From an uncultured Clostridia bacterium (GTDB lineage Bacteria; Bacillota; Clostridia; Christensenellales; UBA1242), in assembly GCA_934746515.1 (NCBI GenBank), contig CAKVFH010000001.1, positions 102,279 to 166,278 of the forward strand: a stretch of DNA of 64,000 nucleotides, read 5' to 3'. The notes under the pieces are model-generated. The model searched no databases and was not told where the DNA came from. It saw nothing but the letters and a program-made list of their open reading frames with translations. How positions within the stretch are numbered: the stretch's first letter is position 1; each line of letters starts with the position of its first letter. Both the position numbers and the translations under genes were made by a program. This document shows positions 1-64,000 of the stretch, piece by piece.

Positions 1-3
1 CCC

Positions 4-92
4 AAAAAAGCGCATAATGAAAATATAAAAACCATTAAAATCTTCATAATTTAATTATATTTTAAAGATTTTAATTTAAAAATGCGCTTTTT
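4..92. repeat. Nested inverted repeat upstream of terL (outer arms 5-15/82-92, inner arms 34-44/65-75, central ATAAT-TTA-ATTAT)
   Basis: AAAAAGCGCAT at 5-15 is the exact reverse complement of ATGCGCTTTTT at 82-92. ATTAAAATCTT at 34-44 is the exact reverse complement of AAGATTTTAAT at 65-75. Confidence 0.75.
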
Positions 93-130
93 GTCTAAAA
101 ATAAATAATTATGAGATTTAAAAAAAATTT

Positions 131-1558
131 ATGAATAAAAAGAAACTTTTTGACCTTAAGCAAATTTACAAACAAATAAACAAGCGAAATATTTTACCGC
201 TAAAAAATTATAACACAGGAAAAATTGTTCATAAAAAGCAGCTTGAATTTCACAAGTCTTTAAAGAGAAATCGCTGGGTGTTTGGCGGAAACAGAACTGG
301 CAAAACCGAATGCGGTGCAATTGAAACAATTTGGCTTTCACTCGGAATTCATCCGTTCAGACCAAACAGAATGTCAACAGAATGTTGGGTTGTAAGCTTA
401 TCTCAAAGAGTTCAAAAAGAAGTTGCACAATCAAAAATTTTGAAATATCTTCCTAAAAATGTTATTCAAGAAATCATAATGACTTCTGGCAAAAAAGCTG
501 ATGCTGAAAACGGAATTATTGAATGTATTATTGTTTTAAATTCGTTTGGAAATACAAGCAAAATTTGGTTTAAATCTTGCGAAGAAGGTAGAGAAAAATT
601 TCAGGGAGCCAGTCTTGATTTTGTTTGGTTTGATGAAGAACCACCTGAAGATATTTACAATGAATGCAAAATGAGAGTGCTTGATAAATCAGGCGAGATC
701 TTCGGAACAATGACACCACTCAAGGGCTTAACTTTTATTTACAACCAAATATATTTAAACCAAAGCAATGATCCAGAAGTGTTTTATTTGTTTATGAGCT
801 GGGAAGATAACCCGTTTTTAAATAAAAAGGAAATTGAAAGGCTATCATCAACTATGTCAATTGATGAAATTGAAAGTCGAAAATTTGGGCGTTTTTCTGC
901 AAAAGATACTGGCTTGATTTACAGTGAATTTGATGTAAACATTCATGTGATTGAACCATTTGAAATCGACAAAGATTGGCAAGACAATTTATCTATTGAT
1001 CCAGGTCTTAGCAATCCGCTTTCATGCCATTGGTATGCTCGAGATTATGACGGCAACATTTATGTTATCGCAGAGCATTTTGCCGAAAACAAAACGATTG
1101 AATATCATGCACAAAAAATCACAGAAATTTCTAACAAACTAAACTGGAAGCGCGCCAACAATGGCATGATTGAATCTCTAATTGACAGCGCAGCAAATCA
1201 GAGAACACTCGCATCACAAAAAAGTGTAACTGATTTGTTTTATGATAATGGGATTATTGTCAATCCAAATGTCAACAAAGATGTTTTGTCTGGAATATCA
1301 AAAGTAAAAACCTATTTAAAAGATATTAGTGGCAAAACAAAACTATACATTTTCTCCTGTTGCACAAATTTGATTCAAGAGTTTAAAACTTATAGATGGA
1401 ATGGTCATGATGCACCAATAAAAAAAGATGACCACTGCCTAGACGAATTACGATACTATATTATGAGCTTGCAAACAGCTCCAAAATTTACAAACAATCA
1501 AAAAACAGAAATTCAAAAAGACAAGGAACGATTATTTAAACAGCTAATGAGACGATAA
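131..1558 (+). CDS. terL: Phage terminase large subunit
   Basis: 475 aa. Walker A-like GGNRTGKTE and Walker B-like LDFVWFDEEP, with a C-terminal nuclease-like half. It lies immediately upstream of portal, scaffold and capsid genes. Confidence 0.85.
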   Translation: MNKKKLFDLKQIYKQINKRNILPLKNYNTGKIVHKKQLEFHKSLKRNRWVFGGNRTGKTECGAIETIWLSLGIHPFRPNRMSTECWVVSLSQRVQKEVAQSKILKYLPKNVIQEIIMTSGKKADAENGIIECIIVLNSFGNTSKIWFKSCEEGREKFQGASLDFVWFDEEPPEDIYNECKMRVLDKSGEIFGTMTPLKGLTFIYNQIYLNQSNDPEVFYLFMSWEDNPFLNKKEIERLSSTMSIDEIESRKFGRFSAKDTGLIYSEFDVNIHVIEPFEIDKDWQDNLSIDPGLSNPLSCHWYARDYDGNIYVIAEHFAENKTIEYHAQKITEISNKLNWKRANNGMIESLIDSAANQRTLASQKSVTDLFYDNGIIVNPNVNKDVLSGISKVKTYLKDISGKTKLYIFSCCTNLIQEFKTYRWNGHDAPIKKDDHCLDELRYYIMSLQTAPKFTNNQKTEIQKDKERLFKQLMRR

Positions 1559-1995
1559 TGAACAGCAAAAAAATTTACGACGAGTTAATAAAAATTTTAT
1601 TAAAAAAGGCCAAAGGTTTTTACTACACCGAACAACAGGAAGATTATGAAAAAACGCAAAATAAATCAAATATTTCCGAAAAACAAAATAAAAACATATC
1701 TTTTTTCGATAATTGCGACATGGTTAGCACCGATATTGAAACCACTAATGTTACAATAAAATCATCAAATGAGAATAAGCAAAAAGAACAAACTAATCAA
1801 AATCTTGTTTTGGTTAAGAGAAAAATTACCACGCACTATATTCCGCCTGATATGCTCGCTGTTAAAATTCTGTTTGAAACTCTTAAGGAGAAGGTAAGTG
1901 AAAATGATTTAGATAATATGTCAGATGAAGAATTGTTAAATTTAAAAGATAAATTACTTGGAGAACTAATCAATGAAGATAGCAAAAATCAATAA
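1558..1995 (+). CDS. Hypothetical phage protein (possible small-terminase-like C-terminal motif)
   Basis: 145 aa, with its ATG overlapping the terL stop (TAATG). The segment VKRKITTHYIPPDMLAVKILFE resembles, from memory, the K-K-x-IPPD-x-A C-terminal motif of some small terminase subunits. The function call is weak. Confidence 0.4.
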   Translation: MNSKKIYDELIKILLKKAKGFYYTEQQEDYEKTQNKSNISEKQNKNISFFDNCDMVSTDIETTNVTIKSSNENKQKEQTNQNLVLVKRKITTHYIPPDMLAVKILFETLKEKVSENDLDNMSDEELLNLKDKLLGELINEDSKNQ

Positions 1996-2152
1996 AAACA
2001 TTAAGTGTGATAGCATACTTTGTTTTAATAATGCATCATACGAAATTTCAACCGATAGTTACAAAGGCAATCAGTACCTATGCGAAGACTGCTACAAAAA
2101 GTATCAAAAATTATTTAAGGAAGCAAAAAAATCAAATGAAAACGAACAATGA
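1973..2152 (+). CDS. Small Cys4 zinc-ribbon-like protein (59 aa, below the ORF-track cutoff)
   Basis: Hand translation gives MKIAKINKNIKCDSILCFNNASYEISTDSYKGNQYLCEDCYKKYQKLFKEAKKSNENEQ. It has a CxxxxC...CxxC pattern and GGAGA 8 nt upstream of the ATG. It overlaps the end of the previous ORF and the portal ATG. Confidence 0.4.
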   Translation: MKIAKINKNIKCDSILCFNNASYEISTDSYKGNQYLCEDCYKKYQKLFKEAKKSNENEQ

Positions 2153-3980
2153 AAAATATTTTTACGGCAAAGATGAAGACAAAGTTATTGTAGATTTTGT
2201 TACAAATGATTTTAAAGAAAAGCAACAAAACCGAAGAACTTATGAACTGATTTGGGAACTCAACATGAATTTTTATATTGGAAATCAATATAGCTATATC
2301 ACACCATCTGGTTTTATTTCAGACATTGAAAAGAATTATTCATGGGAAAACAGAGAAGTTTATAACCACATTGCTCCAATTATCGAAACTAGACTAGCGA
2401 AGCTTAACAAAATCAAACCAAACATAAGTATAAAGCCTAGCAGCAATACCGAAAGCGATAACTATAAAGCAAAACTTGCTAAAGCTATTTTAACTTCATG
2501 CTACAATGAAAACCATTTAGAAAATATCATTGCAACAGCAACACACTGGAGTGAAATTACCGGAACAAGTTTTTATAAAATTTCCTGGGACAGCGTTTCA
2601 AATAATGATAAAACCAATAATACCGGTGATGCAAAAATCTCGGTTTGCACACCTTTTGAAATTTATCCTGATTCAAACTTCACTGAAGACATTGAAGATT
2701 GCAAATCAATTATTGAAACACGCGCTTTCCCTGCCGATGAAGTCAACAGGGAATGGGGTGTAAACTTAACTGGTGAAGATATCAATTTATTTCAACTCAA
2801 CAACAGCTCATCACTTTCAAACATTTCAGGTCGAAGCAATTATACAAAAGTTATTCATTCAACAAACCATGATTATTTACTTCTAATTGAGCGTTATGAA
2901 AAACCTTCAAAAAGACATCCGAACGGAAAGCTTACAATTATTTGTAAGGACAAACTTTTGTATGATGGCGACATGCCATACATAAACGGAAGCAAAAACA
3001 CAAGAACATATCCTTTCATAAAACAAGTTTCAAACAAACAGCTTTCATGTTTCTGGGGAAGCAGCATAATTGAAAGATGCATTCCTATGCAAAAAGCCTA
3101 CAACTCTATTAAAAACAAGAAACATGAATTTTTAACAAGACTCGCAACTGGGGTTTTAACAGTTGAAGATGGTTCTGTTGATGTTGACAATCTTGAAAAT
3201 AACGGCATTGAACCTGGCAAAATTATCATTTATAGAAATGGTTCTACACCGCCAAAATTTCTCGATCCCGGAACAGTACCTGAAGAATTTGAGAGAGAAG
3301 AAGAAAAACTTCTCGCTGAAATCAATAATCTTTCATGCATAAGCGAAGTAACAACAAACGCAAGTGTTCCATCTGGCGTAAACAGCGGAACAGCTCTTTC
3401 TCTTTTAATGGAACAAGATGAATCAAGACTTTCAACCGTTGCTGAAGAAATTAGAACAAGCATCAAAAAAATCAGTTATCAAATTTTGAGATTATATAAA
3501 CAATTCTCAAACAACATTAGACTAAATAAACTCACCGATAATAACGGTGCACTTGAAATGTTTTACTGGACAAAAAATGATATCAGTAGTGATGATATTT
3601 TAATTGATGCAAACAATACTCTTGATGAAACAACTGCAAACAAAAAGGAGATTCTTTTAAAGCTGATAGAAAAAGGAATTTTTTCAGATAACAGTGGCAA
3701 CATTACAAATCAAACAAAAGAAAAAATTCTTTCAACTCTCGGTTTTGAAAATTGGTGTTCTTTCGATGAACTTGATGAACTGCACAAGAAAAGAGCAGAA
3801 AAAGAAAATTTGAAACTTATCAAACTTGAAGACCCACTTGATGTCGACGATGACAAAATTCATATTGAACAGCACACAAAATTTATTATTTCAGACAACA
3901 ATAATTCTGATCAAAAATTTATTTCAAACTTAATAAAACACATTCAAAAACACAAAGAAAAATTAAATAAGGATAGGTAA
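2136..3980 (+). CDS. Phage portal protein
   Basis: About 615 aa from the first ATG (MKTNNEKYFYGK). The listed ORF start at 2007 is a non-ATG extension. Size and position between terminase and scaffold/capsid fit a portal. Confidence 0.7.
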   Translation: MKTNNEKYFYGKDEDKVIVDFVTNDFKEKQQNRRTYELIWELNMNFYIGNQYSYITPSGFISDIEKNYSWENREVYNHIAPIIETRLAKLNKIKPNISIKPSSNTESDNYKAKLAKAILTSCYNENHLENIIATATHWSEITGTSFYKISWDSVSNNDKTNNTGDAKISVCTPFEIYPDSNFTEDIEDCKSIIETRAFPADEVNREWGVNLTGEDINLFQLNNSSSLSNISGRSNYTKVIHSTNHDYLLLIERYEKPSKRHPNGKLTIICKDKLLYDGDMPYINGSKNTRTYPFIKQVSNKQLSCFWGSSIIERCIPMQKAYNSIKNKKHEFLTRLATGVLTVEDGSVDVDNLENNGIEPGKIIIYRNGSTPPKFLDPGTVPEEFEREEEKLLAEINNLSCISEVTTNASVPSGVNSGTALSLLMEQDESRLSTVAEEIRTSIKKISYQILRLYKQFSNNIRLNKLTDNNGALEMFYWTKNDISSDDILIDANNTLDETTANKKEILLKLIEKGIFSDNSGNITNQTKEKILSTLGFENWCSFDELDELHKKRAEKENLKLIKLEDPLDVDDDKIHIEQHTKFIISDNNNSDQKFISNLIKHIQKHKEKLNKDR

Positions 3981-3984
3981 TAAA

Positions 3985-4563
3985 ATGGAAAATGAAACAA
4001 TGGAACAACTGGAAACTGAACCTGCAACACAACCAGAAAACAGTGAAAGCTCCATATATGGGAAGTTTAAAGATGCGCAAACTCTGCTTGACGCATACAA
4101 TTCTTTAGAAGCTGAATTCACTAGAAAAAGCCAAAAATTAGCAGAATTTCAAAAGAAATATGAAGAAAATGCGCTTTTTTCTAACAATGATTCACTTGAA
4201 AATATTTTAGGTGATTCCGCAGATTTGGAAAAATATAAAAAGGAAGTCGCGGAGATTATTGATAACGATAATGAATTATCTAATCTGCCAAATAAAAATC
4301 TAGTCGCACTTAAAATTATTAAAGAAGCTGAACGCAGAACCGCAGATAAGTTAAACAACTCTGAATATGTTGATAAATATATTGAGACAAACGACAAAGT
4401 AAAAGAAAAAATCATATCAAATTATTTATCATCATTAAACGAAACTCCTTCAGCACCAAAAGTTATTTCTGGCAACTCATCAAACATTTATTTTTCACCA
4501 AGTTTAAACATGCCAAAAACTTTAAAGGATGCTGGAGAGATTTTATCAAAAATGCTTAAATAG
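3985..4563 (+). CDS. Phage scaffolding protein (putative)
   Basis: 192 aa, acidic and predicted helical (E/K/L-rich). It sits directly between the portal and capsid genes. Confidence 0.55.
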   Translation: MENETMEQLETEPATQPENSESSIYGKFKDAQTLLDAYNSLEAEFTRKSQKLAEFQKKYEENALFSNNDSLENILGDSADLEKYKKEVAEIIDNDNELSNLPNKNLVALKIIKEAERRTADKLNNSEYVDKYIETNDKVKEKIISNYLSSLNETPSAPKVISGNSSNIYFSPSLNMPKTLKDAGEILSKMLK

Positions 4564-4571
4564 GAGAACTA

Positions 4572-5756
4572 ATGGTTACATTAACAACAGCAAATAATGC
4601 ACTCAAAGAAGTTTACTTGGGTGTTTTATCAAACCAACTTAACACATCAATCAATCCACTTTTATCGCGAATCAATCAAACAACATCAGATGTATGGGGA
4701 AAGGAAATTAGAAAGGTTGCTCCATACGGAATCAATGGCGGTATTGGTGCAGGAACTGAAACAGGCGACTTGCCAACATCAGCCGAAAACAATTATGAAC
4801 AATTTGTCCTTACACTTAAAAACCTTTACGGCAGACTTGAAATTTCTGATAAAGCAATTCGTGCATCAGAAAATTCAGCAGGAGCATTTGTAAACTTGCT
4901 CACCAGCGAAATGGAAGGGTTAGTAAAAGCTAGCGCATTCAACTTTGGAAGAATGCTTTATGGTGACGGCACAGGCAAACTTGCAACAATTTCAGATAAT
5001 GATACTAACTTCGTTACTGTTGATGGCACTAAAAATTTAATTGAAGGTATGGTTGTGGATATCATGTCTTCAACTGGAACGGTTGTAAAAAGTGGTTTAA
5101 GAATTAAAGCAATTGATCAAGCATCAAAGAAAGTTACATTCACAACAGCACCACTCACTAAAAATGCATTGAAAGATGCATCTAACATATTATGTGTTCA
5201 AGGATCATACAACAATGAAATCACAGGTCTTGGAGCAATCTTCAAAACAACTGGCTCACTTTATGGTTTGGAAAGATCAAACTACAACTGGCTCATTCCA
5301 TACATGAAAGACATCACAAGCTCATCACAAACACAAAGCATTACTGATATCATTATTCAAAATGCAATTGATGACATAGAAGAATCAGCAGACAGCAAAG
5401 TTGATTTCATTGTTTGTTCTTCAGGTGTAAAGAGAAACTATCAAAGCTATCTTGCATCTTATAGATCAAATGTAAATGTTCTTGAACTTGAAGGTGGCTT
5501 CAAAGCTATTTCTTATAATGGCATCCCACTTGTTTCAGATAGATTTGCACCAGCAAACACAATGTATTTGCTCAACACCAGCGAATTCAATTTGCATCAA
5601 CTTTGCGATTGGAAATGGCTTGAAAGTGAAGATGGAAAAGTAATTCGTCAAACACTTGGCAAACCAACATATCAAGCAACACTTGTAAAATATGCAGACA
5701 TCATTTGCAACAAACCACGCGGCCAAGCAAAAATTACAGGTATCACAGAATCATAA
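4572..5756 (+). CDS. Phage major capsid protein
   Basis: 394 aa in the canonical position after the scaffold gene, followed by a terminator-like hairpin. The sequence style is that of HK97/P22-type coat proteins; this is recognition by eye only. Confidence 0.7.
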   Translation: MVTLTTANNALKEVYLGVLSNQLNTSINPLLSRINQTTSDVWGKEIRKVAPYGINGGIGAGTETGDLPTSAENNYEQFVLTLKNLYGRLEISDKAIRASENSAGAFVNLLTSEMEGLVKASAFNFGRMLYGDGTGKLATISDNDTNFVTVDGTKNLIEGMVVDIMSSTGTVVKSGLRIKAIDQASKKVTFTTAPLTKNALKDASNILCVQGSYNNEITGLGAIFKTTGSLYGLERSNYNWLIPYMKDITSSSQTQSITDIIIQNAIDDIEESADSKVDFIVCSSGVKRNYQSYLASYRSNVNVLELEGGFKAISYNGIPLVSDRFAPANTMYLLNTSEFNLHQLCDWKWLESEDGKVIRQTLGKPTYQATLVKYADIICNKPRGQAKITGITES

Positions 5757-5761
5757 ATAAG

Positions 5762-5788
5762 TCCACACATTTTGTGTGGATTTATTTT
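5762..5788 (+). terminator. Hairpin plus T-run after the capsid gene (partial terminator/attenuator)
   Basis: TCCACAC (5762-5768) pairs with GTGTGGA (5774-5780), followed by TTTATTTT. Confidence 0.6.
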
Positions 5789-5799
5789 AAGGAGCGGTT

Positions 5800-6192
5800 A
5801 TGAAATTTAATAATTTGTTTTTTGAAAGCTATAAAGATCAATTTAACTATTACAATCTAATTCAAAAAATAAACCCTGGATATAGGTTATTTTTTAATAA
5901 AAAAGACAAAAAATTTATCATAGTTAATATTTTTAGAAATAATGAGATTTGTAAGATATTTAATTCATTTTACGGAAATATTTTACAAGATTTGCGTTTT
6001 TCCAAAATTGAAAATTTTAATAACATTTTAAAAAATATTGATTTGCACAATAAAAAACTAACACTAAAAAACAATCAAAAATGTCATGAATTAAACAATA
6101 ATCTTATCCATGAAACAGAAGTTTTACTTAACCGTTCAAATCATATTGAACACAATGACATAAATAAAATTATCGGAGCAACAAAATGTTAA
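5800..6192 (+). CDS. Hypothetical phage protein
   Basis: 130 aa with GGAG upstream. First gene of a translationally coupled block; no recognisable motif. Confidence 0.55.
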   Translation: MKFNNLFFESYKDQFNYYNLIQKINPGYRLFFNKKDKKFIIVNIFRNNEICKIFNSFYGNILQDLRFSKIENFNNILKNIDLHNKKLTLKNNQKCHELNNNLIHETEVLLNRSNHIEHNDINKIIGATKC

Positions 6193-6746
6193 AAGATATT
6201 TTATTAAAAACTGCGCAGCTTATTGATCGCGACGATATCATTGAAGAACTTGAAAATCCAAAAAATTCTTCACCAGCCATTCAAAACGATATCTATAGAC
6301 TCATAAGCTACTTTAATTATACAAACGAAATTTTGTGTGAAAACTACTTTAATATTTCAAACGAACAAACATTTCTTTCAGATAAAAATAGGACAATATA
6401 TTTTCAAAACTTTGAGTTTGAACCAACAAAAATTTTGAAGGTTTTAAAAAATGACAAACCTGTTTTCTTTTCAGAATATTCAAAATACTTAACAGTGCCT
6501 GAAGCTAAAACAAAGTATAAAATCATTTATAAATTTACACCAGAAAGGGTATTAAATCTTTTAGACAAAGTAACATTGCCACACGGTGTAAGCGAAAAGC
6601 TTATATGCTTCGGAATGGCAAGTGAATTTCTCGCAAGCAAAAATCAAATATCTCAAGCTGAATATTGGAACAATAAATTCATGTTGGAAATTTTTAAATC
6701 AAAAACATCTCAAGATAGAAGGTTGAAACAAACATTTACATTATGA
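6186..6746 (+). CDS. Hypothetical phage protein (possible head-tail connector/adaptor by position)
   Basis: 186 aa, overlapping the upstream gene (ATGTTAA). The function is suggested by position only. Confidence 0.5.
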   Translation: MLKDILLKTAQLIDRDDIIEELENPKNSSPAIQNDIYRLISYFNYTNEILCENYFNISNEQTFLSDKNRTIYFQNFEFEPTKILKVLKNDKPVFFSEYSKYLTVPEAKTKYKIIYKFTPERVLNLLDKVTLPHGVSEKLICFGMASEFLASKNQISQAEYWNNKFMLEIFKSKTSQDRRLKQTFTL

Positions 6747-8092
6747 AAAACAAAACACTTTTATTTAGAAATTTTAAATTTAATCCAACAGACAGTATTT
6801 CAGATGATGAGAATTTTGTTATCAGCAACATGTATAACATAACAACCGAAAATGGCGCAATTGAAAGTAAGGTGTTTCAAGAAGATGTTTTGTCTTGTCT
6901 ATTTGATGAGGCTCAAATTCAAACCATAAAATCAAACAATAGTGAAATAATTGATAAAATTATTCGCTATATACCTTACACTTATTTTGATGTAGGACAA
7001 GACACCTTTTCAAATAGATTATTTGTAATAACAAATGCAAACGCACTTTATGAATTAGCAACAGAAACAAATTTGTTTGAACTCAAATATTCATTTTCAA
7101 CTTTTCCAAAAATCTTCGAATATGAAAATGCAGTTTACCTTTTTGATTCAAACAACAAATGCATAGTTCTAGAAAATAATAGTGCAGTAAGTATTGAACA
7201 AATTCCAACCATAAATTCATTTATTTCAGATAATGAAAAAACATATTTTCTATTAAAAAGCAAACCTTTTTCATTTTTTACAAGCGAACTTATTGGCTTG
7301 AGAAATTTATCAATTTATCCAGAGCAATATTCATCAATAGATTCAACTATTCAAGATGGACAACTCTACAAAATAGTAAATATTAAGGATAAAATTTTTG
7401 CAATCTCTCAATACTCAATTTTAAGATTTGACGAAGAAAATAATAAATTCTTAAGACAAAATAAAATCGAACTGGAAATTTACAAAGACACTATAATTGC
7501 ACTTGATAACGCAGTTGTTTTTTACACATCAAACGGGTTATATTTGTTTGATGGAAGCGATATTGAACAACTCACAAGCAATTATCTAAATTTTGATAAA
7601 AACGCAAATTTAGTCTGTTTTAATCAAAAAATATACATTTTATCGCAAAATTATGAAAATTATATTTTCGAGTATAATTTCACAAATAAATATTTTACAC
7701 CAATATTTTTAGATAAAATAAATCTATTTTACATAGTAAAAACACAAGAAAAATATCTTCTTTGCGCAAGCACAATTTCAAACAACGAATACAAAAATAT
7801 TTCAATTTTTAATAGCTTAAATTGGAACAATGTTGAACAGAAAGTTATATCCAAAACAACAACATTTAGTTCAACAAATCTCAAGTATATCAAAAATATT
7901 TTTGTTAAAGCAACGGGGGAATGTAAGATTAAAATTACATCAAATTTATCAAGCACTGAATTAAAAATCAATAACTCGACAGCCATTTACAATGTCGGAA
8001 TTAGCGGAACAGTTTTTGATTTTGAAATTATTTCATTAACTAAATTTAAAATTGATTCAATATTACTAAATATTGAAGAAGCGAGCGAATAA
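6743..8092 (+). CDS. Hypothetical phage structural protein with repeated strand-turn-strand motifs
   Basis: 449 aa with an ATGA overlap. Recurring motifs AVYLFDSNN, KIFAISQYSILRF, AVVFYTSNGLYLFDG, KIYILSQNYENYIFEY and KYLLCAS are spaced about 35-50 aa apart. Confidence 0.6.
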   Translation: MKNKTLLFRNFKFNPTDSISDDENFVISNMYNITTENGAIESKVFQEDVLSCLFDEAQIQTIKSNNSEIIDKIIRYIPYTYFDVGQDTFSNRLFVITNANALYELATETNLFELKYSFSTFPKIFEYENAVYLFDSNNKCIVLENNSAVSIEQIPTINSFISDNEKTYFLLKSKPFSFFTSELIGLRNLSIYPEQYSSIDSTIQDGQLYKIVNIKDKIFAISQYSILRFDEENNKFLRQNKIELEIYKDTIIALDNAVVFYTSNGLYLFDGSDIEQLTSNYLNFDKNANLVCFNQKIYILSQNYENYIFEYNFTNKYFTPIFLDKINLFYIVKTQEKYLLCASTISNNEYKNISIFNSLNWNNVEQKVISKTTTFSSTNLKYIKNIFVKATGECKIKITSNLSSTELKINNSTAIYNVGISGTVFDFEIISLTKFKIDSILLNIEEASE

Positions 8093-9111
8093 TGTTTATT
8101 GAAGAGTCTATCATAAAACTTCAAAAAAAATGCTTGTCACTAGAAGAAAAAGTTAAAAAGTTAGAATCCAGAGCAAAAGATATGCTTGAAGAAGTTGGCT
8201 ATACGGTTTACACCAGAAACTTTTTAAATTTTCAGGTGTTAGCAAATAAATATATCAGAATCAGAACTATAACAAATACTTCAAGATTTCCAATACTTGT
8301 CCAAGTGAAAGTCAAATTTTATAACTTTTCTGAACAAGATATTTATTTTAAGCTTTTCACAGACAATATTCAAATTGGAAGCGATCAGCAAACCTACAAA
8401 TCTGGCATAAATGAAGTCATTTTATATGGAACTTATCAAAATTTAATTTCAGACAAAGTTGTGGTTGATATTTCCGTTAGCCCAAAATCTAATAAACAAG
8501 TTACAATTACAAACACCACAATGACTATTTGGGGAGATTCACAGACTTATCAAGAAGAATACGAAGCTGTTGAAACATCAACAAATTATTATTTAAGTTA
8601 CATATCAAATAACAGACTTTATGCTAAAAAATTTGATAAAACAAAAGCTGTTGAAGATTATGAATTTGAATTTGTTGAAGAAACTATTTCTCATTCTGTT
8701 TGTCAAAGTAATGATGTGATTTATTTATTTAGAGTTGACCCGAACGGAAATTTGTTTTTTAGAACTTTTGATAATAACAATGAAATATTTATCTCTAACA
8801 ATGTGAGCAAGGTTTCATGTTGCAGTTTTGGCAATTTGATAATTTACAATTATATTTCAAATGGTGATTGCCACTATGGCGAAATCAAAAATAGTGTCGT
8901 TATTTCTAACAAAATTTTAACAACTAAACTTGGTAAATTTTCAAATTGTTATCTATATTACAACAGCTACAACGATAGGGTTTATATGATTTTAACCAAG
9001 GAAGATGGAAGCAATTATCTCTTGGAAAACATAACCGAAAACTTCAGCTCAAGCGAAAACATTAGTTCAGAGATAAGTTTAACAATTGAAGTTCAAGAAG
9101 GTGAATCATGA
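8092..9111 (+). CDS. Hypothetical phage structural protein with repeated strand-turn-strand motifs
   Basis: 339 aa with a TAATG overlap and an N-terminal coiled-coil-like segment. Motifs include NRLYAKKF, VIYLFRVDPNGNLFFRTF, LIIYNYISNGDCHYGE and RVYMILTKEDGSNYLLE. Confidence 0.6.
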   Translation: MFIEESIIKLQKKCLSLEEKVKKLESRAKDMLEEVGYTVYTRNFLNFQVLANKYIRIRTITNTSRFPILVQVKVKFYNFSEQDIYFKLFTDNIQIGSDQQTYKSGINEVILYGTYQNLISDKVVVDISVSPKSNKQVTITNTTMTIWGDSQTYQEEYEAVETSTNYYLSYISNNRLYAKKFDKTKAVEDYEFEFVEETISHSVCQSNDVIYLFRVDPNGNLFFRTFDNNNEIFISNNVSKVSCCSFGNLIIYNYISNGDCHYGEIKNSVVISNKILTTKLGKFSNCYLYYNSYNDRVYMILTKEDGSNYLLENITENFSSSENISSEISLTIEVQEGES

Positions 9112-11099
9112 TATTTTCTTTTCACAACAAATTAACAGTTAGTGCATCAAATAAAGAATATTCATTTTATAACACACTTTTATCGAGCACACTACAACAA
9201 CTTTCAACATTCGGAAAAATCAATGAATATATATCAATTGGAAATGGCTTGCCGAACTCTGAGTCACAAAACGCATTCCATTTAACAAGTCACATTGCAA
9301 CAGCAAAACTTATTTTTAAATCTATTCAAAGTGATATATCAAAAGGTTCACTATTTGCAAAATATCAGTACAAACTGCAAAAATCTGATGTTTTAGCAAC
9401 TCACATAACTGAAGTTGGATTGAGCAATAATGAAACTACACCAACCATTTATAATTATTTTTCACTAATCACAGATGAAACACCAAACGGAATTGATATA
9501 ACAAACTTTGATGAAATTTTACTGGAAGTCACTCTAAATCTTACAATTAGTGAAAACAACCAAACAATCTTAACTTCTGGAAATAATCCACTTATTGAAT
9601 TTTTGCTTGGCAATGGCTTGGGAGATGTTTATGCTTGTTCTGGTTCAAACTTTGCAGAAAATACAAGAATGAATCGCCAAATTCCAACAAACAAGGAAAA
9701 GTATATTTGCACAAAAACAGCTTCTATCCAAAATAATTCACTCAAAATTGCTTTTGAATGTAACTTAAATATAGGCGAGCTTGATGAAATTTTATTTATT
9801 TCTGCAGATAAGGTCTTTGCCAGAAATAATTTAAAAGAGCATCTAGCCTTATCAAGCGAAACTTTAAATTTAACACCAAAAGCAAATTATGTTATCAAAA
9901 TTGACAGCGACATAAAGTCGGTTACTTCGGTCACAAAACAATCAGATCAAACAGTCGAGTCGAATTATTTTGTATCAAAATATGCAAACTCTTTTGGCGA
10001 TGAAATTAGCTTGCCATTTAACAATATTTTTGATTCAACCACAAGCAGATTTTTATCAAAAGACGGAAAGTTTATATTTTTTGTTTCAAACACCAAAGTA
10101 TATGCATATAAAAATGAAGACTTTAAAATAACAGAAATTAACACAAAAGAAATAGTTGAAGACTATATAACAAAAATAATCTCTTTTGATAAATTTGTGT
10201 TTATTATCTCAAAAGTTGCGCCTTACATTTCAACTTACATTATTGAAGGTAACATGATAAAAAGCACAAGCAATAATTTGAAAAGTTTTGAAAAATATTC
10301 AGATTTTGAAACAATACAACAAGCAGATGTAACTTGGTGTAACAACGAAAAATTTATTATTGGTTTAATTTTAAATGATAATTCAGCTCTTTCAATCTAC
10401 TTAACTTATGATGATACGAATGGATTTTTAACAAGTTCATTTTTAACAAACAGCAGGGAGTTTAATTATATAATTGCAATGTATAAAAACAATTTTTGTG
10501 ACGGAAGAATGATTTATTTAAAAGAAGGCGAAACATCTTTAAAATGCAGACTCGTCACACACTCTGCCGATGGAACAGAAACTGACGTTTACTCATCACT
10601 TGCATACGCACTTGTTAAAGATGCAACAAATATTTATACAAAGGGTCGAGCAATAATTTCGGAAAAAAGCACAACGCCTTCTGTTGTTATTTATTACTAT
10701 CCACAAGTTTATGAATATGACTTGCCACTTATTTCAACAGAACTAAAAAATTATATTTCTCAAGACATGAACTATATTATTCAAAAAACTGAAACAAACG
10801 AATATAAAATTTACAATTTGGTTGGATATGACACACCTGAAGAATTTAGCGATGGTTTCTTATCAATTTTGCCTTACGACCAAATTGTTGATTTTGAATT
10901 TATGAAAGACTCTCTCTTGATTTTTACAAATCTTTCAGACAAACCAGTTGTGGCTTTCAACTTAAAACTTAACAAAACACAAATAGAAAATCTATCTGAT
11001 AAAGATGCCGAATATTTGGTTGCAGTGGAAAAATATAACAAGCTTGGAAGTGATGGAAAACAGATTAAATTCAAACTAGAAACGAAGGTGAATTTATGA
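9108..11099 (+). CDS. Hypothetical large phage structural protein
   Basis: 663 aa with an ATGA overlap. The C-terminal half has similar motifs (KFIFFVSNTKVYAYKNE, KFVFIISKVAPYISTYI, KFIIGLILNDNSALSIYLTY). Confidence 0.6.
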   Translation: MIFSFHNKLTVSASNKEYSFYNTLLSSTLQQLSTFGKINEYISIGNGLPNSESQNAFHLTSHIATAKLIFKSIQSDISKGSLFAKYQYKLQKSDVLATHITEVGLSNNETTPTIYNYFSLITDETPNGIDITNFDEILLEVTLNLTISENNQTILTSGNNPLIEFLLGNGLGDVYACSGSNFAENTRMNRQIPTNKEKYICTKTASIQNNSLKIAFECNLNIGELDEILFISADKVFARNNLKEHLALSSETLNLTPKANYVIKIDSDIKSVTSVTKQSDQTVESNYFVSKYANSFGDEISLPFNNIFDSTTSRFLSKDGKFIFFVSNTKVYAYKNEDFKITEINTKEIVEDYITKIISFDKFVFIISKVAPYISTYIIEGNMIKSTSNNLKSFEKYSDFETIQQADVTWCNNEKFIIGLILNDNSALSIYLTYDDTNGFLTSSFLTNSREFNYIIAMYKNNFCDGRMIYLKEGETSLKCRLVTHSADGTETDVYSSLAYALVKDATNIYTKGRAIISEKSTTPSVVIYYYPQVYEYDLPLISTELKNYISQDMNYIIQKTETNEYKIYNLVGYDTPEEFSDGFLSILPYDQIVDFEFMKDSLLIFTNLSDKPVVAFNLKLNKTQIENLSDKDAEYLVAVEKYNKLGSDGKQIKFKLETKVNL

Positions 11100-11347
11100 T
11101 ATTTTCAGACAGAATTCAAAAAGTAATTAGCGGCAGAGATGCAACACTTTTTGCAAGTGATAGCAACACATTAAATTTATTTATTTGTGATAAAGTGCTT
11201 AAAAAATATAGAATTTCAATAAATATAAACAAGAATTGCGTTTTTTCTAAAATGTATAATTACAAAAAAATAATCCAACTTAATCAAAACACCATTTGTC
11301 CTTGTAGTAATGGATACATAACCATTTCAAATGAAAACAACACATAA
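11096..11347 (+). CDS. Hypothetical phage protein
   Basis: 83 aa with an ATGA overlap to the upstream gene. Last gene of the coupled block. Confidence 0.5.
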   Translation: MIFSDRIQKVISGRDATLFASDSNTLNLFICDKVLKKYRISININKNCVFSKMYNYKKIIQLNQNTICPCSNGYITISNENNT

Positions 11348-11415
11348 TTTGATTTATTCAAATAACATTATAAACTTAATTATCTCTCTATTTAAGTTTA
11401 ACAAAAGGAGGGTAA

Positions 11416-12393
11416 ATGAAATTAAAAGATAAAATCAAATCTTATAGTTTTTGGGTGAGCATTGCCAGTGCCGTTATCTTAATATTAAAAGTGCTTGGCA
11501 ATCGATTTGGATTTGTTGTTGACGAAAGCATGGTGAGTGATATTTTCACCGCACTTTGCAGTATTCTTGTTTTGATGGGCATAATTGTTGTGCCATCAGC
11601 ACAAGGTGGACAAGAACAACTTAACAACAAATTAGCTTCCAAAAATACAAAACAGAATAATTTAATTCAAGACATAAATAATCAAAAAAATGAATTAACA
11701 CAAGATGAGACTTTTGACACCAACAAAACAAAATCAAACAATGAAAATCAAAATGGTTTTGAAAACACTTCATACGAAAATTTAAAATCTTCAAAAACTA
11801 AATCCAGCGAAGACAATGAAATAAAAGATGAAAGTTCAAATGCTAATTTGATTTCAAATCCAATCGAACAAAATGAAAATTTAACAGAAGAAAACAATCA
11901 AAATGATGGTATGCTATCGGTTAATGATGATAGTTTATCAGTTTCTGAAAACCAACCAGAAATCATGCAGGCTGAAAACCATAACTCTTCACAAATCTCG
12001 GATGAGAAAAAATTTATCTTTGCGCAGACGCAAGAAGACTCTTTTATAAATGACGAAGCCAAGCTTAATGACATGATTGAAGAAGATAAAGCAAATTCTC
12101 AACCATTAGCAAACAATCAAGTTTGTGATGCGAATGAAAGTGAAACAAAATTTACTGAAGCTGACAATTTGTCAATTGTATACACGCAAGATACCACCGA
12201 ACAAAACAATCTAAACTTGTCAGATGAAAACAATAATGTCACAAATCATGACACTGATGAAAATTTAAAGCAGACAAACATTTTAAACTTAAAAGCAATG
12301 TTTGATATTGCGCGCGAAAAGTTTACAGGTGACATCAATGATTATATTTTTGAGCTTCAAGAAGAAATCAGAAAAACTCGCGAAAGAATGTAA
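11416..12393 (+). CDS. Holin-like membrane protein with a long acidic low-complexity C-terminal extension
   Basis: 325 aa with AGGAGGG upstream. The first ~65 aa (KSYSFWVSIASAVILILKVLGNRFGFVVDESMVSDIFTALCSILVLMGIIVVPS) resemble, from memory, two-TM phi-LC3/Phage_holin_1-type holins. The remaining ~260 aa are rich in N, E, D, Q and S. Confidence 0.45.
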   Translation: MKLKDKIKSYSFWVSIASAVILILKVLGNRFGFVVDESMVSDIFTALCSILVLMGIIVVPSAQGGQEQLNNKLASKNTKQNNLIQDINNQKNELTQDETFDTNKTKSNNENQNGFENTSYENLKSSKTKSSEDNEIKDESSNANLISNPIEQNENLTEENNQNDGMLSVNDDSLSVSENQPEIMQAENHNSSQISDEKKFIFAQTQEDSFINDEAKLNDMIEEDKANSQPLANNQVCDANESETKFTEADNLSIVYTQDTTEQNNLNLSDENNNVTNHDTDENLKQTNILNLKAMFDIAREKFTGDINDYIFELQEEIRKTRERM

Positions 12394-12408
12394 TAATTTA
12401 CAAAAATA

Positions 12409-12438
12409 GGGAAAGCATTTATTTGCTTTCTCTTTTTA
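12409..12438 (+). terminator. Rho-independent terminator ending the phage late operon
   Basis: GGGAAAGCA (12409-12417) pairs with TGCTTTCTC (12424-12432), followed by TTTTT. Confidence 0.75.
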
Positions 12439-12543
12439 TTTGCCATAAAATACTTGATTTTATTTTATTTGTATAATATAATAACCTCAACAATTAAAGT
12501 TTTTTTGAATATTTTAATTCGTAATGAATGATAGTGAGGTATT

Positions 12544-13599
12544 ATGTCTTACAAGAACACAATGAAACTCTTTGTTTCTAATTTTACACTTGCATGGAAA
12601 CAGCTCGTATATCTTCTTTTGTGCGGATTTTTGTTTGCACTTTGCTCATATACACTTGTTTCGCCAGTTATCACTGTTTTGAAAAATGCTGGCATTTCTG
12701 CAGAAATTAAAAATCTTATCACTTTGGTTTATAATAATCCAAAAGACATTGCTATAACTTTAAGTGAGCTTGTTAAACTGATTTTTAATTCACTGATTGA
12801 AAATTTTTCTAAAATTTATTTGAACATTTTTGCGACACTTATATTATGTATTATTTTGCCATATATTTTATATGAAGCATCAACTTATAATATTTCGTCA
12901 ATTCTTTATCAAAAGTTCACAATGAATATGGAAGTGGGTTATTGCCAAAATTTTATCAGTCATCTTGGAAAGGCTATTAAATTTGGTTTGACATCGCTTT
13001 TGTTTTCATTGCCATTTTTTATAGTCAATATTGCTTTGGTCGTAACTTATATTCTCGTCGCAAACACTGTTTTAAAAGCTATCATTGGGCTTGTGATTTT
13101 GTCACTAATTTCACTGATAATAAATTCGTGCAAGCTTACATTGTTTTCACATTTCACAGGAAGCGTTGTTGCAAACGACTCAAACTCATTCCATACATTT
13201 TTAAAGAGTTTTCCAATCGAAATTAAACATTTCTGGAAAATTATGGGTTCAAGTGTTGTTACAATTTTAACCGCAATTTTAATCAATGGCGTTATTGCAA
13301 TCTTCACATTCTTTGCAGGTCTTTTATTTACAATTCCTGCAACATGTGTGCTTATCAGTATTTTTAAAGTCGTAACATTCTTAAACATTAACGGAAATAG
13401 ATACTATTTGAGCAATTATGTTATTTTCAATCCACAAAAATATGTGGTTAAAAAAGACGATTTTGTTTCAACATTTGTTCCACCAGAAGAGACAAAAGAA
13501 ATCACTACAACAAAAATGAAAAAGAAATATAAAACAAAAACTTTAGATGAAAAGCCAACAACTGGCAAAACTAAAAAAAATAAAATAAAGAAAGGATAA
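12544..13599 (+). CDS. Polytopic membrane protein with a lysine-rich C-terminal tail (unknown function)
   Basis: 351 aa with several long hydrophobic segments. The stop lies 1 nt before the rnj ATG, suggesting co-transcription. Confidence 0.6.
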   Translation: MSYKNTMKLFVSNFTLAWKQLVYLLLCGFLFALCSYTLVSPVITVLKNAGISAEIKNLITLVYNNPKDIAITLSELVKLIFNSLIENFSKIYLNIFATLILCIILPYILYEASTYNISSILYQKFTMNMEVGYCQNFISHLGKAIKFGLTSLLFSLPFFIVNIALVVTYILVANTVLKAIIGLVILSLISLIINSCKLTLFSHFTGSVVANDSNSFHTFLKSFPIEIKHFWKIMGSSVVTILTAILINGVIAIFTFFAGLLFTIPATCVLISIFKVVTFLNINGNRYYLSNYVIFNPQKYVVKKDDFVSTFVPPEETKEITTTKMKKKYKTKTLDEKPTTGKTKKNKIKKG

Positions 13600-13600
13600 T

Positions 13601-15547
13601 ATGGAAGAAAATTTTAACAATCAAAATTTAAACAATAATCAAAATTCAAATAATCCTGCAGTTAAGAAAAGAACATTTACTGAAACTGAACAAAATTCTG
13701 GATCATATAATGTAGGCTTGAAAAAGAATACAAAACCAGCAGCTCCAGTAACTGCAGGAATCACACAAAAGCAAAAACAAAAAATTTTAAATCATTTAAA
13801 GGATGTTAATCCAGATATAAATCTTGAAAATATGGCTCAAGAAGAGCTTTTGACAAGCAATGCTGGAAACATGCATAGACAAAAACAAGGAAAGGGCGCT
13901 GGCAACAAAGTGAAAATCATTTTCCTTGGTGGCGTTGGAGAAATTGGAAAAAATATCACAGCAATTGAATACGGCAACGATATTATCGTTATCGACTGCG
14001 GTCTTGCATTTCCAAGCGAAGACATGCCGGGCGTCGACCTTGTTATACCGGATTTCACATATTTAAAAGAAAATGCAAGCAAAGTTAAAGGCATTTTAAT
14101 CACACACGGACACGAAGACCACATAGGAAGTTTGCCATACTTGCTCCGCGATATTAAAGCACCAATCTATGGAAGTCAAATGTCACTTACACTCATTGAC
14201 AACAAAATTCGTGAACACAAACTCACTGGAATTAAAGGCATTTGCGTTAAACCAGGCTATGTTGTAAAAGTTGGATGTTTCACAGTTGAGTTTGTTAAAG
14301 TAAACCACTCAATTCCTGGAGCTTTTGCTCTTTCAATCGATACACCAGCCGGAACAATTTTTCACACAGGTGACTTTAAAATTGACTTTGAGCCAATTGA
14401 CGGCGAAGTTATTGATCTTGCAAGAATTGCGGAAATCGGCAGAAAAGGCGTAACACTTATGCTTGGCGAAAGCACAAATGTTGAGCGTCCTGGATACACA
14501 ATTTCAGAAAAGAGAGTAGGCGAAAATCTTGAAAAAGTTTTCCTTGAAAACTCAACCAGAAGAATTTTCGTTGCAACATTCTCAAGTAACATTTATAGAG
14601 TTGAACAAATCATTGACCTTGCAATCAAATATAACAGAAGAGTTGCCGTTGTTGGAAGAAGTATGATAAACAACATTGACGCAGGCATGAAAATTGGTGC
14701 GTTCAAATTCAACAAGAGTGTGTTTATTGACATTGAAAAAATCGGTATGCTTGAAGATAAAAATGTTTTGGTTTTATCAACAGGAAGTCAAGGTGAACCA
14801 ACAAGCGCACTTTCAAGACTTGCAAATGGTGAATTTACTAAAGTCGAAATCGGTGATAACGATACTGTAATTTTTTCAAGTTCGCCAATTCCTGGCAACG
14901 AAAATATGATCAATGCCGTTATCAATAACCTTTATAAAAAAGGCGCAATTGTTGTTACTGAAAATGTGCACTCATCAGGCCACGCTTGCCAAGAAGAAAT
15001 CAAAACAATTCATAACTTGGTGAATCCAAAATTCTTTATTCCTGTTCACGGTGAATATAGACATTTGAAAGAACACATTTTGCTTTCAGAAAAAATCGGA
15101 TTGCCAAAAACAAATTCACTTATTCCTGAAATTGGAAATGTTGTTGAACTCACAAAAAACACAATGGTGCTTAAAGGTAACGTTCAAGCAGGTGAACAAC
15201 TCGTTGACGGTCTTGGCATTGGTGATGTTGGAAGCGTCGTTCTTCGTGATAGAAAACTTCTTTCTGAAGACGGACTTGTTATTGTGGTTCTCGGTGTTTC
15301 AGACTCAACAGGTGAGCTTGTGAGCGAACCATACTTAATCACTCGTGGTTTTGTTTACACTGGCGAAGCTGAAAAACTTAACGAAGAAGCAAAGCTTGTG
15401 CTTCATGACACAATTGCAACAATGAACTTTAGAGAAAATCATGATTGGAATGAAATCAGAAACCAAATCAGAAAACCACTTCGCAATTTCTTCTACAAAA
15501 AGACAATGCGTACTCCAATGATTTTGCCAATCGTGTTCAGAGTGTAA
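13601..15547 (+). CDS. rnj: Ribonuclease J
   Basis: Beta-lactamase/beta-CASP motifs GGVGEIGKN and HGHEDHIG. Has an N/Q-rich extension of about 102 aa before the conserved core; alternative internal ATG at 13871. Confidence 0.85.
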   Translation: MEENFNNQNLNNNQNSNNPAVKKRTFTETEQNSGSYNVGLKKNTKPAAPVTAGITQKQKQKILNHLKDVNPDINLENMAQEELLTSNAGNMHRQKQGKGAGNKVKIIFLGGVGEIGKNITAIEYGNDIIVIDCGLAFPSEDMPGVDLVIPDFTYLKENASKVKGILITHGHEDHIGSLPYLLRDIKAPIYGSQMSLTLIDNKIREHKLTGIKGICVKPGYVVKVGCFTVEFVKVNHSIPGAFALSIDTPAGTIFHTGDFKIDFEPIDGEVIDLARIAEIGRKGVTLMLGESTNVERPGYTISEKRVGENLEKVFLENSTRRIFVATFSSNIYRVEQIIDLAIKYNRRVAVVGRSMINNIDAGMKIGAFKFNKSVFIDIEKIGMLEDKNVLVLSTGSQGEPTSALSRLANGEFTKVEIGDNDTVIFSSSPIPGNENMINAVINNLYKKGAIVVTENVHSSGHACQEEIKTIHNLVNPKFFIPVHGEYRHLKEHILLSEKIGLPKTNSLIPEIGNVVELTKNTMVLKGNVQAGEQLVDGLGIGDVGSVVLRDRKLLSEDGLVIVVLGVSDSTGELVSEPYLITRGFVYTGEAEKLNEEAKLVLHDTIATMNFRENHDWNEIRNQIRKPLRNFFYKKTMRTPMILPIVFRV

Positions 15548-15551
15548 AAAC

Positions 15552-16145
15552 ATGTATGAAAATATAAAACAGTATGCTGAAAAATATTCGGTTCCAATTT
15601 TAAGACCTCAAACAAGCGACTTGATTGCAGAGTTTGTAGCCAAAGAAAATCCAAAAAATATTCTTGAAATTGGAACTGCAATTGGCTACAGCGGAATCAT
15701 TATGCTAAACAGCTGCGGGGCAAATCTCACAACCATTGAACATAATAAGCAATACATAAGGCAAGCCAAGAAAAATTTTAAAGAGCAACACCTCCAAAAC
15801 AGAGTAAAGATTCTTGACGGCGATTGTTTGGTGATTTTAGCAAACCTAGCATCACAAGAAAAATTTAGAAACAGCTTTGACATCATATTCCTTGACGGTC
15901 CAAAAGCGCAGTATGGCAACATGCTCGAACTTATCATTTTGCTACTAAAAAAAGGTGGAACACTGATTGTTGATGATGTTTTGTTTCATCAAAATTTAAA
16001 CGATTCAAAAAAAGTTTCAAGACGCTTTAAAACGATTGAAAACAGATTAAATAATTTTATAGAAAACTGCAAAAATCATCCAAAAATTTCGAAATTTGAG
16101 CTAAAAACCATTGAAGACGGCATAATTTTTGCACAAAAAGGATAA
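15552..16145 (+). CDS. trmR: Class I SAM-dependent O-methyltransferase (YrrM/TrmR-like)
   Basis: LEIGTAIGYSG SAM-binding motif and FLDGPK. Its position upstream of a U32 peptidase matches B. subtilis yrrM-yrrN-yrrO. Confidence 0.7.
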   Translation: MYENIKQYAEKYSVPILRPQTSDLIAEFVAKENPKNILEIGTAIGYSGIIMLNSCGANLTTIEHNKQYIRQAKKNFKEQHLQNRVKILDGDCLVILANLASQEKFRNSFDIIFLDGPKAQYGNMLELIILLLKKGGTLIVDDVLFHQNLNDSKKVSRRFKTIENRLNNFIENCKNHPKISKFELKTIEDGIIFAQKG

Positions 16146-16146
16146 A

Positions 16147-17370
16147 ATGAAAAATACAAAAGTTGAATTACTTGCGCCAGCTGGCGACTTTGAAAGACTA
16201 AAAACAGCAATCCACTTTGGAGCAGATGCTGTTTATTTTGCTGGAAAAAATTATGGACTTCGCGCTTATGGAACAAACTTCGACACCATGTCAATAAAAG
16301 ACACAATGGACTATATCCACAGCCATGGAAAGCGCGGATATGTCACACTGAATGTTTATGCAAGACACAATGATTTCGACGGACTAAAAGACTATGTTCA
16401 ATCACTTGTTGATGCAAAAGTTGATGCCGTTATCATTTCGGACTTGGGTATATTTTCATTTGTTCATTCAAATTTTCCAGACCTTGAAATTCATGTTTCA
16501 ACACAAGCCAACACAACAAACAGTTATGCAGCAAAAATGTGGAAACAGCTTGGTGCAACAAGAGTTGTGCTTGCCAGAGAACTTGATATTGATGAAATCA
16601 AAAAGATTTCTTCAGACAATCCTGGACTTGAAATTGAAGCATTTGTTCACGGTGCAATGTGCATCAGTTACAGCGGAAGATGTTTGCTTTCAAACTACTT
16701 GACAGGTCGTGATTCAAATCATGGCGAATGCGTTCAAGCTTGTAGATGGAAATATTCAGTAACCGAAGAAAGCAGACCTGATGAAAAACTTGATTTGGAA
16801 GAAGATGAAAGGGGAACATACATTTTCAACAGCAAAGATCTTTGTTTAATTGACTATTTGGATAAAATTATTGATAGCGGAGTTTACAGCTTGAAAGTTG
16901 AAGGCAGAATGAAGTCTTCATATTATGTTGCAACAGTAATCAATGCTTATAGAAGAGCACTTGACTATTTGGAAAAATGTAAAAAAGAAAACAAACCTTA
17001 TGTTGTGCCTGAATATTTAAAAGCTGAACTTGAAAAAGCAAGTCACAGAAAATATACAACTGGATTTATGTTTAACGACGGCAATGTGAGACAAAACTAT
17101 GAATCTTCAATTCAAGAACAAAGCAGCAAATTTATGGCAATTGTTTTAGAGAAACAAAAAGACAGAATTTTGGTTGAGCAGAGAAATAAATTTGCTATTG
17201 GTGACTGCCTTGAAATTCTCTCACCAAGCAATGAATTTAACAAGATATTAAAAATTGAAAAAATGACCGATGAAGACGGCAATGAACTAACTGAAGCAAA
17301 GAATGTTCAACAGAAAATCTGGATTTATACAAATCAAAACATTTCAGAAGGCGACATTTTAAGAAAATAA
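16147..17370 (+). CDS. Peptidase U32 family protein (YrrO/TrhP-like)
   Basis: U32 signature EAFVHGAMCISYSGRCLLS. Start moved to the ATG at 16147 (MKNTKVELLAPAG), which has AAAGGA upstream. Confidence 0.8.
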   Translation: MKNTKVELLAPAGDFERLKTAIHFGADAVYFAGKNYGLRAYGTNFDTMSIKDTMDYIHSHGKRGYVTLNVYARHNDFDGLKDYVQSLVDAKVDAVIISDLGIFSFVHSNFPDLEIHVSTQANTTNSYAAKMWKQLGATRVVLARELDIDEIKKISSDNPGLEIEAFVHGAMCISYSGRCLLSNYLTGRDSNHGECVQACRWKYSVTEESRPDEKLDLEEDERGTYIFNSKDLCLIDYLDKIIDSGVYSLKVEGRMKSSYYVATVINAYRRALDYLEKCKKENKPYVVPEYLKAELEKASHRKYTTGFMFNDGNVRQNYESSIQEQSSKFMAIVLEKQKDRILVEQRNKFAIGDCLEILSPSNEFNKILKIEKMTDEDGNELTEAKNVQQKIWIYTNQNISEGDILRK

Positions 17371-17385
17371 CCAAGGAGAAAACTT

Positions 17386-17727
17386 ATGAATTTTGATATC
17401 AAAAAAGTAAAAATTATTGTATTTATTCCTGAAGAAAAAGTTAGTGAACTTCGCGATGCAGTTTGCAATGCAGGTGCTGGTGCACTGGAAAAATATAGCT
17501 ATTGCACATCATGTGCAAAAGTAAACGGAACATATATTCCAAATGAAAATGCACAGCCTTATGTCGGCACACAAAACACTCTTGAGTTTGTTGAAGAAAT
17601 CAAACTTGAGTTTATTTGTGATATAAAACTCGTTAAAAAAGTTATGAAAGTTATTAGAGAAATTCATCCTTATGAAGAGCCAACCATTGACATTATTCCA
17701 CTTTTGGATGAAAAATCTTTCAAATAG
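17386..17727 (+). CDS. Small conserved protein, possibly related to the PII/CutA-like insert domain of NIF3/YqfO proteins
   Basis: 113 aa with AAGGAG upstream. Contains a KIIVFIPEE...HPYEEP pattern; the assignment is from memory and weak. Confidence 0.35.
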   Translation: MNFDIKKVKIIVFIPEEKVSELRDAVCNAGAGALEKYSYCTSCAKVNGTYIPNENAQPYVGTQNTLEFVEEIKLEFICDIKLVKKVMKVIREIHPYEEPTIDIIPLLDEKSFK

Positions 17728-17929
17728 AAGAGTATTAACATAGATATAAAAATTACATTGTCAATTTGAATTAAACTAAAAATTAAAATGGTTAAAAATA
17801 CAATTCAAATTTGATAGTGTTTTTTTTTGCAAAATTTTATAAATAAGCAAGTTAGTTTTGTTTGCAAAATAAATTAAATAAAGTCATAAATCTACAAAAT
17901 ACATCATAGGTTTAAGTAATGGGGGATTT

Positions 17930-18631
17930 ATGATTTTTAGTGGACTGTTTAAATTATTATCTAGACTTTTAGGAAAACTTTTGTTCTGGACTGGGCGAAT
18001 TGATAATAGCGTTGCGTTTGAAAAACCACTCTCTGCAGAAGAAGAAAAAGAAACCTTCTTGCAAATGAAACAGGGAGACAAAAAAGCAGAAGAAAAACTA
18101 ATCAAACACAACATGAGACTTGTTGCCCATATTTCAAAAAAATATAAAAATTCAGGAACCGAACAAGAAGACTTGATTTCAATTGGAACCATAGGTTTGA
18201 TGAAGGCAATCAAAACCTTTGACTATAGCAAAGGCAACAGTTTTTCAACTTATGCGTCAAGGTGTATTGATAATGAAATTTTGATGAATTTTAGATCAGA
18301 CAAAAAGAATGCACAGGCAGTGTTTTTGGACGACATTATTTCTACAGATAAAGACGGCAACAATCTGTCACTTTATGAAATTTTATGTGATAATTCACCA
18401 AGTGTTGACATGCAAATTGAAAATAAAATTCTATACAAAAAAATTGAAAAGATCGTTTTAAACAAACTTGATGAAAGAGAAAAAGAAATCATCATTAAAA
18501 GATTTGGACTGTTTGGAGAACAACCAAAAACACAATTTGAGCTTGCAAGTGAATTAAATATTTCAAGATCTTATATTTCAAGACTTGAGAAAAAAGCAAT
18601 TAAAACAATACAAAATAGCATTATTTTATAA
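17930..18631 (+). CDS. sigK: Sporulation sigma factor, SigK-like (SigE/SigK family) with an N-terminal pro-sequence
   Basis: KHNMRLVAHISKKY, DLISIGTIGLMKAI, TYASRCIDNEILM and ISRSYISRLEKKA align well with B. subtilis SigK as I remember it. Has a hydrophobic leader of about 25 aa, and no spoIIGA upstream. Confidence 0.65.
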   Translation: MIFSGLFKLLSRLLGKLLFWTGRIDNSVAFEKPLSAEEEKETFLQMKQGDKKAEEKLIKHNMRLVAHISKKYKNSGTEQEDLISIGTIGLMKAIKTFDYSKGNSFSTYASRCIDNEILMNFRSDKKNAQAVFLDDIISTDKDGNNLSLYEILCDNSPSVDMQIENKILYKKIEKIVLNKLDEREKEIIIKRFGLFGEQPKTQFELASELNISRSYISRLEKKAIKTIQNSIIL

Positions 18632-18713
18632 TTTATTAACATGTTTTGCGCTTTTTAATTTTTTAAGTAATTATTTATTTAATTATTTATGGCGATAAAA
18701 AAAGAAACAAAAC

Positions 18714-18742
18714 TTGACAAAAGAATTGTTTAAGGCTATAAT
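18714..18742 (+). promoter_or_regulatory. Consensus sigma-A-type promoter for rnpB
   Basis: TTGACA (18714-18719), a 17-nt spacer, then TATAAT (18737-18742). Confidence 0.8.
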
Positions 18743-18747
18743 ACTTT

Positions 18748-19067
18748 TGTTAGTTGGGCGAACGCGCAAAGCAATTTGTGAGGAAAGTCCGAGCACCATA
18801 GAGCAATCACGCTTGATAACATCAAGCCAGGGTGACTTGAGGAAAAGTGCAACAGAAAGATACCGCCAGTTTTGGTAAGGGTGAAAAGGTGAGGTAAGAG
18901 CTCACCCGAAACATTGGTGACAATGATTCGCTGTAAACTCCGTGAGGTGCAAGGTGTGGAACATATAGGCTGCTCGTCTGTTCCCATGACCGCTTGAGTA
19001 TGGTAGCAATATCATATCGAGATTGATGTTCGTCTTCAATGACAGAACTCGGCTTACAGACTAACTA
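18748..19067 (+). ncRNA. rnpB: RNase P RNA
   Basis: Universal P4 elements GAGGAAAGTCCGAGC (5') and ACAGAACTCGGCTTAC (3') with matching covariation. The terminal P1 pairs GTTAGT with ACTAAC. Has its own promoter and terminator. Confidence 0.9.
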
Positions 19068-19068
19068 A

Positions 19069-19092
19069 AAGGGTGACGCAAGTCGCCTTTTT
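19069..19092 (+). terminator. Terminator of rnpB
   Basis: GGGTGAC-GCAA-GTCGCCT hairpin followed by TTTT. Confidence 0.7.
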
Positions 19093-19246
19093 ATTTTGCT
19101 ATTTAACTTTATACTTTCATTCTACTTTTTTATTTTGTCATTTGATTTTATTTTTTAATTCTAATTTTTATTTTGCCGTTTGATTTTATAGTTTTATTCT
19201 ATTTTTATATTTTGTAATTTGATTTTGTTTTTTATCTTGTCATTTT
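19092..19246. repeat. Degenerate T-rich tandem repeat with a 38-39 bp period, 4 clear copies plus a decayed tail to about 19330
   Basis: TATTTTG(C/T)N copies start at 19092, 19131, 19169 and 19208. Each is followed by ATTTGATTTTAT...ATTCTA...TTTT. Confidence 0.7.
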
Positions 19247-19386
19247 TAATTTCATTTTTTGTTTTTATGCTTTATCTTTATCATGCCATTTATCATAAAT
19301 CTATCGTCATGTTTTATTGCAAAACAAATTTCCCTTTACAAGCAAAAATGATTGTGCTATAATCTTAAAGATTATAAGGGGGCAGT

Positions 19387-20679
19387 ATGGAAAATCTTTT
19401 TGAAAATAATTCAAAAAAACTTGCACCACTTGCTGATCGTATGCGTCCAAAAACTCTTGATGATTTTTTAGGACAAGAGCATATTGTTAGCAAAAATTCT
19501 TTTTTGCGCCGAGCAATAACTTTTGATAAACTTGGAAGTTGTATTTTTTATGGCCCACCAGGAACAGGAAAGACAACACTGGCTGGAATTATTGCAAATC
19601 AGACCAATAGTCTTTTTGTTTCGTTAAACGCTGTTTCGTGTGGTGTTGCGGATGTTAAACAAGTTATTGCTGATGCAAAACAAAATATTGAACTTTACGG
19701 CAAAAAAACATATCTGCTTCTTGACGAGTGTCATCGTTGGAACAAAGCTCAATCAGACTCCATGCTTGAAGCCATTGAAAAAGGCTATATAATTTTTATT
19801 GGTTCAACAACTGAAAATCCTTTCATTTCAATGACGAGAGCTATTGTTTCAAGATGTCGTGTTTTTGAATTTAAACCACTATCAAAACAAAATATAATTT
19901 CTGCAATAAAAAGAGCACTTTCTGATAAAGAAAATGGTTATGGTAATTTGGAAATTGATATTTCGGATGATGCCATCAATCATTTTGCGGTAACGAGTGG
20001 TGGCGATGCAAGAATTGCGCTCGGAAACCTTGAGCTTGCAGTTTTGTCAAGTGAAAAGAAAAACGGTATTTCAACCATTACACTTGAAGACGCAAAAGAA
20101 GTGTGTGCACATAACACAAACAGTATTGATGAAGATATATACTATGACATGCTTTCAGCTTTTTGCAAAAGCTTGCGCGGAAGCGATGCAGATGCTGCAC
20201 TTTACTGGGCGCACAGATTGATTGCGGCAGGCTGCGACCCATTACTTGTTTTCAGAAGAATGCTCGCTCATTCAAGCGAAGATGTTGGGCTTGCCAATTC
20301 CAGTGCCTTGGTGGTTGCAAATTCTGCAATGCAAGCATATTTGCAAATGGGCAAACCTGAAGGGCTTTTGCCAATGTCGCACGCAATCATTTATATTTGC
20401 ATGAGCCCAAAATCAAACTCGGTTGTAGTTGCAATGAACAAGGCTAAAGAAGATGTCGAAAAAACATTCGTTGGTTCTGTTCCAAATCATTTGAAAAATT
20501 ATAATTACTTAAATGAAAAAAGGGCACACTATAAATATCCACATGATTACGGTGGCTATGTTGATCAACAATATTTGCCAGATGAAATCAAAGATCATGT
20601 TTATTATGTTCCTTCTAAAAATGGCAACGAAGCGTCAATAAAATTGCCAGAAAATAAACTTAAAAATTTAAAAGACTAA
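19387..20679 (+). CDS. rarA: Replication-associated recombination protein A (AAA+ ATPase)
   Basis: Walker A GPPGTGKTT, Walker B LLLDECHRWNK and the MgsA C-terminal domain (YYDMLSAFCKSLRGSD). Confidence 0.85.
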   Translation: MENLFENNSKKLAPLADRMRPKTLDDFLGQEHIVSKNSFLRRAITFDKLGSCIFYGPPGTGKTTLAGIIANQTNSLFVSLNAVSCGVADVKQVIADAKQNIELYGKKTYLLLDECHRWNKAQSDSMLEAIEKGYIIFIGSTTENPFISMTRAIVSRCRVFEFKPLSKQNIISAIKRALSDKENGYGNLEIDISDDAINHFAVTSGGDARIALGNLELAVLSSEKKNGISTITLEDAKEVCAHNTNSIDEDIYYDMLSAFCKSLRGSDADAALYWAHRLIAAGCDPLLVFRRMLAHSSEDVGLANSSALVVANSAMQAYLQMGKPEGLLPMSHAIIYICMSPKSNSVVVAMNKAKEDVEKTFVGSVPNHLKNYNYLNEKRAHYKYPHDYGGYVDQQYLPDEIKDHVYYVPSKNGNEASIKLPENKLKNLKD

Positions 20680-20716
20680 CTCAAAAATAAACCCATTTAC
20701 AAACACTAGGAGTTAT

Positions 20717-22903
20717 ATGATTACAGCAGAAGAACTAGAAAAAGAGAAACAATATTTAAAAACCGTATGCAGAGTTCTTGCAGAAGAAATTGAAAATTAT
20801 GATTCTAAAGTCAAGGCTCTTTCAAATAATATTCAAGAACAAATGACTTATGCTTGGGATAAAACAAATCGTCTTTCTGACACTGAATTTATTTATGCCG
20901 TAGCAAACATTCAAAAGCGTTCAGTTTATGCTGAAAATGCAAACAAAAAAGTGACAAGCTATAAAAAAATGCTTAACAATGCCTATTTTGCACGCATTGA
21001 TTTTGATGATGGTGAAGAAGTTTTGCCAGTTTACATCGGCATTGCGTCTCTTCAACAGGATGATGATTTTTATGTTTATGACTGGCGTGCACCAATTTCA
21101 AGTATGTTTTATAATAGTGAAATTGGAGATGCCAGCTACACAATTTCGTCAGGCGATAAAATCACAGGAAAAATAACACTTAAAAGACAATACAAAATTA
21201 GCAATGGCGAACTTATTGAAGTGTTTGACACAGACATGCAAATTATTGACAGCATTTTAAAGCGTATGCTTTCAGAAAATGCATCAAACAAAATGAAAAA
21301 CATTGTAAACACAATTCAAAAAGAACAAAATGAAATCATCAGAAAAAACAATGTTGATATTTTGGTTGTTCAAGGTCCTGCTGGTTCTGGAAAAACAAGC
21401 ATTGCTATGCACAAAATTGCATATCTTCTTTATGCAGAACGCGACAAAATCAACAACTCAAATGTTATGATTTTATCACCAAATGAAATTTTTAACAACT
21501 ACATTTCTGATGTTCTTCCAGACATTGGCGAAGACAATGTTGTTCAAGCAACTTTCTTTGAATTTGCAAAAGCATACATCAGCGAATTTTCAATAAGCTC
21601 AAAAATTGAAGATATTTATGAAATTGTTTACGGCGACAAATCAGAAGAAAATAAACTCAAATTTCAAGAACTTCAATTCAAGCACAGCCAAATGTATATT
21701 AACATTTTGCTAGACTACATCGAGAAAAACAAAATGTCGCTTTTTGGACTTGAACCAATTGAAATAAATGACCAAGTTATAATGACTCTTGATGAAATGG
21801 AACAACAGGCAAATTCTGTTAAACCATCAGGCGAAAGTTTGTATAATCGTGGAAAGAAAATCATTGAAAGAATTTTTCTTGCTGCCAGCCTAAAAACGCA
21901 AAAACATTTAACTTTAGACAAAATTAAGGCTCAATTCCTTGAAAATTTGACAAAAATTAAATCTAAAATAGCTCCGCTTTATGAATCGCTTTATGAAAAC
22001 ATGGATTCTTTTAAGGCGTTTGTAACTGAAGAATTTAAAAAATATAAGCAAGAAAAAGAACTTGAAAAATATAATCTTGACTATATTTTTAACGAAACAA
22101 AAACAGCGATTGATGACGGAAGACTTGAATATCAAGATGTGACACCATTCATGTTTTTAAAATCAAAAATCATCGGCATTTCTGCAAACAAAAATATAAA
22201 GTATGTCATGATTGATGAAGCTCAAGACTATTCACTAACACAATACAAAATTATTTCAATGCTGTTTAAAAATGCAAACATTTCGCTTTTAGGTGATATC
22301 AATCAATGCATTTCGCCATTCAATGCTATTACAAATTATGATGAGATTGTTTCAATTTTAAAAGCACAAAAACAGGGTGCAATAAGCGATTACAAGGAGC
22401 TTTCAAAAACATACAGATCAACCTATGAAATCAATAATTTCGCGAAGCAAATTTTCCCAGAAACTGCAAAATATTCACAAGTTGACCGTCATGGCGACAA
22501 GGTTACAATCACAAAACAAACATCTTTTGACGCCGAAGCCATTATAAAAAGGGCTGAAGAATTAAAAAAATCATATAATACAGTAGCAATTATTTGCAAA
22601 AATATTGCCGAAACACTATTATATAAAGAGATAGTTCAAAAACGCGAAAACCAAAACATCTTTAGAATGGTTACAAAAAATGATAACATTTTTGTGTCTG
22701 ACAAAATTATGATTATTCCTTCATATTTGTCTAAAGGTTTGGAATTTGACGCTGTTATTGTCAGCAATGCATCAAGCAAAAACTACACCGAAGATGAGAA
22801 AAATCTTTTGTATGTCGTTTTGACTCGTGCTCTTCACAAGCTTGAGCTGTTTTATACTGACAAGTTTACAAAACTCATAACAGGAGAAACAAATGAAAAA
22901 TAA
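20717..22903 (+). CDS. helD: HelD-type UvrD-like helicase (RNA polymerase-associated)
   Basis: N-terminal FARIDF...VYDWRAPISSMFY plus VVQGPAGSGKTSIAMHKIAYLLY and a C-terminal UvrD-like domain. Confidence 0.75.
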   Translation: MITAEELEKEKQYLKTVCRVLAEEIENYDSKVKALSNNIQEQMTYAWDKTNRLSDTEFIYAVANIQKRSVYAENANKKVTSYKKMLNNAYFARIDFDDGEEVLPVYIGIASLQQDDDFYVYDWRAPISSMFYNSEIGDASYTISSGDKITGKITLKRQYKISNGELIEVFDTDMQIIDSILKRMLSENASNKMKNIVNTIQKEQNEIIRKNNVDILVVQGPAGSGKTSIAMHKIAYLLYAERDKINNSNVMILSPNEIFNNYISDVLPDIGEDNVVQATFFEFAKAYISEFSISSKIEDIYEIVYGDKSEENKLKFQELQFKHSQMYINILLDYIEKNKMSLFGLEPIEINDQVIMTLDEMEQQANSVKPSGESLYNRGKKIIERIFLAASLKTQKHLTLDKIKAQFLENLTKIKSKIAPLYESLYENMDSFKAFVTEEFKKYKQEKELEKYNLDYIFNETKTAIDDGRLEYQDVTPFMFLKSKIIGISANKNIKYVMIDEAQDYSLTQYKIISMLFKNANISLLGDINQCISPFNAITNYDEIVSILKAQKQGAISDYKELSKTYRSTYEINNFAKQIFPETAKYSQVDRHGDKVTITKQTSFDAEAIIKRAEELKKSYNTVAIICKNIAETLLYKEIVQKRENQNIFRMVTKNDNIFVSDKIMIIPSYLSKGLEFDAVIVSNASSKNYTEDEKNLLYVVLTRALHKLELFYTDKFTKLITGETNEK

Positions 22904-23879
22904 TGATAGATCAGAGTTATATCAAAACTATCAGCGAAATTTAATCAAAGCAACTGTTACAACAAATGTTGGAATCAACAATCCTGAAAGAATTGTTAAA
23001 ATGTATGGTGCTAGCGCAAATCGTGTGGAATTGCTCACAAGACTGCGCAAGTATTCAAAATTCACAATTGTTTGGTATATCACATTTTTCCTTTTGGGAC
23101 TTGTGTGCTTGGCAATAAATCCTTCAGGCTGGTTTTATGTTCTTGACCTTTATGTTGTTATGCTTAACATCGACTTGGTGGCTAGGGGAAAACTGGTTGG
23201 AATGTATATCGGAATTTTGGAATGTTTCCTTTACTCATTCAACTGTATGCAAACTAGGCTTTGGGGCGAAGTTATAAAAATGCTGTGCATTTGCGTGCCA
23301 CTCAATATTGCTTCGATTATTAACTGGACAAAATCTTTAAAACAACAAAAATACGAAAAATATTCATCAAAAGAAGATGAAGACATTGTTGTTAGAAGAT
23401 TATCAAAAAAAGAAATCTTCAAGTTTTCAGTTATCGGTGTGTTTGTTGGTCTTGCTTGCTACGCGCTTTTAAAATTTGGCTTGCCACTGATTGGCATAAA
23501 GCAAGATACCGCATTGGAGCTTGGCGCAATATCGCTCACAATTTCAATCATAAGTAAAATTCTCACCGCAAGAAAAAATATGGAAGCCTGGGTGCTTTGC
23601 ATTGCAGGTGATATAATTTGTTTGTTAATGTGGGTTCAATCAATCATTTTTGGTGGTTTTGATTTGACTCAAATTTCCATGATTGTTTATTATCTCGCAT
23701 GTTTCACAAACGATGTTTATGCATTCTCGCTCTGGAAAAGCATGTATCGAAAAATCGCTGTCAATGGCGGAAAATTGCTTGCTATGCGCAAGGTGAACAT
23801 TAGAAGAATTATCAAACTTAAAAGACAATTTAAAAACTTGCACTGGAACAAAAAAGTTGATATGGAAAAAAATAGTTAG
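22893..23879 (+). CDS. PnuC-like nicotinamide riboside transporter family membrane protein (tentative)
   Basis: 328 aa, polytopic. Two PnuC-like segments end in W (LNIASIINW and AFSLW), with a GEV/WG pattern. Overlaps helD by 11 nt. Confidence 0.4.
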   Translation: MKNNDRSELYQNYQRNLIKATVTTNVGINNPERIVKMYGASANRVELLTRLRKYSKFTIVWYITFFLLGLVCLAINPSGWFYVLDLYVVMLNIDLVARGKLVGMYIGILECFLYSFNCMQTRLWGEVIKMLCICVPLNIASIINWTKSLKQQKYEKYSSKEDEDIVVRRLSKKEIFKFSVIGVFVGLACYALLKFGLPLIGIKQDTALELGAISLTISIISKILTARKNMEAWVLCIAGDIICLLMWVQSIIFGGFDLTQISMIVYYLACFTNDVYAFSLWKSMYRKIAVNGGKLLAMRKVNIRRIIKLKRQFKNLHWNKKVDMEKNS

Positions 23880-23892
23880 TCAATAAAAATTA

Positions 23893-23925
23893 AAAGAAAC
23901 ATTGCAAAAAATGTTTCTTTTTTTA
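23893..23925. terminator. Bidirectional-looking terminator after the pnuC-like gene
   Basis: AGAAACAT-TGCAAAAA-ATGTTTCT flanked by an A-run and a T-run. Confidence 0.7.
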
Positions 23926-24047
23926 TTGCGGAAAATAGGAAATGTTTTCGCAAAATTTAAAAATCACAGAAATTATTTTGTGATTTTAGACATAAAAAAA
24001 CACACCCAAAAGTGCTGGCTTGCGACTTTGTTGGATGTGTTTTAATT

Positions 24048-24815
24048 TTATTCTTCGTCTTTTGATTTATCTTTATTTTTTTGAAGAGCGAGTGGAGTGT
24101 AGCTGTCAAACAAAAAGTTATCACAAAAACCTTTAAGTCTGATTTCTTCGCCTTCGCTTTTCATTGTATAGGCAAGAATAGGGATAACACCATAATATTT
24201 TTTCAAGAATTTGTTTGGCATGTCTGCGCCGTCATAAACAATAAAGTTTGGCTCACTTATTTTTTTGTTGAGCAACATTCTCTTTAGTGCAAACTTTTTA
24301 ATGCCAGAAATGTCTTTGTTTCTAAAGAAGCTAGAAAGTTGACCCCTTTTGATTTTTGGTGCATTGTTTTTGAACCATTCCAAAGTGTATGGGTTGAATG
24401 ATTCAACGGCATATTCGCCATCATACTTAATAAGTTCTTTCCAGACAGCTTTTTCAAGTGGCCCAACTTTGTCAAAATTTTTGATTTCAATCAAAACTGG
24501 AACTTTGCCATCAATAGCTTCCAAAGCTTCAGCAAGAGTAGGAATTTTTTCCTTTGTGCCTTGAAGTCTGAAATCTGAAATGTCAGAAAGTGACAAGCTT
24601 GAAATGAAACCATCTCTGCCGGTCATTCTTGCAAGTTTTTCATCGTGGAAAACAACTGGTGTGCCGTCTGCAAGAGCTGTTACATCAAGCTCAATTGGCA
24701 ATTTGCTTTTTACTGCTTGTTTAAAAGCTGCAATTGAATTTTCAGGTATTTTGTCACCAAACAAACCCCTGTGAGCTATTGGTGATTTAACAATCCAAGA
24801 TTCATAAATATTCAT
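24048..24815 (-). CDS. Glycerophosphodiester phosphodiesterase family protein
   Basis: IAHRG...PENS, ELDV and VVFHD motifs. Start moved to the ATG at 24815 (MNIYESW), which has GGAGAG upstream. Confidence 0.8.
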   Translation of the reverse strand: MNIYESWIVKSPIAHRGLFGDKIPENSIAAFKQAVKSKLPIELDVTALADGTPVVFHDEKLARMTGRDGFISSLSLSDISDFRLQGTKEKIPTLAEALEAIDGKVPVLIEIKNFDKVGPLEKAVWKELIKYDGEYAVESFNPYTLEWFKNNAPKIKRGQLSSFFRNKDISGIKKFALKRMLLNKKISEPNFIVYDGADMPNKFLKKYYGVIPILAYTMKSEGEEIRLKGFCDNFLFDSYTPLALQKNKDKSKDEE

Positions 24816-24978
24816 ATAAAACTCTCCAAAATCTAATACAACAATTATACAATTAAAAAATTGCCTTGTCAATATTTAAAGACGGCCAATGGTCAATAAA
24901 ATTGTTAGTTTTTAACAATATTTTGCTAGATGATTGATTTATTTAAGAATTTTGTTTAAAATGATTGTGAGGTTATAT

Positions 24979-26778
24979 ATGAAACGCAAACTAGACAACA
25001 TTAGAAATTTCTCAATCATCGCTCACATTGACCACGGCAAAAGCACATTGGCAGATAGACTTATGGAGTTTACTGGAACCGTTGCAGAACGCGACAGCAA
25101 ACAACAATTGCTTGACTCTATGGACATTGAACGCGAAAGGGGAATAACCATAAAACTAGCCCCTGTAACAATGAAATACACCAAAGACGGCAAAGAATAT
25201 TTGCTCAATTTGATTGACACTCCAGGACATGTTGACTTTACCTATGAAGTTTCAAGGTCGCTGGCAGCATGTGAAGGTGCACTTTTGATTGTTGACGCAA
25301 CACAAGGTGTGCAAGCTCAAACACTAGCAAACTTTTATCTTGCTTTTGAAAACAATCTTGAAGTTTTGCCTGTTATAAATAAAATGGATCTTCCTTCAGC
25401 AAGACCTGAAGAAGCAAAAAAAGACATTGAAACCATTATTGGCATTCCTGCTGACGATGCACCATGTATTTCTGCAAAAACTGGCTTGAACATAAAGCAA
25501 GTTCTCGACCAAATTGTTGATAAAATTCCTGCACCAATTGGTGATGATGATGCACCACTTCAAGCTTTGATTTTTGATAGTTATTATGACAACTACAAAG
25601 GCGCTGTTTGTTTGGTTAGAATCATGAACGGTCAAGTTAAAACTGGAAGCAAAATCAAAATGCTTCAAACAGGAAAAGAGTTTGAAGTTGTTGAAGTTGG
25701 TGTGTTTAAACCAAAAATTGAAAGAACAGACATTTTGACATCAGGCGATGTTGGCTACATTTCCGCCAGCATAAAGACTGTTTCAGATATTAGTGTTGGT
25801 GACACAATAACAGAAATTGACCGTCAGGCTGAAGCCTTGCCAGGCTATAAGAAAATTCAGCCGGTTGTGTATTCCGGAATCTTCCCAATTGACGGCGAAA
25901 AATATAATGCGCTTAAAGATGCTCTTGAAAAAATCAAGTTGTCTGACGCATCGCTCGTTTTCACTCCTGAAACATCAAATGCTTTGGGCTATGGTTTCAG
26001 ATGTGGATTTCTTGGGCTATTGCACCTTGAAATTATCAGCGAAAGACTTGAACGCGAGTTTAACTTGGATGTTATCACAACAATGCCAAGCGTAACATAT
26101 AGAGTGTTTAACAGAAAGGGCGAGATGACAGAAATTTCAAACCCAAGCGATATGCCTGATCCTGATTCAATTGAACATATTGAAGAGCCTTACATTAAAG
26201 CTGAAATCTTTTCGCCACCAGAATATGTTGGTGCGATTATGGATCTTGGAATTGGCAAGCGCGGAGTTTATAAAGATATGCAATACCTTTCAGAAAGCCG
26301 AGTTCGTCTTGATTTTGATTTTCCACTTTGTGAAGTTGTTTATGATTTCTTTGACAAGCTTAAATCCGCCACCCATGGCTATGCTAGTTTTGACTATGAA
26401 ATGGCTGGATATCAAAAGAGCGACATGGTTAAGGTTGACATGCTATTAAACGGCGAGCCTTGCGACGCTCTATCACTTATTGCGCACAGAACAAGAGCTT
26501 ATGACAGGTCAAGAGCTATCACTGAAAAGCTTAAAGAAGTTGTGCCTAGACAATTGTTTGAAATTCCTATTCAAGCAGCCATTGGTGGAAAGATTATTGC
26601 CAGAGAAACTGTAAAAGCGCTTCGAAAAGATGTTATTGCTAAATGTTATGGCGGTGATGTCACAAGAAAGAGAAAACTTCTTGAAAAACAAAAAGAAGGT
26701 AAAAAGAAAATGAAGAAACTTGGCTCGGTAGAATTGCCAAGTGAAGCATTCTTAAGTATACTAAAAATAGATAGTTAA
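24979..26778 (+). CDS. lepA: Elongation factor 4
   Basis: [22 protein letters not shown] and NKMD motifs plus the LepA C-terminal domain. Start taken at [11 protein letters not shown]. Confidence 0.92.
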
Positions 26779-26807
26779 TTTATTACAATAATTTAAAGGA
26801 AAGAGTT

Positions 26808-28013
26808 ATGTCTATCAATAATTTAAGTTTAAGTATTTATGACACTGGACGAAAAAGTTTGAGCATTTATGTTCATATTCCTTTTTGCAATTCAAAATGC
26901 AAATATTGTGCGTTTGTGTCAATGGTTGCAAGTGAAGACGATAAAAAGAGATATTTCGTTGACCTTATGAATGAAATCAAACTGCAAGCAAAAAAATATG
27001 CTGGGTTTTATTCTGTTTCAAGTATCTATATTGGCGGGGGAACTCCTTCATGCTTGGACTATTATTATGTTAGAGATTTGCTTTCTTGTCTTTACAAGAA
27101 CTTTGCTGTTAAAAATACTGCTGAAATCACTATTGAAATCAATCCAAACTCTGCCGACAAAACAAAAATTCGTGAATATGTTTTGTCTGGTGTGAACAGA
27201 TTTAGCATTGGTCTTCAATCGGTTAATCCAAAAATATTAAAAGAAATGGGCAGAACACACACTGTTCAAGATTTTGAAAATGTCGTTGCTGAAATCCGTG
27301 AATATGGAGTCAAGAACATTAGCGCCGATATGATTATCGGGTATCCAGGGCAAAAACTTTCAGATATCAAAGATACTATTGCACTCTTACTTAAACTCCA
27401 AATTCCACACATTTCAACATATATGCTTCAAATTGAGCAGGGAACAAAGCTTAAAGCGTTGGTTGATAATGGTTCAGTATCGCTTCCAAACGAAGACCTT
27501 GTTATTGACATGTATAACTATGTTTTCGATACGCTTTCAAAAGAAGGTTACAATCGTTATGAGCTTTCCAACTTCGCTAAACCAACATTTGAATCTTTCC
27601 ATAATTCTGTTTACTGGAAGCGCAAAGACTATTTGGGCATTGGTTTGGCTGCACACTCATATATTGAAGGCACAAGATTTGCAAACACCGAAAACATAAC
27701 AAAATATGCTTCAAAAATTGAAAACGAACAGGAAATTCCTGTTGAAATTTCAAAGACACTTTCAAAGGAAGAGCAAAAAGAAGAATTCATTATGCTTTCG
27801 CTCCGCACAAAAGAAGGCATTGACCTTGAAGCTTATAAACAAGAGTTCGGTGAAAACCTTGCAGCGAAAAAGAAAGACACAATCGCAACTCTTATCAAGC
27901 TTGGCTTTATCATTCTCACCAACGACAACCATTTGATTTGTTCAAACAAAGGCTTCCTAGTTCTAAACCGCTTGATTTTGGAGCTTGTTGACGGTGACGA
28001 TGTTGTTCAATAA
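26808..28013 (+). CDS. hemW: Radical SAM heme chaperone HemW (HemN-like)
   Basis: CNSKCKYCAF radical-SAM cluster motif and a position between lepA and hrcA, as in Bacillus. Confidence 0.85.
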   Translation: MSINNLSLSIYDTGRKSLSIYVHIPFCNSKCKYCAFVSMVASEDDKKRYFVDLMNEIKLQAKKYAGFYSVSSIYIGGGTPSCLDYYYVRDLLSCLYKNFAVKNTAEITIEINPNSADKTKIREYVLSGVNRFSIGLQSVNPKILKEMGRTHTVQDFENVVAEIREYGVKNISADMIIGYPGQKLSDIKDTIALLLKLQIPHISTYMLQIEQGTKLKALVDNGSVSLPNEDLVIDMYNYVFDTLSKEGYNRYELSNFAKPTFESFHNSVYWKRKDYLGIGLAAHSYIEGTRFANTENITKYASKIENEQEIPVEISKTLSKEEQKEEFIMLSLRTKEGIDLEAYKQEFGENLAAKKKDTIATLIKLGFIILTNDNHLICSNKGFLVLNRLILELVDGDDVVQ

Positions 28014-28121
28014 AACCTGTCTGTTTATTTAATCACAAAACACACAACACTTTTACAGCTTGACACAACGCAAAATGCTTTCATTGTTTGACATGATGTA
28101 AAATCAAAATACTCACACTGA

Positions 28122-28221
28122 TTGCATGCTATAAGCTTGGTGCATTAAGTTGCGAATTATAAGTTTCGTGCTGTAGGTTGCATGTTATAAGTTGCAAATT
28201 TTGAGATTTGAACTATAAGTT
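28122..28221 (+). repeat. Four tandem copies (28-30 bp spacing) of TTGC-N5-TATAAGYT
   Basis: TTGCATGCTATAAGCT at 28122, TTGCGAATTATAAGTT at 28150, TTGCATGTTATAAGTT at 28178 and TTGAACTATAAGTT at 28208. Confidence 0.75.
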
Positions 28222-28281
28222 GCGTGTTATTGTTTATAAAGGTTTATCTATTATATTATTTATAATACATTTAAAAGAAAA

Positions 28282-28323
28282 GGCTTGCGAATTAAATTTG
28301 AGTTTAACTTGCAAGTCTTTTTA
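28282..28323 (+). terminator. Long imperfect hairpin plus T-run in the hemW-hrcA spacer
   Basis: GGCTTGCGAATTAAA pairs with TTTAACTTGCAAGTC (one mismatch plus two G-U wobble pairs), followed by TTTTT. Confidence 0.6.
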
Positions 28324-28448
28324 TTTGCAAAAATTTGCAAAACCGCCTGTTTGTCACAGTTTGTTTTAGCTAAATTTCTGATAAAAGGATAATTAGAATT
28401 TGCACTAAAAAATTTATTAAAATATTTTAAAATTTTGTCATAAATCTG

Positions 28449-28477
28449 TTGACAAAATGTTTTAGCAGTAATATTAT
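28449..28477 (+). promoter_or_regulatory. hrcA operon promoter
   Basis: TTGACA (28449-28454), a 17-nt spacer, then TATTAT (28472-28477). Confidence 0.7.
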
Positions 28478-28485
28478 ATACACTG

Positions 28486-28512
28486 TTAGCACTCATATAG
28501 ATTGATTGCTAA
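28486..28512 (+). promoter_or_regulatory. CIRCE operator (HrcA binding site)
   Basis: TTAGCACTC-N9-GATTGCTAA, against the consensus TTAGCACTC-N9-GAGTGCTAA (one mismatch). It lies directly downstream of the promoter. Confidence 0.9.
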
Positions 28513-28565
28513 TTTATTGCATAAGATTATTGAAAATTGTATATACTTATGAAGGAGGCGGATTT

Positions 28566-29594
28566 ATGGATTTAAGCGATAGAAAAAAGAAAATCTTAAG
28601 CGCCGTTATTGAAACGAATATTAAAAACAAAAACGCCGAAGCTGTTTCAAGCAAACAACTTCAAGAAGATTATCTTCCAACTCTTTCTTCTGCAACAATC
28701 AGAAACGAACTTAATGCGCTTGAAGAAATGGGGTATCTCACACACCTGCACACTTCTTCTGGAAGAGTTCCTACAAGAGTCGGCTATGAAAAATACATAA
28801 ACGAGCTTATGCATGAAAAAAAGTTGACAGCTAGAGAAAAGGAAACAATCCAATCAAACTTTGCAAAAAAACTTGTTGGCATTCGTGATGTGATTGAGCG
28901 TTCAGCAAAAACCATTTCAAAAGTCACAAACTATGCTTCAGTTGTTTACTCTGGTCCAAGTAGAAATGCTATTATTGAAGACATCAAGCTTTATCCAGTC
29001 AGCCAAACAACACAGCTTATTGTTGTGGTTACTGATGAAAAAGTTATAAACGAACTTGCAAATCTCGGAACGAACGATGAAAACAATCTAAAGTCTGCCG
29101 CAGATGTTTTAAAAGAATTATTTGTCGGCAAGCCATTATCACTAATCAAAGATAGAGAGTTTAGAGACAAAGTTGTGAACAAGCAACTCAAAAAATACAA
29201 GGACGTATTTGATAAAGTTCTTGACGCAATCCAAGCAAGTGAAGAGCATTTGTCAAATGAAATCACAATTGCTGGAAAAGACAAACTTCTCGATTATCCT
29301 GAATTTAATGATATTGACAGACTTAAAAAGACAGTGTCAGCGCTAGAGAAAAACGAAACAATCATTCCAATCATGTCTAACGGCGAAGATTTGGAACTTT
29401 CAATCAATCTCTGCGATGATAATTCTGGTCTTGAAGATTGTTCAGTTATCACAGTTTCTTGCAATGTTGAAGGAAAACCAAAAATTACTGCTGGTGTTAT
29501 CGGTCCAATGAGAATGGATTATCCAAAAGCAATATCCGTTTTAAAGGAAGTTGCCGAAACGATAGAAAATTCACTAAAAGAAGGAGATTACTAA
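28566..29594 (+). CDS. hrcA: Heat-inducible transcription repressor HrcA
   Basis: SSATIRNELNALEEMGYLTHLHTSSGRVPT motif. Start at MDLSDRKKKIL, with GAAGGAGG upstream. Confidence 0.9.
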   Translation: MDLSDRKKKILSAVIETNIKNKNAEAVSSKQLQEDYLPTLSSATIRNELNALEEMGYLTHLHTSSGRVPTRVGYEKYINELMHEKKLTAREKETIQSNFAKKLVGIRDVIERSAKTISKVTNYASVVYSGPSRNAIIEDIKLYPVSQTTQLIVVVTDEKVINELANLGTNDENNLKSAADVLKELFVGKPLSLIKDREFRDKVVNKQLKKYKDVFDKVLDAIQASEEHLSNEITIAGKDKLLDYPEFNDIDRLKKTVSALEKNETIIPIMSNGEDLELSINLCDDNSGLEDCSVITVSCNVEGKPKITAGVIGPMRMDYPKAISVLKEVAETIENSLKEGDY

Positions 29595-30253
29595 TGGACG
29601 AGAAAAATGAAAACGCAAAACCAGATGAAAAGATAAATAATAATCATGAAGAAAACCATGAACACCATGAAGGTCATCATGATGACAAACATCACGAAAA
29701 CTGGAAAGAAAAAGAACACGAAAAGTTCAAAGAACTAAACGAAAAAATCGAAAATCTTACCAAGGATTTGGATGTTGCTAAAAAAACGATTGAAGAACAA
29801 AAATCAACAATCAACAATTATTTATCAACCGCATCTTACTATAAAAATGAGCTAGATAATCAAAAGAAAGATTTTGATAGATACAAGGAAAGAAATAAAA
29901 ACATTGAGCTTGAAGCAAAGACCAAAGCAAGCGAAACCATTGCAAAAAAGATTTTGCCAATCATTGACAATTTTGATCAAGCAATTGCACATGTTGATGC
30001 TGAAGTTATGAAAGGTTTTGCAATGATTTATGGCTCACTGAACAATATTTTAACCGACCTTGGTGTTGCTGAAATCAAAGCAGAAAATGAAAAACTTGAC
30101 CCAGAAATGCACAACTGCATTTCAACGGAAGAGACTGATGAGCAAGACAAAGACAACACCGTTGCAACCGTCTATCAAAAAGGATATATGTTTGCTGAAA
30201 GCAAAAAAGTTATCAGACCTGCAACAGTCTCTGTTTACAAAGCAAACAGTTAA
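29594..30253 (+). CDS. grpE: Nucleotide exchange factor GrpE
   Basis: KILPIIDNFDQA and a C-terminal beta domain. Has an unusually His-rich N-terminus. Confidence 0.9.
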   Translation: MDEKNENAKPDEKINNNHEENHEHHEGHHDDKHHENWKEKEHEKFKELNEKIENLTKDLDVAKKTIEEQKSTINNYLSTASYYKNELDNQKKDFDRYKERNKNIELEAKTKASETIAKKILPIIDNFDQAIAHVDAEVMKGFAMIYGSLNNILTDLGVAEIKAENEKLDPEMHNCISTEETDEQDKDNTVATVYQKGYMFAESKKVIRPATVSVYKANS

Positions 30254-30349
30254 TCGGTCTAGTTTTTGGGCATAAGGCTAACCAAGCATACAAAAAAAAT
30301 TATTAAACTAACTACGCTAAAAAGCTATTAAATAAAAGGAGAATTTATT

Positions 30350-32182
30350 ATGGGAAAAATTATAGGTATTGACCTTGGAACAACAAACTCATGTGTTGCT
30401 GTTATGGAAGGTGGCGAACCAACCGTCATCACAAATGCAGAAGGAAGCAGAACAACACCTTCTGTTGTTGGTTTTACTAAAGAAGGGGAAAGACTTGTTG
30501 GTCAAGTTGCAAAAAGACAAGCAGTTGCTAACCCTGAAAACACAATCCGTTCAATCAAATCAAAAATGGGCGAAAATGTGACAGTTACTGCTGGCGGAAA
30601 GAGTTACACTCCACCAGAAATTTCTGCTATGATTTTGTCTAAACTTAAAGCTGATGCTGAAAAATATCTCGGCGAACCTGTTACAGAAGCTGTCATCACA
30701 GTTCCTGCATACTTCAACGACTCACAAAGACAAGCTACAAAAGATGCTGGTAAAATCGCTGGTCTTGATGTAAAGAGAATTATCAACGAGCCAACAGCCG
30801 CAGCTCTTTCTTATGGACTTGACAAAGTTAAAGATCAAGATGGTCAAAAAATCTTGGTTTACGACCTTGGTGGTGGTACATTCGATATTTCTGTTCTTGA
30901 AATCGCTGATGGCGTTTTCCAAGTTCTTGCTACTGGTGGTAACACACACCTTGGTGGTGATAACTTCGATGAATGCATCATAAATTATTTGGTAGAAGAA
31001 TTCAAAAAGAGCGACGGCATTGATCTTTCAAAAGATAAAATGGCTATGCAAAGACTTAAAGAAGCTGCTGAAAAAACAAAAATTGAGCTTTCAACACTCA
31101 ACCAAAGCACAGTTTCTCTTCCATTCATTTCTGCTGATAGCACTGGCCCAAAACACTTGGAAGTCAACATCACTCGTGCAAAATTTGAATCTATGATTGA
31201 AAATTATATCAACGAAACAATTGATTTAACCAAAAAGGCTCTTGCTGATGCAAAACTTACTGTTAATGATATTGCAAAAATCATCATGGTAGGTGGTTCA
31301 ACCAGAATCCCTATGGTTCTTGATAAGGTTGAAAAATATATCGGCAAAAAACCATTCACTGGCATCAACCCTGATGAATGTGTTGCTATCGGTGCAGCTA
31401 TTCAAGGTGGTGTGCTTGCTGGTGATGTTAAAGATGTGCTTCTTTTGGATGTAACTCCACTTTCACTTGGTATTGAAACCATGGGTGGTGTGTTCACAAA
31501 ACTTATTGAAAAGAACACAACAATCCCTACAACAAAAACTCAAATTTTCTCAACCGCTGCTGATAACCAACCAGGCGTTGACATTCATGTATTGCAAGGT
31601 GAAAGAGAGTTTGCTGCAGACAACAAAACACTCGGAAGATTTGAACTTACAGGTATTCCACCAGCTCCAAGAGGCGTTCCACAAATCGAAGTTAAATTTG
31701 ATATTGATGCAAACGGTATTGTTCATGTTTCTGCAAAAGACCTTGGAACAGGCAAATCACAAGACATAACAATCACTGCTTCATCAAACCTTTCTGATGC
31801 TGATATTGACAAAGCTATCAAAGAAGCTGAACAATATGCTGAAGAAGATAAGAAGAGAAAGGAAGTTGTTGATAACAAAAACAGCCTTGACCAACTTATC
31901 GCTGGCATTGAAAAAGTTTTGAGAGAAAGCGGAGACAAACTTTCTGCTGAAGATAAAACAAAACTTGAAGAAGCAACAAACAAAGCTAAAGAGACCTACA
32001 AAACAGCAAATGATGTTGAAACTCTCAAAGCTGCAGTTGAAGAACTTTCAAAAGTTTCAAACGAAATTTTCTCTAAACTTTATCAAAATGCTAATCCAAA
32101 TGGCGGAGCTCAAGGTGGCGCTGGTGATGCTGGAAACGGCAACACAGATCCAAACAACTTTGGTGACTTCACAACAAAATAA
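30350..32182 (+). CDS. dnaK: Molecular chaperone DnaK
   Basis: [21 protein letters not shown] and VGGSTRIP motifs. Confidence 0.97.
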
Positions 32183-32255
32183 AATTTTATAAGATCTACA
32201 CTCGCTTGAAACTCAGGCGAGTGTAATCTATTCAATTTAGAAAAAGGAAATAACA

Positions 32256-33407
32256 ATGGCTGATAAAAATTATTATGACATTTTGGGTGTTAATAAAAAT
32301 GCTTCAGATGACGAAATCAAAAAAGCATACAGGTCACTAGCAAAAAAATATCATCCAGACCTAAACCCAGGAAATGCAGAAGCAGCTGAAAAACTAAAAC
32401 AAGTCAACGAAGCTTATAGTGTTCTTTCTGATAAAACAAAAAGACAAAACTATGACACTTACGGCAACGAGAATGGCCCACAAGGCTTTGGCGGATTCGG
32501 TGGAAGTGGCTTTGGTGGCAGCGGTTTCAGCGGATTCTCAACCGAAGACTTTGGCGGATTTGGCGACATTTTCAGCAATATTTTTGGTGGGTTCGGTGGC
32601 GGAAGCAGCCGTTCTTCAAGAAAATCATCTGGCGCTATGCAGGGTGCTGACATTCAAGTTAAGCTAAAGTTATCATTTGTTGAAGCTGCTTTCGGTTGCA
32701 AAAAAACAATCAATTTAACTAGAAGTGAAACCTGTAAAGTCTGCAACGGAACTGGTGCTAAAAACGGAACAGAGCTTGCCACTTGCACAAGATGTAAAGG
32801 CACTGGTGTTGTTCGCCAAACTCAAAACTCGCTTTTTGGTCAAATGATTTCTGAATCAGTTTGTCCAGACTGTCATGGAACCGGCAAAATGATTAAAGAG
32901 AAATGTCCAAACTGTTCTGGCGCTGGAATCACTCGTGAAAACAGAAGCATTGAACTTAATATTCCTGGTGGTATTGACAACAACCAAGTCTTGACACTTC
33001 GCGGTCAAGGTGAAGCTGGACAAAACGGCGGACCTGCTGGTGACATTCAAATTTTGATTCAAGTTGACAACCACAAAACATTGAAACGTGAAGGTTTTGA
33101 TGTTTATGAAGATGTTCCAATCACTTTTGCTGAAGCTATGCTTGGCGGAAAAGTTAAAATTCCTGGCATTGATGAAACACTTGAACTAACAATTCCAGAA
33201 GGTTCACAAACCGGAACAATCGTTTCAATGAAAGGCAAAGGAACAAAGATTTTAAACAAGAATGGCTATGGTGATTTGTTTGCAAAACTCGTCATTGAAA
33301 TTCCAAAATCACTTGATAAAAACCAAAAGAAAATGCTTCAAGATTTGAGCGATAGTATTTCTGCTAGTCAATACACAAAAAAGAAAGCATTTAATGACAA
33401 ACTATAA
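32256..33407 (+). CDS. dnaJ: Molecular chaperone DnaJ
   Basis: J domain with HPD, a G/F-rich linker and four CxxCxG zinc-finger repeats. Confidence 0.95.
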
Positions 33408-33411
33408 AAAA

Positions 33412-33442
33412 TAGTCCACGAAAAATAATTCGTGGGCTTTTT
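33412..33442 (+). terminator. Terminator of the dnaK operon
   Basis: GTCCACGA pairs with TCGTGGGC, followed by TTTTTT. Confidence 0.8.
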
Positions 33443-33627
33443 TAGTCTTTGATAACGGACTTATTTTTTTATTTTGCTTGTAACTAACATTTCTAAATTG
33501 TTTTATTAAAATTGCAGCTAAAATTGTTTTAAACTGACTTTAATTTACTTTTGCCGATAATAATCAAATCAATCATTTGCCTTAAATCACGCAAAAACTA
33601 ATCACGAAAAAGATGAATTTGTTTTTA

Positions 33628-33655
33628 TTGACAAACTTGCAAAATCAAATATAAT
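33628..33655 (+). promoter_or_regulatory. Promoter abutting the rsmE start codon
   Basis: TTGACA (33628-33633), a 16-nt spacer, then TATAAT (33650-33655). The ATG is at 33664 and no SD lies between. Confidence 0.6.
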
Positions 33656-33663
33656 ATATACTT

Positions 33664-34395
33664 ATGAAAGAAAAGAGATTTTATATAAATGAAGAGCTTT
33701 TTGAAGGCAAAAATGTGTGTTTGGAAGGTGAAGAATTTCATCATTTAGCAAATGTAATGAGAGCCAGAATTGGTGACAGTGTTTGTCTTTTTAATGGAAA
33801 TGGAAAATTCTATTTTGGAAAAATAACGCAAATTAACAAAAAAAATGCTGAAATTTTGATTCAAAACGAGCAAATTTCGCAAAATGAGCCAAAAATTAAA
33901 TTAACAATTTACCAGGCTCTTGCCAAAGGCGACAAGCTTAGTTTGGTTATGCAAAAGATAACAGAAATTGGGGCAAGCAATCTATGTTTGTTTGAAAGTG
34001 AGTTTTGCGATGTCAAATCCAACACCGGAAAGCAAGAGAGACTTGACAATATTTCCATCTCGGCGGCAAAGCAATGTGGAAGAGCAAGTCTAGTGCAAAC
34101 TTCGGGAATTTTTAACATAAAACAGATTGCAGAGCAAATAAAAGACTATGATGCATTTTATGTGGCTTATGAAGCTGAAGACGGAGCAACACTTTCAAAT
34201 TCATTGATTTTAAATAAAGGGAAACTTCAAAACATTGCAATAATGATTGGCGCGGAAGGTGGTTTTTCAGAAAAAGAAATCGAACTTTTAAAGTCTAGTG
34301 GAGCAAAAATTGTTTCACTTGGAAATAGAATTTTAAGAACAGAAACAGCTTCAATTGTTTGTGCAGGACTTGCCATGCAAATTTTGGAGCAATAA
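33664..34395 (+). CDS. rsmE: 16S rRNA (uracil1498-N3)-methyltransferase RsmE
   Basis: 243 aa with an RsmE-type PUA-like N-terminus and a C-terminal GAEGGFSEKE...LGNRILRTETA motif. Confidence 0.85.
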   Translation: MKEKRFYINEELFEGKNVCLEGEEFHHLANVMRARIGDSVCLFNGNGKFYFGKITQINKKNAEILIQNEQISQNEPKIKLTIYQALAKGDKLSLVMQKITEIGASNLCLFESEFCDVKSNTGKQERLDNISISAAKQCGRASLVQTSGIFNIKQIAEQIKDYDAFYVAYEAEDGATLSNSLILNKGKLQNIAIMIGAEGGFSEKEIELLKSSGAKIVSLGNRILRTETASIVCAGLAMQILEQ

Positions 34396-34402
34396 GGAAA
34401 AA

Positions 34403-35659
34403 ATGAAAAAAGTATCAATTGTTACACTTGGTTGCAAAGTTAACCAATATGAAAGCGAAGAGCTTGCGGAAAGACTTGAAACCGATGGTTACGAAACAAC
34501 CATGGGTTTAGTTTTTGCTGACATTTATGTTATAAACACCTGTGCAGTCACCAACGAAGCTGAAAGAAAATCAAGAAACATCATAACAAAACTTTTAAAA
34601 CTCAACCCTAACGCAAAAATTTATATCTGCGGTTGTGCATCAGAACATAACACCGAAAAATTCAATAAAGGTGAATTCGTAAAAGCAATTGTTGGAAACA
34701 ACAATAAAACGAAACTTGCCGAACAAATTGAAAATGATGACGAAGAATTTTTAAACAATAAAAAACTCACATCTTATAAGAGAATAACAGACAGAACTAG
34801 AGCAGTTTTGTGGGTTCAAAATGGTTGCAATAACTTCTGTTCATACTGCATCATTCCTTATTTAAGGGGAAGAGAACAAAGTTTTCCACTTGAAGAAATT
34901 GAACAAAAGGTTCGCGTTTTAGAGAAACAAGCAAATGAAATTGTTATTGCTGGCATCAATCTTTCGGCTTATGGAAGAGATGTAAAAGGCAGTGACGGAC
35001 TCATTGAAATTGCAAGGCTCTTTAGAAACAGCCCATCAAGATTTAGATTTTCATCAATCCATGTCGATGTTATAAACGAAAACTTTTTGAAGGAGCTTTT
35101 AACTTTTGACAATTTCTGCGACCAATTTCACCTAAGTTTGCAGAGCGGTTCAAACAACACTTTAAAGGCAATGAATCGTCACTACACAAAGGAAGAATTT
35201 TTGGAAAAGGTGAACCTGATCAGACAATATTTTCCAAATGCCGGAATCACAACCGATATCATTATTGGTTTTCCAAGCGAAACTGAAGCCGACTTTGAAG
35301 AGTCTCTTGAATTTGCAAAACAAGCAAACTTTTCAGAAATGCACATTTTCCCATTTTCTTCAAGGCAAGGAACTGTTGCTGAAAAAATGAAAAATGTGGC
35401 AACCAATGTCGCTGAAAGAGTAAAGAGAATGAGCGAACTTGAGAAATCTATGAAACTAGAGTTCATAAACAAAAATCTTGGACTCACTCATGAAGTGATT
35501 ATTGAAAATAATAAGAATGGCTACTATCTTGCACACACAAAAAACTATATTTTGTGCTATATAGAATCAGACAAGCCAATCGAACATAACAAAAAAGTTT
35601 TTGTGAAACTTACTCAAGCTTTTGAAGATGGCGCAAAGGCTGAAATTGTCAAAATGTAA
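34403..35659 (+). CDS. mtaB: tRNA threonylcarbamoyladenosine methylthiotransferase MtaB (MiaB-like)
   Basis: N-terminal UPF0004 domain (TLGCKVNQYES, CAVTNEAERKSR) and radical SAM CNNFCSYCIIP. Follows rsmE as in Bacillus yqeU-yqeV. Confidence 0.8.
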   Translation: MKKVSIVTLGCKVNQYESEELAERLETDGYETTMGLVFADIYVINTCAVTNEAERKSRNIITKLLKLNPNAKIYICGCASEHNTEKFNKGEFVKAIVGNNNKTKLAEQIENDDEEFLNNKKLTSYKRITDRTRAVLWVQNGCNNFCSYCIIPYLRGREQSFPLEEIEQKVRVLEKQANEIVIAGINLSAYGRDVKGSDGLIEIARLFRNSPSRFRFSSIHVDVINENFLKELLTFDNFCDQFHLSLQSGSNNTLKAMNRHYTKEEFLEKVNLIRQYFPNAGITTDIIIGFPSETEADFEESLEFAKQANFSEMHIFPFSSRQGTVAEKMKNVATNVAERVKRMSELEKSMKLEFINKNLGLTHEVIIENNKNGYYLAHTKNYILCYIESDKPIEHNKKVFVKLTQAFEDGAKAEIVKM

Positions 35660-35843
35660 AAATATCAAAAATTCAACATAAAAAATACAAGATAAATAAT
35701 TTTTGCAATTTATCAGCTAAAATGTAAAATTTCAATCAAAAATCACAATTCTATACATTTTAACATTAAAAATGGCTACTTTTTAAGCTTAAATTTAATT
35801 ATTTCAAGAATCTGATAGTTTTTGGCTATTAAATGAAAAATCA

Positions 35844-35872
35844 TTGACAAACACTTGTGTTTGTGTTATCAT
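35844..35872 (+). promoter_or_regulatory. rpsU promoter with an extended -10
   Basis: TTGACA (35844-35849), a 17-nt spacer, then TGTTATCAT (35864-35872). Confidence 0.7.
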
Positions 35873-35908
35873 TTATTCAGTTTTTATTGAAAGGAGGTGA
35901 AACAGAAC

Positions 35909-36088
35909 ATGACAACAGTTAAAGTTGGCGATAATGAAAGCCTTGACAGCGCTCTCAAAAGATGGAAGAGAAAATGTCAAAAAGACGGTATCATTGGTGA
36001 TATCAGAAAGAAAGAGGCTTATGTTAAACCTTCAGTTGCTAAAAAATTAAAAAGTGAAGCAGCTAGAAAAAGAGCTAGAAAAGGCTAA
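35909..36088 (+). CDS. rpsU: 30S ribosomal protein S21
   Basis: [22 protein letters not shown]...ARKRARKG, with AGGAGG upstream. Confidence 0.9.
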
Positions 36089-36097
36089 ACAATTAAA

Positions 36098-36128
36098 AGC
36101 AGGTTTCAATTTGGAACCTGTTTTTCTT
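36098..36128 (+). terminator. rpsU terminator
   Basis: CAGGTT pairs with AACCTG, followed by TTTTT. Confidence 0.75.
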
Positions 36129-36447
36129 TTGCTTAATTTAGTTTAAAATAAATAAATTACTAATTTTGTTACCACACCAAATAACAAGCACTTTATTTCA
36201 ACACCTAAAAGGTTTACTTTCATAAAAATCACTTAACTAAAATGGGTGGACGAGTGAGTAGATTTGTTTTCTCATCTTTCACAAATTTTACACATAAAAA
36301 ATTTGTTTAAGCCAGCGTAAGTTCAGTATTTCATTCAGATGAAATTTATTTGACTTAATTTGTTATAATTTGTCTTATTTTGAAGAATGCAACATTTCTT
36401 TAACAATAAGAAATAAAATGTTTCTAGACTTTTTTGTGAAGGAGATT

Positions 36448-36780
36448 GTTATGTCAAATAACACACTAAAACAACTCGCACTAAAGGCAAAAAAAAGATT
36501 AAGCACAGTAGGACAAACAATATCTCAAAAGCAAACAACGGCATACTTAAGCCAAACAACTTATGCTTTGGTTGCTAACTTGCAAGATATAAAAGACGAC
36601 CCACTATACGAAAAAGTTAAAAAATTGGTTACCAGAGATGATTTTTATAGTCCAATTGCAGAACTAACAGATCACAAAATTTATGACAAATTATCTCAAA
36701 CGGAAAAAGAAAGATATGTCATTGACTTATCAAAAAGATATGTTGAGCTAAAGGAACATTTTTTAAAGAATGGAATCTGA
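36448..36780 (+). CDS. Hypothetical protein
   Basis: About 110 aa from the ATG with GAAGGAG upstream (MSNNTLKQL...). No motif recognised. Confidence 0.5.
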   Translation, partial: VMSNNTLKQLALKAKKRLSTVGQTISQKQTTAYLSQTTYALVANLQDIKDDPLYEKVKKLVTRDDFYSPIAELTDHKIYDKLSQTEKERYVIDLSKRYVELKEHFLKNGI

Positions 36781-36868
36781 TAGCAATAAAAAATGGTGCA
36801 AATTGCATCGTTTTTTTATTTTGATATAAGGAAGTGTTATGCTAAAATAGTGTGGTAAGGAAACACTA

Positions 36869-39139
36869 ATGGAAGACGAAATTTTATCAAACTTAAATGA
36901 AGAACAAAAACTGCCTGCATCAACCATAAATGGGCCGGTGTTAGTTACTGCTGGAGCGGGTAGTGGAAAAACCAGAATGCTCACGCATAGAATTGCATAC
37001 ATGGTTAAATCTTTGGGAATCAGTCCATCGAATATTTTGGCGATAACTTTTACAAACAAAGCCGCAAATGAAATGAAAGAAAGACTCTCAAACATGATTG
37101 ACGACCTTGGCGACATGTGGGTTTGCACTTTCCACGCAATGTGCTCAAAAATTTTGAGATACAACATCTCACTTTTGGGTTACACAAGCAGTTTTTCGAT
37201 TTATGGCGACACAGAAAAATCAAGAACTATCAAGAGAATTTTGGAGAATAAAAAAACTGAAATCAATGCCGAAACATTCGCTTGGCACATTTCTAATGCA
37301 AAAAATAATTTATTCTCACCAGAAAAATATTCAACCTTTATTAGAGATAAAAAGAAATGTGAAATAATCACATCGGTTTATGAAGAATATGAACAAGAAC
37401 TAAAGAAAGCAAACGCGCTTGATTTTGATGATTTACTCTGCAAAACCTATGAACTTCTCGTTAAAAATCCAGACACTCTAAACTATTATCAAAACAAATT
37501 TAGATATATTCATGTTGACGAGTTTCAAGACACAAACACCGCTCAATATCAGCTGATTAAACTCCTTGCGGGCGACAATAACAATGTGTTTGCGGTTGGT
37601 GATGAAGATCAATGTATTTATTCTTGGCGTGGGGCAGAAGTTGCCAATGTGAAGCAATTTACAATTGATTTTAAGGGTTGCAAAATCTTTAAACTTGAAC
37701 AAAACTACAGATCCACAAAAAAGATTATTGGTCTTGCTAACAAACTAATCAAAAACAATGTTTCAAGAATTGAAAAAAATCTTTGGACAAGCAATGAAGA
37801 TGGTGCGGAAGTTGAACTGAAGCAAACTTACAACGATATTGAAGAAGCCGAATTTGTTGCTGAAAAAATAAGCAGTCTTGTTGCACATGGCGCACAGTTT
37901 AAAGATTTCGCAATATTGATGCGTGTAAACGCGCTATCCAGAATTTTGGAAGAAAAACTTTTAACCTACAACATTCCATATAAAATTTATGGTGGCTTCA
38001 AGTTTTTTGAAAGAAAAGAAATCAAAGACACTGTTGCATATCTTCATTTGCTAACAAACCCAAATGACACTGACGCAACAATCAGAATGCTGGGGTTCCC
38101 TAAAAAGGGCATTGGCGATGTAACAATCGCAGAAATTCAAAAACTTGCTGAAGCAAACAGCGTTTCAATGATGGATATCATCAATAATCCAGAGCAATTT
38201 GGAGTGACAAACGCGCTTGCTAAAAAGCTTTTGCCAATTCAAGATTTGTTTGTTGACTTAAATCAAAAAATGAGTGAAATGCCACTCGATGAATTTGCAA
38301 GCTACATGATTGAAAAGGTGCAAATTAAAGAGTCTATTGGAACAAAAACAGAAGAAGATGAAAACAAGTGTTTGAACATTGATGACTTTGTGAAATCTGT
38401 AACCGAATTTACTGAAGCAAACGAAGGGGCTGGCATTGATGAATTTTTGCAAAGTATAACACTCATGCGCGACATTGATAGCCTAGATGATGAAGAAAAC
38501 TATGTCACGCTCATGACAATTCACTCGGCAAAAGGGCTTGAATTTAACACTGTATTTTTGATTGGTTTAAATGACGGATTGTTTCCACTTTCAAGAGCAA
38601 TCAATAGCGCGGACACAAACGAGCTTGAAGAAGAGCGCAGACTTATGTATGTTGCAATAACCAGAGCAAAGAAAAAGTTATATTTGTCAAGACCACGAGT
38701 TAAGTTTAATTATGAGTCAAAACGAATGGACTACACAATGCAATCGAGATTTTTGGAAGAAATGTTTGACGACCTTAAAAACAAAAAGCAAGCAAGTTCC
38801 GTCTTTAAAACAACACTTGATGAAAGCGGATTTGGAAATGCAATTTCAAAGAGAGAGTCAAGAGAATCACTATCTGAAAACATGGCTTCGCACATCAACA
38901 TTGTCAATGTTTCTGGAACAAAAACAAACTCTGTTTCAAGCGCAAGCGCAAACAAAATTAGTCCGTCAGAATACTCGAAATTTAAAACTGGCGTGAAGGT
39001 AAAACATCCACACTTTGGATATGGTATCATAACTTTAGGTGTAACAGATTTTGCCAGTGCATTTGTCACAATCAAGTTTGATTCAGTCGGAATTAAAACA
39101 CTATCACTAAAATATGCAAATTTGGAAATAATAGAATAA
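36869..39139 (+). CDS. pcrA: ATP-dependent DNA helicase PcrA
   Basis: AGAGSGKT, DEFQDTN and VGDEDQCIYSWRGA motifs. Located upstream of ligA as in Bacillus. Confidence 0.92.
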   Translation: MEDEILSNLNEEQKLPASTINGPVLVTAGAGSGKTRMLTHRIAYMVKSLGISPSNILAITFTNKAANEMKERLSNMIDDLGDMWVCTFHAMCSKILRYNISLLGYTSSFSIYGDTEKSRTIKRILENKKTEINAETFAWHISNAKNNLFSPEKYSTFIRDKKKCEIITSVYEEYEQELKKANALDFDDLLCKTYELLVKNPDTLNYYQNKFRYIHVDEFQDTNTAQYQLIKLLAGDNNNVFAVGDEDQCIYSWRGAEVANVKQFTIDFKGCKIFKLEQNYRSTKKIIGLANKLIKNNVSRIEKNLWTSNEDGAEVELKQTYNDIEEAEFVAEKISSLVAHGAQFKDFAILMRVNALSRILEEKLLTYNIPYKIYGGFKFFERKEIKDTVAYLHLLTNPNDTDATIRMLGFPKKGIGDVTIAEIQKLAEANSVSMMDIINNPEQFGVTNALAKKLLPIQDLFVDLNQKMSEMPLDEFASYMIEKVQIKESIGTKTEEDENKCLNIDDFVKSVTEFTEANEGAGIDEFLQSITLMRDIDSLDDEENYVTLMTIHSAKGLEFNTVFLIGLNDGLFPLSRAINSADTNELEEERRLMYVAITRAKKKLYLSRPRVKFNYESKRMDYTMQSRFLEEMFDDLKNKKQASSVFKTTLDESGFGNAISKRESRESLSENMASHINIVNVSGTKTNSVSSASANKISPSEYSKFKTGVKVKHPHFGYGIITLGVTDFASAFVTIKFDSVGIKTLSLKYANLEIIE

Positions 39140-39160
39140 AAAACGCAAAATAGGTGCAAA

Positions 39161-41131
39161 ATGGTTGAAAAAAGTAGTGAAATCACTCAAAAAATGGAAA
39201 ATTTAATTGAAAAAATCAATAAGGCAAGCTATTCATATTATGTTCTTGACAACCCAATTATCTCTGATAAAGAGTGGGATGAAATGTATTATGAACTTTT
39301 GGATCTTGAAAAAGAATCGGGGATAGTTTTGCCAAATTCTCCGTCATTAAAGGTTGGTGGAGATGTTCTTGAAGGTTTTAAAAAGATAACTCACACAAAA
39401 AAACTTATGAGCCTTGGAAAAGCACAAACCATTGAAGAAATTATTGACTGGAACAACCGCAATCAAAACATTTTTGAATTCAAGCCAGAGTTTTCAGTTG
39501 AGTATAAATTTGACGGACTTTCTCTCGCAATCACTTACGACGGTGGCAAACTCGTTCAAGCTGCAACTCGTGGCAATGGCGAGATTGGTGAAGATGTCAC
39601 CGCGCAGGTGAAAACAATTAGAACTGTTCCGCTTGAAATAGCTTATAAAGGACTTGTTGTAGTTCAAGGTGAAGGCATAATAAAATTATCGGAACTCGAA
39701 AAATATAATAGAACTACTGACGAGAAACTTAAAAATGCTCGAAACGCTGTTGCTGGGGCAATCAGGAACCTTGACCCAAAAGTTACTGCAAAAAGAAAGC
39801 TCGATTTCTTCGCATACAACATAAACTTTGCGCCAGAACTCGAATTTAAAACACAAGTGGAAATGTTCGACTTTTTAAAAAAGCAAGGTTTTCTTGTTGG
39901 AAAGTTTTTCCACATTGTTCATTCAATTGATGAAATCATTTCGCTCATCAAACAAACTGAAAAGGTTAGAGATTCGCTCGACTACTTAATTGACGGAATG
40001 GTTATTAAGGTTAATAACACAAACATCAGAGAGCGTTTGGGTGTCACCGAAAAAGTGCCAAGATGGGCAGTGGCTTACAAATTTGAAGCAGAAGAAACTT
40101 CAACCATTTTAAACTCAATCACATGGCAAGTTGGCAGAACCGGAAAAATCACACCTGTTGCAGAACTTGAACCAACAGAGCTTTGCGGTGTAACAATAAA
40201 AAGAGCAACACTTAATAACTATAACGATATTTTAAGAAAGCGTGTGAAGATTGGTGATCGTGTTTTCATCAGACGAAGCAACGATGTTATCCCTGAAATT
40301 TTGTCTGTTGCGGAAAGCTACGACACTTCAAAAGCAATTGAAAAGCCAACAAATTGTCCTTGTTGTGGGGCGGTTTTGGAAGACACTGAAACAGAGCTTT
40401 ATTGTCCAAATCATTTAGGTTGCAGAACACAAATTGTTTTGAAACTCACGCAATTTTCAAGCAGAAACGCAATGAATATTGAAGGATTGTCAATCAAAAC
40501 CTTTGAACAGCTTTATGACAACTTTGGCATTTGCTCATTTTCGGATATCTATAAACTTACCAGTGAAAAACTTGCATCGCTTGAAGGTTTTAAGGATAAG
40601 AAAATTTCAAACATATTGTCTAGCATTGAAAAAAGTAAGCACAGCAAGCTTCCAGCATTTATCTTCGCGCTGGGCATTGACGGGATTGGAATAAAAACTG
40701 CAAAACAGCTTGCAAAACACTATAAATCAATAGAAAATCTGCAAAAGGCAAGCATTGAAGAACTTGTCACTCTTGACGATATTGCAGAAATCACTGCAAC
40801 AGATATTCATCACTATTTTGCTGATGAACAGAATAAAAAAGAGCTTGACGAACTATTAAATAATTTCGTGCATATTGAAGAGCAGGTTGCAACCACAACT
40901 GGCGGATTCTTTGCAGGGAAAAAAGTTGTTTTAACTGGAACACTTGCAAAATTTTCAAGAAGCAAGGCAGAAGAAATTATTGAATCGCAGGGCGGAAGCA
41001 CATCATCATCTGTAACTGGAGCAACAGACATTGTGCTTGTGGGTGAAAACCCTGGAAGCAAGTTCGACAAGGCAAAAAAGCTTGGCATTTACATTATGAG
41101 TGAAGAAGAATTTGTTTCACACCTAAAATAA
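39161..41131 (+). CDS. ligA: NAD-dependent DNA ligase
   Basis: Adenylation motif EYKFDGLS, a Cys4 zinc finger (CPCCG...CPN..C), HhH repeats and a BRCT tail. Confidence 0.95.
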   Translation: MVEKSSEITQKMENLIEKINKASYSYYVLDNPIISDKEWDEMYYELLDLEKESGIVLPNSPSLKVGGDVLEGFKKITHTKKLMSLGKAQTIEEIIDWNNRNQNIFEFKPEFSVEYKFDGLSLAITYDGGKLVQAATRGNGEIGEDVTAQVKTIRTVPLEIAYKGLVVVQGEGIIKLSELEKYNRTTDEKLKNARNAVAGAIRNLDPKVTAKRKLDFFAYNINFAPELEFKTQVEMFDFLKKQGFLVGKFFHIVHSIDEIISLIKQTEKVRDSLDYLIDGMVIKVNNTNIRERLGVTEKVPRWAVAYKFEAEETSTILNSITWQVGRTGKITPVAELEPTELCGVTIKRATLNNYNDILRKRVKIGDRVFIRRSNDVIPEILSVAESYDTSKAIEKPTNCPCCGAVLEDTETELYCPNHLGCRTQIVLKLTQFSSRNAMNIEGLSIKTFEQLYDNFGICSFSDIYKLTSEKLASLEGFKDKKISNILSSIEKSKHSKLPAFIFALGIDGIGIKTAKQLAKHYKSIENLQKASIEELVTLDDIAEITATDIHHYFADEQNKKELDELLNNFVHIEEQVATTTGGFFAGKKVVLTGTLAKFSRSKAEEIIESQGGSTSSSVTGATDIVLVGENPGSKFDKAKKLGIYIMSEEEFVSHLK

Positions 41132-41337
41132 AAACCAGTAAAAAATCAATTTTTGGCAGGGCTAAAACAAATTTTTATTACAAAGCAATGACAAAAAAAC
41201 AATAAAAATTAAAACAAACCGCAATCAAGCTGATTTATTAAAACAAATTTATTTTTAAAAAGTTGTTAAAAACTATTGCATTTTGGGTGGTGTGTTGTGT
41301 TATAATACCACTGACAAAATGAAAAGGAGTGACATCT

Positions 41338-41547
41338 ATGTCTTGGTTAAATCCACCTATTGAAAAAGTTATTGAAGAAGCAGGAAACAAATACATTTTG
41401 TGTTCTTTGGTTGCAAAAAGATCAAAAGAGCTTTTGCTTAACAAAGGCGAGTTTTTTAAAGACCACCAAAGAGTTAAACCTGTTGAATACGCTAGTCGCG
41501 AATATTACAGAGGATATTTTTCTATCGCTAAACAAAACAACGATTAG
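41338..41547 (+). CDS. rpoZ: DNA-directed RNA polymerase subunit omega
   Basis: MSWLNPPIEKVIEEAGNKYILCSLVAKRSKEL matches the RpoZ N-terminal pattern. AAAGGAG upstream of the ATG at 41338. Confidence 0.75.
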   Translation: MSWLNPPIEKVIEEAGNKYILCSLVAKRSKELLLNKGEFFKDHQRVKPVEYASREYYRGYFSIAKQNND

Positions 41548-41618
41548 TTAAAATTTATTAGACAGACTTGTCAAGTTAGTATATAATTTATATATACTAA
41601 CTTTTTTTATGGGGTTTT

Positions 41619-43820
41619 ATGATTATTGGCAAAATTATTATTGATATAGCTAGCAGTTTGGTCGACAAGGTGTTCGACTATATTTTGCCTGACGAAACTT
41701 ACCAAATCGGCATGCGCGTTTATGTGCCTTTTGGAAAAATTGTCAAAGAAGGCTATATTGTTGACATTTCAAATGAATCAAGCTACGACGACAAGAAACT
41801 TAAAACCGTCATTTCTAAAATTGATAACTTTCCAGTAATTTTAAAAGAACAGCTCGAGCTCGCGTCTTTCATGAAGCAAAAATTTCACACAGGACTTTGC
41901 GATGCAATCAGATTGTTTTTGCCAAGCGAAATGCGACTTGGGAAAGTAAAAGAGCTTATCAAAATTGACTGCTACATTGAAGATGAAGACAAAGCTAAAG
42001 AATATTTGTCTAGCACACGAAAAAATGCAACCGGCATCATTGGAATTATAAACGAGCTTTTAAGCAAGGGGACAGTCAGTCAAGCAGAGCTGAACAAAAA
42101 ATTTAACAGTGCATCACTAAAAAAGCTTATCAGCGATAAAATTGTGAAAACAAGGGAAGTAAAAGTTAATCGAAAACCTTATGAAAACATAACTACAAAC
42201 TTAACTGTTGTAACGCTCACAAAAACACAACAAGAAGTTGCAGACAGAATCACCAGCGAAAACAATGTTTATCTTTTGCATGGCGTTACTGGAAGCGGAA
42301 AAACCGAAGTTTACATGCACTGCATGCAAGAAATTTTAAAGCGTGGAAAAACCGGCATTATGCTTGTGCCAGAAATTTCGCTAACACCGCAAGTGCTTTC
42401 AAATTTCCGTTCAAGATTTGGTGGAGATGTTGCACTTTTGCACTCTGGTTTGTCGGCTGGCGAAAGATTTGACGAGTGGAAACGAATTCTGTTTGGAGAT
42501 GCAAAAATTGTTATTGGTGCAAGGTCTGCAATTTTTGCGCCACTTAAAAATATTGGACTTATTGTTATTGATGAAGAGCATGATAATTCATATAACAGTG
42601 ACAGCAACCCGAGATATAGCACCATTGAAGTTGCAAAAAAGCGTGCGGAACTTGACGGCGCATCGCTGGTTCTTGGAAGCGCAACGCCGTCGCTCGTTAG
42701 CTATCACAATGCAATGACTGGCGCATATCAACTTTTGGAAATGAAAGAAAGAATCAACAAACGCGAACTTCCACCAATCACAATTGTGGACATGGGTGAA
42801 GAAATCAGGCAGGGCAACAACGGAATATTCTCGCTGGCGCTAAAAGAAGCACTTCATAAAACACTTTCAGAAGGCAACCAAGCAATGCTGTTTATAAACC
42901 GTCGTGGTTTTGCATCATTTTTGATGTGCAAAAAATGCGGATGGGTGGCAAAATGCGATGCTTGCGATGTCTCGCTGGTTTACCATAAATATGAAAGAGC
43001 TTTGAAATGCCACTATTGTGGAAACAGATTCAGAGTTTTAACCGAGTGCCCTGAATGTCACAACACCGAACTTTCGACTGGTGCAACAGGAACAGAAAAA
43101 GTTGTTCAAGAGCTTCAAGAGCTTTTCCCAGACATAAAAATCGGCAGAATGGACAACGACACCACAAAGACAAAGGATTCACATTTGAAAATCCTTTCAG
43201 ATTTCAGGGCTGGAAAAACAAAAATTTTGGTTGGCACGCAAATGATTGCGAAAGGTCACGATTTTCCAAGTGTTACGCTGGTTGGGATTATTGATGCAGA
43301 CATAAGCTTGTATCAATCGTCATATTCCGCCACCGAGCAAACATTCCAGTTGATTACCCAAGTTGCTGGGCGTGCAGGGCGTGCGGACAAGTCTGGCGAA
43401 ATTATTTTGCAGACCTATGTTCCAAAGCATTATGTTTACAGGCTTGCAAGTTTCTATGATTATCCAGCATTCTATAAAAAGGAAATCAACTTAAGGCAAG
43501 TCACAATGTATCCGCCTTTTGCGACAATTGTGCGCATTTTGTGCTCATCAGGCGATGAAAATCTTGCAAAAGAACAAGCAAAGGTGTATTATGATGAAGT
43601 TAAGAAAATTCAGAGCGAGTTTTCAAAAGACTTTATTTATTTTGGGGTTATGAAATCGCCAATCGGAAAAATTCAAAACAAATATCGAATTCAGATTCTG
43701 CTTCGACTCAAGCGCGACCACGAAGACGAAATCATTTCAAGGTTATTTGAACTTCTTGACACGAATAAAAATAGTAATGTCAATGCATTTATTGAAATCA
43801 ACCCACAAAATTTAAGTTAG
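41619..43820 (+). CDS. priA: Primosomal protein N' (PriA helicase)
   Basis: GVTGSGKTEVY, IDEEHD and a Cys-rich zinc-binding insert (CKKCG...CDACD...CHYCG...CPEC). Confidence 0.92.
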   Translation: MIIGKIIIDIASSLVDKVFDYILPDETYQIGMRVYVPFGKIVKEGYIVDISNESSYDDKKLKTVISKIDNFPVILKEQLELASFMKQKFHTGLCDAIRLFLPSEMRLGKVKELIKIDCYIEDEDKAKEYLSSTRKNATGIIGIINELLSKGTVSQAELNKKFNSASLKKLISDKIVKTREVKVNRKPYENITTNLTVVTLTKTQQEVADRITSENNVYLLHGVTGSGKTEVYMHCMQEILKRGKTGIMLVPEISLTPQVLSNFRSRFGGDVALLHSGLSAGERFDEWKRILFGDAKIVIGARSAIFAPLKNIGLIVIDEEHDNSYNSDSNPRYSTIEVAKKRAELDGASLVLGSATPSLVSYHNAMTGAYQLLEMKERINKRELPPITIVDMGEEIRQGNNGIFSLALKEALHKTLSEGNQAMLFINRRGFASFLMCKKCGWVAKCDACDVSLVYHKYERALKCHYCGNRFRVLTECPECHNTELSTGATGTEKVVQELQELFPDIKIGRMDNDTTKTKDSHLKILSDFRAGKTKILVGTQMIAKGHDFPSVTLVGIIDADISLYQSSYSATEQTFQLITQVAGRAGRADKSGEIILQTYVPKHYVYRLASFYDYPAFYKKEINLRQVTMYPPFATIVRILCSSGDENLAKEQAKVYYDEVKKIQSEFSKDFIYFGVMKSPIGKIQNKYRIQILLRLKRDHEDEIISRLFELLDTNKNSNVNAFIEINPQNLS

Positions 43821-43828
43821 GAGATATT

Positions 43829-44332
43829 ATGGCAATTAGAAAAATTATAAAAGAAGGCGACGATATTTTAAGAAAGGTTTCAAAACCTGTTACTGACTTT
43901 GACGAAAATCTCGGCGCATTGCTTGATGATATGTTTGAGACAATGAAAAAGAACGAAGGTGCTGGACTTGCTGGCGTTCAAGTTGGGGTGTTAAAGCGTT
44001 TGTTTGTTATGAAAGCTGGCAAAGAGCCTTATGAATGCATAAACCCAACCATTCTCAAACAAGAAGGCGAAAACAACATTCAAGTTGAAGGATGCTTGTC
44101 TATTCCTGGAAAATGCGGACTTGTTGACAGACCAAGAAAAGTTTGGGTTGAATTTCAAGACAGAACCGGCAAAAAAATCAGCAAAAAATTCACTGGTTTT
44201 GAAGCAAGATGTTTTTGTCATGAATCTGACCACCTTGACGGAATTTTATATTCAGACAAGGCAACCGAAATGTTTAAAGACAGAAATGAATATGTGAAAT
44301 ATGAACAAAAGAAACAAAATGGGGGAAACTAA
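43829..44332 (+). CDS. def: Peptide deformylase
   Basis: GAGLAGVQVG, EGCLS and HESDHLDG motifs. Confidence 0.95.
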   Translation: MAIRKIIKEGDDILRKVSKPVTDFDENLGALLDDMFETMKKNEGAGLAGVQVGVLKRLFVMKAGKEPYECINPTILKQEGENNIQVEGCLSIPGKCGLVDRPRKVWVEFQDRTGKKISKKFTGFEARCFCHESDHLDGILYSDKATEMFKDRNEYVKYEQKKQNGGN

Positions 44333-45297
44333 TGAGAATTGTATTTTTAGGAACACCAATCTTTTCTGTGAAGTGTCTTGATAGACTCATTCACTCTAAC
44401 CATGAAGTGGTTGCAGTTGTAACTCAACCAGACAAGCCAAGCGAACGCGGAAACAAAATCGAATTTTCTGAAGTCAAAAAATATGCAATTGCAAACAATA
44501 TTCCATTGTTTCAGTTTAACAAAATTTCAAGAGACGGACTTATTGACCTTAAGGCTTTGAATCCAGACATTATGGTTACTGCTGCTTATGGACAAATTTT
44601 GTCTCAAGATGTTTTAAATATTCCAAAATATGGCGTTATAAATGTGCACGCGTCAATCTTGCCAAAATATAGGGGCGCTTCACCAATTCAAACCGCCATC
44701 ATCAACGGCGACACTGAAACTGGCGTAACCATTATGAAAACCGAAACTGGTCTTGACACTGGCGACATCATTGATATTGTTAAAACTCCAATCTTTGAAA
44801 ATGAAACCGCTGGCGAACTCACTGACAGACTTGCAGACCTCGGCTCAAATCTTTTAATGGAAGTTTTGTTTAATATTGAGCATGGAACTGCGAAATTTGT
44901 TCCACAAGAACATTTCAATGCAACAGTTACATCAAAAATCAAAAAAGATGACTGCGTTATCAACTGGCAAAAATCTACAAAAGAAATCAAGTGTCTTATT
45001 CTTGGCACAAACCCAAATCCAATTGCAAGAACACTTTTGGGCGACCAAATTGTTAAAATCTACAGAGCAAAAATTGCAAACATTGAACTTACTGAAGAAG
45101 ACAAGAAACTTGCAAATGGCACAATTTTGCCAAGAAGTTCAATAAAGGCTGGCGTTTTTGTTAAAACTGTAGATGGAGCACTTGAAATTATTGACATGCA
45201 AATGCCTGGCGGAAAAATCTTGCCAGCAAAAGTGCTTATCAATGGCAGAAAAATCAATCCTTATGATGCTTTTAAAACAGTAATACAAATTTTTTAG
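44332..45297 (+). CDS. fmt: Methionyl-tRNA formyltransferase
   Basis: VVTQPDKP and NVHASILPKYRGASPIQ motifs. Confidence 0.95.
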   Translation: MRIVFLGTPIFSVKCLDRLIHSNHEVVAVVTQPDKPSERGNKIEFSEVKKYAIANNIPLFQFNKISRDGLIDLKALNPDIMVTAAYGQILSQDVLNIPKYGVINVHASILPKYRGASPIQTAIINGDTETGVTIMKTETGLDTGDIIDIVKTPIFENETAGELTDRLADLGSNLLMEVLFNIEHGTAKFVPQEHFNATVTSKIKKDDCVINWQKSTKEIKCLILGTNPNPIARTLLGDQIVKIYRAKIANIELTEEDKKLANGTILPRSSIKAGVFVKTVDGALEIIDMQMPGGKILPAKVLINGRKINPYDAFKTVIQIF

Positions 45298-45305
45298 GAG
45301 AACAA

Positions 45306-46370
45306 ATGAAAATTTTACAGGATTTATCCTTAACAGAGCTCAAGAGAGAACTTGAAACCTTGACACCAAAAATGCCAAGATACAGGGCGGAGCAAATCTT
45401 TGAGTGGGCAAACAACTATACACCTTTTGACGAAATGACAAACCTTCCACAAGAACTTCGCGAAAGCTTGAAAACAGAATTTATTGACATTCCAGCAAAG
45501 ATTGAAAAGGAACTTGTTTCAAAAGACGGAACAAAAAAATATCTTTTGTCACTCACTGACGGAAACATTGTTGAATGTGTGCTAATGAGTTATAAATATG
45601 GCAACACCATTTGCATTTCAACCCAGGTTGGATGTCGTATGGGTTGTCAGTTTTGTGCAACAGGTATTGACGGACTGGTTAGAAACTTAACCGCTGGCGA
45701 AATGCTTGCAGAAGTTATGGCAATAAACAAAGCCAATGGCGGAACAAAAGCTGACAGACAAATCACAAACATCGTGCTTATGGGCTGCGGTGAACCACTC
45801 GACAACTATGACAATGTTGTTAAGTTCATAAGGCTCATCTCAAGCAAAGAAGGGCTTAATATTTCGCAAAGAAACATCTCACTTTCAACATGCGGACTTG
45901 CTGACAAAATAAAGAAATTGGCAGATGAAGATTTAGGCATAACCTTGACAATTTCTCTTCACGCAACCACTGACGAGCAACGCAAAAAGATTATGAATAT
46001 TGCAAAAGCGGTTTCTCTCAAAGAGCTTTTCTTTGCAATTAAGTATTATTTTGAAAAGACAAAAAGGCGAATCGTTTTTGAATACATTGAGCTTGACATG
46101 AACACAAACCCAGATGACGCAAAAAGAATCAAGGAGCTTTGCAAAGGGTTGTCTTATCACATGAACCTTATTCCAATCAACACAACACCACACACCGTTG
46201 AAGAAAACCCAGCATTAAAGCCACCAACAAAAGAAAAGAGTGCAGAATTTTGGGAAGAACTGAAAAAACTCGATATTTCTGCAACCACAAGAAGAACACT
46301 TGGCAGTGATATTGCAGGCGCTTGCGGACAGCTGCGCAGATCAACAATAAAATCACAAGGGGGAAAATAA
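45306..46370 (+). CDS. rlmN: 23S rRNA/tRNA (adenine-C2)-methyltransferase RlmN
   Basis: Radical SAM CRMGCQFCATG plus GCGEPLDN. Confidence 0.9.
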   Translation: MKILQDLSLTELKRELETLTPKMPRYRAEQIFEWANNYTPFDEMTNLPQELRESLKTEFIDIPAKIEKELVSKDGTKKYLLSLTDGNIVECVLMSYKYGNTICISTQVGCRMGCQFCATGIDGLVRNLTAGEMLAEVMAINKANGGTKADRQITNIVLMGCGEPLDNYDNVVKFIRLISSKEGLNISQRNISLSTCGLADKIKKLADEDLGITLTISLHATTDEQRKKIMNIAKAVSLKELFFAIKYYFEKTKRRIVFEYIELDMNTNPDDAKRIKELCKGLSYHMNLIPINTTPHTVEENPALKPPTKEKSAEFWEELKKLDISATTRRTLGSDIAGACGQLRRSTIKSQGGK

Positions 46371-46371
46371 T

Positions 46372-47064
46372 ATGAAACCAAGACTTATCCGCGTTTCACC
46401 ATCAATTCTTTGCATTGACTATAATAATGACATTGTTTTAAAACTTGCGCTCGACAAAATTGAGCAATCAGGCGCAAACATGGTGCATCTTGATGTTATG
46501 GACGGAAAATTCGTTGAAAACAAGACTTTTGACTATAAACTTGTTGACAAAATTAAGGACATGACAAGCTTGCTTTTGGATGTGCATTTGATGGTTGAAA
46601 ATCCAATTGGTCAAATTGATAATTACGCAAAAGCCGGTGCAGACCTTATCACAGTGCACTACGAAGCATGCGACGACCTTGTTGCCACACTCAAAGCCAT
46701 AAAATCTAAAAATGTGCTTGCTGGTGTTGCAATCAATCCAAAAACTCCTGCTCTTAAACTTAAAGACATTTTAGCAACAGGTCTTGTTGATGTTGTTAAT
46801 GTTATGGGCGTAAAGCCTGGCGCAAGCGGTCAAACAATCATTCCTGGCTCTGCAGAAAAGATTGCAGAAATCAGGGAAATGGACAGAAAAGTCTATATTG
46901 AAATCGACGGCGGTGTCACACTTAAAAATGTTTCAATCTTGCGCAGAATGGGCGCAGACATCATTGTTAGCTCAAAAGCAATTTTTGAAGCTAAAAACAT
47001 GAAAAAAGCAATAAAAACTTTAAAAGGTGGCGGATTTATCAACCGTATTTTTACAGATATTTAA
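46372..47064 (+). CDS. rpe: Ribulose-phosphate 3-epimerase
   Basis: HLDVMDGKFV, DVHLMV and EIDGGV motifs. Confidence 0.92.
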   Translation: MKPRLIRVSPSILCIDYNNDIVLKLALDKIEQSGANMVHLDVMDGKFVENKTFDYKLVDKIKDMTSLLLDVHLMVENPIGQIDNYAKAGADLITVHYEACDDLVATLKAIKSKNVLAGVAINPKTPALKLKDILATGLVDVVNVMGVKPGASGQTIIPGSAEKIAEIREMDRKVYIEIDGGVTLKNVSILRRMGADIIVSSKAIFEAKNMKKAIKTLKGGGFINRIFTDI

Positions 47065-47338
47065 TCCAAACCAAATTCATTAAAAACTCTTTATATAAGT
47101 TTTAAAATCATAACTTATTAAATTAAAAGACTGTCTTTTTGTTTGATTATCACATTGCGTTTTTTGCGCTATAAAGTGGTAATAAAACAACGAGCAGTCT
47201 TTTTTATTGTTTTTGTTGTCTTCTTTATTTTTTTATTACTTCTTATTTTATTTTTTATTGTTTCTCATTTCGTTTTCTCCAAGAAAGGTGCTGTATTTTA
47301 CCAGCAATATAAAGTAATAATTTTATAACAATGAAAAC

Positions 47339-47404
47339 AAATCAGAACAGCAATTGAAATAAATCAGAACAGTAATAGAAACAAGCCAGAACAGCAATAG
47401 AAAA
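47339..47404 (+). repeat. Three tandem 22-bp direct repeats upstream of spoVM
   Basis: AAATCAGAACAGCAATTGAAAT, AAATCAGAACAGTAATAGAAAC and AAGCCAGAACAGCAATAGAAAA. Confidence 0.85.
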
Positions 47405-47482
47405 TTGTTTTTAATTTTGGCAAATTATTTTGCACACAAATTTTTTATTGACATACTATGTATTATCAAAGGGGGAATGATT

Positions 47483-47557
47483 ATGACAATCGTTTGCATC
47501 AAAGCGCCAAAACTTATTGGAAAATTTTTGAGTTTATTTGTGAAGAAAAGCAAATAA
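47483..47557 (+). CDS. spoVM: Stage V sporulation protein M (24-aa amphipathic peptide; alternative ATG at 47477 gives 26 aa)
   Basis: MTIVCIKAPKLIGKFLSLFVKKSK aligns in register with B. subtilis SpoVM (MKFYTIKLPKFLGGIVRAMLGSFRKD, from memory), sharing I6-K7-x-P9-K10-x-x-G13. AAAGGGGG SD sits 7 nt upstream and it has its own terminator. It sits between rpe and rpmB, exactly as in B. subtilis. Confidence 0.7.
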   Translation: MTIVCIKAPKLIGKFLSLFVKKSK

Positions 47558-47591
47558 ACGCGTCACTTTTAAGTATAAAAAAGTTATTAAA

Positions 47592-47622
47592 AAATCACTA
47601 TTTGCTAGTGATTTTTATTTTT
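47592..47622 (+). terminator. spoVM terminator
   Basis: AAATCACTA-TTTGC-TAGTGATTT followed by a T-run. Confidence 0.8.
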
Positions 47623-47642
47623 GTTTAATTTTCGTTTTAGTA

Positions 47643-47671
47643 TTGAAATTTGTAAATAATTATGTTATAAT
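47643..47671 (+). promoter_or_regulatory. Strong promoter of the orphan 396-aa gene
   Basis: TTGAAA (47643-47648), a 17-nt spacer, then TGTTATAAT (extended -10, 47663-47671). Confidence 0.75.
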
Positions 47672-47698
47672 TTAATCACCAAAAACAAGGGGTGTGTT

Positions 47699-48889
47699 AT
47701 GGCAAATTATTCATCAAATCTCGATAAATATATCGAAAATTTAATCACTGATGTGCTTCCAATGAGCGACCTTAGTCTTTACAACGTCAATTCAAGCGGG
47801 CTTGTTCCAATTGATCAAGACACTGCAATAAACATGCGAGTTGAGCTTCCAGATTCCGTTAAAGCCGGAATTTATACTCATGAGAAATGTTCAACAACAA
47901 GATATGGTGTGCTTACAAACAGAGAAAATTCTTCACTCGGAAGAACCTTCCATTCATATTATTTTAGACCTTTCAAGGGCAATGTTTTGAGCGCGTTCCA
48001 AAAACTTATTGCTCAAAGTGTTTTGGAACTTTATCCAACACCACTTCAAACTTATGCAGTTGTAACAAACCCAGTCGTTGAGCCTGTTTTGTGCGGGGCA
48101 GTTGTTGACCTAAACCATTTGAAAACACCAGGCGACAAATTGAATGTTGAAGCTATAAGGTTTGATATTTTGCTAAACTCTTTAGGTTTTAATAAAGACA
48201 TAAACTCTTTTATTGAACTTCAAGCCTTTATGAAAGATGAAAACGTGAAAAAGCTTTTGTCAGAACGCGCAATCGTTCAGATTGGTCTTTGCTCATATTT
48301 CATTCCAAATGCCATTGGCGAAGTTGATGCAAACTCAAGAAATATCATTCTTTTGAAAGACCCAAGAACTCAAAAATATGAATATGTTGCAAGAATTGAT
48401 GCCGAAAGCAACACCTATTTCAATGCGCTAAACGGTGAACGATCAGGCAAAAAGATTTTACCAAAGGGCATCTATTCAGCAAATGAATATTTAAACGAAG
48501 AATTTTTAAAAACAATAAAACAAAAAGATGCGTCAATTGACTGGCAATTATTCTCTGAAATGATGAACATAACATCAATTTTCACGAAACGATCAAGGAT
48601 TGACGAATCAATATTTAATGGCTATAAACGAAACTATTTTAGAGTGCCATACGATGAAAAGAGACCAGCTTCTGCAGCCGCAAACCATTTTGGACTACTA
48701 AGCTATGGCGACTTTTCAAACGAAACAATTTTAAGAGCAAAAAGATTTACTGACAATGTTATGTCGGCTCTTGGCGGTCCGTTGTTTTCAGATAATGTTC
48801 CATTCGAGAAAATGGAAGTTAAAAAACCAGAGCGCTTTGAAATGAAACTTTTCAACGCTCAAGGCGAAGAAATTGAAAGGGAAATGTAG
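47699..48889 (+). CDS. Hypothetical soluble protein, 396 aa, no recognisable family
   Basis: AAGGGGTG SD, a near-consensus promoter and its own terminator. No TM segment or signal peptide is visible. Confidence 0.7.
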   Translation: MANYSSNLDKYIENLITDVLPMSDLSLYNVNSSGLVPIDQDTAINMRVELPDSVKAGIYTHEKCSTTRYGVLTNRENSSLGRTFHSYYFRPFKGNVLSAFQKLIAQSVLELYPTPLQTYAVVTNPVVEPVLCGAVVDLNHLKTPGDKLNVEAIRFDILLNSLGFNKDINSFIELQAFMKDENVKKLLSERAIVQIGLCSYFIPNAIGEVDANSRNIILLKDPRTQKYEYVARIDAESNTYFNALNGERSGKKILPKGIYSANEYLNEEFLKTIKQKDASIDWQLFSEMMNITSIFTKRSRIDESIFNGYKRNYFRVPYDEKRPASAAANHFGLLSYGDFSNETILRAKRFTDNVMSALGGPLFSDNVPFEKMEVKKPERFEMKLFNAQGEEIEREM

Positions 48890-49011
48890 TTTTGAATAAT
48901 GTTGGCTTTTAGCCAAACAAAGCTTTCTGTATAAAATAGTCTAACATCTTCCGCCACCAGTAAATTTATATTTTAGTTAATTGGTGTGTTAATTACATAA
49001 AAATATCTAGC

Positions 49012-49060
49012 AAAAAACAGCCACAATTTGGAGAAAATCCGCTTGTGGCTGTTTTTGTTT
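49012..49060. terminator. Bidirectional terminator between the convergent orphan gene and sufB-like gene
   Basis: ACAGCCACAA (49017-49026) pairs with TTGTGGCTGT (49043-49052), flanked by an A-run and a T-run. Confidence 0.8.
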
Positions 49061-49134
49061 TGATTTTTTTGTTATCAATTTATTCAATTTCATTAAAAAT
49101 GCTAAAAAATTTGCTTGTGTTTATCAACTTTGAT

Positions 49135-50061
49135 TTATTTCAAAAAGCCCCTGATAATTTCTTGTTCAGCTTCTTGCTCGGTTAAACCTAATGTTTGAAG
49201 TTTTATAATCTGTTCGCCAGCAATTTTGCCGATGGCGGCTTCATGGATAAGTGAAGCTTCGGTTGATTTTGCGGTGAGTTCTGGCTTAGCAATAATGTTT
49301 GCTTTATCCATAATAATCGCGTCACATTCGGTGTGACCGAAACATTTATTGTTTCCGTTGACAACTGACTTATATGTTTGGTGGCTGTTGCCTTTTGCGA
49401 CAGATCTTGACACAACATGGGTTGATGAATCTTTGCCGTTAAGCTCAACATTAAAGTTGGTTTCAGCTGTTTCGTTCTTTTCTGTCATAATTTTTTCATT
49501 GATTTCAAGTTTTGCGCCGTCATCAAGAGTTGCATTTGTTGTTCTTATTGCACTTGTAACACCGCTGATTTGCACTGTTTCCATTTTCATGTATGAATTT
49601 TTCTTCATTTCAACATTTGTAACAGGGTTCAAAACACGATTTCCTGTGCCTTTGCCTGAAGCGTAGTGCTTTTCAATATAAACAACTTTTGCGCCTTCTT
49701 CTAGATGGAAAGTGTGGATGCCGTCGTGACCTTCATCTTTTTCGGTTCCGCAAGAAATTCCGCAACCCGCAACGATTGTTACATCAGCGTTTTTGCCAAC
49801 ATAGAAATCATTATAAACCAAATCTTTTAAACCAGCTTCTGTGACAATAACAGGAATGTGAACGCTTTCATTTTTTGTGTTCGCCTTGATTTTTATATCA
49901 ATGCCAGGTTTGTCGGTTTTGGTTGAAATTTCAATGTTTGCGCTTGAACTTCTTGAAACAAGTTTTCCGTCTTTTCTGATATTATATGCACCAAGGGGAG
50001 TTTCATGTATATCTGCAATTTCCGCAAGCAAGTCTTTATCAATTTTTGTTAAATTTTCCAT
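49135..50061 (-). CDS. sufB: SufB/SufD family Fe-S cluster assembly scaffold protein
   Basis: About 308 aa from MENLTKIDKDL. Beta-helix style sequence with a C-terminal ...LIHEAAIGKIAGEQIIKLQTLGLTEQEAEQEIIRGFL typical of SufB/D. Its start overlaps the sufC stop (TAATG). Confidence 0.75.
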   Translation of the reverse strand: MENLTKIDKDLLAEIADIHETPLGAYNIRKDGKLVSRSSSANIEISTKTDKPGIDIKIKANTKNESVHIPVIVTEAGLKDLVYNDFYVGKNADVTIVAGCGISCGTEKDEGHDGIHTFHLEEGAKVVYIEKHYASGKGTGNRVLNPVTNVEMKKNSYMKMETVQISGVTSAIRTTNATLDDGAKLEINEKIMTEKNETAETNFNVELNGKDSSTHVVSRSVAKGNSHQTYKSVVNGNNKCFGHTECDAIIMDKANIIAKPELTAKSTEASLIHEAAIGKIAGEQIIKLQTLGLTEQEAEQEIIRGFLK

Positions 50062-50786
50062 TATTGAGCCTCCTCTAAAGCGGTGCAAGTTGAGTATATT
50101 TCAGAAAGGTGTGGGAGAACTTGCTCTTTTGTGCCAACTTTTTTAATTTCGCCAGCTGACAAAATTATAATTTCATCGGCAATATCCAAAATTCTTTCTT
50201 GGTGGGAGATTATTATAAATCCGCATTTATATTTCGTTTTAAGATTTTTAAAGGTCTTAATCAAACTGTTAAATGACCACAAATCAATGCCAGCTTCTGG
50301 CTCGTCAAAAATTGTGAGTTTGCTTTTTCTTGCAACAGTTGTTGCAATTTCAATACGCTTTAGCTCACCGCCAGAAAGCGAACCATCAACCTCACGATCA
50401 ATATAGTCTCTTGCGCAAAGCCCAACATCAGAAAGATATTTGCAAGCATCGCCAACAGCAATATTTGTGCCTGTTGCAAGCTCAATCATTCTTTTGACTG
50501 TTATGCCTTTAAATTTCACTGGTTGTTGGAATGCAAAGCTGATTCCAAGTTTTGACCTTTCGGTTATGTTTAGGTTGGTGATATCTTCGCCGTCAAGCAA
50601 AATTTGTCCGCTTGTTGGTTTATTGATGCCCATAATCACTTTTGCAAGTGTAGATTTTCCAGAGCCGTTTGGCCCAGTTATAACAAAGAACTTATCGTCT
50701 TCAATTTTTAAATTAACATTTTTAAGAATTTCTTTTACTTTTCCTTTTTCCTTTACAGAAAAGCAAATGTCTTTGAGTTCTAACAT
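50061..50786 (-). CDS. sufC: Fe-S cluster assembly ATPase SufC
   Basis: Walker A GPNGSGKST, ABC signature LSGGELKR and Walker B LTIFDEPEAGID. Confidence 0.88.
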   Translation of the reverse strand: MLELKDICFSVKEKGKVKEILKNVNLKIEDDKFFVITGPNGSGKSTLAKVIMGINKPTSGQILLDGEDITNLNITERSKLGISFAFQQPVKFKGITVKRMIELATGTNIAVGDACKYLSDVGLCARDYIDREVDGSLSGGELKRIEIATTVARKSKLTIFDEPEAGIDLWSFNSLIKTFKNLKTKYKCGFIIISHQERILDIADEIIILSAGEIKKVGTKEQVLPHLSEIYSTCTALEEAQ

Positions 50787-50804
50787 TTCCGCCTCCTAAA
50801 ATTT

Positions 50805-50833
50805 ATTATAACCAACCAAAGATTTTTTTGCAA
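50805..50833 (-). promoter_or_regulatory. sufCB promoter
   Basis: On the minus strand: TTGCAA (50833-50828), a 17-nt spacer, then TATAAT (50810-50805). Confidence 0.65.
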
Positions 50834-50948
50834 TGTTTTTAATTTAATTTATATTTGTAGATTTTTAATAATTATATTGTTTATATTTCCACATCTATAA
50901 TAAATAGGGTGGGCGAAGTTTTGGTGGGATTGTTTATGAAAAAAACAA

Positions 50949-50977
50949 TAAAAAAACTAGCAGGGAACTGCTAGTTT
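50949..50977 (-). terminator. rpmB terminator
   Basis: CTAGCAG-GGAA-CTGCTAG hairpin followed, on the minus strand, by a T-run. Confidence 0.8.
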
Positions 50978-50991
50978 AATTTAAAATAAAA

Positions 50992-51177
50992 CTATTTATC
51001 TTTTTTTGAACCTTTCATACATTTTGTGCAAACATAAGCACTTTTAACTTCACCATCAACTTCAACAGTTGTTTTATGAATGTTTGGTCTGAAAGTTCTT
51101 TTTGATATATTCAATGCGTGGCTGCGTGAATTTCCTGAAGCAGTTCCTTTTCCACAAATACTACAAACTCTGCTCAT
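50992..51177 (-). CDS. rpmB: 50S ribosomal protein L28
   Basis: MSRVCSICGKGTASGNSRSHALNISKRTFRPNI... Confidence 0.92.
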   Translation of the reverse strand: MSRVCSICGKGTASGNSRSHALNISKRTFRPNIHKTTVEVDGEVKSAYVCTKCMKGSKKDK

Positions 51178-51400
51178 TGTATACCTCCTCGGCTTTGATT
51201 ATTAAATTACCTTGTAAATAATAACATAGATATTTGTTTTTTGCAAGTGCTTGAATGAAATATTTTAATTTTTTTAAATATATTCGCTTTTTAATCACAT
51301 AAAGTGTTGATTTTTTTTGAAATATAGTTTATTATTAGTGTAAGTTTGTAGGCAAACTATATTTTATTTATGCTTGCTTCAAACAATAAAAGGAGATATT

Positions 51401-51751
51401 ATGTCAGTTACAACGGTTAATTCCTATGGTAAAATTTCTGTTACAGACAACTCTATAGCGCTTATTGTTGCTCACTCAACACTTGATGTTTATGGTGTTG
51501 TTGATTTGGCAGGAAATAAATTTTCTGATTCAATTCGTGAACTTTTCAGAAAAGCATATAAGCCTCGTGGCATCAAAATCACAACCATCAGCGATAGAAT
51601 TAACATTGATCTTGACATTATCTTGAAATATGGTGTCAGCATCAATGCGGTTGCTGAATCTGTTAGAAGAGTTGTTAAATACAATGTTGAACAGTTTTCA
51701 GGCATGCTTGTTGACTCAATAAATATCAATGTTGTCGGTGTAAAAGTTTAG
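51401..51751 (+). CDS. Asp23/Gls24 family envelope stress protein (YloU-like)
   Basis: Asp23-type sequence (GKISVTDNSIALIVAHSTLDVYGVVDL). Divergent from rpmB and upstream of the DAK2 gene, as in Bacillus yloU-yloV. Confidence 0.8.
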   Translation: MSVTTVNSYGKISVTDNSIALIVAHSTLDVYGVVDLAGNKFSDSIRELFRKAYKPRGIKITTISDRINIDLDIILKYGVSINAVAESVRRVVKYNVEQFSGMLVDSININVVGVKV

Positions 51752-51820
51752 GCAAAATAGCTTTTGCTCTTTTGTCATGCTTTTCCGTTTTTATAATTAT
51801 TGTTTATATTTAGGAGAATT

Positions 51821-53467
51821 ATGGATAAAGTTATTACAGGCGCCTTACTCAGAAAAATGGTGATTTCAGGTGCAAATTATTTGGAAGAAAACAGTGAATA
51901 TGTTAACTCGCTTAATGTATTCCCAGTGCCAGACGGAGACACTGGAACTAATATGTCGCTCACAATGAAGTCTTCAGTAAAAGAACTCAACATGTGTGCA
52001 AACAACGATATGGAAACAGTTTGTGATGCCATTTCTAAAGGTGCTCTTAAAGGTGCTAGGGGAAATTCAGGCGTTATTTTGTCACAAATTTTAAAAGGTT
52101 TCACTTCATATTTTACTAACATGAAGGAAATCAAATCTATTGATTTTGCAAACGCTTTGATCGAAGGTGCAAATGTTGCATACAAAGCCGTTACAAAACC
52201 AAAGGAAGGAACAATCCTTACAGTCATTCGTGCAATGGCTGATGCTTCTGTTAAAATCGCTAAAAAGGAAAGCGATCTTGAACCATTCTTAAAGCAAGTT
52301 ATTGATATTGGTGAAGATGCCTTGGCAATGACTCCAGAACTTTTGCCAGTACTAAAAAAAGCTGGTGTTGTTGATGCTGGTGGTCGTGGACTTCTTATCA
52401 TTTTAAATGGTTTCCTTAAAATTGTTGCTGGTGACGAAAGCGAACTTAAACTTCAAGCTGACACCGACAAAATTAGCAACGGAACAATCAAGATGACAAA
52501 CAGTGAAGTTATTGACTATAACTCACTTGCTGATATTGAATTTGCATACTGCACAGAATTTTTCATTATAAACATCAACAAAAAAACAACAGTTGCCGAT
52601 ATTGACAAACTTCGTGAAACTTTGATGACTCTTGGTGATTCAGTTATTTGTATTGGTGACTTAAGTTTAATTAAAGTGCATGTTCACACAAACCAACCAG
52701 GCATTGCACTTACACATGCTTTAAAACTTGGTGAACTCAATGGCGTTAAAATTGAAAACATGCTTGAACAATTCAGAGCTTTAAAAGTTAAATCAGAGCC
52801 TGAAGAACTCAAGAAAATTGGTATTGTTTCTGTTTGCGCAGGTGAAGGACTTGCAACACTCTTCAAAGATCTCAATGTTGACTATGTAATTGAAGGCGGT
52901 CAAACAATGAACCCTTCAGCTGAAGATATTGCTGCCGCTTGCGACAAGGTTTATGCTGAAAATGTATTTGTGCTTCCAAATAACAAAAACATTGTTCTTG
53001 CTGCACAACTAGCAAACGATTTGTCAAAACGCAACATTTTCGTTCTTCCAACAACATCTATCCCACAAGGTATTTCTGCTGCAATTTCAATCAACCCAGA
53101 ACTTTCTGTTGATGAAAATAAAGCTTATGTTGAAGAAACAATCAAAGGTGTTGTTTCTGGTTCAGTTACTTATGCTGTTCGTTCAACATCAATTGATGGT
53201 TTCAAACTTAAAGAAGGCGACATCATTGGTCTTGGCGAAAAGAAGATTGTAACAAAGGGTAACGATATCAGCAAAGTTACTGAAGACACAATCGAAAAGC
53301 TTATGAATGACGATATTTCAACAATTTCGCTCTTCTATGGCAACGATGTTAATCCAGTTGATGCTGGTGCACTCATTGATAGACTTAAAGAAAAATATCC
53401 TGATATGGAAATTGATTGTCATGAAGGCGGTCAACCACTTTATTACTATTTAATTTCTCTTGAATAA
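51821..53467 (+). CDS. DAK2 domain fusion protein YloV
   Basis: PDGDTGTNM DAK2 motif and a length of about 549 aa. Conserved position before recG. Confidence 0.85.
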   Translation: MDKVITGALLRKMVISGANYLEENSEYVNSLNVFPVPDGDTGTNMSLTMKSSVKELNMCANNDMETVCDAISKGALKGARGNSGVILSQILKGFTSYFTNMKEIKSIDFANALIEGANVAYKAVTKPKEGTILTVIRAMADASVKIAKKESDLEPFLKQVIDIGEDALAMTPELLPVLKKAGVVDAGGRGLLIILNGFLKIVAGDESELKLQADTDKISNGTIKMTNSEVIDYNSLADIEFAYCTEFFIININKKTTVADIDKLRETLMTLGDSVICIGDLSLIKVHVHTNQPGIALTHALKLGELNGVKIENMLEQFRALKVKSEPEELKKIGIVSVCAGEGLATLFKDLNVDYVIEGGQTMNPSAEDIAAACDKVYAENVFVLPNNKNIVLAAQLANDLSKRNIFVLPTTSIPQGISAAISINPELSVDENKAYVEETIKGVVSGSVTYAVRSTSIDGFKLKEGDIIGLGEKKIVTKGNDISKVTEDTIEKLMNDDISTISLFYGNDVNPVDAGALIDRLKEKYPDMEIDCHEGGQPLYYYLISLE

Positions 53468-53483
53468 TAAAAACAAACAAAAA

Positions 53484-53508
53484 GCCAACCGTAAAGGTTG
53501 GTTTTTTT
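53484..53508 (+). terminator. yloV terminator (copy 1 of a duplicated 25-nt hairpin)
   Basis: GCCAACCGTAAAGGTTGGTTTTTTT. Confidence 0.85.
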
Positions 53509-53604
53509 ATGTAAAAAAATGTTTTATTTTAACCATTCAGAAAATAACAATCTGTTAAAAATAAAATCAAATTCATATCTAATAAAAATTTTAATGTTTT
53601 TTAT

Positions 53605-53633
53605 TTGAAAATTCCGCTAAATTGTTATATCAT
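53605..53633 (+). promoter_or_regulatory. Promoter placing the TSS at or near the XRE gene ATG (leaderless arrangement)
   Basis: TTGAAA (53605-53610), a 17-nt spacer, then TATCAT (53628-53633). The ATG is at 53640 and there is no SD. Confidence 0.6.
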
Positions 53634-53639
53634 TTTTAT

Positions 53640-53855
53640 ATGAATAAAATAAATTTAACATTTCCTGAAATATTGCAGGAAATTATGATAGAGAAATCAC
53701 TAAATCAAGTTCAGCTAGCTCAACTATTAAACATCAAACAAAGCCAAATTAGTGAATGGCTAAAAGGCAAGAGCAAACCTGGTTATGACAACATCAAGCT
53801 GATTTGCGAAACTTTGAATATTTCTGCTGATAGAATTTTGGGGCTTGATAGATAG
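53640..53855 (+). CDS. XRE-family helix-turn-helix transcriptional regulator
   Basis: 71 aa with the HTH_3 pattern LNQVQLAQLLNIKQSQISEWLKGKSKP. Confidence 0.8.
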   Translation: MNKINLTFPEILQEIMIEKSLNQVQLAQLLNIKQSQISEWLKGKSKPGYDNIKLICETLNISADRILGLDR

Positions 53856-53986
53856 TTGTGAATATTAAATTTAAACAACAATGATAATCTTGAATTTCAG
53901 ATTGCGCCCTAAACAGTGATTTGATTTTCAAAATTATATCACAAAATTTGCTAGCACACCATTTTAAAAAGCTTTGTTTTAATTAT

Positions 53987-54011
53987 GCCAACCGCAAAGG
54001 TTGGTTTTTTT
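53987..54011 (+). terminator. Copy 2 of the duplicated terminator hairpin
   Basis: GCCAACCGCAAAGGTTGGTTTTTTT, one loop substitution relative to 53484-53508. Confidence 0.85.
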
Positions 54012-54040
54012 GATAATTTCAAGTTTTAGTTGGGTTTTCG

Positions 54041-54069
54041 TTGTGTTATTTTGTTTTAGTTGCTATAAT
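54041..54069 (+). promoter_or_regulatory. Promoter abutting the recG start codon
   Basis: TTGTGT (54041-54046), a 17-nt spacer, then TATAAT (54064-54069). The ATG is at 54076 and there is no SD. Confidence 0.5.
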
Positions 54070-54075
54070 TTTTTT

Positions 54076-56091
54076 ATGGATTTAACTCAAATTAAAGGAA
54101 TTGGTGAAGCCCGCAAAAAGTCATTTGAAGAAAGTGGTATTTTTTCTTGTGAAGATTTAATCAACTATTTTCCATATAAATACTACGATTTCACAAAAAC
54201 AGAGCCATTTGCCGATGACGGAAATGTCAGACTCATCAAGGCAACCGCAATAGAAAATCCAAAAATCATCAAGGCACGCAAAAATCTCACATTTGTTTCA
54301 TGCAAAATGAACGATGAACTAGGGCACACATTTTCAGCAATTTGGTTTAATCAAACATTTATAAAAAGCCAACTTTATCTTGGACTGACTGTATTTTTAT
54401 ATGGTAAAAATAGCCCTAAAAAGAAAAATACTTTCAATGTTTTAATAATGAAAAAAGAAGACAAATTGACAAAATTTGGACTTCTTCCGGTTTATCATTC
54501 AGTTGACAAAGTGGGTCAAGCAACCATTTCAGACTGCATTAACAAATCTTTAGAAATGCTGGAAATTTCAGATATTATACCTGATAATTTATTATTAAAA
54601 TATAACATTCTAAAACTTAAAAATGCCTATAATTTCGTGCATAACCCTGAAAATGGCGATTCGGTGGTTAAAGCAAAAAATTCAATTGAAACAAACAAAC
54701 TTTTATGCACAATTGCAGCAAACGAAGATCAACGCATCTGCAGTAAAGAAATTAAACAACAAAATTATAAAAACATAACCAAATTAAAAGAAGATTTTAT
54801 TTCGATTTTACCATTTTCACTAACAAGCGATCAGATGAATGCCATTCAAGATATTGAAAATGATTTTGGCGGAAAATATTCAATGAACAGACTTTTGCAG
54901 GGTGATGTTGGTTCTGGAAAAACAATTGTTTCATTTTTTGGAGCGTTTGTTGCTAGCAAAAACAGCTATCAATCGGCAATCATTGCACCAACAGAAATTT
55001 TGGCTAGACAACACTTTGAGACCGCCACCAAACTTTTTGAAAAATGTGGCATTCAGATTGCGCTTTTGACAAGCTCAACTTCTGCGCTCGAAAGACGAAT
55101 GATATTAAATAAGCTTGAAAATGGTGAAATACAAATTTTGATTGGCACACACTCGATTCTTTCAAAAGAGATATGTTTTAATAACTTAACCTATGCCGTT
55201 TTTGATGAACAGCACCGCTTTGGTGTTGAACAGAGAGCCGAAATTAAGCAAAAAGGCAAGACAATTGATATTTTGGTTATGAGCGCAACGCCAATTCCAA
55301 GGTCACTAGCGCTTGTTGTTTACGGCAATCTCGACTTTTCAACGATTTTGTCAAGACCAAAGCAAGCAAATATCACAACCAATATTATAACAAAACAAAA
55401 ACAAGCAGATATGTGGAACTATATAAAAAGTAAGATTTCAGCTGGCTCAAAGGTTTATGTTGTATGTTCAAAAATTGATGAAGAAAATGAAAATGACTCG
55501 ATGATGAAATTTTCTGCAAAAAATGTTTATGATAGTTTATGCAAATTCTTTGATGAAAGCCAAGTGGGGCTTATTCACGGAAAACTTAAAAAGGAATCAC
55601 AAGACAGAGTTATAGAAAAGTTCAAAATGGGCAAAATAAAGGTGTTGGTGTCGACAACAATTGTTGAAGTTGGTGTCGATATCCCTGACAGCGACCTTAT
55701 GGTTATTGTTTCACCGGAAAGGTTTGGGCTTGCCACACTTCATCAGTTAAGGGGAAGAATTGGCAGAAACGGCGAAGAAGCGCATTGTTTTTGCATTGCT
55801 GACAACCTTAACGAAAAATCTTACAAACGCGTTAATTTCTTTAAAAATCATTTGAATGGCTTTGAAATCGCCGAATTTGACTTAAGCACACGTGGTGCAG
55901 GAACCATGTTTGGAACAAGCCAGCATGGTCAAGGCTCTGACCTTGTGTCAAACTTTTCAGTCGAAACATACAAGCTTGCAAGACAAATTTTTGATGAAAT
56001 TAAAACCAACCATGAAATCACTCAAAAGCTTATTGAAAAATACAGCATGCTTTGTGGGCAGGAAAGTATAAAAAATATTATCCTTAACTAA
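54076..56091 (+). CDS. recG: ATP-dependent DNA helicase RecG
   Basis: GDVGSGKT and DEQHRFG motifs and a wedge-domain N-terminus. Start taken at MDLTQIKGIGEARKK; the listed upstream extension begins inside the terminator. Confidence 0.92.
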   Translation: MDLTQIKGIGEARKKSFEESGIFSCEDLINYFPYKYYDFTKTEPFADDGNVRLIKATAIENPKIIKARKNLTFVSCKMNDELGHTFSAIWFNQTFIKSQLYLGLTVFLYGKNSPKKKNTFNVLIMKKEDKLTKFGLLPVYHSVDKVGQATISDCINKSLEMLEISDIIPDNLLLKYNILKLKNAYNFVHNPENGDSVVKAKNSIETNKLLCTIAANEDQRICSKEIKQQNYKNITKLKEDFISILPFSLTSDQMNAIQDIENDFGGKYSMNRLLQGDVGSGKTIVSFFGAFVASKNSYQSAIIAPTEILARQHFETATKLFEKCGIQIALLTSSTSALERRMILNKLENGEIQILIGTHSILSKEICFNNLTYAVFDEQHRFGVEQRAEIKQKGKTIDILVMSATPIPRSLALVVYGNLDFSTILSRPKQANITTNIITKQKQADMWNYIKSKISAGSKVYVVCSKIDEENENDSMMKFSAKNVYDSLCKFFDESQVGLIHGKLKKESQDRVIEKFKMGKIKVLVSTTIVEVGVDIPDSDLMVIVSPERFGLATLHQLRGRIGRNGEEAHCFCIADNLNEKSYKRVNFFKNHLNGFEIAEFDLSTRGAGTMFGTSQHGQGSDLVSNFSVETYKLARQIFDEIKTNHEITQKLIEKYSMLCGQESIKNIILN

Positions 56092-56126
56092 ATTATTAAA
56101 AATTTTAATTTTTTTTGTAAAAACAC

Positions 56127-56155
56127 TTGCATTTAATCTTAAGATTTGATATAGT
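56127..56155 (+). promoter_or_regulatory. tRNA cluster promoter
   Basis: TTGCAT (56127-56132), a 17-nt spacer, then TATAGT (56150-56155). Confidence 0.65.
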
Positions 56156-56176
56156 TATATCGTTCGTTAAGGACAT

Positions 56177-56252
56177 GGGGGTTTAGCTCAGCTGGGAGAG
56201 CATCTGCCTTACAAGCAGGCGGTCATAGGTTCGAGCCCTATAGTCCCCACCA
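56177..56252 (+). tRNA. tRNA-Val (anticodon TAC)
   Basis: Manual cloverleaf: acceptor GGGGGTT/AGTCCCC, D arm GCTC/GAGC, anticodon loop CTTACAA, T arm ATAGG-TTCGAGC-CCTAT, encoded CCA. Confidence 0.9.
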
Positions 56253-56255
56253 TTT

Positions 56256-56300
56256 GTTTCTCGCTACTTTCACTTCGTAGTGGGGGTAGTGAGAAATTTT
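56256..56300 (+). other. Hairpin plus short T-run between tRNA-Val and tRNA-Gly
   Basis: TTTCTCGCTAC (56257-56267) pairs with GTAGTGAGAAA (56286-56296, one G-U), followed by TTTT. Confidence 0.5.
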
Positions 56301-56307
56301 ATTTTAT

Positions 56308-56382
56308 GCGGGAATGGCTCAGTGGTAGAGCGCTGCCTTGCCAAGGCAGATGCCGCGAGTTCGAATCTCGTTTCCCGCTCCA
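56308..56382 (+). tRNA. tRNA-Gly (anticodon GCC)
   Basis: Acceptor GCGGGAA/TTCCCGC, anticodon stem CTGCC/GGCAG with loop TTGCCAA, T loop TTCGAAT, encoded CCA. Confidence 0.9.
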
Positions 56383-56461
56383 ATAGGGAAACGGCAGGTT
56401 GAAAGACTTGCCGTTTACTTTATAAACAATATTTATAATCATTATAAATTTCATTTATAAT

Positions 56462-56536
56462 GGCGACATAGCCAAGCGGTAAGGCACGAGTCTGCAAAAC
56501 TCCCATTCCTCAGTTCGATTCTGAGTGTCGCCTCCA
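56462..56536 (+). tRNA. tRNA-Cys (anticodon GCA)
   Basis: Acceptor GGCGACA/TGTCGCC, anticodon loop CTGCAAA, T arm CTCAG-TTCGATT-CTGAG, U73 discriminator typical of tRNA-Cys, encoded CCA. Confidence 0.88.
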
Positions 56537-56539
56537 ATA

Positions 56540-56573
56540 AAAACTCATCAACAATAGTTGGTGAGTTTTTTTT
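56540..56573 (+). terminator. Terminator after tRNA-Cys
   Basis: ACTCATCAAC-AATA-GTTGGTGAGT followed by TTTTTTTT. Confidence 0.8.
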
Positions 56574-56794
56574 GGCGACCAAAGAATCAACTTGCCGAGC
56601 TAACTAGCACTTTTAGAAGAAAATGTGTAACAGAAACATTTTGTGGCTCACTTACATTTGTTGGCGAGCTAGTTCGCATGGTGCAAGCCCACGAGCCAGG
56701 TTTAGAATGATTACAAAAAAATCTATTAAAGGTTAAGGTCTATTTTAACCATTATAATTTGTGCGAGTATACTGAGTGTCGCCTCCAATAAAAA

Positions 56795-56825
56795 GACCAT
56801 AGGGCAAACCCTATGGTCTTTTTTT
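56795..56825 (+). terminator. Terminator inside the repeat unit (different stem sequence from 56540-56573)
   Basis: GACCATAGGG-CAAA-CCCTATGGTC followed by TTTTTTT. Confidence 0.8.
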
Positions 56826-57236
56826 GGCGACCAAAGAATCAACTTGCCGAGCCAACATACACATTGAGTAAGAAAAGTGTGTAAACAAAACCTTTTGTGC
56901 CACACTTACACTTGTTGGCGAGCTAGTTCGCATGGCGCAAGCCCACGAGCTAGGTTTAGAATGATTACAAGTAAACATCTATTAAAGGTTAAACTTTATT
57001 TTAGCCGTTATAGCTTGTGCGAGCATACTGAGTATCGCTAACATATAATTTTCAACGAAGAATTTGAAGGCTAGTGAGTTTTTTTTGGCGACCAAAGAAT
57101 CAACTTGCCGAGAAAATATATGCATTAACTGAAAGAAATGTAAACAAAATATTTTATAACACATTGTTACTGCCAATACGACCAATTTAATTGCGTAAAC
57201 AATATAAATATGATATAATAATTTTAGGTGAAGATT

Positions 57237-57662
57237 ATGGAAAAAAAGAAATTAAGCATTGTAAACTTTTTATGGATTATTCCTTTAGTTTTAGGCGTTA
57301 TAGTTGGAATTGTCGGAATTAACAAAATTGCTGCGGCAAACAGCATGGTTGTTCCACCAATGACTGATGAAGGCTGGTTTGATGCAAGCAGCGCACAATC
57401 TGATTTAAGGTTCGCGGGAATTTTTATGTGTATTTTTGGATTTGCTTTTATTGGTTTTTTCGGCACATTTATTACTGCCATGGCTCCAAAAATTATTAGA
57501 GAAGCTAAAAATAAATCTATGCTAATCAACAATTTTGAAACTCAAGTTCAAGAAAAAACAACATCTGAACCAAAGCAAAAGAAATGTGCTTACTGCGGTT
57601 CTCTTATTAAACCAGGAGAGACAAAATGTCCTTCTTGCGGTGGAAAAGATTTTGTTGATTAG
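57237..57662 (+). CDS. Membrane protein with a C-terminal zinc-ribbon (CxxC...CxxC)
   Basis: 141 aa from the ATG with AGGTGA upstream. Two hydrophobic segments and CAYCGSLIKPGETKCPSCGG at the C-terminus. Confidence 0.6.
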   Translation: MEKKKLSIVNFLWIIPLVLGVIVGIVGINKIAAANSMVVPPMTDEGWFDASSAQSDLRFAGIFMCIFGFAFIGFFGTFITAMAPKIIREAKNKSMLINNFETQVQEKTTSEPKQKKCAYCGSLIKPGETKCPSCGGKDFVD

Positions 57663-57684
57663 TGTCACAGTAAGAAAATAAATA

Positions 57685-57721
57685 AAAAGGTTCTATTGAA
57701 AGTTGATAGAACCTTTTTTTG
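57685..57721 (+). terminator. Terminator after the zinc-ribbon membrane gene
   Basis: AGGTTCTAT pairs with ATAGAACCT, followed by TTTTTTT. Confidence 0.8.
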
Positions 57722-57786
57722 TGAAAATAACAAATTTTTCTTTACAAACCCAAATTTATGTGTATAATTGTTTTTGTTTAGAATAT

Positions 57787-57875
57787 GCTGATGTGGCGAA
57801 ATAGGCAGACGCAAGGGACTTAAAATCCCTCGAGGAGAAATCTTCGTGCCGGTTCAAGTCCGGCCATCAGCACCA
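57787..57875 (+). tRNA. tRNA-Leu (anticodon TAA), long variable arm
   Basis: Acceptor GCTGATG/CATCAGC, anticodon stem AGGGA/TCCCT with loop CTTAAAA, long variable arm, T arm GCCGG-TTCAAGT-CCGGC, encoded CCA. Confidence 0.88.
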
Positions 57876-57886
57876 GCTAAACTTAA

Positions 57887-57908
57887 CAGAGCGGTAACGC
57901 TCTTTTTT
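57887..57908 (+). terminator. Terminator after tRNA-Leu
   Basis: AGAGCG-GTAA-CGCTCT followed by TTTTTT. Confidence 0.8.
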
Positions 57909-58066
57909 TGTTTCCGGCATTTTTATTTTTAGGCTTTTGCCGATAAAAATAAAAAATCGTGCCTTGTGACGCTCACTACACCGGTCGGGAATGTAACGAG
58001 TAATATTATTAGTTATTTAAAAATTCAATATTTAAGCAAAAAAAAGACTTTATAAAAAAGTCTTTT

Positions 58067-58909
58067 TTACATTTCAAATTCTAATCCGTCGTAAGCTGGT
58101 TTATATCCATATTTGCTCAAGATTTGCTCTAAATCATCATGTGGCGGATTTCCATCATGAGTTATATGAGTGGCATAAATTAAACAATTGTCGTTAAGTA
58201 ATTTTTTCTGTTTTAAAGTCTTAATATACTCGTCAAATGCTTTTATATTAAGATGCGAAAATGTATGTTCTTGCAATCCAAATGATTCATCCAAAAAGAT
58301 GCAATCAATTTTTTCTCCATTTAATTCTTGAACTGCAAAATCGGTTATTGGGGGAGTGTCTGTGGCATACAATAATGATTTTCCATTATTTTTAATTAAG
58401 TATAGTTGTGCACCAATTTTTTCATCGTGTGAGCAATGAATTGCCTTGATTGAATATTCATTTAATTGCAAAGATTCTCCATGATTGATTGTTTTTACAT
58501 CCAATTTTATTTTGCTTAAGTAATCTTTATTATATAAATCCATTCTATCAAACTGCGATGCTTTCTTTTGTATGTCACTTAAACATAAATCTGAACATAC
58601 CAATGTCAAATTATCCTTTCTTTGGGTTCCATATTTATTATCTAGCGATGTAAAATGATTTATATCAAAATGGTCTAAATGGGTATGTGTTTGCAAAAGA
58701 TACTTAACTTTTCCCATATCTTTATTGTACATATTCATCGATGACGAGCAATCTGGCGTTAAATCAATTATCATTTCGTCATTGATTAACAGGGAAGCTC
58801 TTTTTCTTAAATTTTTACCGCCGAGAATTCTTGCTTTATTGCAATATTCGCACTCACAAAAAACAAGTGGATACCCGAACCCTCCAGAACCTAAAACTAA
58901 AACCTTCAT
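58067..58909 (-). CDS. MBL-fold metallo-hydrolase
   Basis: 280 aa with HTHLDH metal-binding motif, an N-terminal VLGSGG and a Cys cluster CECEYC. Confidence 0.7.
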   Translation of the reverse strand: MKVLVLGSGGFGYPLVFCECEYCNKARILGGKNLRKRASLLINDEMIIDLTPDCSSSMNMYNKDMGKVKYLLQTHTHLDHFDINHFTSLDNKYGTQRKDNLTLVCSDLCLSDIQKKASQFDRMDLYNKDYLSKIKLDVKTINHGESLQLNEYSIKAIHCSHDEKIGAQLYLIKNNGKSLLYATDTPPITDFAVQELNGEKIDCIFLDESFGLQEHTFSHLNIKAFDEYIKTLKQKKLLNDNCLIYATHITHDGNPPHDDLEQILSKYGYKPAYDGLEFEM

Positions 58910-58964
58910 ATTTTCTCCTTTTTGTTAACACCATGGCACTGATTTTAACAAACTCCACTTGTTG

Positions 58965-59507
58965 TTAAATTTCGAATTTCTTGAATTCGGCGTTAGCGAA
59001 GCAATTGATTTGATCATGGTCATTTAGGTTGATTTGCTCGCCGTTTAAAATAAGTTTTAAAAAGGAACAAATGTTGTTATGTGAAACAATCAAGATGTTT
59101 TTGTTTGGATTGTTCTTTATCACTGTTTCATAAAACTCTTTAGCTCTTGCAAGGGCATGGTCGAGCTGTTCCATTTTCGTGCTTGGGTCGCGTTGACGCT
59201 TAAGCTGTTTTTCTTCGTCGGTGAGCGTTCTATAAAGTCTGCCAGAAAACACGCCTTGGTCGACTTCTGTCAAAAGTTCAGATCTTTCAATTTTAACGCC
59301 ATGAAATTTATTAACGATATTTGCGGTTTGCATTGTTCGCATGAGTGGGGAACAATAAATCACATCAAATGGAACATTTTTAAGTTCTTCCGCAGCTTTT
59401 TGCGCTACTATTTTTCCATTTTCACTCAATTTGTTTTGGCGTCTGCCTTGGGTGCGTCCTGTTTCATTCCAAACAGTTGTGCCATGTCTCAAAATATAAA
59501 CATTCAT
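58965..59507 (-). CDS. Histidine phosphatase (phosphoglycerate mutase) family protein
   Basis: N-terminal catalytic RHG motif (ILRHGTTVWN) and a C-terminal VSHN. Confidence 0.75.
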   Translation of the reverse strand: MNVYILRHGTTVWNETGRTQGRRQNKLSENGKIVAQKAAEELKNVPFDVIYCSPLMRTMQTANIVNKFHGVKIERSELLTEVDQGVFSGRLYRTLTDEEKQLKRQRDPSTKMEQLDHALARAKEFYETVIKNNPNKNILIVSHNNICSFLKLILNGEQINLNDHDQINCFANAEFKKFEI

Positions 59508-59566
59508 AATTGCGTCCTTTTTGTTAGATTGACTTCATTTTAAACTAATAAGTAGCAAAAATCAAA

Positions 59567-60211
59567 CTATTTTGTGCCGAAAATTCTGTCACCTGCATCG
59601 CCGAGACCTGGCAAAATATAACCGTTTTCGTTAAGACATCTATCAACTGACAAAACATAGATTTCAACATCTGGATGATCTTCGGCAACTCTCTTGATGC
59701 CTTCAGGCGCAGCGATAATGCACATGAGTTTGATGTTTTTGCAGCCACGATTCTTTAAAAGAGTGATGGCGGCACTGGCTGAACCACCAGTTGCGAGCAT
59801 TGGGTCGGTCACCATAACAACTTTTTCTTCGATATGTTTTGGGAGTTTGCAATAATATTCATGTGGCTCAAGAGTTTCTTCGTCACGATACAAGCCAATA
59901 TGCCCAACCTTTGCGGCAGGGAAAAGTGTCAAGACACCTTCAACCATTCCAAGACCTGCACGAAGTATTGGCACAATTGCTATTGAATTTTCTTTGATAA
60001 CAGTTTGTTTTGTTGTTTCAAGTGGTGTTTCAACTTCAATTTCTTGGGTTGGAACATCCTTAAAACTCTCATAAGCTTCAATCATCGCGAGTTCTGAAAT
60101 GATTTCTCTAAACTGCTTTGTGTTAGTGTTTTTGTCTCTGATGAGCGCAATCTTGTGGTCGATTAGTGGGTGCTTTAAAACATGAACATTTTTTAAATCT
60201 TTAATTTCCAT
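59567..60211 (-). CDS. upp: Uracil phosphoribosyltransferase
   Basis: [13 protein letters not shown] motif and [12 protein letters not shown]. Start at MEIKDLKN, with AAAGGAGA upstream. Confidence 0.92.
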
Positions 60212-60231
60212 AATTTCTCCTTTTTGTGCTT

Positions 60232-60266
60232 TAAAAAAAAGAACCAACAAAAATATTGGTTCTCTT
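60232..60266 (-). promoter_or_regulatory. Intrinsic-terminator hairpin inside the upp 5' leader (candidate attenuator)
   Basis: Minus strand: AGAGAACCAA-TATTTTTG-TTGGTTCTTT followed by T8, ending 22 nt before the upp ATG. Confidence 0.6.
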
Positions 60267-60355
60267 TTTACAAAATAAACAAACTTTGACCAGCTTGGTC
60301 AATAACAAAAATAGAATCTTGCTTAATTACAATTTTCTTTATAGCCATTAAGAAA

Positions 60356-60384
60356 AGTATATTAGATAAAAAAATAAAAAGCAA
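60356..60384 (-). promoter_or_regulatory. upp promoter
   Basis: Minus strand: TTGCTT (60384-60379), a 17-nt spacer, then TATACT (60361-60356). Confidence 0.6.
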
Positions 60385-60436
60385 CTGTTTTCACACTGCA
60401 AAGTAAAAATTCATAATCTAGCAGTATGGGGGAAAT

Positions 60437-61312
60437 ATGATTTTTAAAGGCAGTGGAGTGGCACTTGTTACGCCATTTAATTCAAAAAATGAAGTTGATT
60501 TCTATGAGCTTAAAAAACTCATTGAGTTTCAGATTGCATCGCGAACAAAGGCAATCATAATTTTGGGGACAACTGGCGAATCGGCGACAATTTCAGCTGA
60601 AGAACGCACTAAAATAATCAAATTTTGCGTGGGGCAAGTGTCAAATCGTGTGCCAGTGATTGTTGGGACAGGTTCAAATTCAACAAAACTTGCAATTTCA
60701 CAGACAAAAGAAGCCGAAAAACTGGGAGCAGATGGTGTTTTGGTCGTGACTCCATATTACAACAAAACAAGTCAAGAAGGCTTGTTTTTGCACTACAAGG
60801 CAATTGCAAAGGCAACGAAACTTCCAATAATAGTTTACAATGTTCCGTCAAGAACTGGGCTTAATATTTCACCAGAAACACTCTACAAACTTACAAAACT
60901 AAAAAACATCGTTGGATTCAAAGATGCTGGCGGAAACATCTCGCAAAGCATCAAACTTTTGTCAATGATGCCAAAGGGATTTGCTCTATATTCTGGTGAT
61001 GATTTGATAACTTATCCACTGATGTGCATGGGCTATTCTGGAGTCATTTCTGTCACGGCGAATGCCTATCCAACACTGGTGTCGTCGCTCACCGAAAGCG
61101 TGCTTGACCGAAACTTTGAAAACGCTCTCCGCATTCACAAATACCTTTACAAAATCAACACTGCGCTGTTTCTGGAAGTCAACCCAATGTGCATCAAGTT
61201 TTACATGAACCTAATCGGAAAAAATGTTGGTCAGCCAAGATTGCCACTAACAAATCTATCAAAAGAAACCCAGAAAATTTTAACAGAATTAAGGAAAGAA
61301 TATGAAAACTAA
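60437..61312 (+). CDS. dapA: 4-hydroxy-tetrahydrodipicolinate synthase
   Basis: GVALVTPF, GTTGES and YNVPSRTG motifs. Confidence 0.9.
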   Translation: MIFKGSGVALVTPFNSKNEVDFYELKKLIEFQIASRTKAIIILGTTGESATISAEERTKIIKFCVGQVSNRVPVIVGTGSNSTKLAISQTKEAEKLGADGVLVVTPYYNKTSQEGLFLHYKAIAKATKLPIIVYNVPSRTGLNISPETLYKLTKLKNIVGFKDAGGNISQSIKLLSMMPKGFALYSGDDLITYPLMCMGYSGVISVTANAYPTLVSSLTESVLDRNFENALRIHKYLYKINTALFLEVNPMCIKFYMNLIGKNVGQPRLPLTNLSKETQKILTELRKEYEN

Positions 61313-62261
61313 TATTGGTATCATTGGCTATGGAAATCTTGGCAAGGCTGTGGAGCAGGTGATTTTGTCGAGAAATGACTGCAACTTGATTGCGATTTTT
61401 TCAAGACGACTTGTTAAATCCAAATTCAATACAGCTGTGGAAAGTTATGAGAATATATCTTTATATGCAAACAAAATTGACATAATGCTTCTGTGCGGCG
61501 GTTCATTTGGTGACCTTGAAAAACAAACAACAGATGCAATTTTAAACTTTGATTGCATAAATACATTCGATAATCACAAAAAACTTTTAAGCGAACTTGA
61601 CAGACTTGACAAACTTGCAAAAAATTCGAAGCATATTTTGATTATGGCTTGCGGTTGGGACCCAGGGATATTTAGCAACATTAGAGCGATGAGCTTTAGC
61701 ATTTCTAAAGAAAAACCGGTCGTTTTTTGGGGTAAAGGTATAAGCATGGGGCATAGTGAAGCAATTAGAAAAACTAATCATGTGCTTGACGGACTTGAAT
61801 TTACAATTCCGAACACTTTGGCAATTAAGCTAGCCAAAAAAGGCAAACTAAACGGCAATGAATGTCTGCATTTTAGAGACTGTTATGTGGTGGCGGATAA
61901 AAAATATCACAAGAGCATAACGAACAATATTTTAAATATTCCAGACTATTTTAAAGGTCAGCCGACAAAAATAAATTTTGTGTCTAGCAAAGAGCTTTTG
62001 AAACTTCGCTCAAAAATCTCACACAAAGGCGAGATTATTTCAAAATTTAAGACAATACATGGCTCAAAATGTCTGCTGGATTTTAAACTAAAAATTGAAT
62101 CAAATCCAAACTTTACCGCCACCATTATGGTGGGTTACATTGATGCAGTTTTAAACTTGAGAGCAGGGAAAAACACGGGAGCATTCACTCCGCTTGACAT
62201 TCCAGCAATTTTCATGTTCAAGCCAAGTTCAAGAAAAAACATTATTGAGAGCCTTTGCTAA
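61302..62261 (+). CDS. ddh: meso-diaminopimelate D-dehydrogenase
   Basis: N-terminal GIIGYGNLGK Rossmann motif and a length of about 319 aa. Contains CGWDPG and SMGHS segments typical of Ddh. Overlaps the dapA end. Confidence 0.75.
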   Translation: MKTNIGIIGYGNLGKAVEQVILSRNDCNLIAIFSRRLVKSKFNTAVESYENISLYANKIDIMLLCGGSFGDLEKQTTDAILNFDCINTFDNHKKLLSELDRLDKLAKNSKHILIMACGWDPGIFSNIRAMSFSISKEKPVVFWGKGISMGHSEAIRKTNHVLDGLEFTIPNTLAIKLAKKGKLNGNECLHFRDCYVVADKKYHKSITNNILNIPDYFKGQPTKINFVSSKELLKLRSKISHKGEIISKFKTIHGSKCLLDFKLKIESNPNFTATIMVGYIDAVLNLRAGKNTGAFTPLDIPAIFMFKPSSRKNIIESLC

Positions 62262-62296
62262 AATATTATTATTTTATAACTAAAATTTTTGGACGC

Positions 62297-62356
62297 AAAA
62301 AAAAACATTACTCTAAAAGCGCGTTAAATAGGAAGGCTTTAAAAGTAATGTTTTTA
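62297..62356. terminator. Bidirectional long-loop hairpin between convergent ddh and the small membrane gene
   Basis: AACATTACT (62304-62312) pairs with AGTAATGTT (62344-62352), flanked by an A-run and a T-run. Confidence 0.5.
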
Positions 62357-62364
62357 ATTTATTT

Positions 62365-62598
62365 CTATGCTAATAAATTTGGTTTTTTGTAGCAGATTGT
62401 GCAAACAAAATCAACAAGCCAACAAATCACAGCACCAGGGATAATCCACAAAATGCCCGCAACAAGAGTTGGTGTGTTCTTTTCTTGCACACCCTTAACA
62501 ATTCTGTAAATTGCCCAAGCAATATCCAAAACAGGCAAACACAAAATAAGTTTAGCAATCCATGGCAAGTTATCAAAAGCTTTAACAATATCTTTCAT
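62365..62598 (-). CDS. Small two-TM membrane protein (paralog A)
   Basis: 77 aa with AAGGAGAAA upstream. Shares the L-x-W...LIL...PV...VAGI...W-(LI)-(VL)-D pattern with 62764-62988. Confidence 0.6.
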   Translation of the reverse strand: MKDIVKAFDNLPWIAKLILCLPVLDIAWAIYRIVKGVQEKNTPTLVAGILWIIPGAVICWLVDFVCTICYKKPNLLA

Positions 62599-62763
62599 TT
62601 TATTTCTCCTTATGGTTTAAGTTTATTCAGTTTACTATTAGTTTAGAATAAATTTTCAAAAATTATTTATTTTTTATAAATTTAGCATTTTTGTGCAATT
62701 CTTATTTGTGTTTGTGTGGCTTTTGGTATATAATGAGCATATCAATTCATAGGAGGAAGAGTT

Positions 62764-62988
62764 ATGGCAAAGAGAAAATCTGATTACTTTGGTTTGAGTT
62801 GGGTTGTAAGCCTTATCTTGGCAATCATTCCTGTAACATCATGGATTTGTGGTGCTGTAACAAGATTTGCTGAAGGCAAAATTGTTGCTGGTATTATCAG
62901 ACTTGTATTCGGTTTCACAATCGTTTGGATTCTTGACCTTATCTACATGATTATGGGCAAGAGCATTTGCAGACTTTTGAATGTTTAA
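62764..62988 (+). CDS. Small two-TM membrane protein (paralog B)
   Basis: 74 aa with AGGAGGAAG upstream. Paralogous to 62365-62598 and divergently oriented. Confidence 0.65.
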   Translation: MAKRKSDYFGLSWVVSLILAIIPVTSWICGAVTRFAEGKIVAGIIRLVFGFTIVWILDLIYMIMGKSICRLLNV

Positions 62989-62996
62989 TAAAATTC

Positions 62997-63036
62997 ACCT
63001 TTATTTGACTTATGTCAAGTAAGGGTGTTTTTATTT
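62997..63036 (+). terminator. Terminator after paralog B
   Basis: CACCTTATTTGAC-TTAT-GTCAAGTAAGGGTG (one bulge, one G-U), followed by TTTTT. Confidence 0.7.
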
Positions 63037-63057
63037 TTGACAAAATTTTGCTTTTAA

Positions 63058-63086
63058 TTGATTTTTTAGATCTGTTGTTATATAAT
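63058..63086 (+). promoter_or_regulatory. alaS promoter
   Basis: TTGATT (63058-63063), a 17-nt spacer, then TATAAT (63081-63086). Confidence 0.65.
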
Positions 63087-63122
63087 ACAAAATGTATTAT
63101 TATTGAATATAAAGGAAAAATT

Positions 63123-64000
63123 ATGATTACTGACAAACAATTAAAACAATTATGGAAAAAATTTTTTACTAAACATGGATTTACACAAATTCAAAATAGT
63201 TCAGTTATTCCCGAAAACGACCCAACTGTTTTGTTTACAACCGCCGGAATGCACCCACTTGTGCCTTATCTTCTTGGTGAAAAACACCCAGCAGGCAACA
63301 GACTTTTTGACACACAAAGATGCATCAGAACTGGCGATATTGATGATGTTGGCGACTACAACCACAACACATTTTTTGAAATGCTTGGAAACTGGTTCCT
63401 TGGAACTTGCCCAAAAGATGAGATGATTAAACTTTCTTATGAATTTTTGACAAGCAAAGACTATCTTGGAATTGACCCTGCAAGACTTTCTGTTACAGTT
63501 TTTGAAGGCGATGAAACAGCGCCAAGAGATGATCTTGCTGCTAACACTTGGAAAACTTGCGGAATCAGCGAAGACCACATTTTCTTTAACCCTAAAGAAG
63601 ATAACTGGTGGGGACTTGGAAGCGGTGTTGGTCCTTGTGGCCCTGACACTGAAATGTTTTATGATTCAGGAAAAGAAAAATGCTCACCAGAGTGCCGCCC
63701 AGGCTGTCATTGTGGAAAATATAACGAAATTTGGAACGATGTTTTCATGCAATATAAAATTGACAATGTTGGCGAAAAAGCAAAGCCACTTGCAAACCCA
63801 AACATTGATACAGGCATGGGCGTTGAAAGAACAATCTGCGTTCTAAACGGCGCAAAATCAAGCTATGATGTTGGTATTTTCAAAAGTGTTATTGATTTCA
63901 TGAACGAAAAAGCAGAAATCAAAAACAGCGATGAGACTGTAAAATCATACAGAATCTTGGCAGACCACCTTCGTTCATCAGTGTTTATTTTGGGTGACGA
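63123..64000 (+). CDS. alaS: Alanine--tRNA ligase (5' part, runs off the window)
   Basis: Hand translation gives MITDKQLKQLWKKFFTKHGF...VLFTTAGMHPL...RCIRTGDIDDVGD..HNTFFEMLGNW...DTGMGVERT. It is open to the window edge, which is probably why it is absent from the ORF track. Confidence 0.9.
   Translation, partial: MITDKQLKQLWKKFFTKHGFTQIQNSSVIPENDPTVLFTTAGMHPLVPYLLGEKHPAGNRLFDTQRCIRTGDIDDVGDYNHNTFFEMLGNWFLGTCPKDEMIKLSYEFLTSKDYLGIDPARLSVTVFEGDETAPRDDLAANTWKTCGISEDHIFFNPKEDNWWGLGSGVGPCGPDTEMFYDSGKEKCSPECRPGCHCGKYNEIWNDVFMQYKIDNVGEKAKPLANPNIDTGMGVERTICVLNGAKSSYDVGIFKSVIDFMNEKAEIKNSDETVKSYRILADHLRSSVFILGD

Follow-up and report, generated by a model that had tools for sequence, protein, structure and literature searches.

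Why should the end of a tRNA gene be repeated, together with a terminator, in DNA that carries no gene? The question is raised by tRNA-Cys(GCA), which closes a Val-Gly-Cys tRNA cluster downstream of recG at positions 56462-56536 (+ strand) of the window, the whole 64,000-nucleotide stretch from an uncultured human-gut Clostridia bacterium that was analysed here. Behind this gene lie two and a half copies of a gene-less module of ~250 bases, and each full module re-creates the tRNA end and the terminator stretch. The initial annotation had offered two readings of the array, namely stacked attachment-site (att) scars from repeated integration with no integrase left, or a family of structured RNAs closed by an acceptor-like stem and an NCCA end. 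On the evidence presented below, the modules look like miniature leftovers of mobile DNA inserting into tRNA-Cys, rather than a proven new RNA.

The repeat array behind tRNA-Cys

The tRNA-Cys gene was predicted by ARAGORN and matches the Rfam tRNA family with 59.5 bits, and its last 16-19 nt represent the repeated 'core'. Copy 0 of the core, ATTCTGAGTGTCGCCTCCAATAAAAA (56518-56543, + strand; direct-repeat family D5), comprises the tRNA 3' end and an A-rich trailer. As annotated, a 23-mer made up of 16 nt of tRNA end and 7 nt of trailer, CTGAGTGTCGCCTCCAATAAAAA, is found exactly at 56521 and 56772, the latter being an intact tRNA 3' end and trailer (core copy 1, 56772-56794), and recurs in the degenerate form CTGAGTATCGCTAACA at 57028-57043, where the second unit ends. 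Likewise, the 26-mer GGCGACCAAAGAATCAACTTGCCGAG is present three times without a mismatch, at 56574, 56826 and 57087; the chance expectation is 0 for both the 23-mer and the 26-mer. The repeat array is real, with units spaced 251-261 nt apart in keeping with the tandem ~250-bp units first described, and was missed by TRF at default scoring.

Unit 1 (56537-56787, + strand; 251 nt from CCA to CCA) consists of a terminator, the first 26-mer (56574-56599), a variable segment, a central conserved block (56658-56715) and a copy of the tRNA end. In unit 2 (56788-57043, + strand; 256 nt from CCA to CCA), the 26-mer is located at 56826-56851 and the central block at 56912-56969, and the two 58-nt blocks differ at only the 2 positions that had been reported. 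The inner part of the block, CGAGCTAGTTCGCATGGTGCAAGCCCACGAGC, is kept across lineages, as evidenced by the copies in L024 and L029 that are discussed below. A truncated third unit (57087-57163, + strand; families D1 and D4) starts with a perfect 26-mer (57087-57112), continues with ~50 nt of diverged unit sequence that reaches into the promoter region of the next gene, and is found in all related strains. The 26-mer is invariant while its flanks fall to ~40% identity, and its perfection even in the truncated copy is a new and unexplained feature.

The right border of the array is marked by a gene that lies outside it (57237-57662, + strand) and encodes a 141-aa protein with a membrane segment and a C-terminal CxxC..CxxC arrangement. 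This gene likely has a promoter of its own, TTGCGT-17-TATAAT, at 57191-57219. Distant homologues of the 141-aa protein are found on short contigs in other contexts, and are uninformative.

A terminator had been assigned to each of the three copies, and this assignment stands for the first two. The type A terminator, CTCATCAAC-AATA-GTTGGTGAG followed by T8 (56544-56573, + strand; inverted repeat I2), folds with -21.7 kcal/mol (z -9.8), and the type B terminator, GACCATAGGG-CAAA-CCCTATGGTC followed by T7 (56795-56825, + strand; inverted repeat I4), with -26.2 kcal/mol (z -7.4). Both have the G+C-rich hairpin and T run of an intrinsic terminator. This combination is absent from the third copy at 57044-57086 (+ strand), where only the 3' half, ..GTGAGTTTTTTTT, of a decayed type-A terminator remains (-4.3 kcal/mol, z +0.5). 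Moreover, types A and B are unrelated hairpins, and not pairing-preserving versions of one stem as had been thought.

The 5' motif of the units, carried by the 26-mer, is a second trace of the tRNA gene, corresponding to a degenerate and inverted copy of the tRNA-Cys 3' end. The motif reads GGCGAC-CAA-AGAATC-AACT, compared to GGCGAC-ACTC-AGAATCGAACT in the reverse complement of the tRNA. Past the shared hexamer, the similarity is in register, with P ~0.02 for the window, for L024 and for L040 alike, and the sequence that follows the terminator in L040, TGGAGGTGAC, is complementary to GTCGCCTCCA. The unit ends are inverted with respect to each other over 6 + 10 nt, and each junction forms an imperfect palindrome of 85-90 bp with the terminator loop at its centre. 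GGCGAC does stand at the start of the unit, but is better regarded as an arm of this terminator-centred palindrome rather than the tRNA 5' acceptor sequence for which it had been taken.

The units also carry CGAG motifs in direct orientation, which in unit 1 start at 56596, 56665, 56692 and 56764. Four such motifs are present on the + strand of each unit, at approximately +60, +130, +157 and +228, and these positions are kept across lineages. The units of the window lineage have four CGAG motifs on the + strand and none on the - strand (P ~0.002 per unit). Both the inverted degenerate tRNA 3' end at the start of each unit and the four direct CGAG motifs are new features.

Copy number and empty sites in related genomes

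Syntenic loci in relatives were reached by way of the window proteins and RecG homologues, on contigs from human gut metagenomes. Five of these are close relatives of the window lineage (L003 and L011-L014, of which L014 is cut at the contig end). One full unit plus the truncated unit is found in L003, L011 and L013, and two full units plus the truncated unit in L012. The gap between RecG and the downstream gene is 889-893 nt in L011 and L013, as opposed to 1146-1152 nt in the window and L012. Relative to the single-unit strains, the window has 251 nt of extra sequence, bounded by a 26-nt direct repeat. A comparison of the tRNA-Cys locus in relatives had been suggested as a check for copy-number change or for an integrated island; copy number does vary, between one and two full units, but no integrase gene was found within 10 kb at these loci.

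In most close relatives, the type-B hairpin is directly 3' of the tRNA; in the window, the order is tRNA, intact type A, unit 1, intact core and type B. The distal core has an identical degenerate form (CTGAGTRTCGCTAACA) in all close relatives, with the decayed type-A hairpin next to it. The units are mosaic in their terminator type and in the types of their 5' and 3' halves, and the duplication in L012 took in a unit plus its degenerate core. It follows from these mosaics and the L012 duplication that homologous recombination between units is active. The orientation of the units is uniform across all 6 strains and across the 4 lineages in which they are found.

These four lineages of gut Clostridia each have a module of the same kind directly 3' of tRNA-Cys at syntenic loci. 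In L024 (RecG 79% identical) there is one unit of 447 nt, and the order is the tRNA with its core, an ACACCC/GGGTGT terminator, the 447-nt unit, an intact core, a CCACCA/TGGTGG terminator and unique flank. In L029 (RecG 71% identical) there are two ~250-nt units, with the order and the two terminator types as in L024, and in L040 a short degenerate unit is followed by part of a second. The repeated tRNA end matches the tRNA of each lineage, with CTGAG in the window and the T-stem variant CCGAG in L029. In the window, L024 and L029, each unit is bounded by 19-26 nt repeated from the tRNA-Cys end, an arrangement that corresponds to a regenerated gene and a displaced fragment.

Unoccupied target sites are found in two other related genomes, L032 and L035, where there are no units and tRNA-Cys runs straight into a terminator or into tRNA-Leu. 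The flank in L032 aligns with the L029 flank beyond the last core (71 of 109 columns), and the alignment includes the promoter of the next gene.

Across lineages, the units share a strong terminator of arbitrary sequence and, as their 5' motif, GGYGACC-RAAGAA-NNAAC. The stretch that follows is variable, spanning ~65 nt in the window and 270 nt more in L024; the shared central block reads CGAGCWAGTTCGC..GGCG..AGCC.ACGAGCT, and CGAGTAT lies immediately 5' of the tRNA-end copy. In particular, a 33-nt block persists across lineages with 70-80% RecG identity. Conservation alone is weak evidence for a function of the units, however, because non-coding DNA beside them in the tRNA cluster, for instance the Gly-Cys spacer, is likewise highly conserved between lineages.

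Proposed insertion of gene-less modules at the tRNA-Cys 3' end

The order of elements in L024 and L029 is the layout of an insertion at a tRNA 3' end, in which the inserted DNA brings its own terminator and the native terminator is displaced to the far side. Because of this layout, our tentative preference, which falls somewhat short of a probable explanation, is that the units are miniature insertion modules behind tRNA-Cys, gene-less and flanked by att sites. They would be the remnants of an integrative element targeting this tRNA, or non-autonomous offshoots of it, and now recombine homologously. Such modules would resemble cis-mobilizable elements (CIMEs), as relics that are reduced to essentially bare attP-like arms.

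Here, a site-specific recombinase would cross over within the last 19-24 nt of the tRNA gene (the core ATTCYGAGTGTCGCCTCCA plus the A-rich trailer). The incoming DNA would bring a fresh copy of the tRNA end and a strong terminator of its own, such that the tRNA would remain intact and properly terminated, and the original tRNA end and native terminator would be displaced to the far side. Modules may then have been stacked by repeated events or by unequal homologous recombination between units, with the distal tRNA-end copies and terminators decaying afterwards. The degenerate distal cores and the decayed terminator thus fit displaced fragments. The 26-mer, the four direct CGAG motifs and the central block are putative binding arms for the recombinase or for accessory proteins, and the variable stretch between the conserved parts may be residual cargo. 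The variable DNA, including the additional 270 nt in L024, is situated between the first CGAG motif and the other three, which is where cargo would sit. At present, homologous recombination would amplify, shuffle and lose units. We infer, in particular, that the first insertion was made by a recombinase, that the motifs are binding sites and that the modules may still be mobile.

Of the two original readings, the better fit is that of stacked att scars from which the integrase has gone, and this reading gains strength from the empty sites, the layout in L024 and L029, the distal decay, and the absence of a recombinase within 10 kb. It requires amendment in two respects, as the units make up a family, found in four lineages, whose ends and central block are conserved, and as copy number changes mainly through homologous recombination.

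A number of observations nonetheless count against att-flanked modules. No Pfam match to an integrase or recombinase was found within 10 kb at any locus, either in the window or at the related loci, and the parent element was not found. Homologous recombination alone can explain the changes in copy number. Furthermore, decay would be expected of a relic, but all three copies of the 26-mer in the window are free of mismatches, and blocks have been conserved among lineages that share only 70-80% identity in RecG. The array in the window lineage also ends in a truncated unit, and not in a core followed by the native terminator. Finally, an inverted tRNA-end fragment is, to our knowledge, no standard feature of attP sites.

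Searches for a parent element were made by pattern scans of sequence collections. The 21-mer CCAAAGAATCAACTTGCCGAG has 0 matches in viral contigs and 0 in metagenome contigs, and one match in genome contigs, at the end of an Anaerolinea contig, that is ascribed to chance. Altogether, five unit and junction patterns (this 21-mer, the central block, the cross-lineage consensus, the arm-core junction and the degenerate 5' motif) have 0 matches in viral contigs, and the result is no different for the 23-mer of the tRNA end or for the native 3' end of tRNA-Cys. The consensus block pattern has 0 matches in metagenome contigs even though it is present in the JGI-derived L029, and negatives from this incomplete collection are weak because a pattern borne by L029 was missed. 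More generally, pattern scans need exact patterns and are insensitive, so that they yield weak negatives. Blastn with the window unit and the L024 unit against 50,697 phage genomes also gave no match. We know of no autonomous element related to these modules.

An alternative that dispenses with a recombinase is non-functional local turnover, whereby a quasi-palindrome at the terminator would be extended by template switching into an inverted copy of the tRNA end, and tandem duplication of a segment with the tRNA 3' end would follow by slippage or unequal crossing-over. The active homologous recombination that is evident from the mosaics and the L012 duplication would be in agreement with such turnover, as would the imperfect palindromes at the junctions and the high conservation of the Gly-Cys spacer. 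We regard it as unlikely, however, since it leaves unexplained the source of the 165-nt body, and the position of this body between two cores with a different terminator at each end in L024 and L029. Nor does it account for the persistence of the four oriented CGAG motifs and the 33-nt block at 70-80% RecG identity, or for an invariant 26-mer amid flanks of ~40% identity.

A bolder proposal, to which we attach a low probability, is that the modules are a new class of gene-less elements of ~0.2-0.45 kb, both ends of which are inverted copies of the tRNA-Cys 3' end. Such elements would be bare but still active attachment modules whose ends may fold back into a duplex that mimics the target, and they would be mobilised by a recombinase encoded elsewhere and maintained by selection in several lineages of gut Clostridia.

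A tRNA end repeated directly and in tandem is a well-known mark of integration. As for the preferred reading, it is established that the tRNA target is regenerated, that a fragment of it is displaced, and that integrase-less, att-flanked relics occur in tandem (PMC4383910, PMC5704250, PMC3146451). As with islands and prophages at tRNA 3' ends and with CIMEs, the gene behind which the modules lie is regenerated and the displaced fragment is seen as a direct repeat. As with CIMEs stacked by accretion, moreover, the modules are stacked in tandem, decay distally, are missing from empty sites in relatives and have no recombination genes (PMC4383910, PMC5704250). Described CIMEs are kilobases long, however, whereas the tRNA-Cys modules are ~0.25-0.45 kb, gene-less, and conserved as a family in several lineages, and they carry an inverted tRNA-end fragment at their other end.

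A similar case is found in Dehalococcoides, where ssrA-specific tandem islands are bounded by 20-bp repeats of the tmRNA-gene end (PMC3146451). There, as here, many direct repeats of a 3' end lie downstream of one small RNA gene, some intervals are without an integration module, a conserved motif is found beside each repeat, and the number of repeats varies between strains. The Dehalococcoides islands contain genes, and a serine-recombinase module in most copies, whereas the intervals described here are 250 nt and have no recombinase (PMC3146451). What is unusual about the tRNA-Cys modules is their reduction to 0.25 kb without genes, the conservation of the family across lineages, and the inverted copy of the tRNA end.

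The modules also share with MITEs, ERIC and REP/BIME elements a length of 200-450 nt, a lack of genes, imperfect inverted repeats at the ends and an association with terminators. In contrast to these elements, they are found at one locus only in the 395 kb examined, and their ends are copies of the target tRNA. A MITE was rejected because the flanking direct repeat is 19-26 nt of tRNA, far longer than the target duplications made by transposases, and because no copy was found off-locus in the window or in the 395 kb of related loci. Other candidates for the conserved motifs were also rejected. Sites of the dif/Xer-like, cre and Spo0A-box types are poor matches by eye, and an integron attC site is at odds with stem bases of GTCGCC/GGCGAC, in place of RYYYAAC/GTTRRRY (R''/R'), and with the absence of an integrase nearby.

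If the units are indeed att-flanked insertion modules, they would be among the smallest described. A tRNA gene could then gather, shuffle and lose tiny 'empty' units that consist of a replacement tRNA end, a terminator and putative protein-binding arms. This would have a bearing on how genomic-island borders are annotated in metagenome-assembled genomes, and on the persistence of attachment sites without a recombinase.

Possible RNA and protein products of the units

The second of the original readings, a structured non-coding RNA from the + strand of each unit, appears improbable. In such an RNA, GGCGAC..AGAAU would pair with AUUCU..GUCGCC-UCCA and be followed by a terminator of its own, and the product might be processed by tRNA enzymes and act as a decoy or sponge, like the spacer RNAs of tRNA operons. 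MFE folding and RNAalifold both predict this long-range closing helix, together with an ACUUGC/GCGAGU helix and a central hairpin GUUCG..GGC-GNNA-GCC..CGAGC, and the conserved blocks and the strong terminators at the proximal unit ends would suit an RNA. Several one-sided changes are compatible with wobble pairing on the + strand only, namely GGC to GGU in L029, GCGAGU to GCAAGU in L024 and the changes in the 26-mer of L003, and these may be taken as a weak hint of RNA structure.

None of the broader comparisons bears this out. A scan with Rfam 15 at E up to 10 matched no family to the units; their best scores are at chance level (<=29 bits, relative to thresholds of 42-60), and only four tRNAs and RNase P reach the gathering score. 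No promoter on the + strand is conserved among the units, each of which sits behind a strong terminator. Folding is no better than that of shuffled sequences, with z-scores of -1.4 for the window + strand and -0.5 for L029. For an alignment of 9 distinct units, drawn from two of the four lineages, RNAalifold gives an unfavourable covariation term of +1.47, and the predicted stems have 4 double-sided changes, compared to 4 in a control slid by +1. The internal stems that had been annotated as compensated are A/T-rich, and the same counts lend them no support.

The predicted ends of the RNA fare no better. Pairing between GGCGAC and GTCGCC exists, but 7 of the 8 window-lineage units have CTAACA in place of the NCCA, and the hexamer at the unit 5' end varies (TGCGAC, GGCGGA). 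In the commonest haplotype, the unit 3' end is GTCGCTAACA, without CCA, and the terminator is decayed; the loss of both argues against a required NCCA end and terminator. With four lineages compared, an RNA with an acceptor-like stem and NCCA is thus unsupported by Rfam, the promoter scan, the fold z-scores, the covariation counts and the fate of the CCA. In a separate comparison, the unit was considered as a degenerate tRNA-Cys with an insertion, which was rejected as the 5' 55 nt of the tRNA and the unit body are dissimilar (P 0.2-0.9).

The closest parallel for a functional RNA in this position is the 3' external spacer of E. coli glyW-cysT-leuZ, which Lalaouna et al. reportedly described in 2015 as an RNA sponge. 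Both loci have a Gly-Cys tRNA cluster with Leu nearby, and in both a non-coding sequence that ends in an intrinsic terminator follows a tRNA. The E. coli RNA is a transcribed trailer upstream of the terminator, however, whereas the window units lie behind a strong terminator. Should the units encode an RNA after all, a tRNA-anchored family of RNAs would come to light in an uncultured gut lineage.

A short RNA could also run along the minus strand, from near the reverse complement of the 26-mer (CUCGGCAAGUUGAUUCUUUGGUCGCC) to a bidirectional terminator, or else the inverted tRNA-end repeats could flank an invertible promoter segment; we consider either very unlikely. Read on the minus strand, the conserved + strand motif TGTGTAAAC is TTTACA, and in the truncated copy it forms TTTACA-18-TATATT (57144-57115, 10 of 12 matches), which is kept in all strains and from which the predicted start falls at the edge of the 26-mer. 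The terminators also bear A and T runs on either side. However, the full units and L029 have a poor -10 element or none, and the fold z-score of the window minus strand is -0.5. For an invertible segment, the single orientation of all units in 6 strains and 4 lineages gives no sign of inversion.

The idea that each unit encodes a small protein of ~35 aa, for instance at 56623-56736 (MCNRNILWLTYICWRASSHGASPRARFRMITKKSIKG), can virtually be discarded, for although the frame CGA GCW AGT TCG is open in the window units and in L029, and both differences in the 58-nt block fall at third codon positions, no ORF in the units is coherent, as the best frame has an in-frame stop in L011 just upstream of the conserved block, no start codon in L024, no convincing ribosome-binding site, a 2-nt indel that shifts the frame between the two L029 units, and C-termini that vary freely.

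Rearrangement between tRNA-Cys and tRNA-Leu(TAA)

The window carries a tRNA-Leu(TAA) gene (57787-57875) on the same strand as tRNA-Cys. For two more distant lineages that also possess array units, tRNA-Leu(TAA) is found on the strand opposite to tRNA-Cys (9630-9718 in locus L024 and 9642-9730 in L029), and in L035, from a lineage lacking units, it directly follows tRNA-Cys. The DNA between tRNA-Cys and tRNA-Leu(TAA) has undergone repeated rearrangement.

Adjoining tRNA-Leu(TAA) is a minus-strand gene (58067-58909) for a 280-aa metallo-beta-lactamase-fold protein that matches the Pfam family Anti-Pycsar_Apyc1. The gene is present in the window and in the syntenic locus L013 of a close relative, is missing from L011 and L012 of the same lineage, and is therefore a variable accessory gene located by a second tRNA. 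Separating fakA from recG is a gene for a 71-aa HTH_3 (XRE-type) protein (53640-53855), which L012 and L013 share with the window and which L011 and L024 lack.

Additional features within the units

The truncated third unit contains a promoter-like sequence, TTTACA-18-TATATT, on the minus strand (57144-57115; 10/12 matches) that points left and that every related strain has kept. Its -35 hexamer is the counterpart of the conserved plus-strand motif TGTGTAAAC in the full units, and RNA from this predicted site would begin where the reverse complement of the 26-mer borders its flank, the 26-mer being the exact repeat near the 5' end of each unit in the window.

The single long unit of L024 holds ~270 extra nucleotides (L024 7515-7775). 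Some 150 of them have a comparatively high G+C content and include several hairpins, among them CATCAAT..ATTGATG and TGCCGAA..TTCGGCA; a strongly A/T-rich segment comes next. This extra DNA has no Rfam match, no convincing ORF, and no second copy among the loci examined.

Sequences upstream of tRNA-Cys and a further RNA gene

The spacer between tRNA-Gly and tRNA-Cys holds TTATAATCATTATAA (56433-56447), a PerR-box-type sequence with perfect 7-1-7 palindromic symmetry; the PerR box is TTATAATNATTATAA. This is the only such match in the window, where 0.12 are expected with up to one mismatch allowed, and it is kept in L024 and L029, and with one mismatch in L032, from a lineage without units. The palindrome may be a sign that tRNA-Cys transcription is regulated.

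The trailer of tRNA-Gly, GGGAAACG, is complementary to that tRNA's own 3' strand, CGTTTCCC, in the layout CGTTTCCC-GCTCCAATA-GGGAAACG (56368-56392). This match of trailer to tRNA end recurs in L024 and L032 and is absent from L029 and L040, both from unit-bearing lineages; trailers that mirror tRNA ends may be a recurrent trait of this tRNA cluster. Elsewhere in the window lies a bacterial class A RNase P RNA (18746-19072; 250.9 bits).
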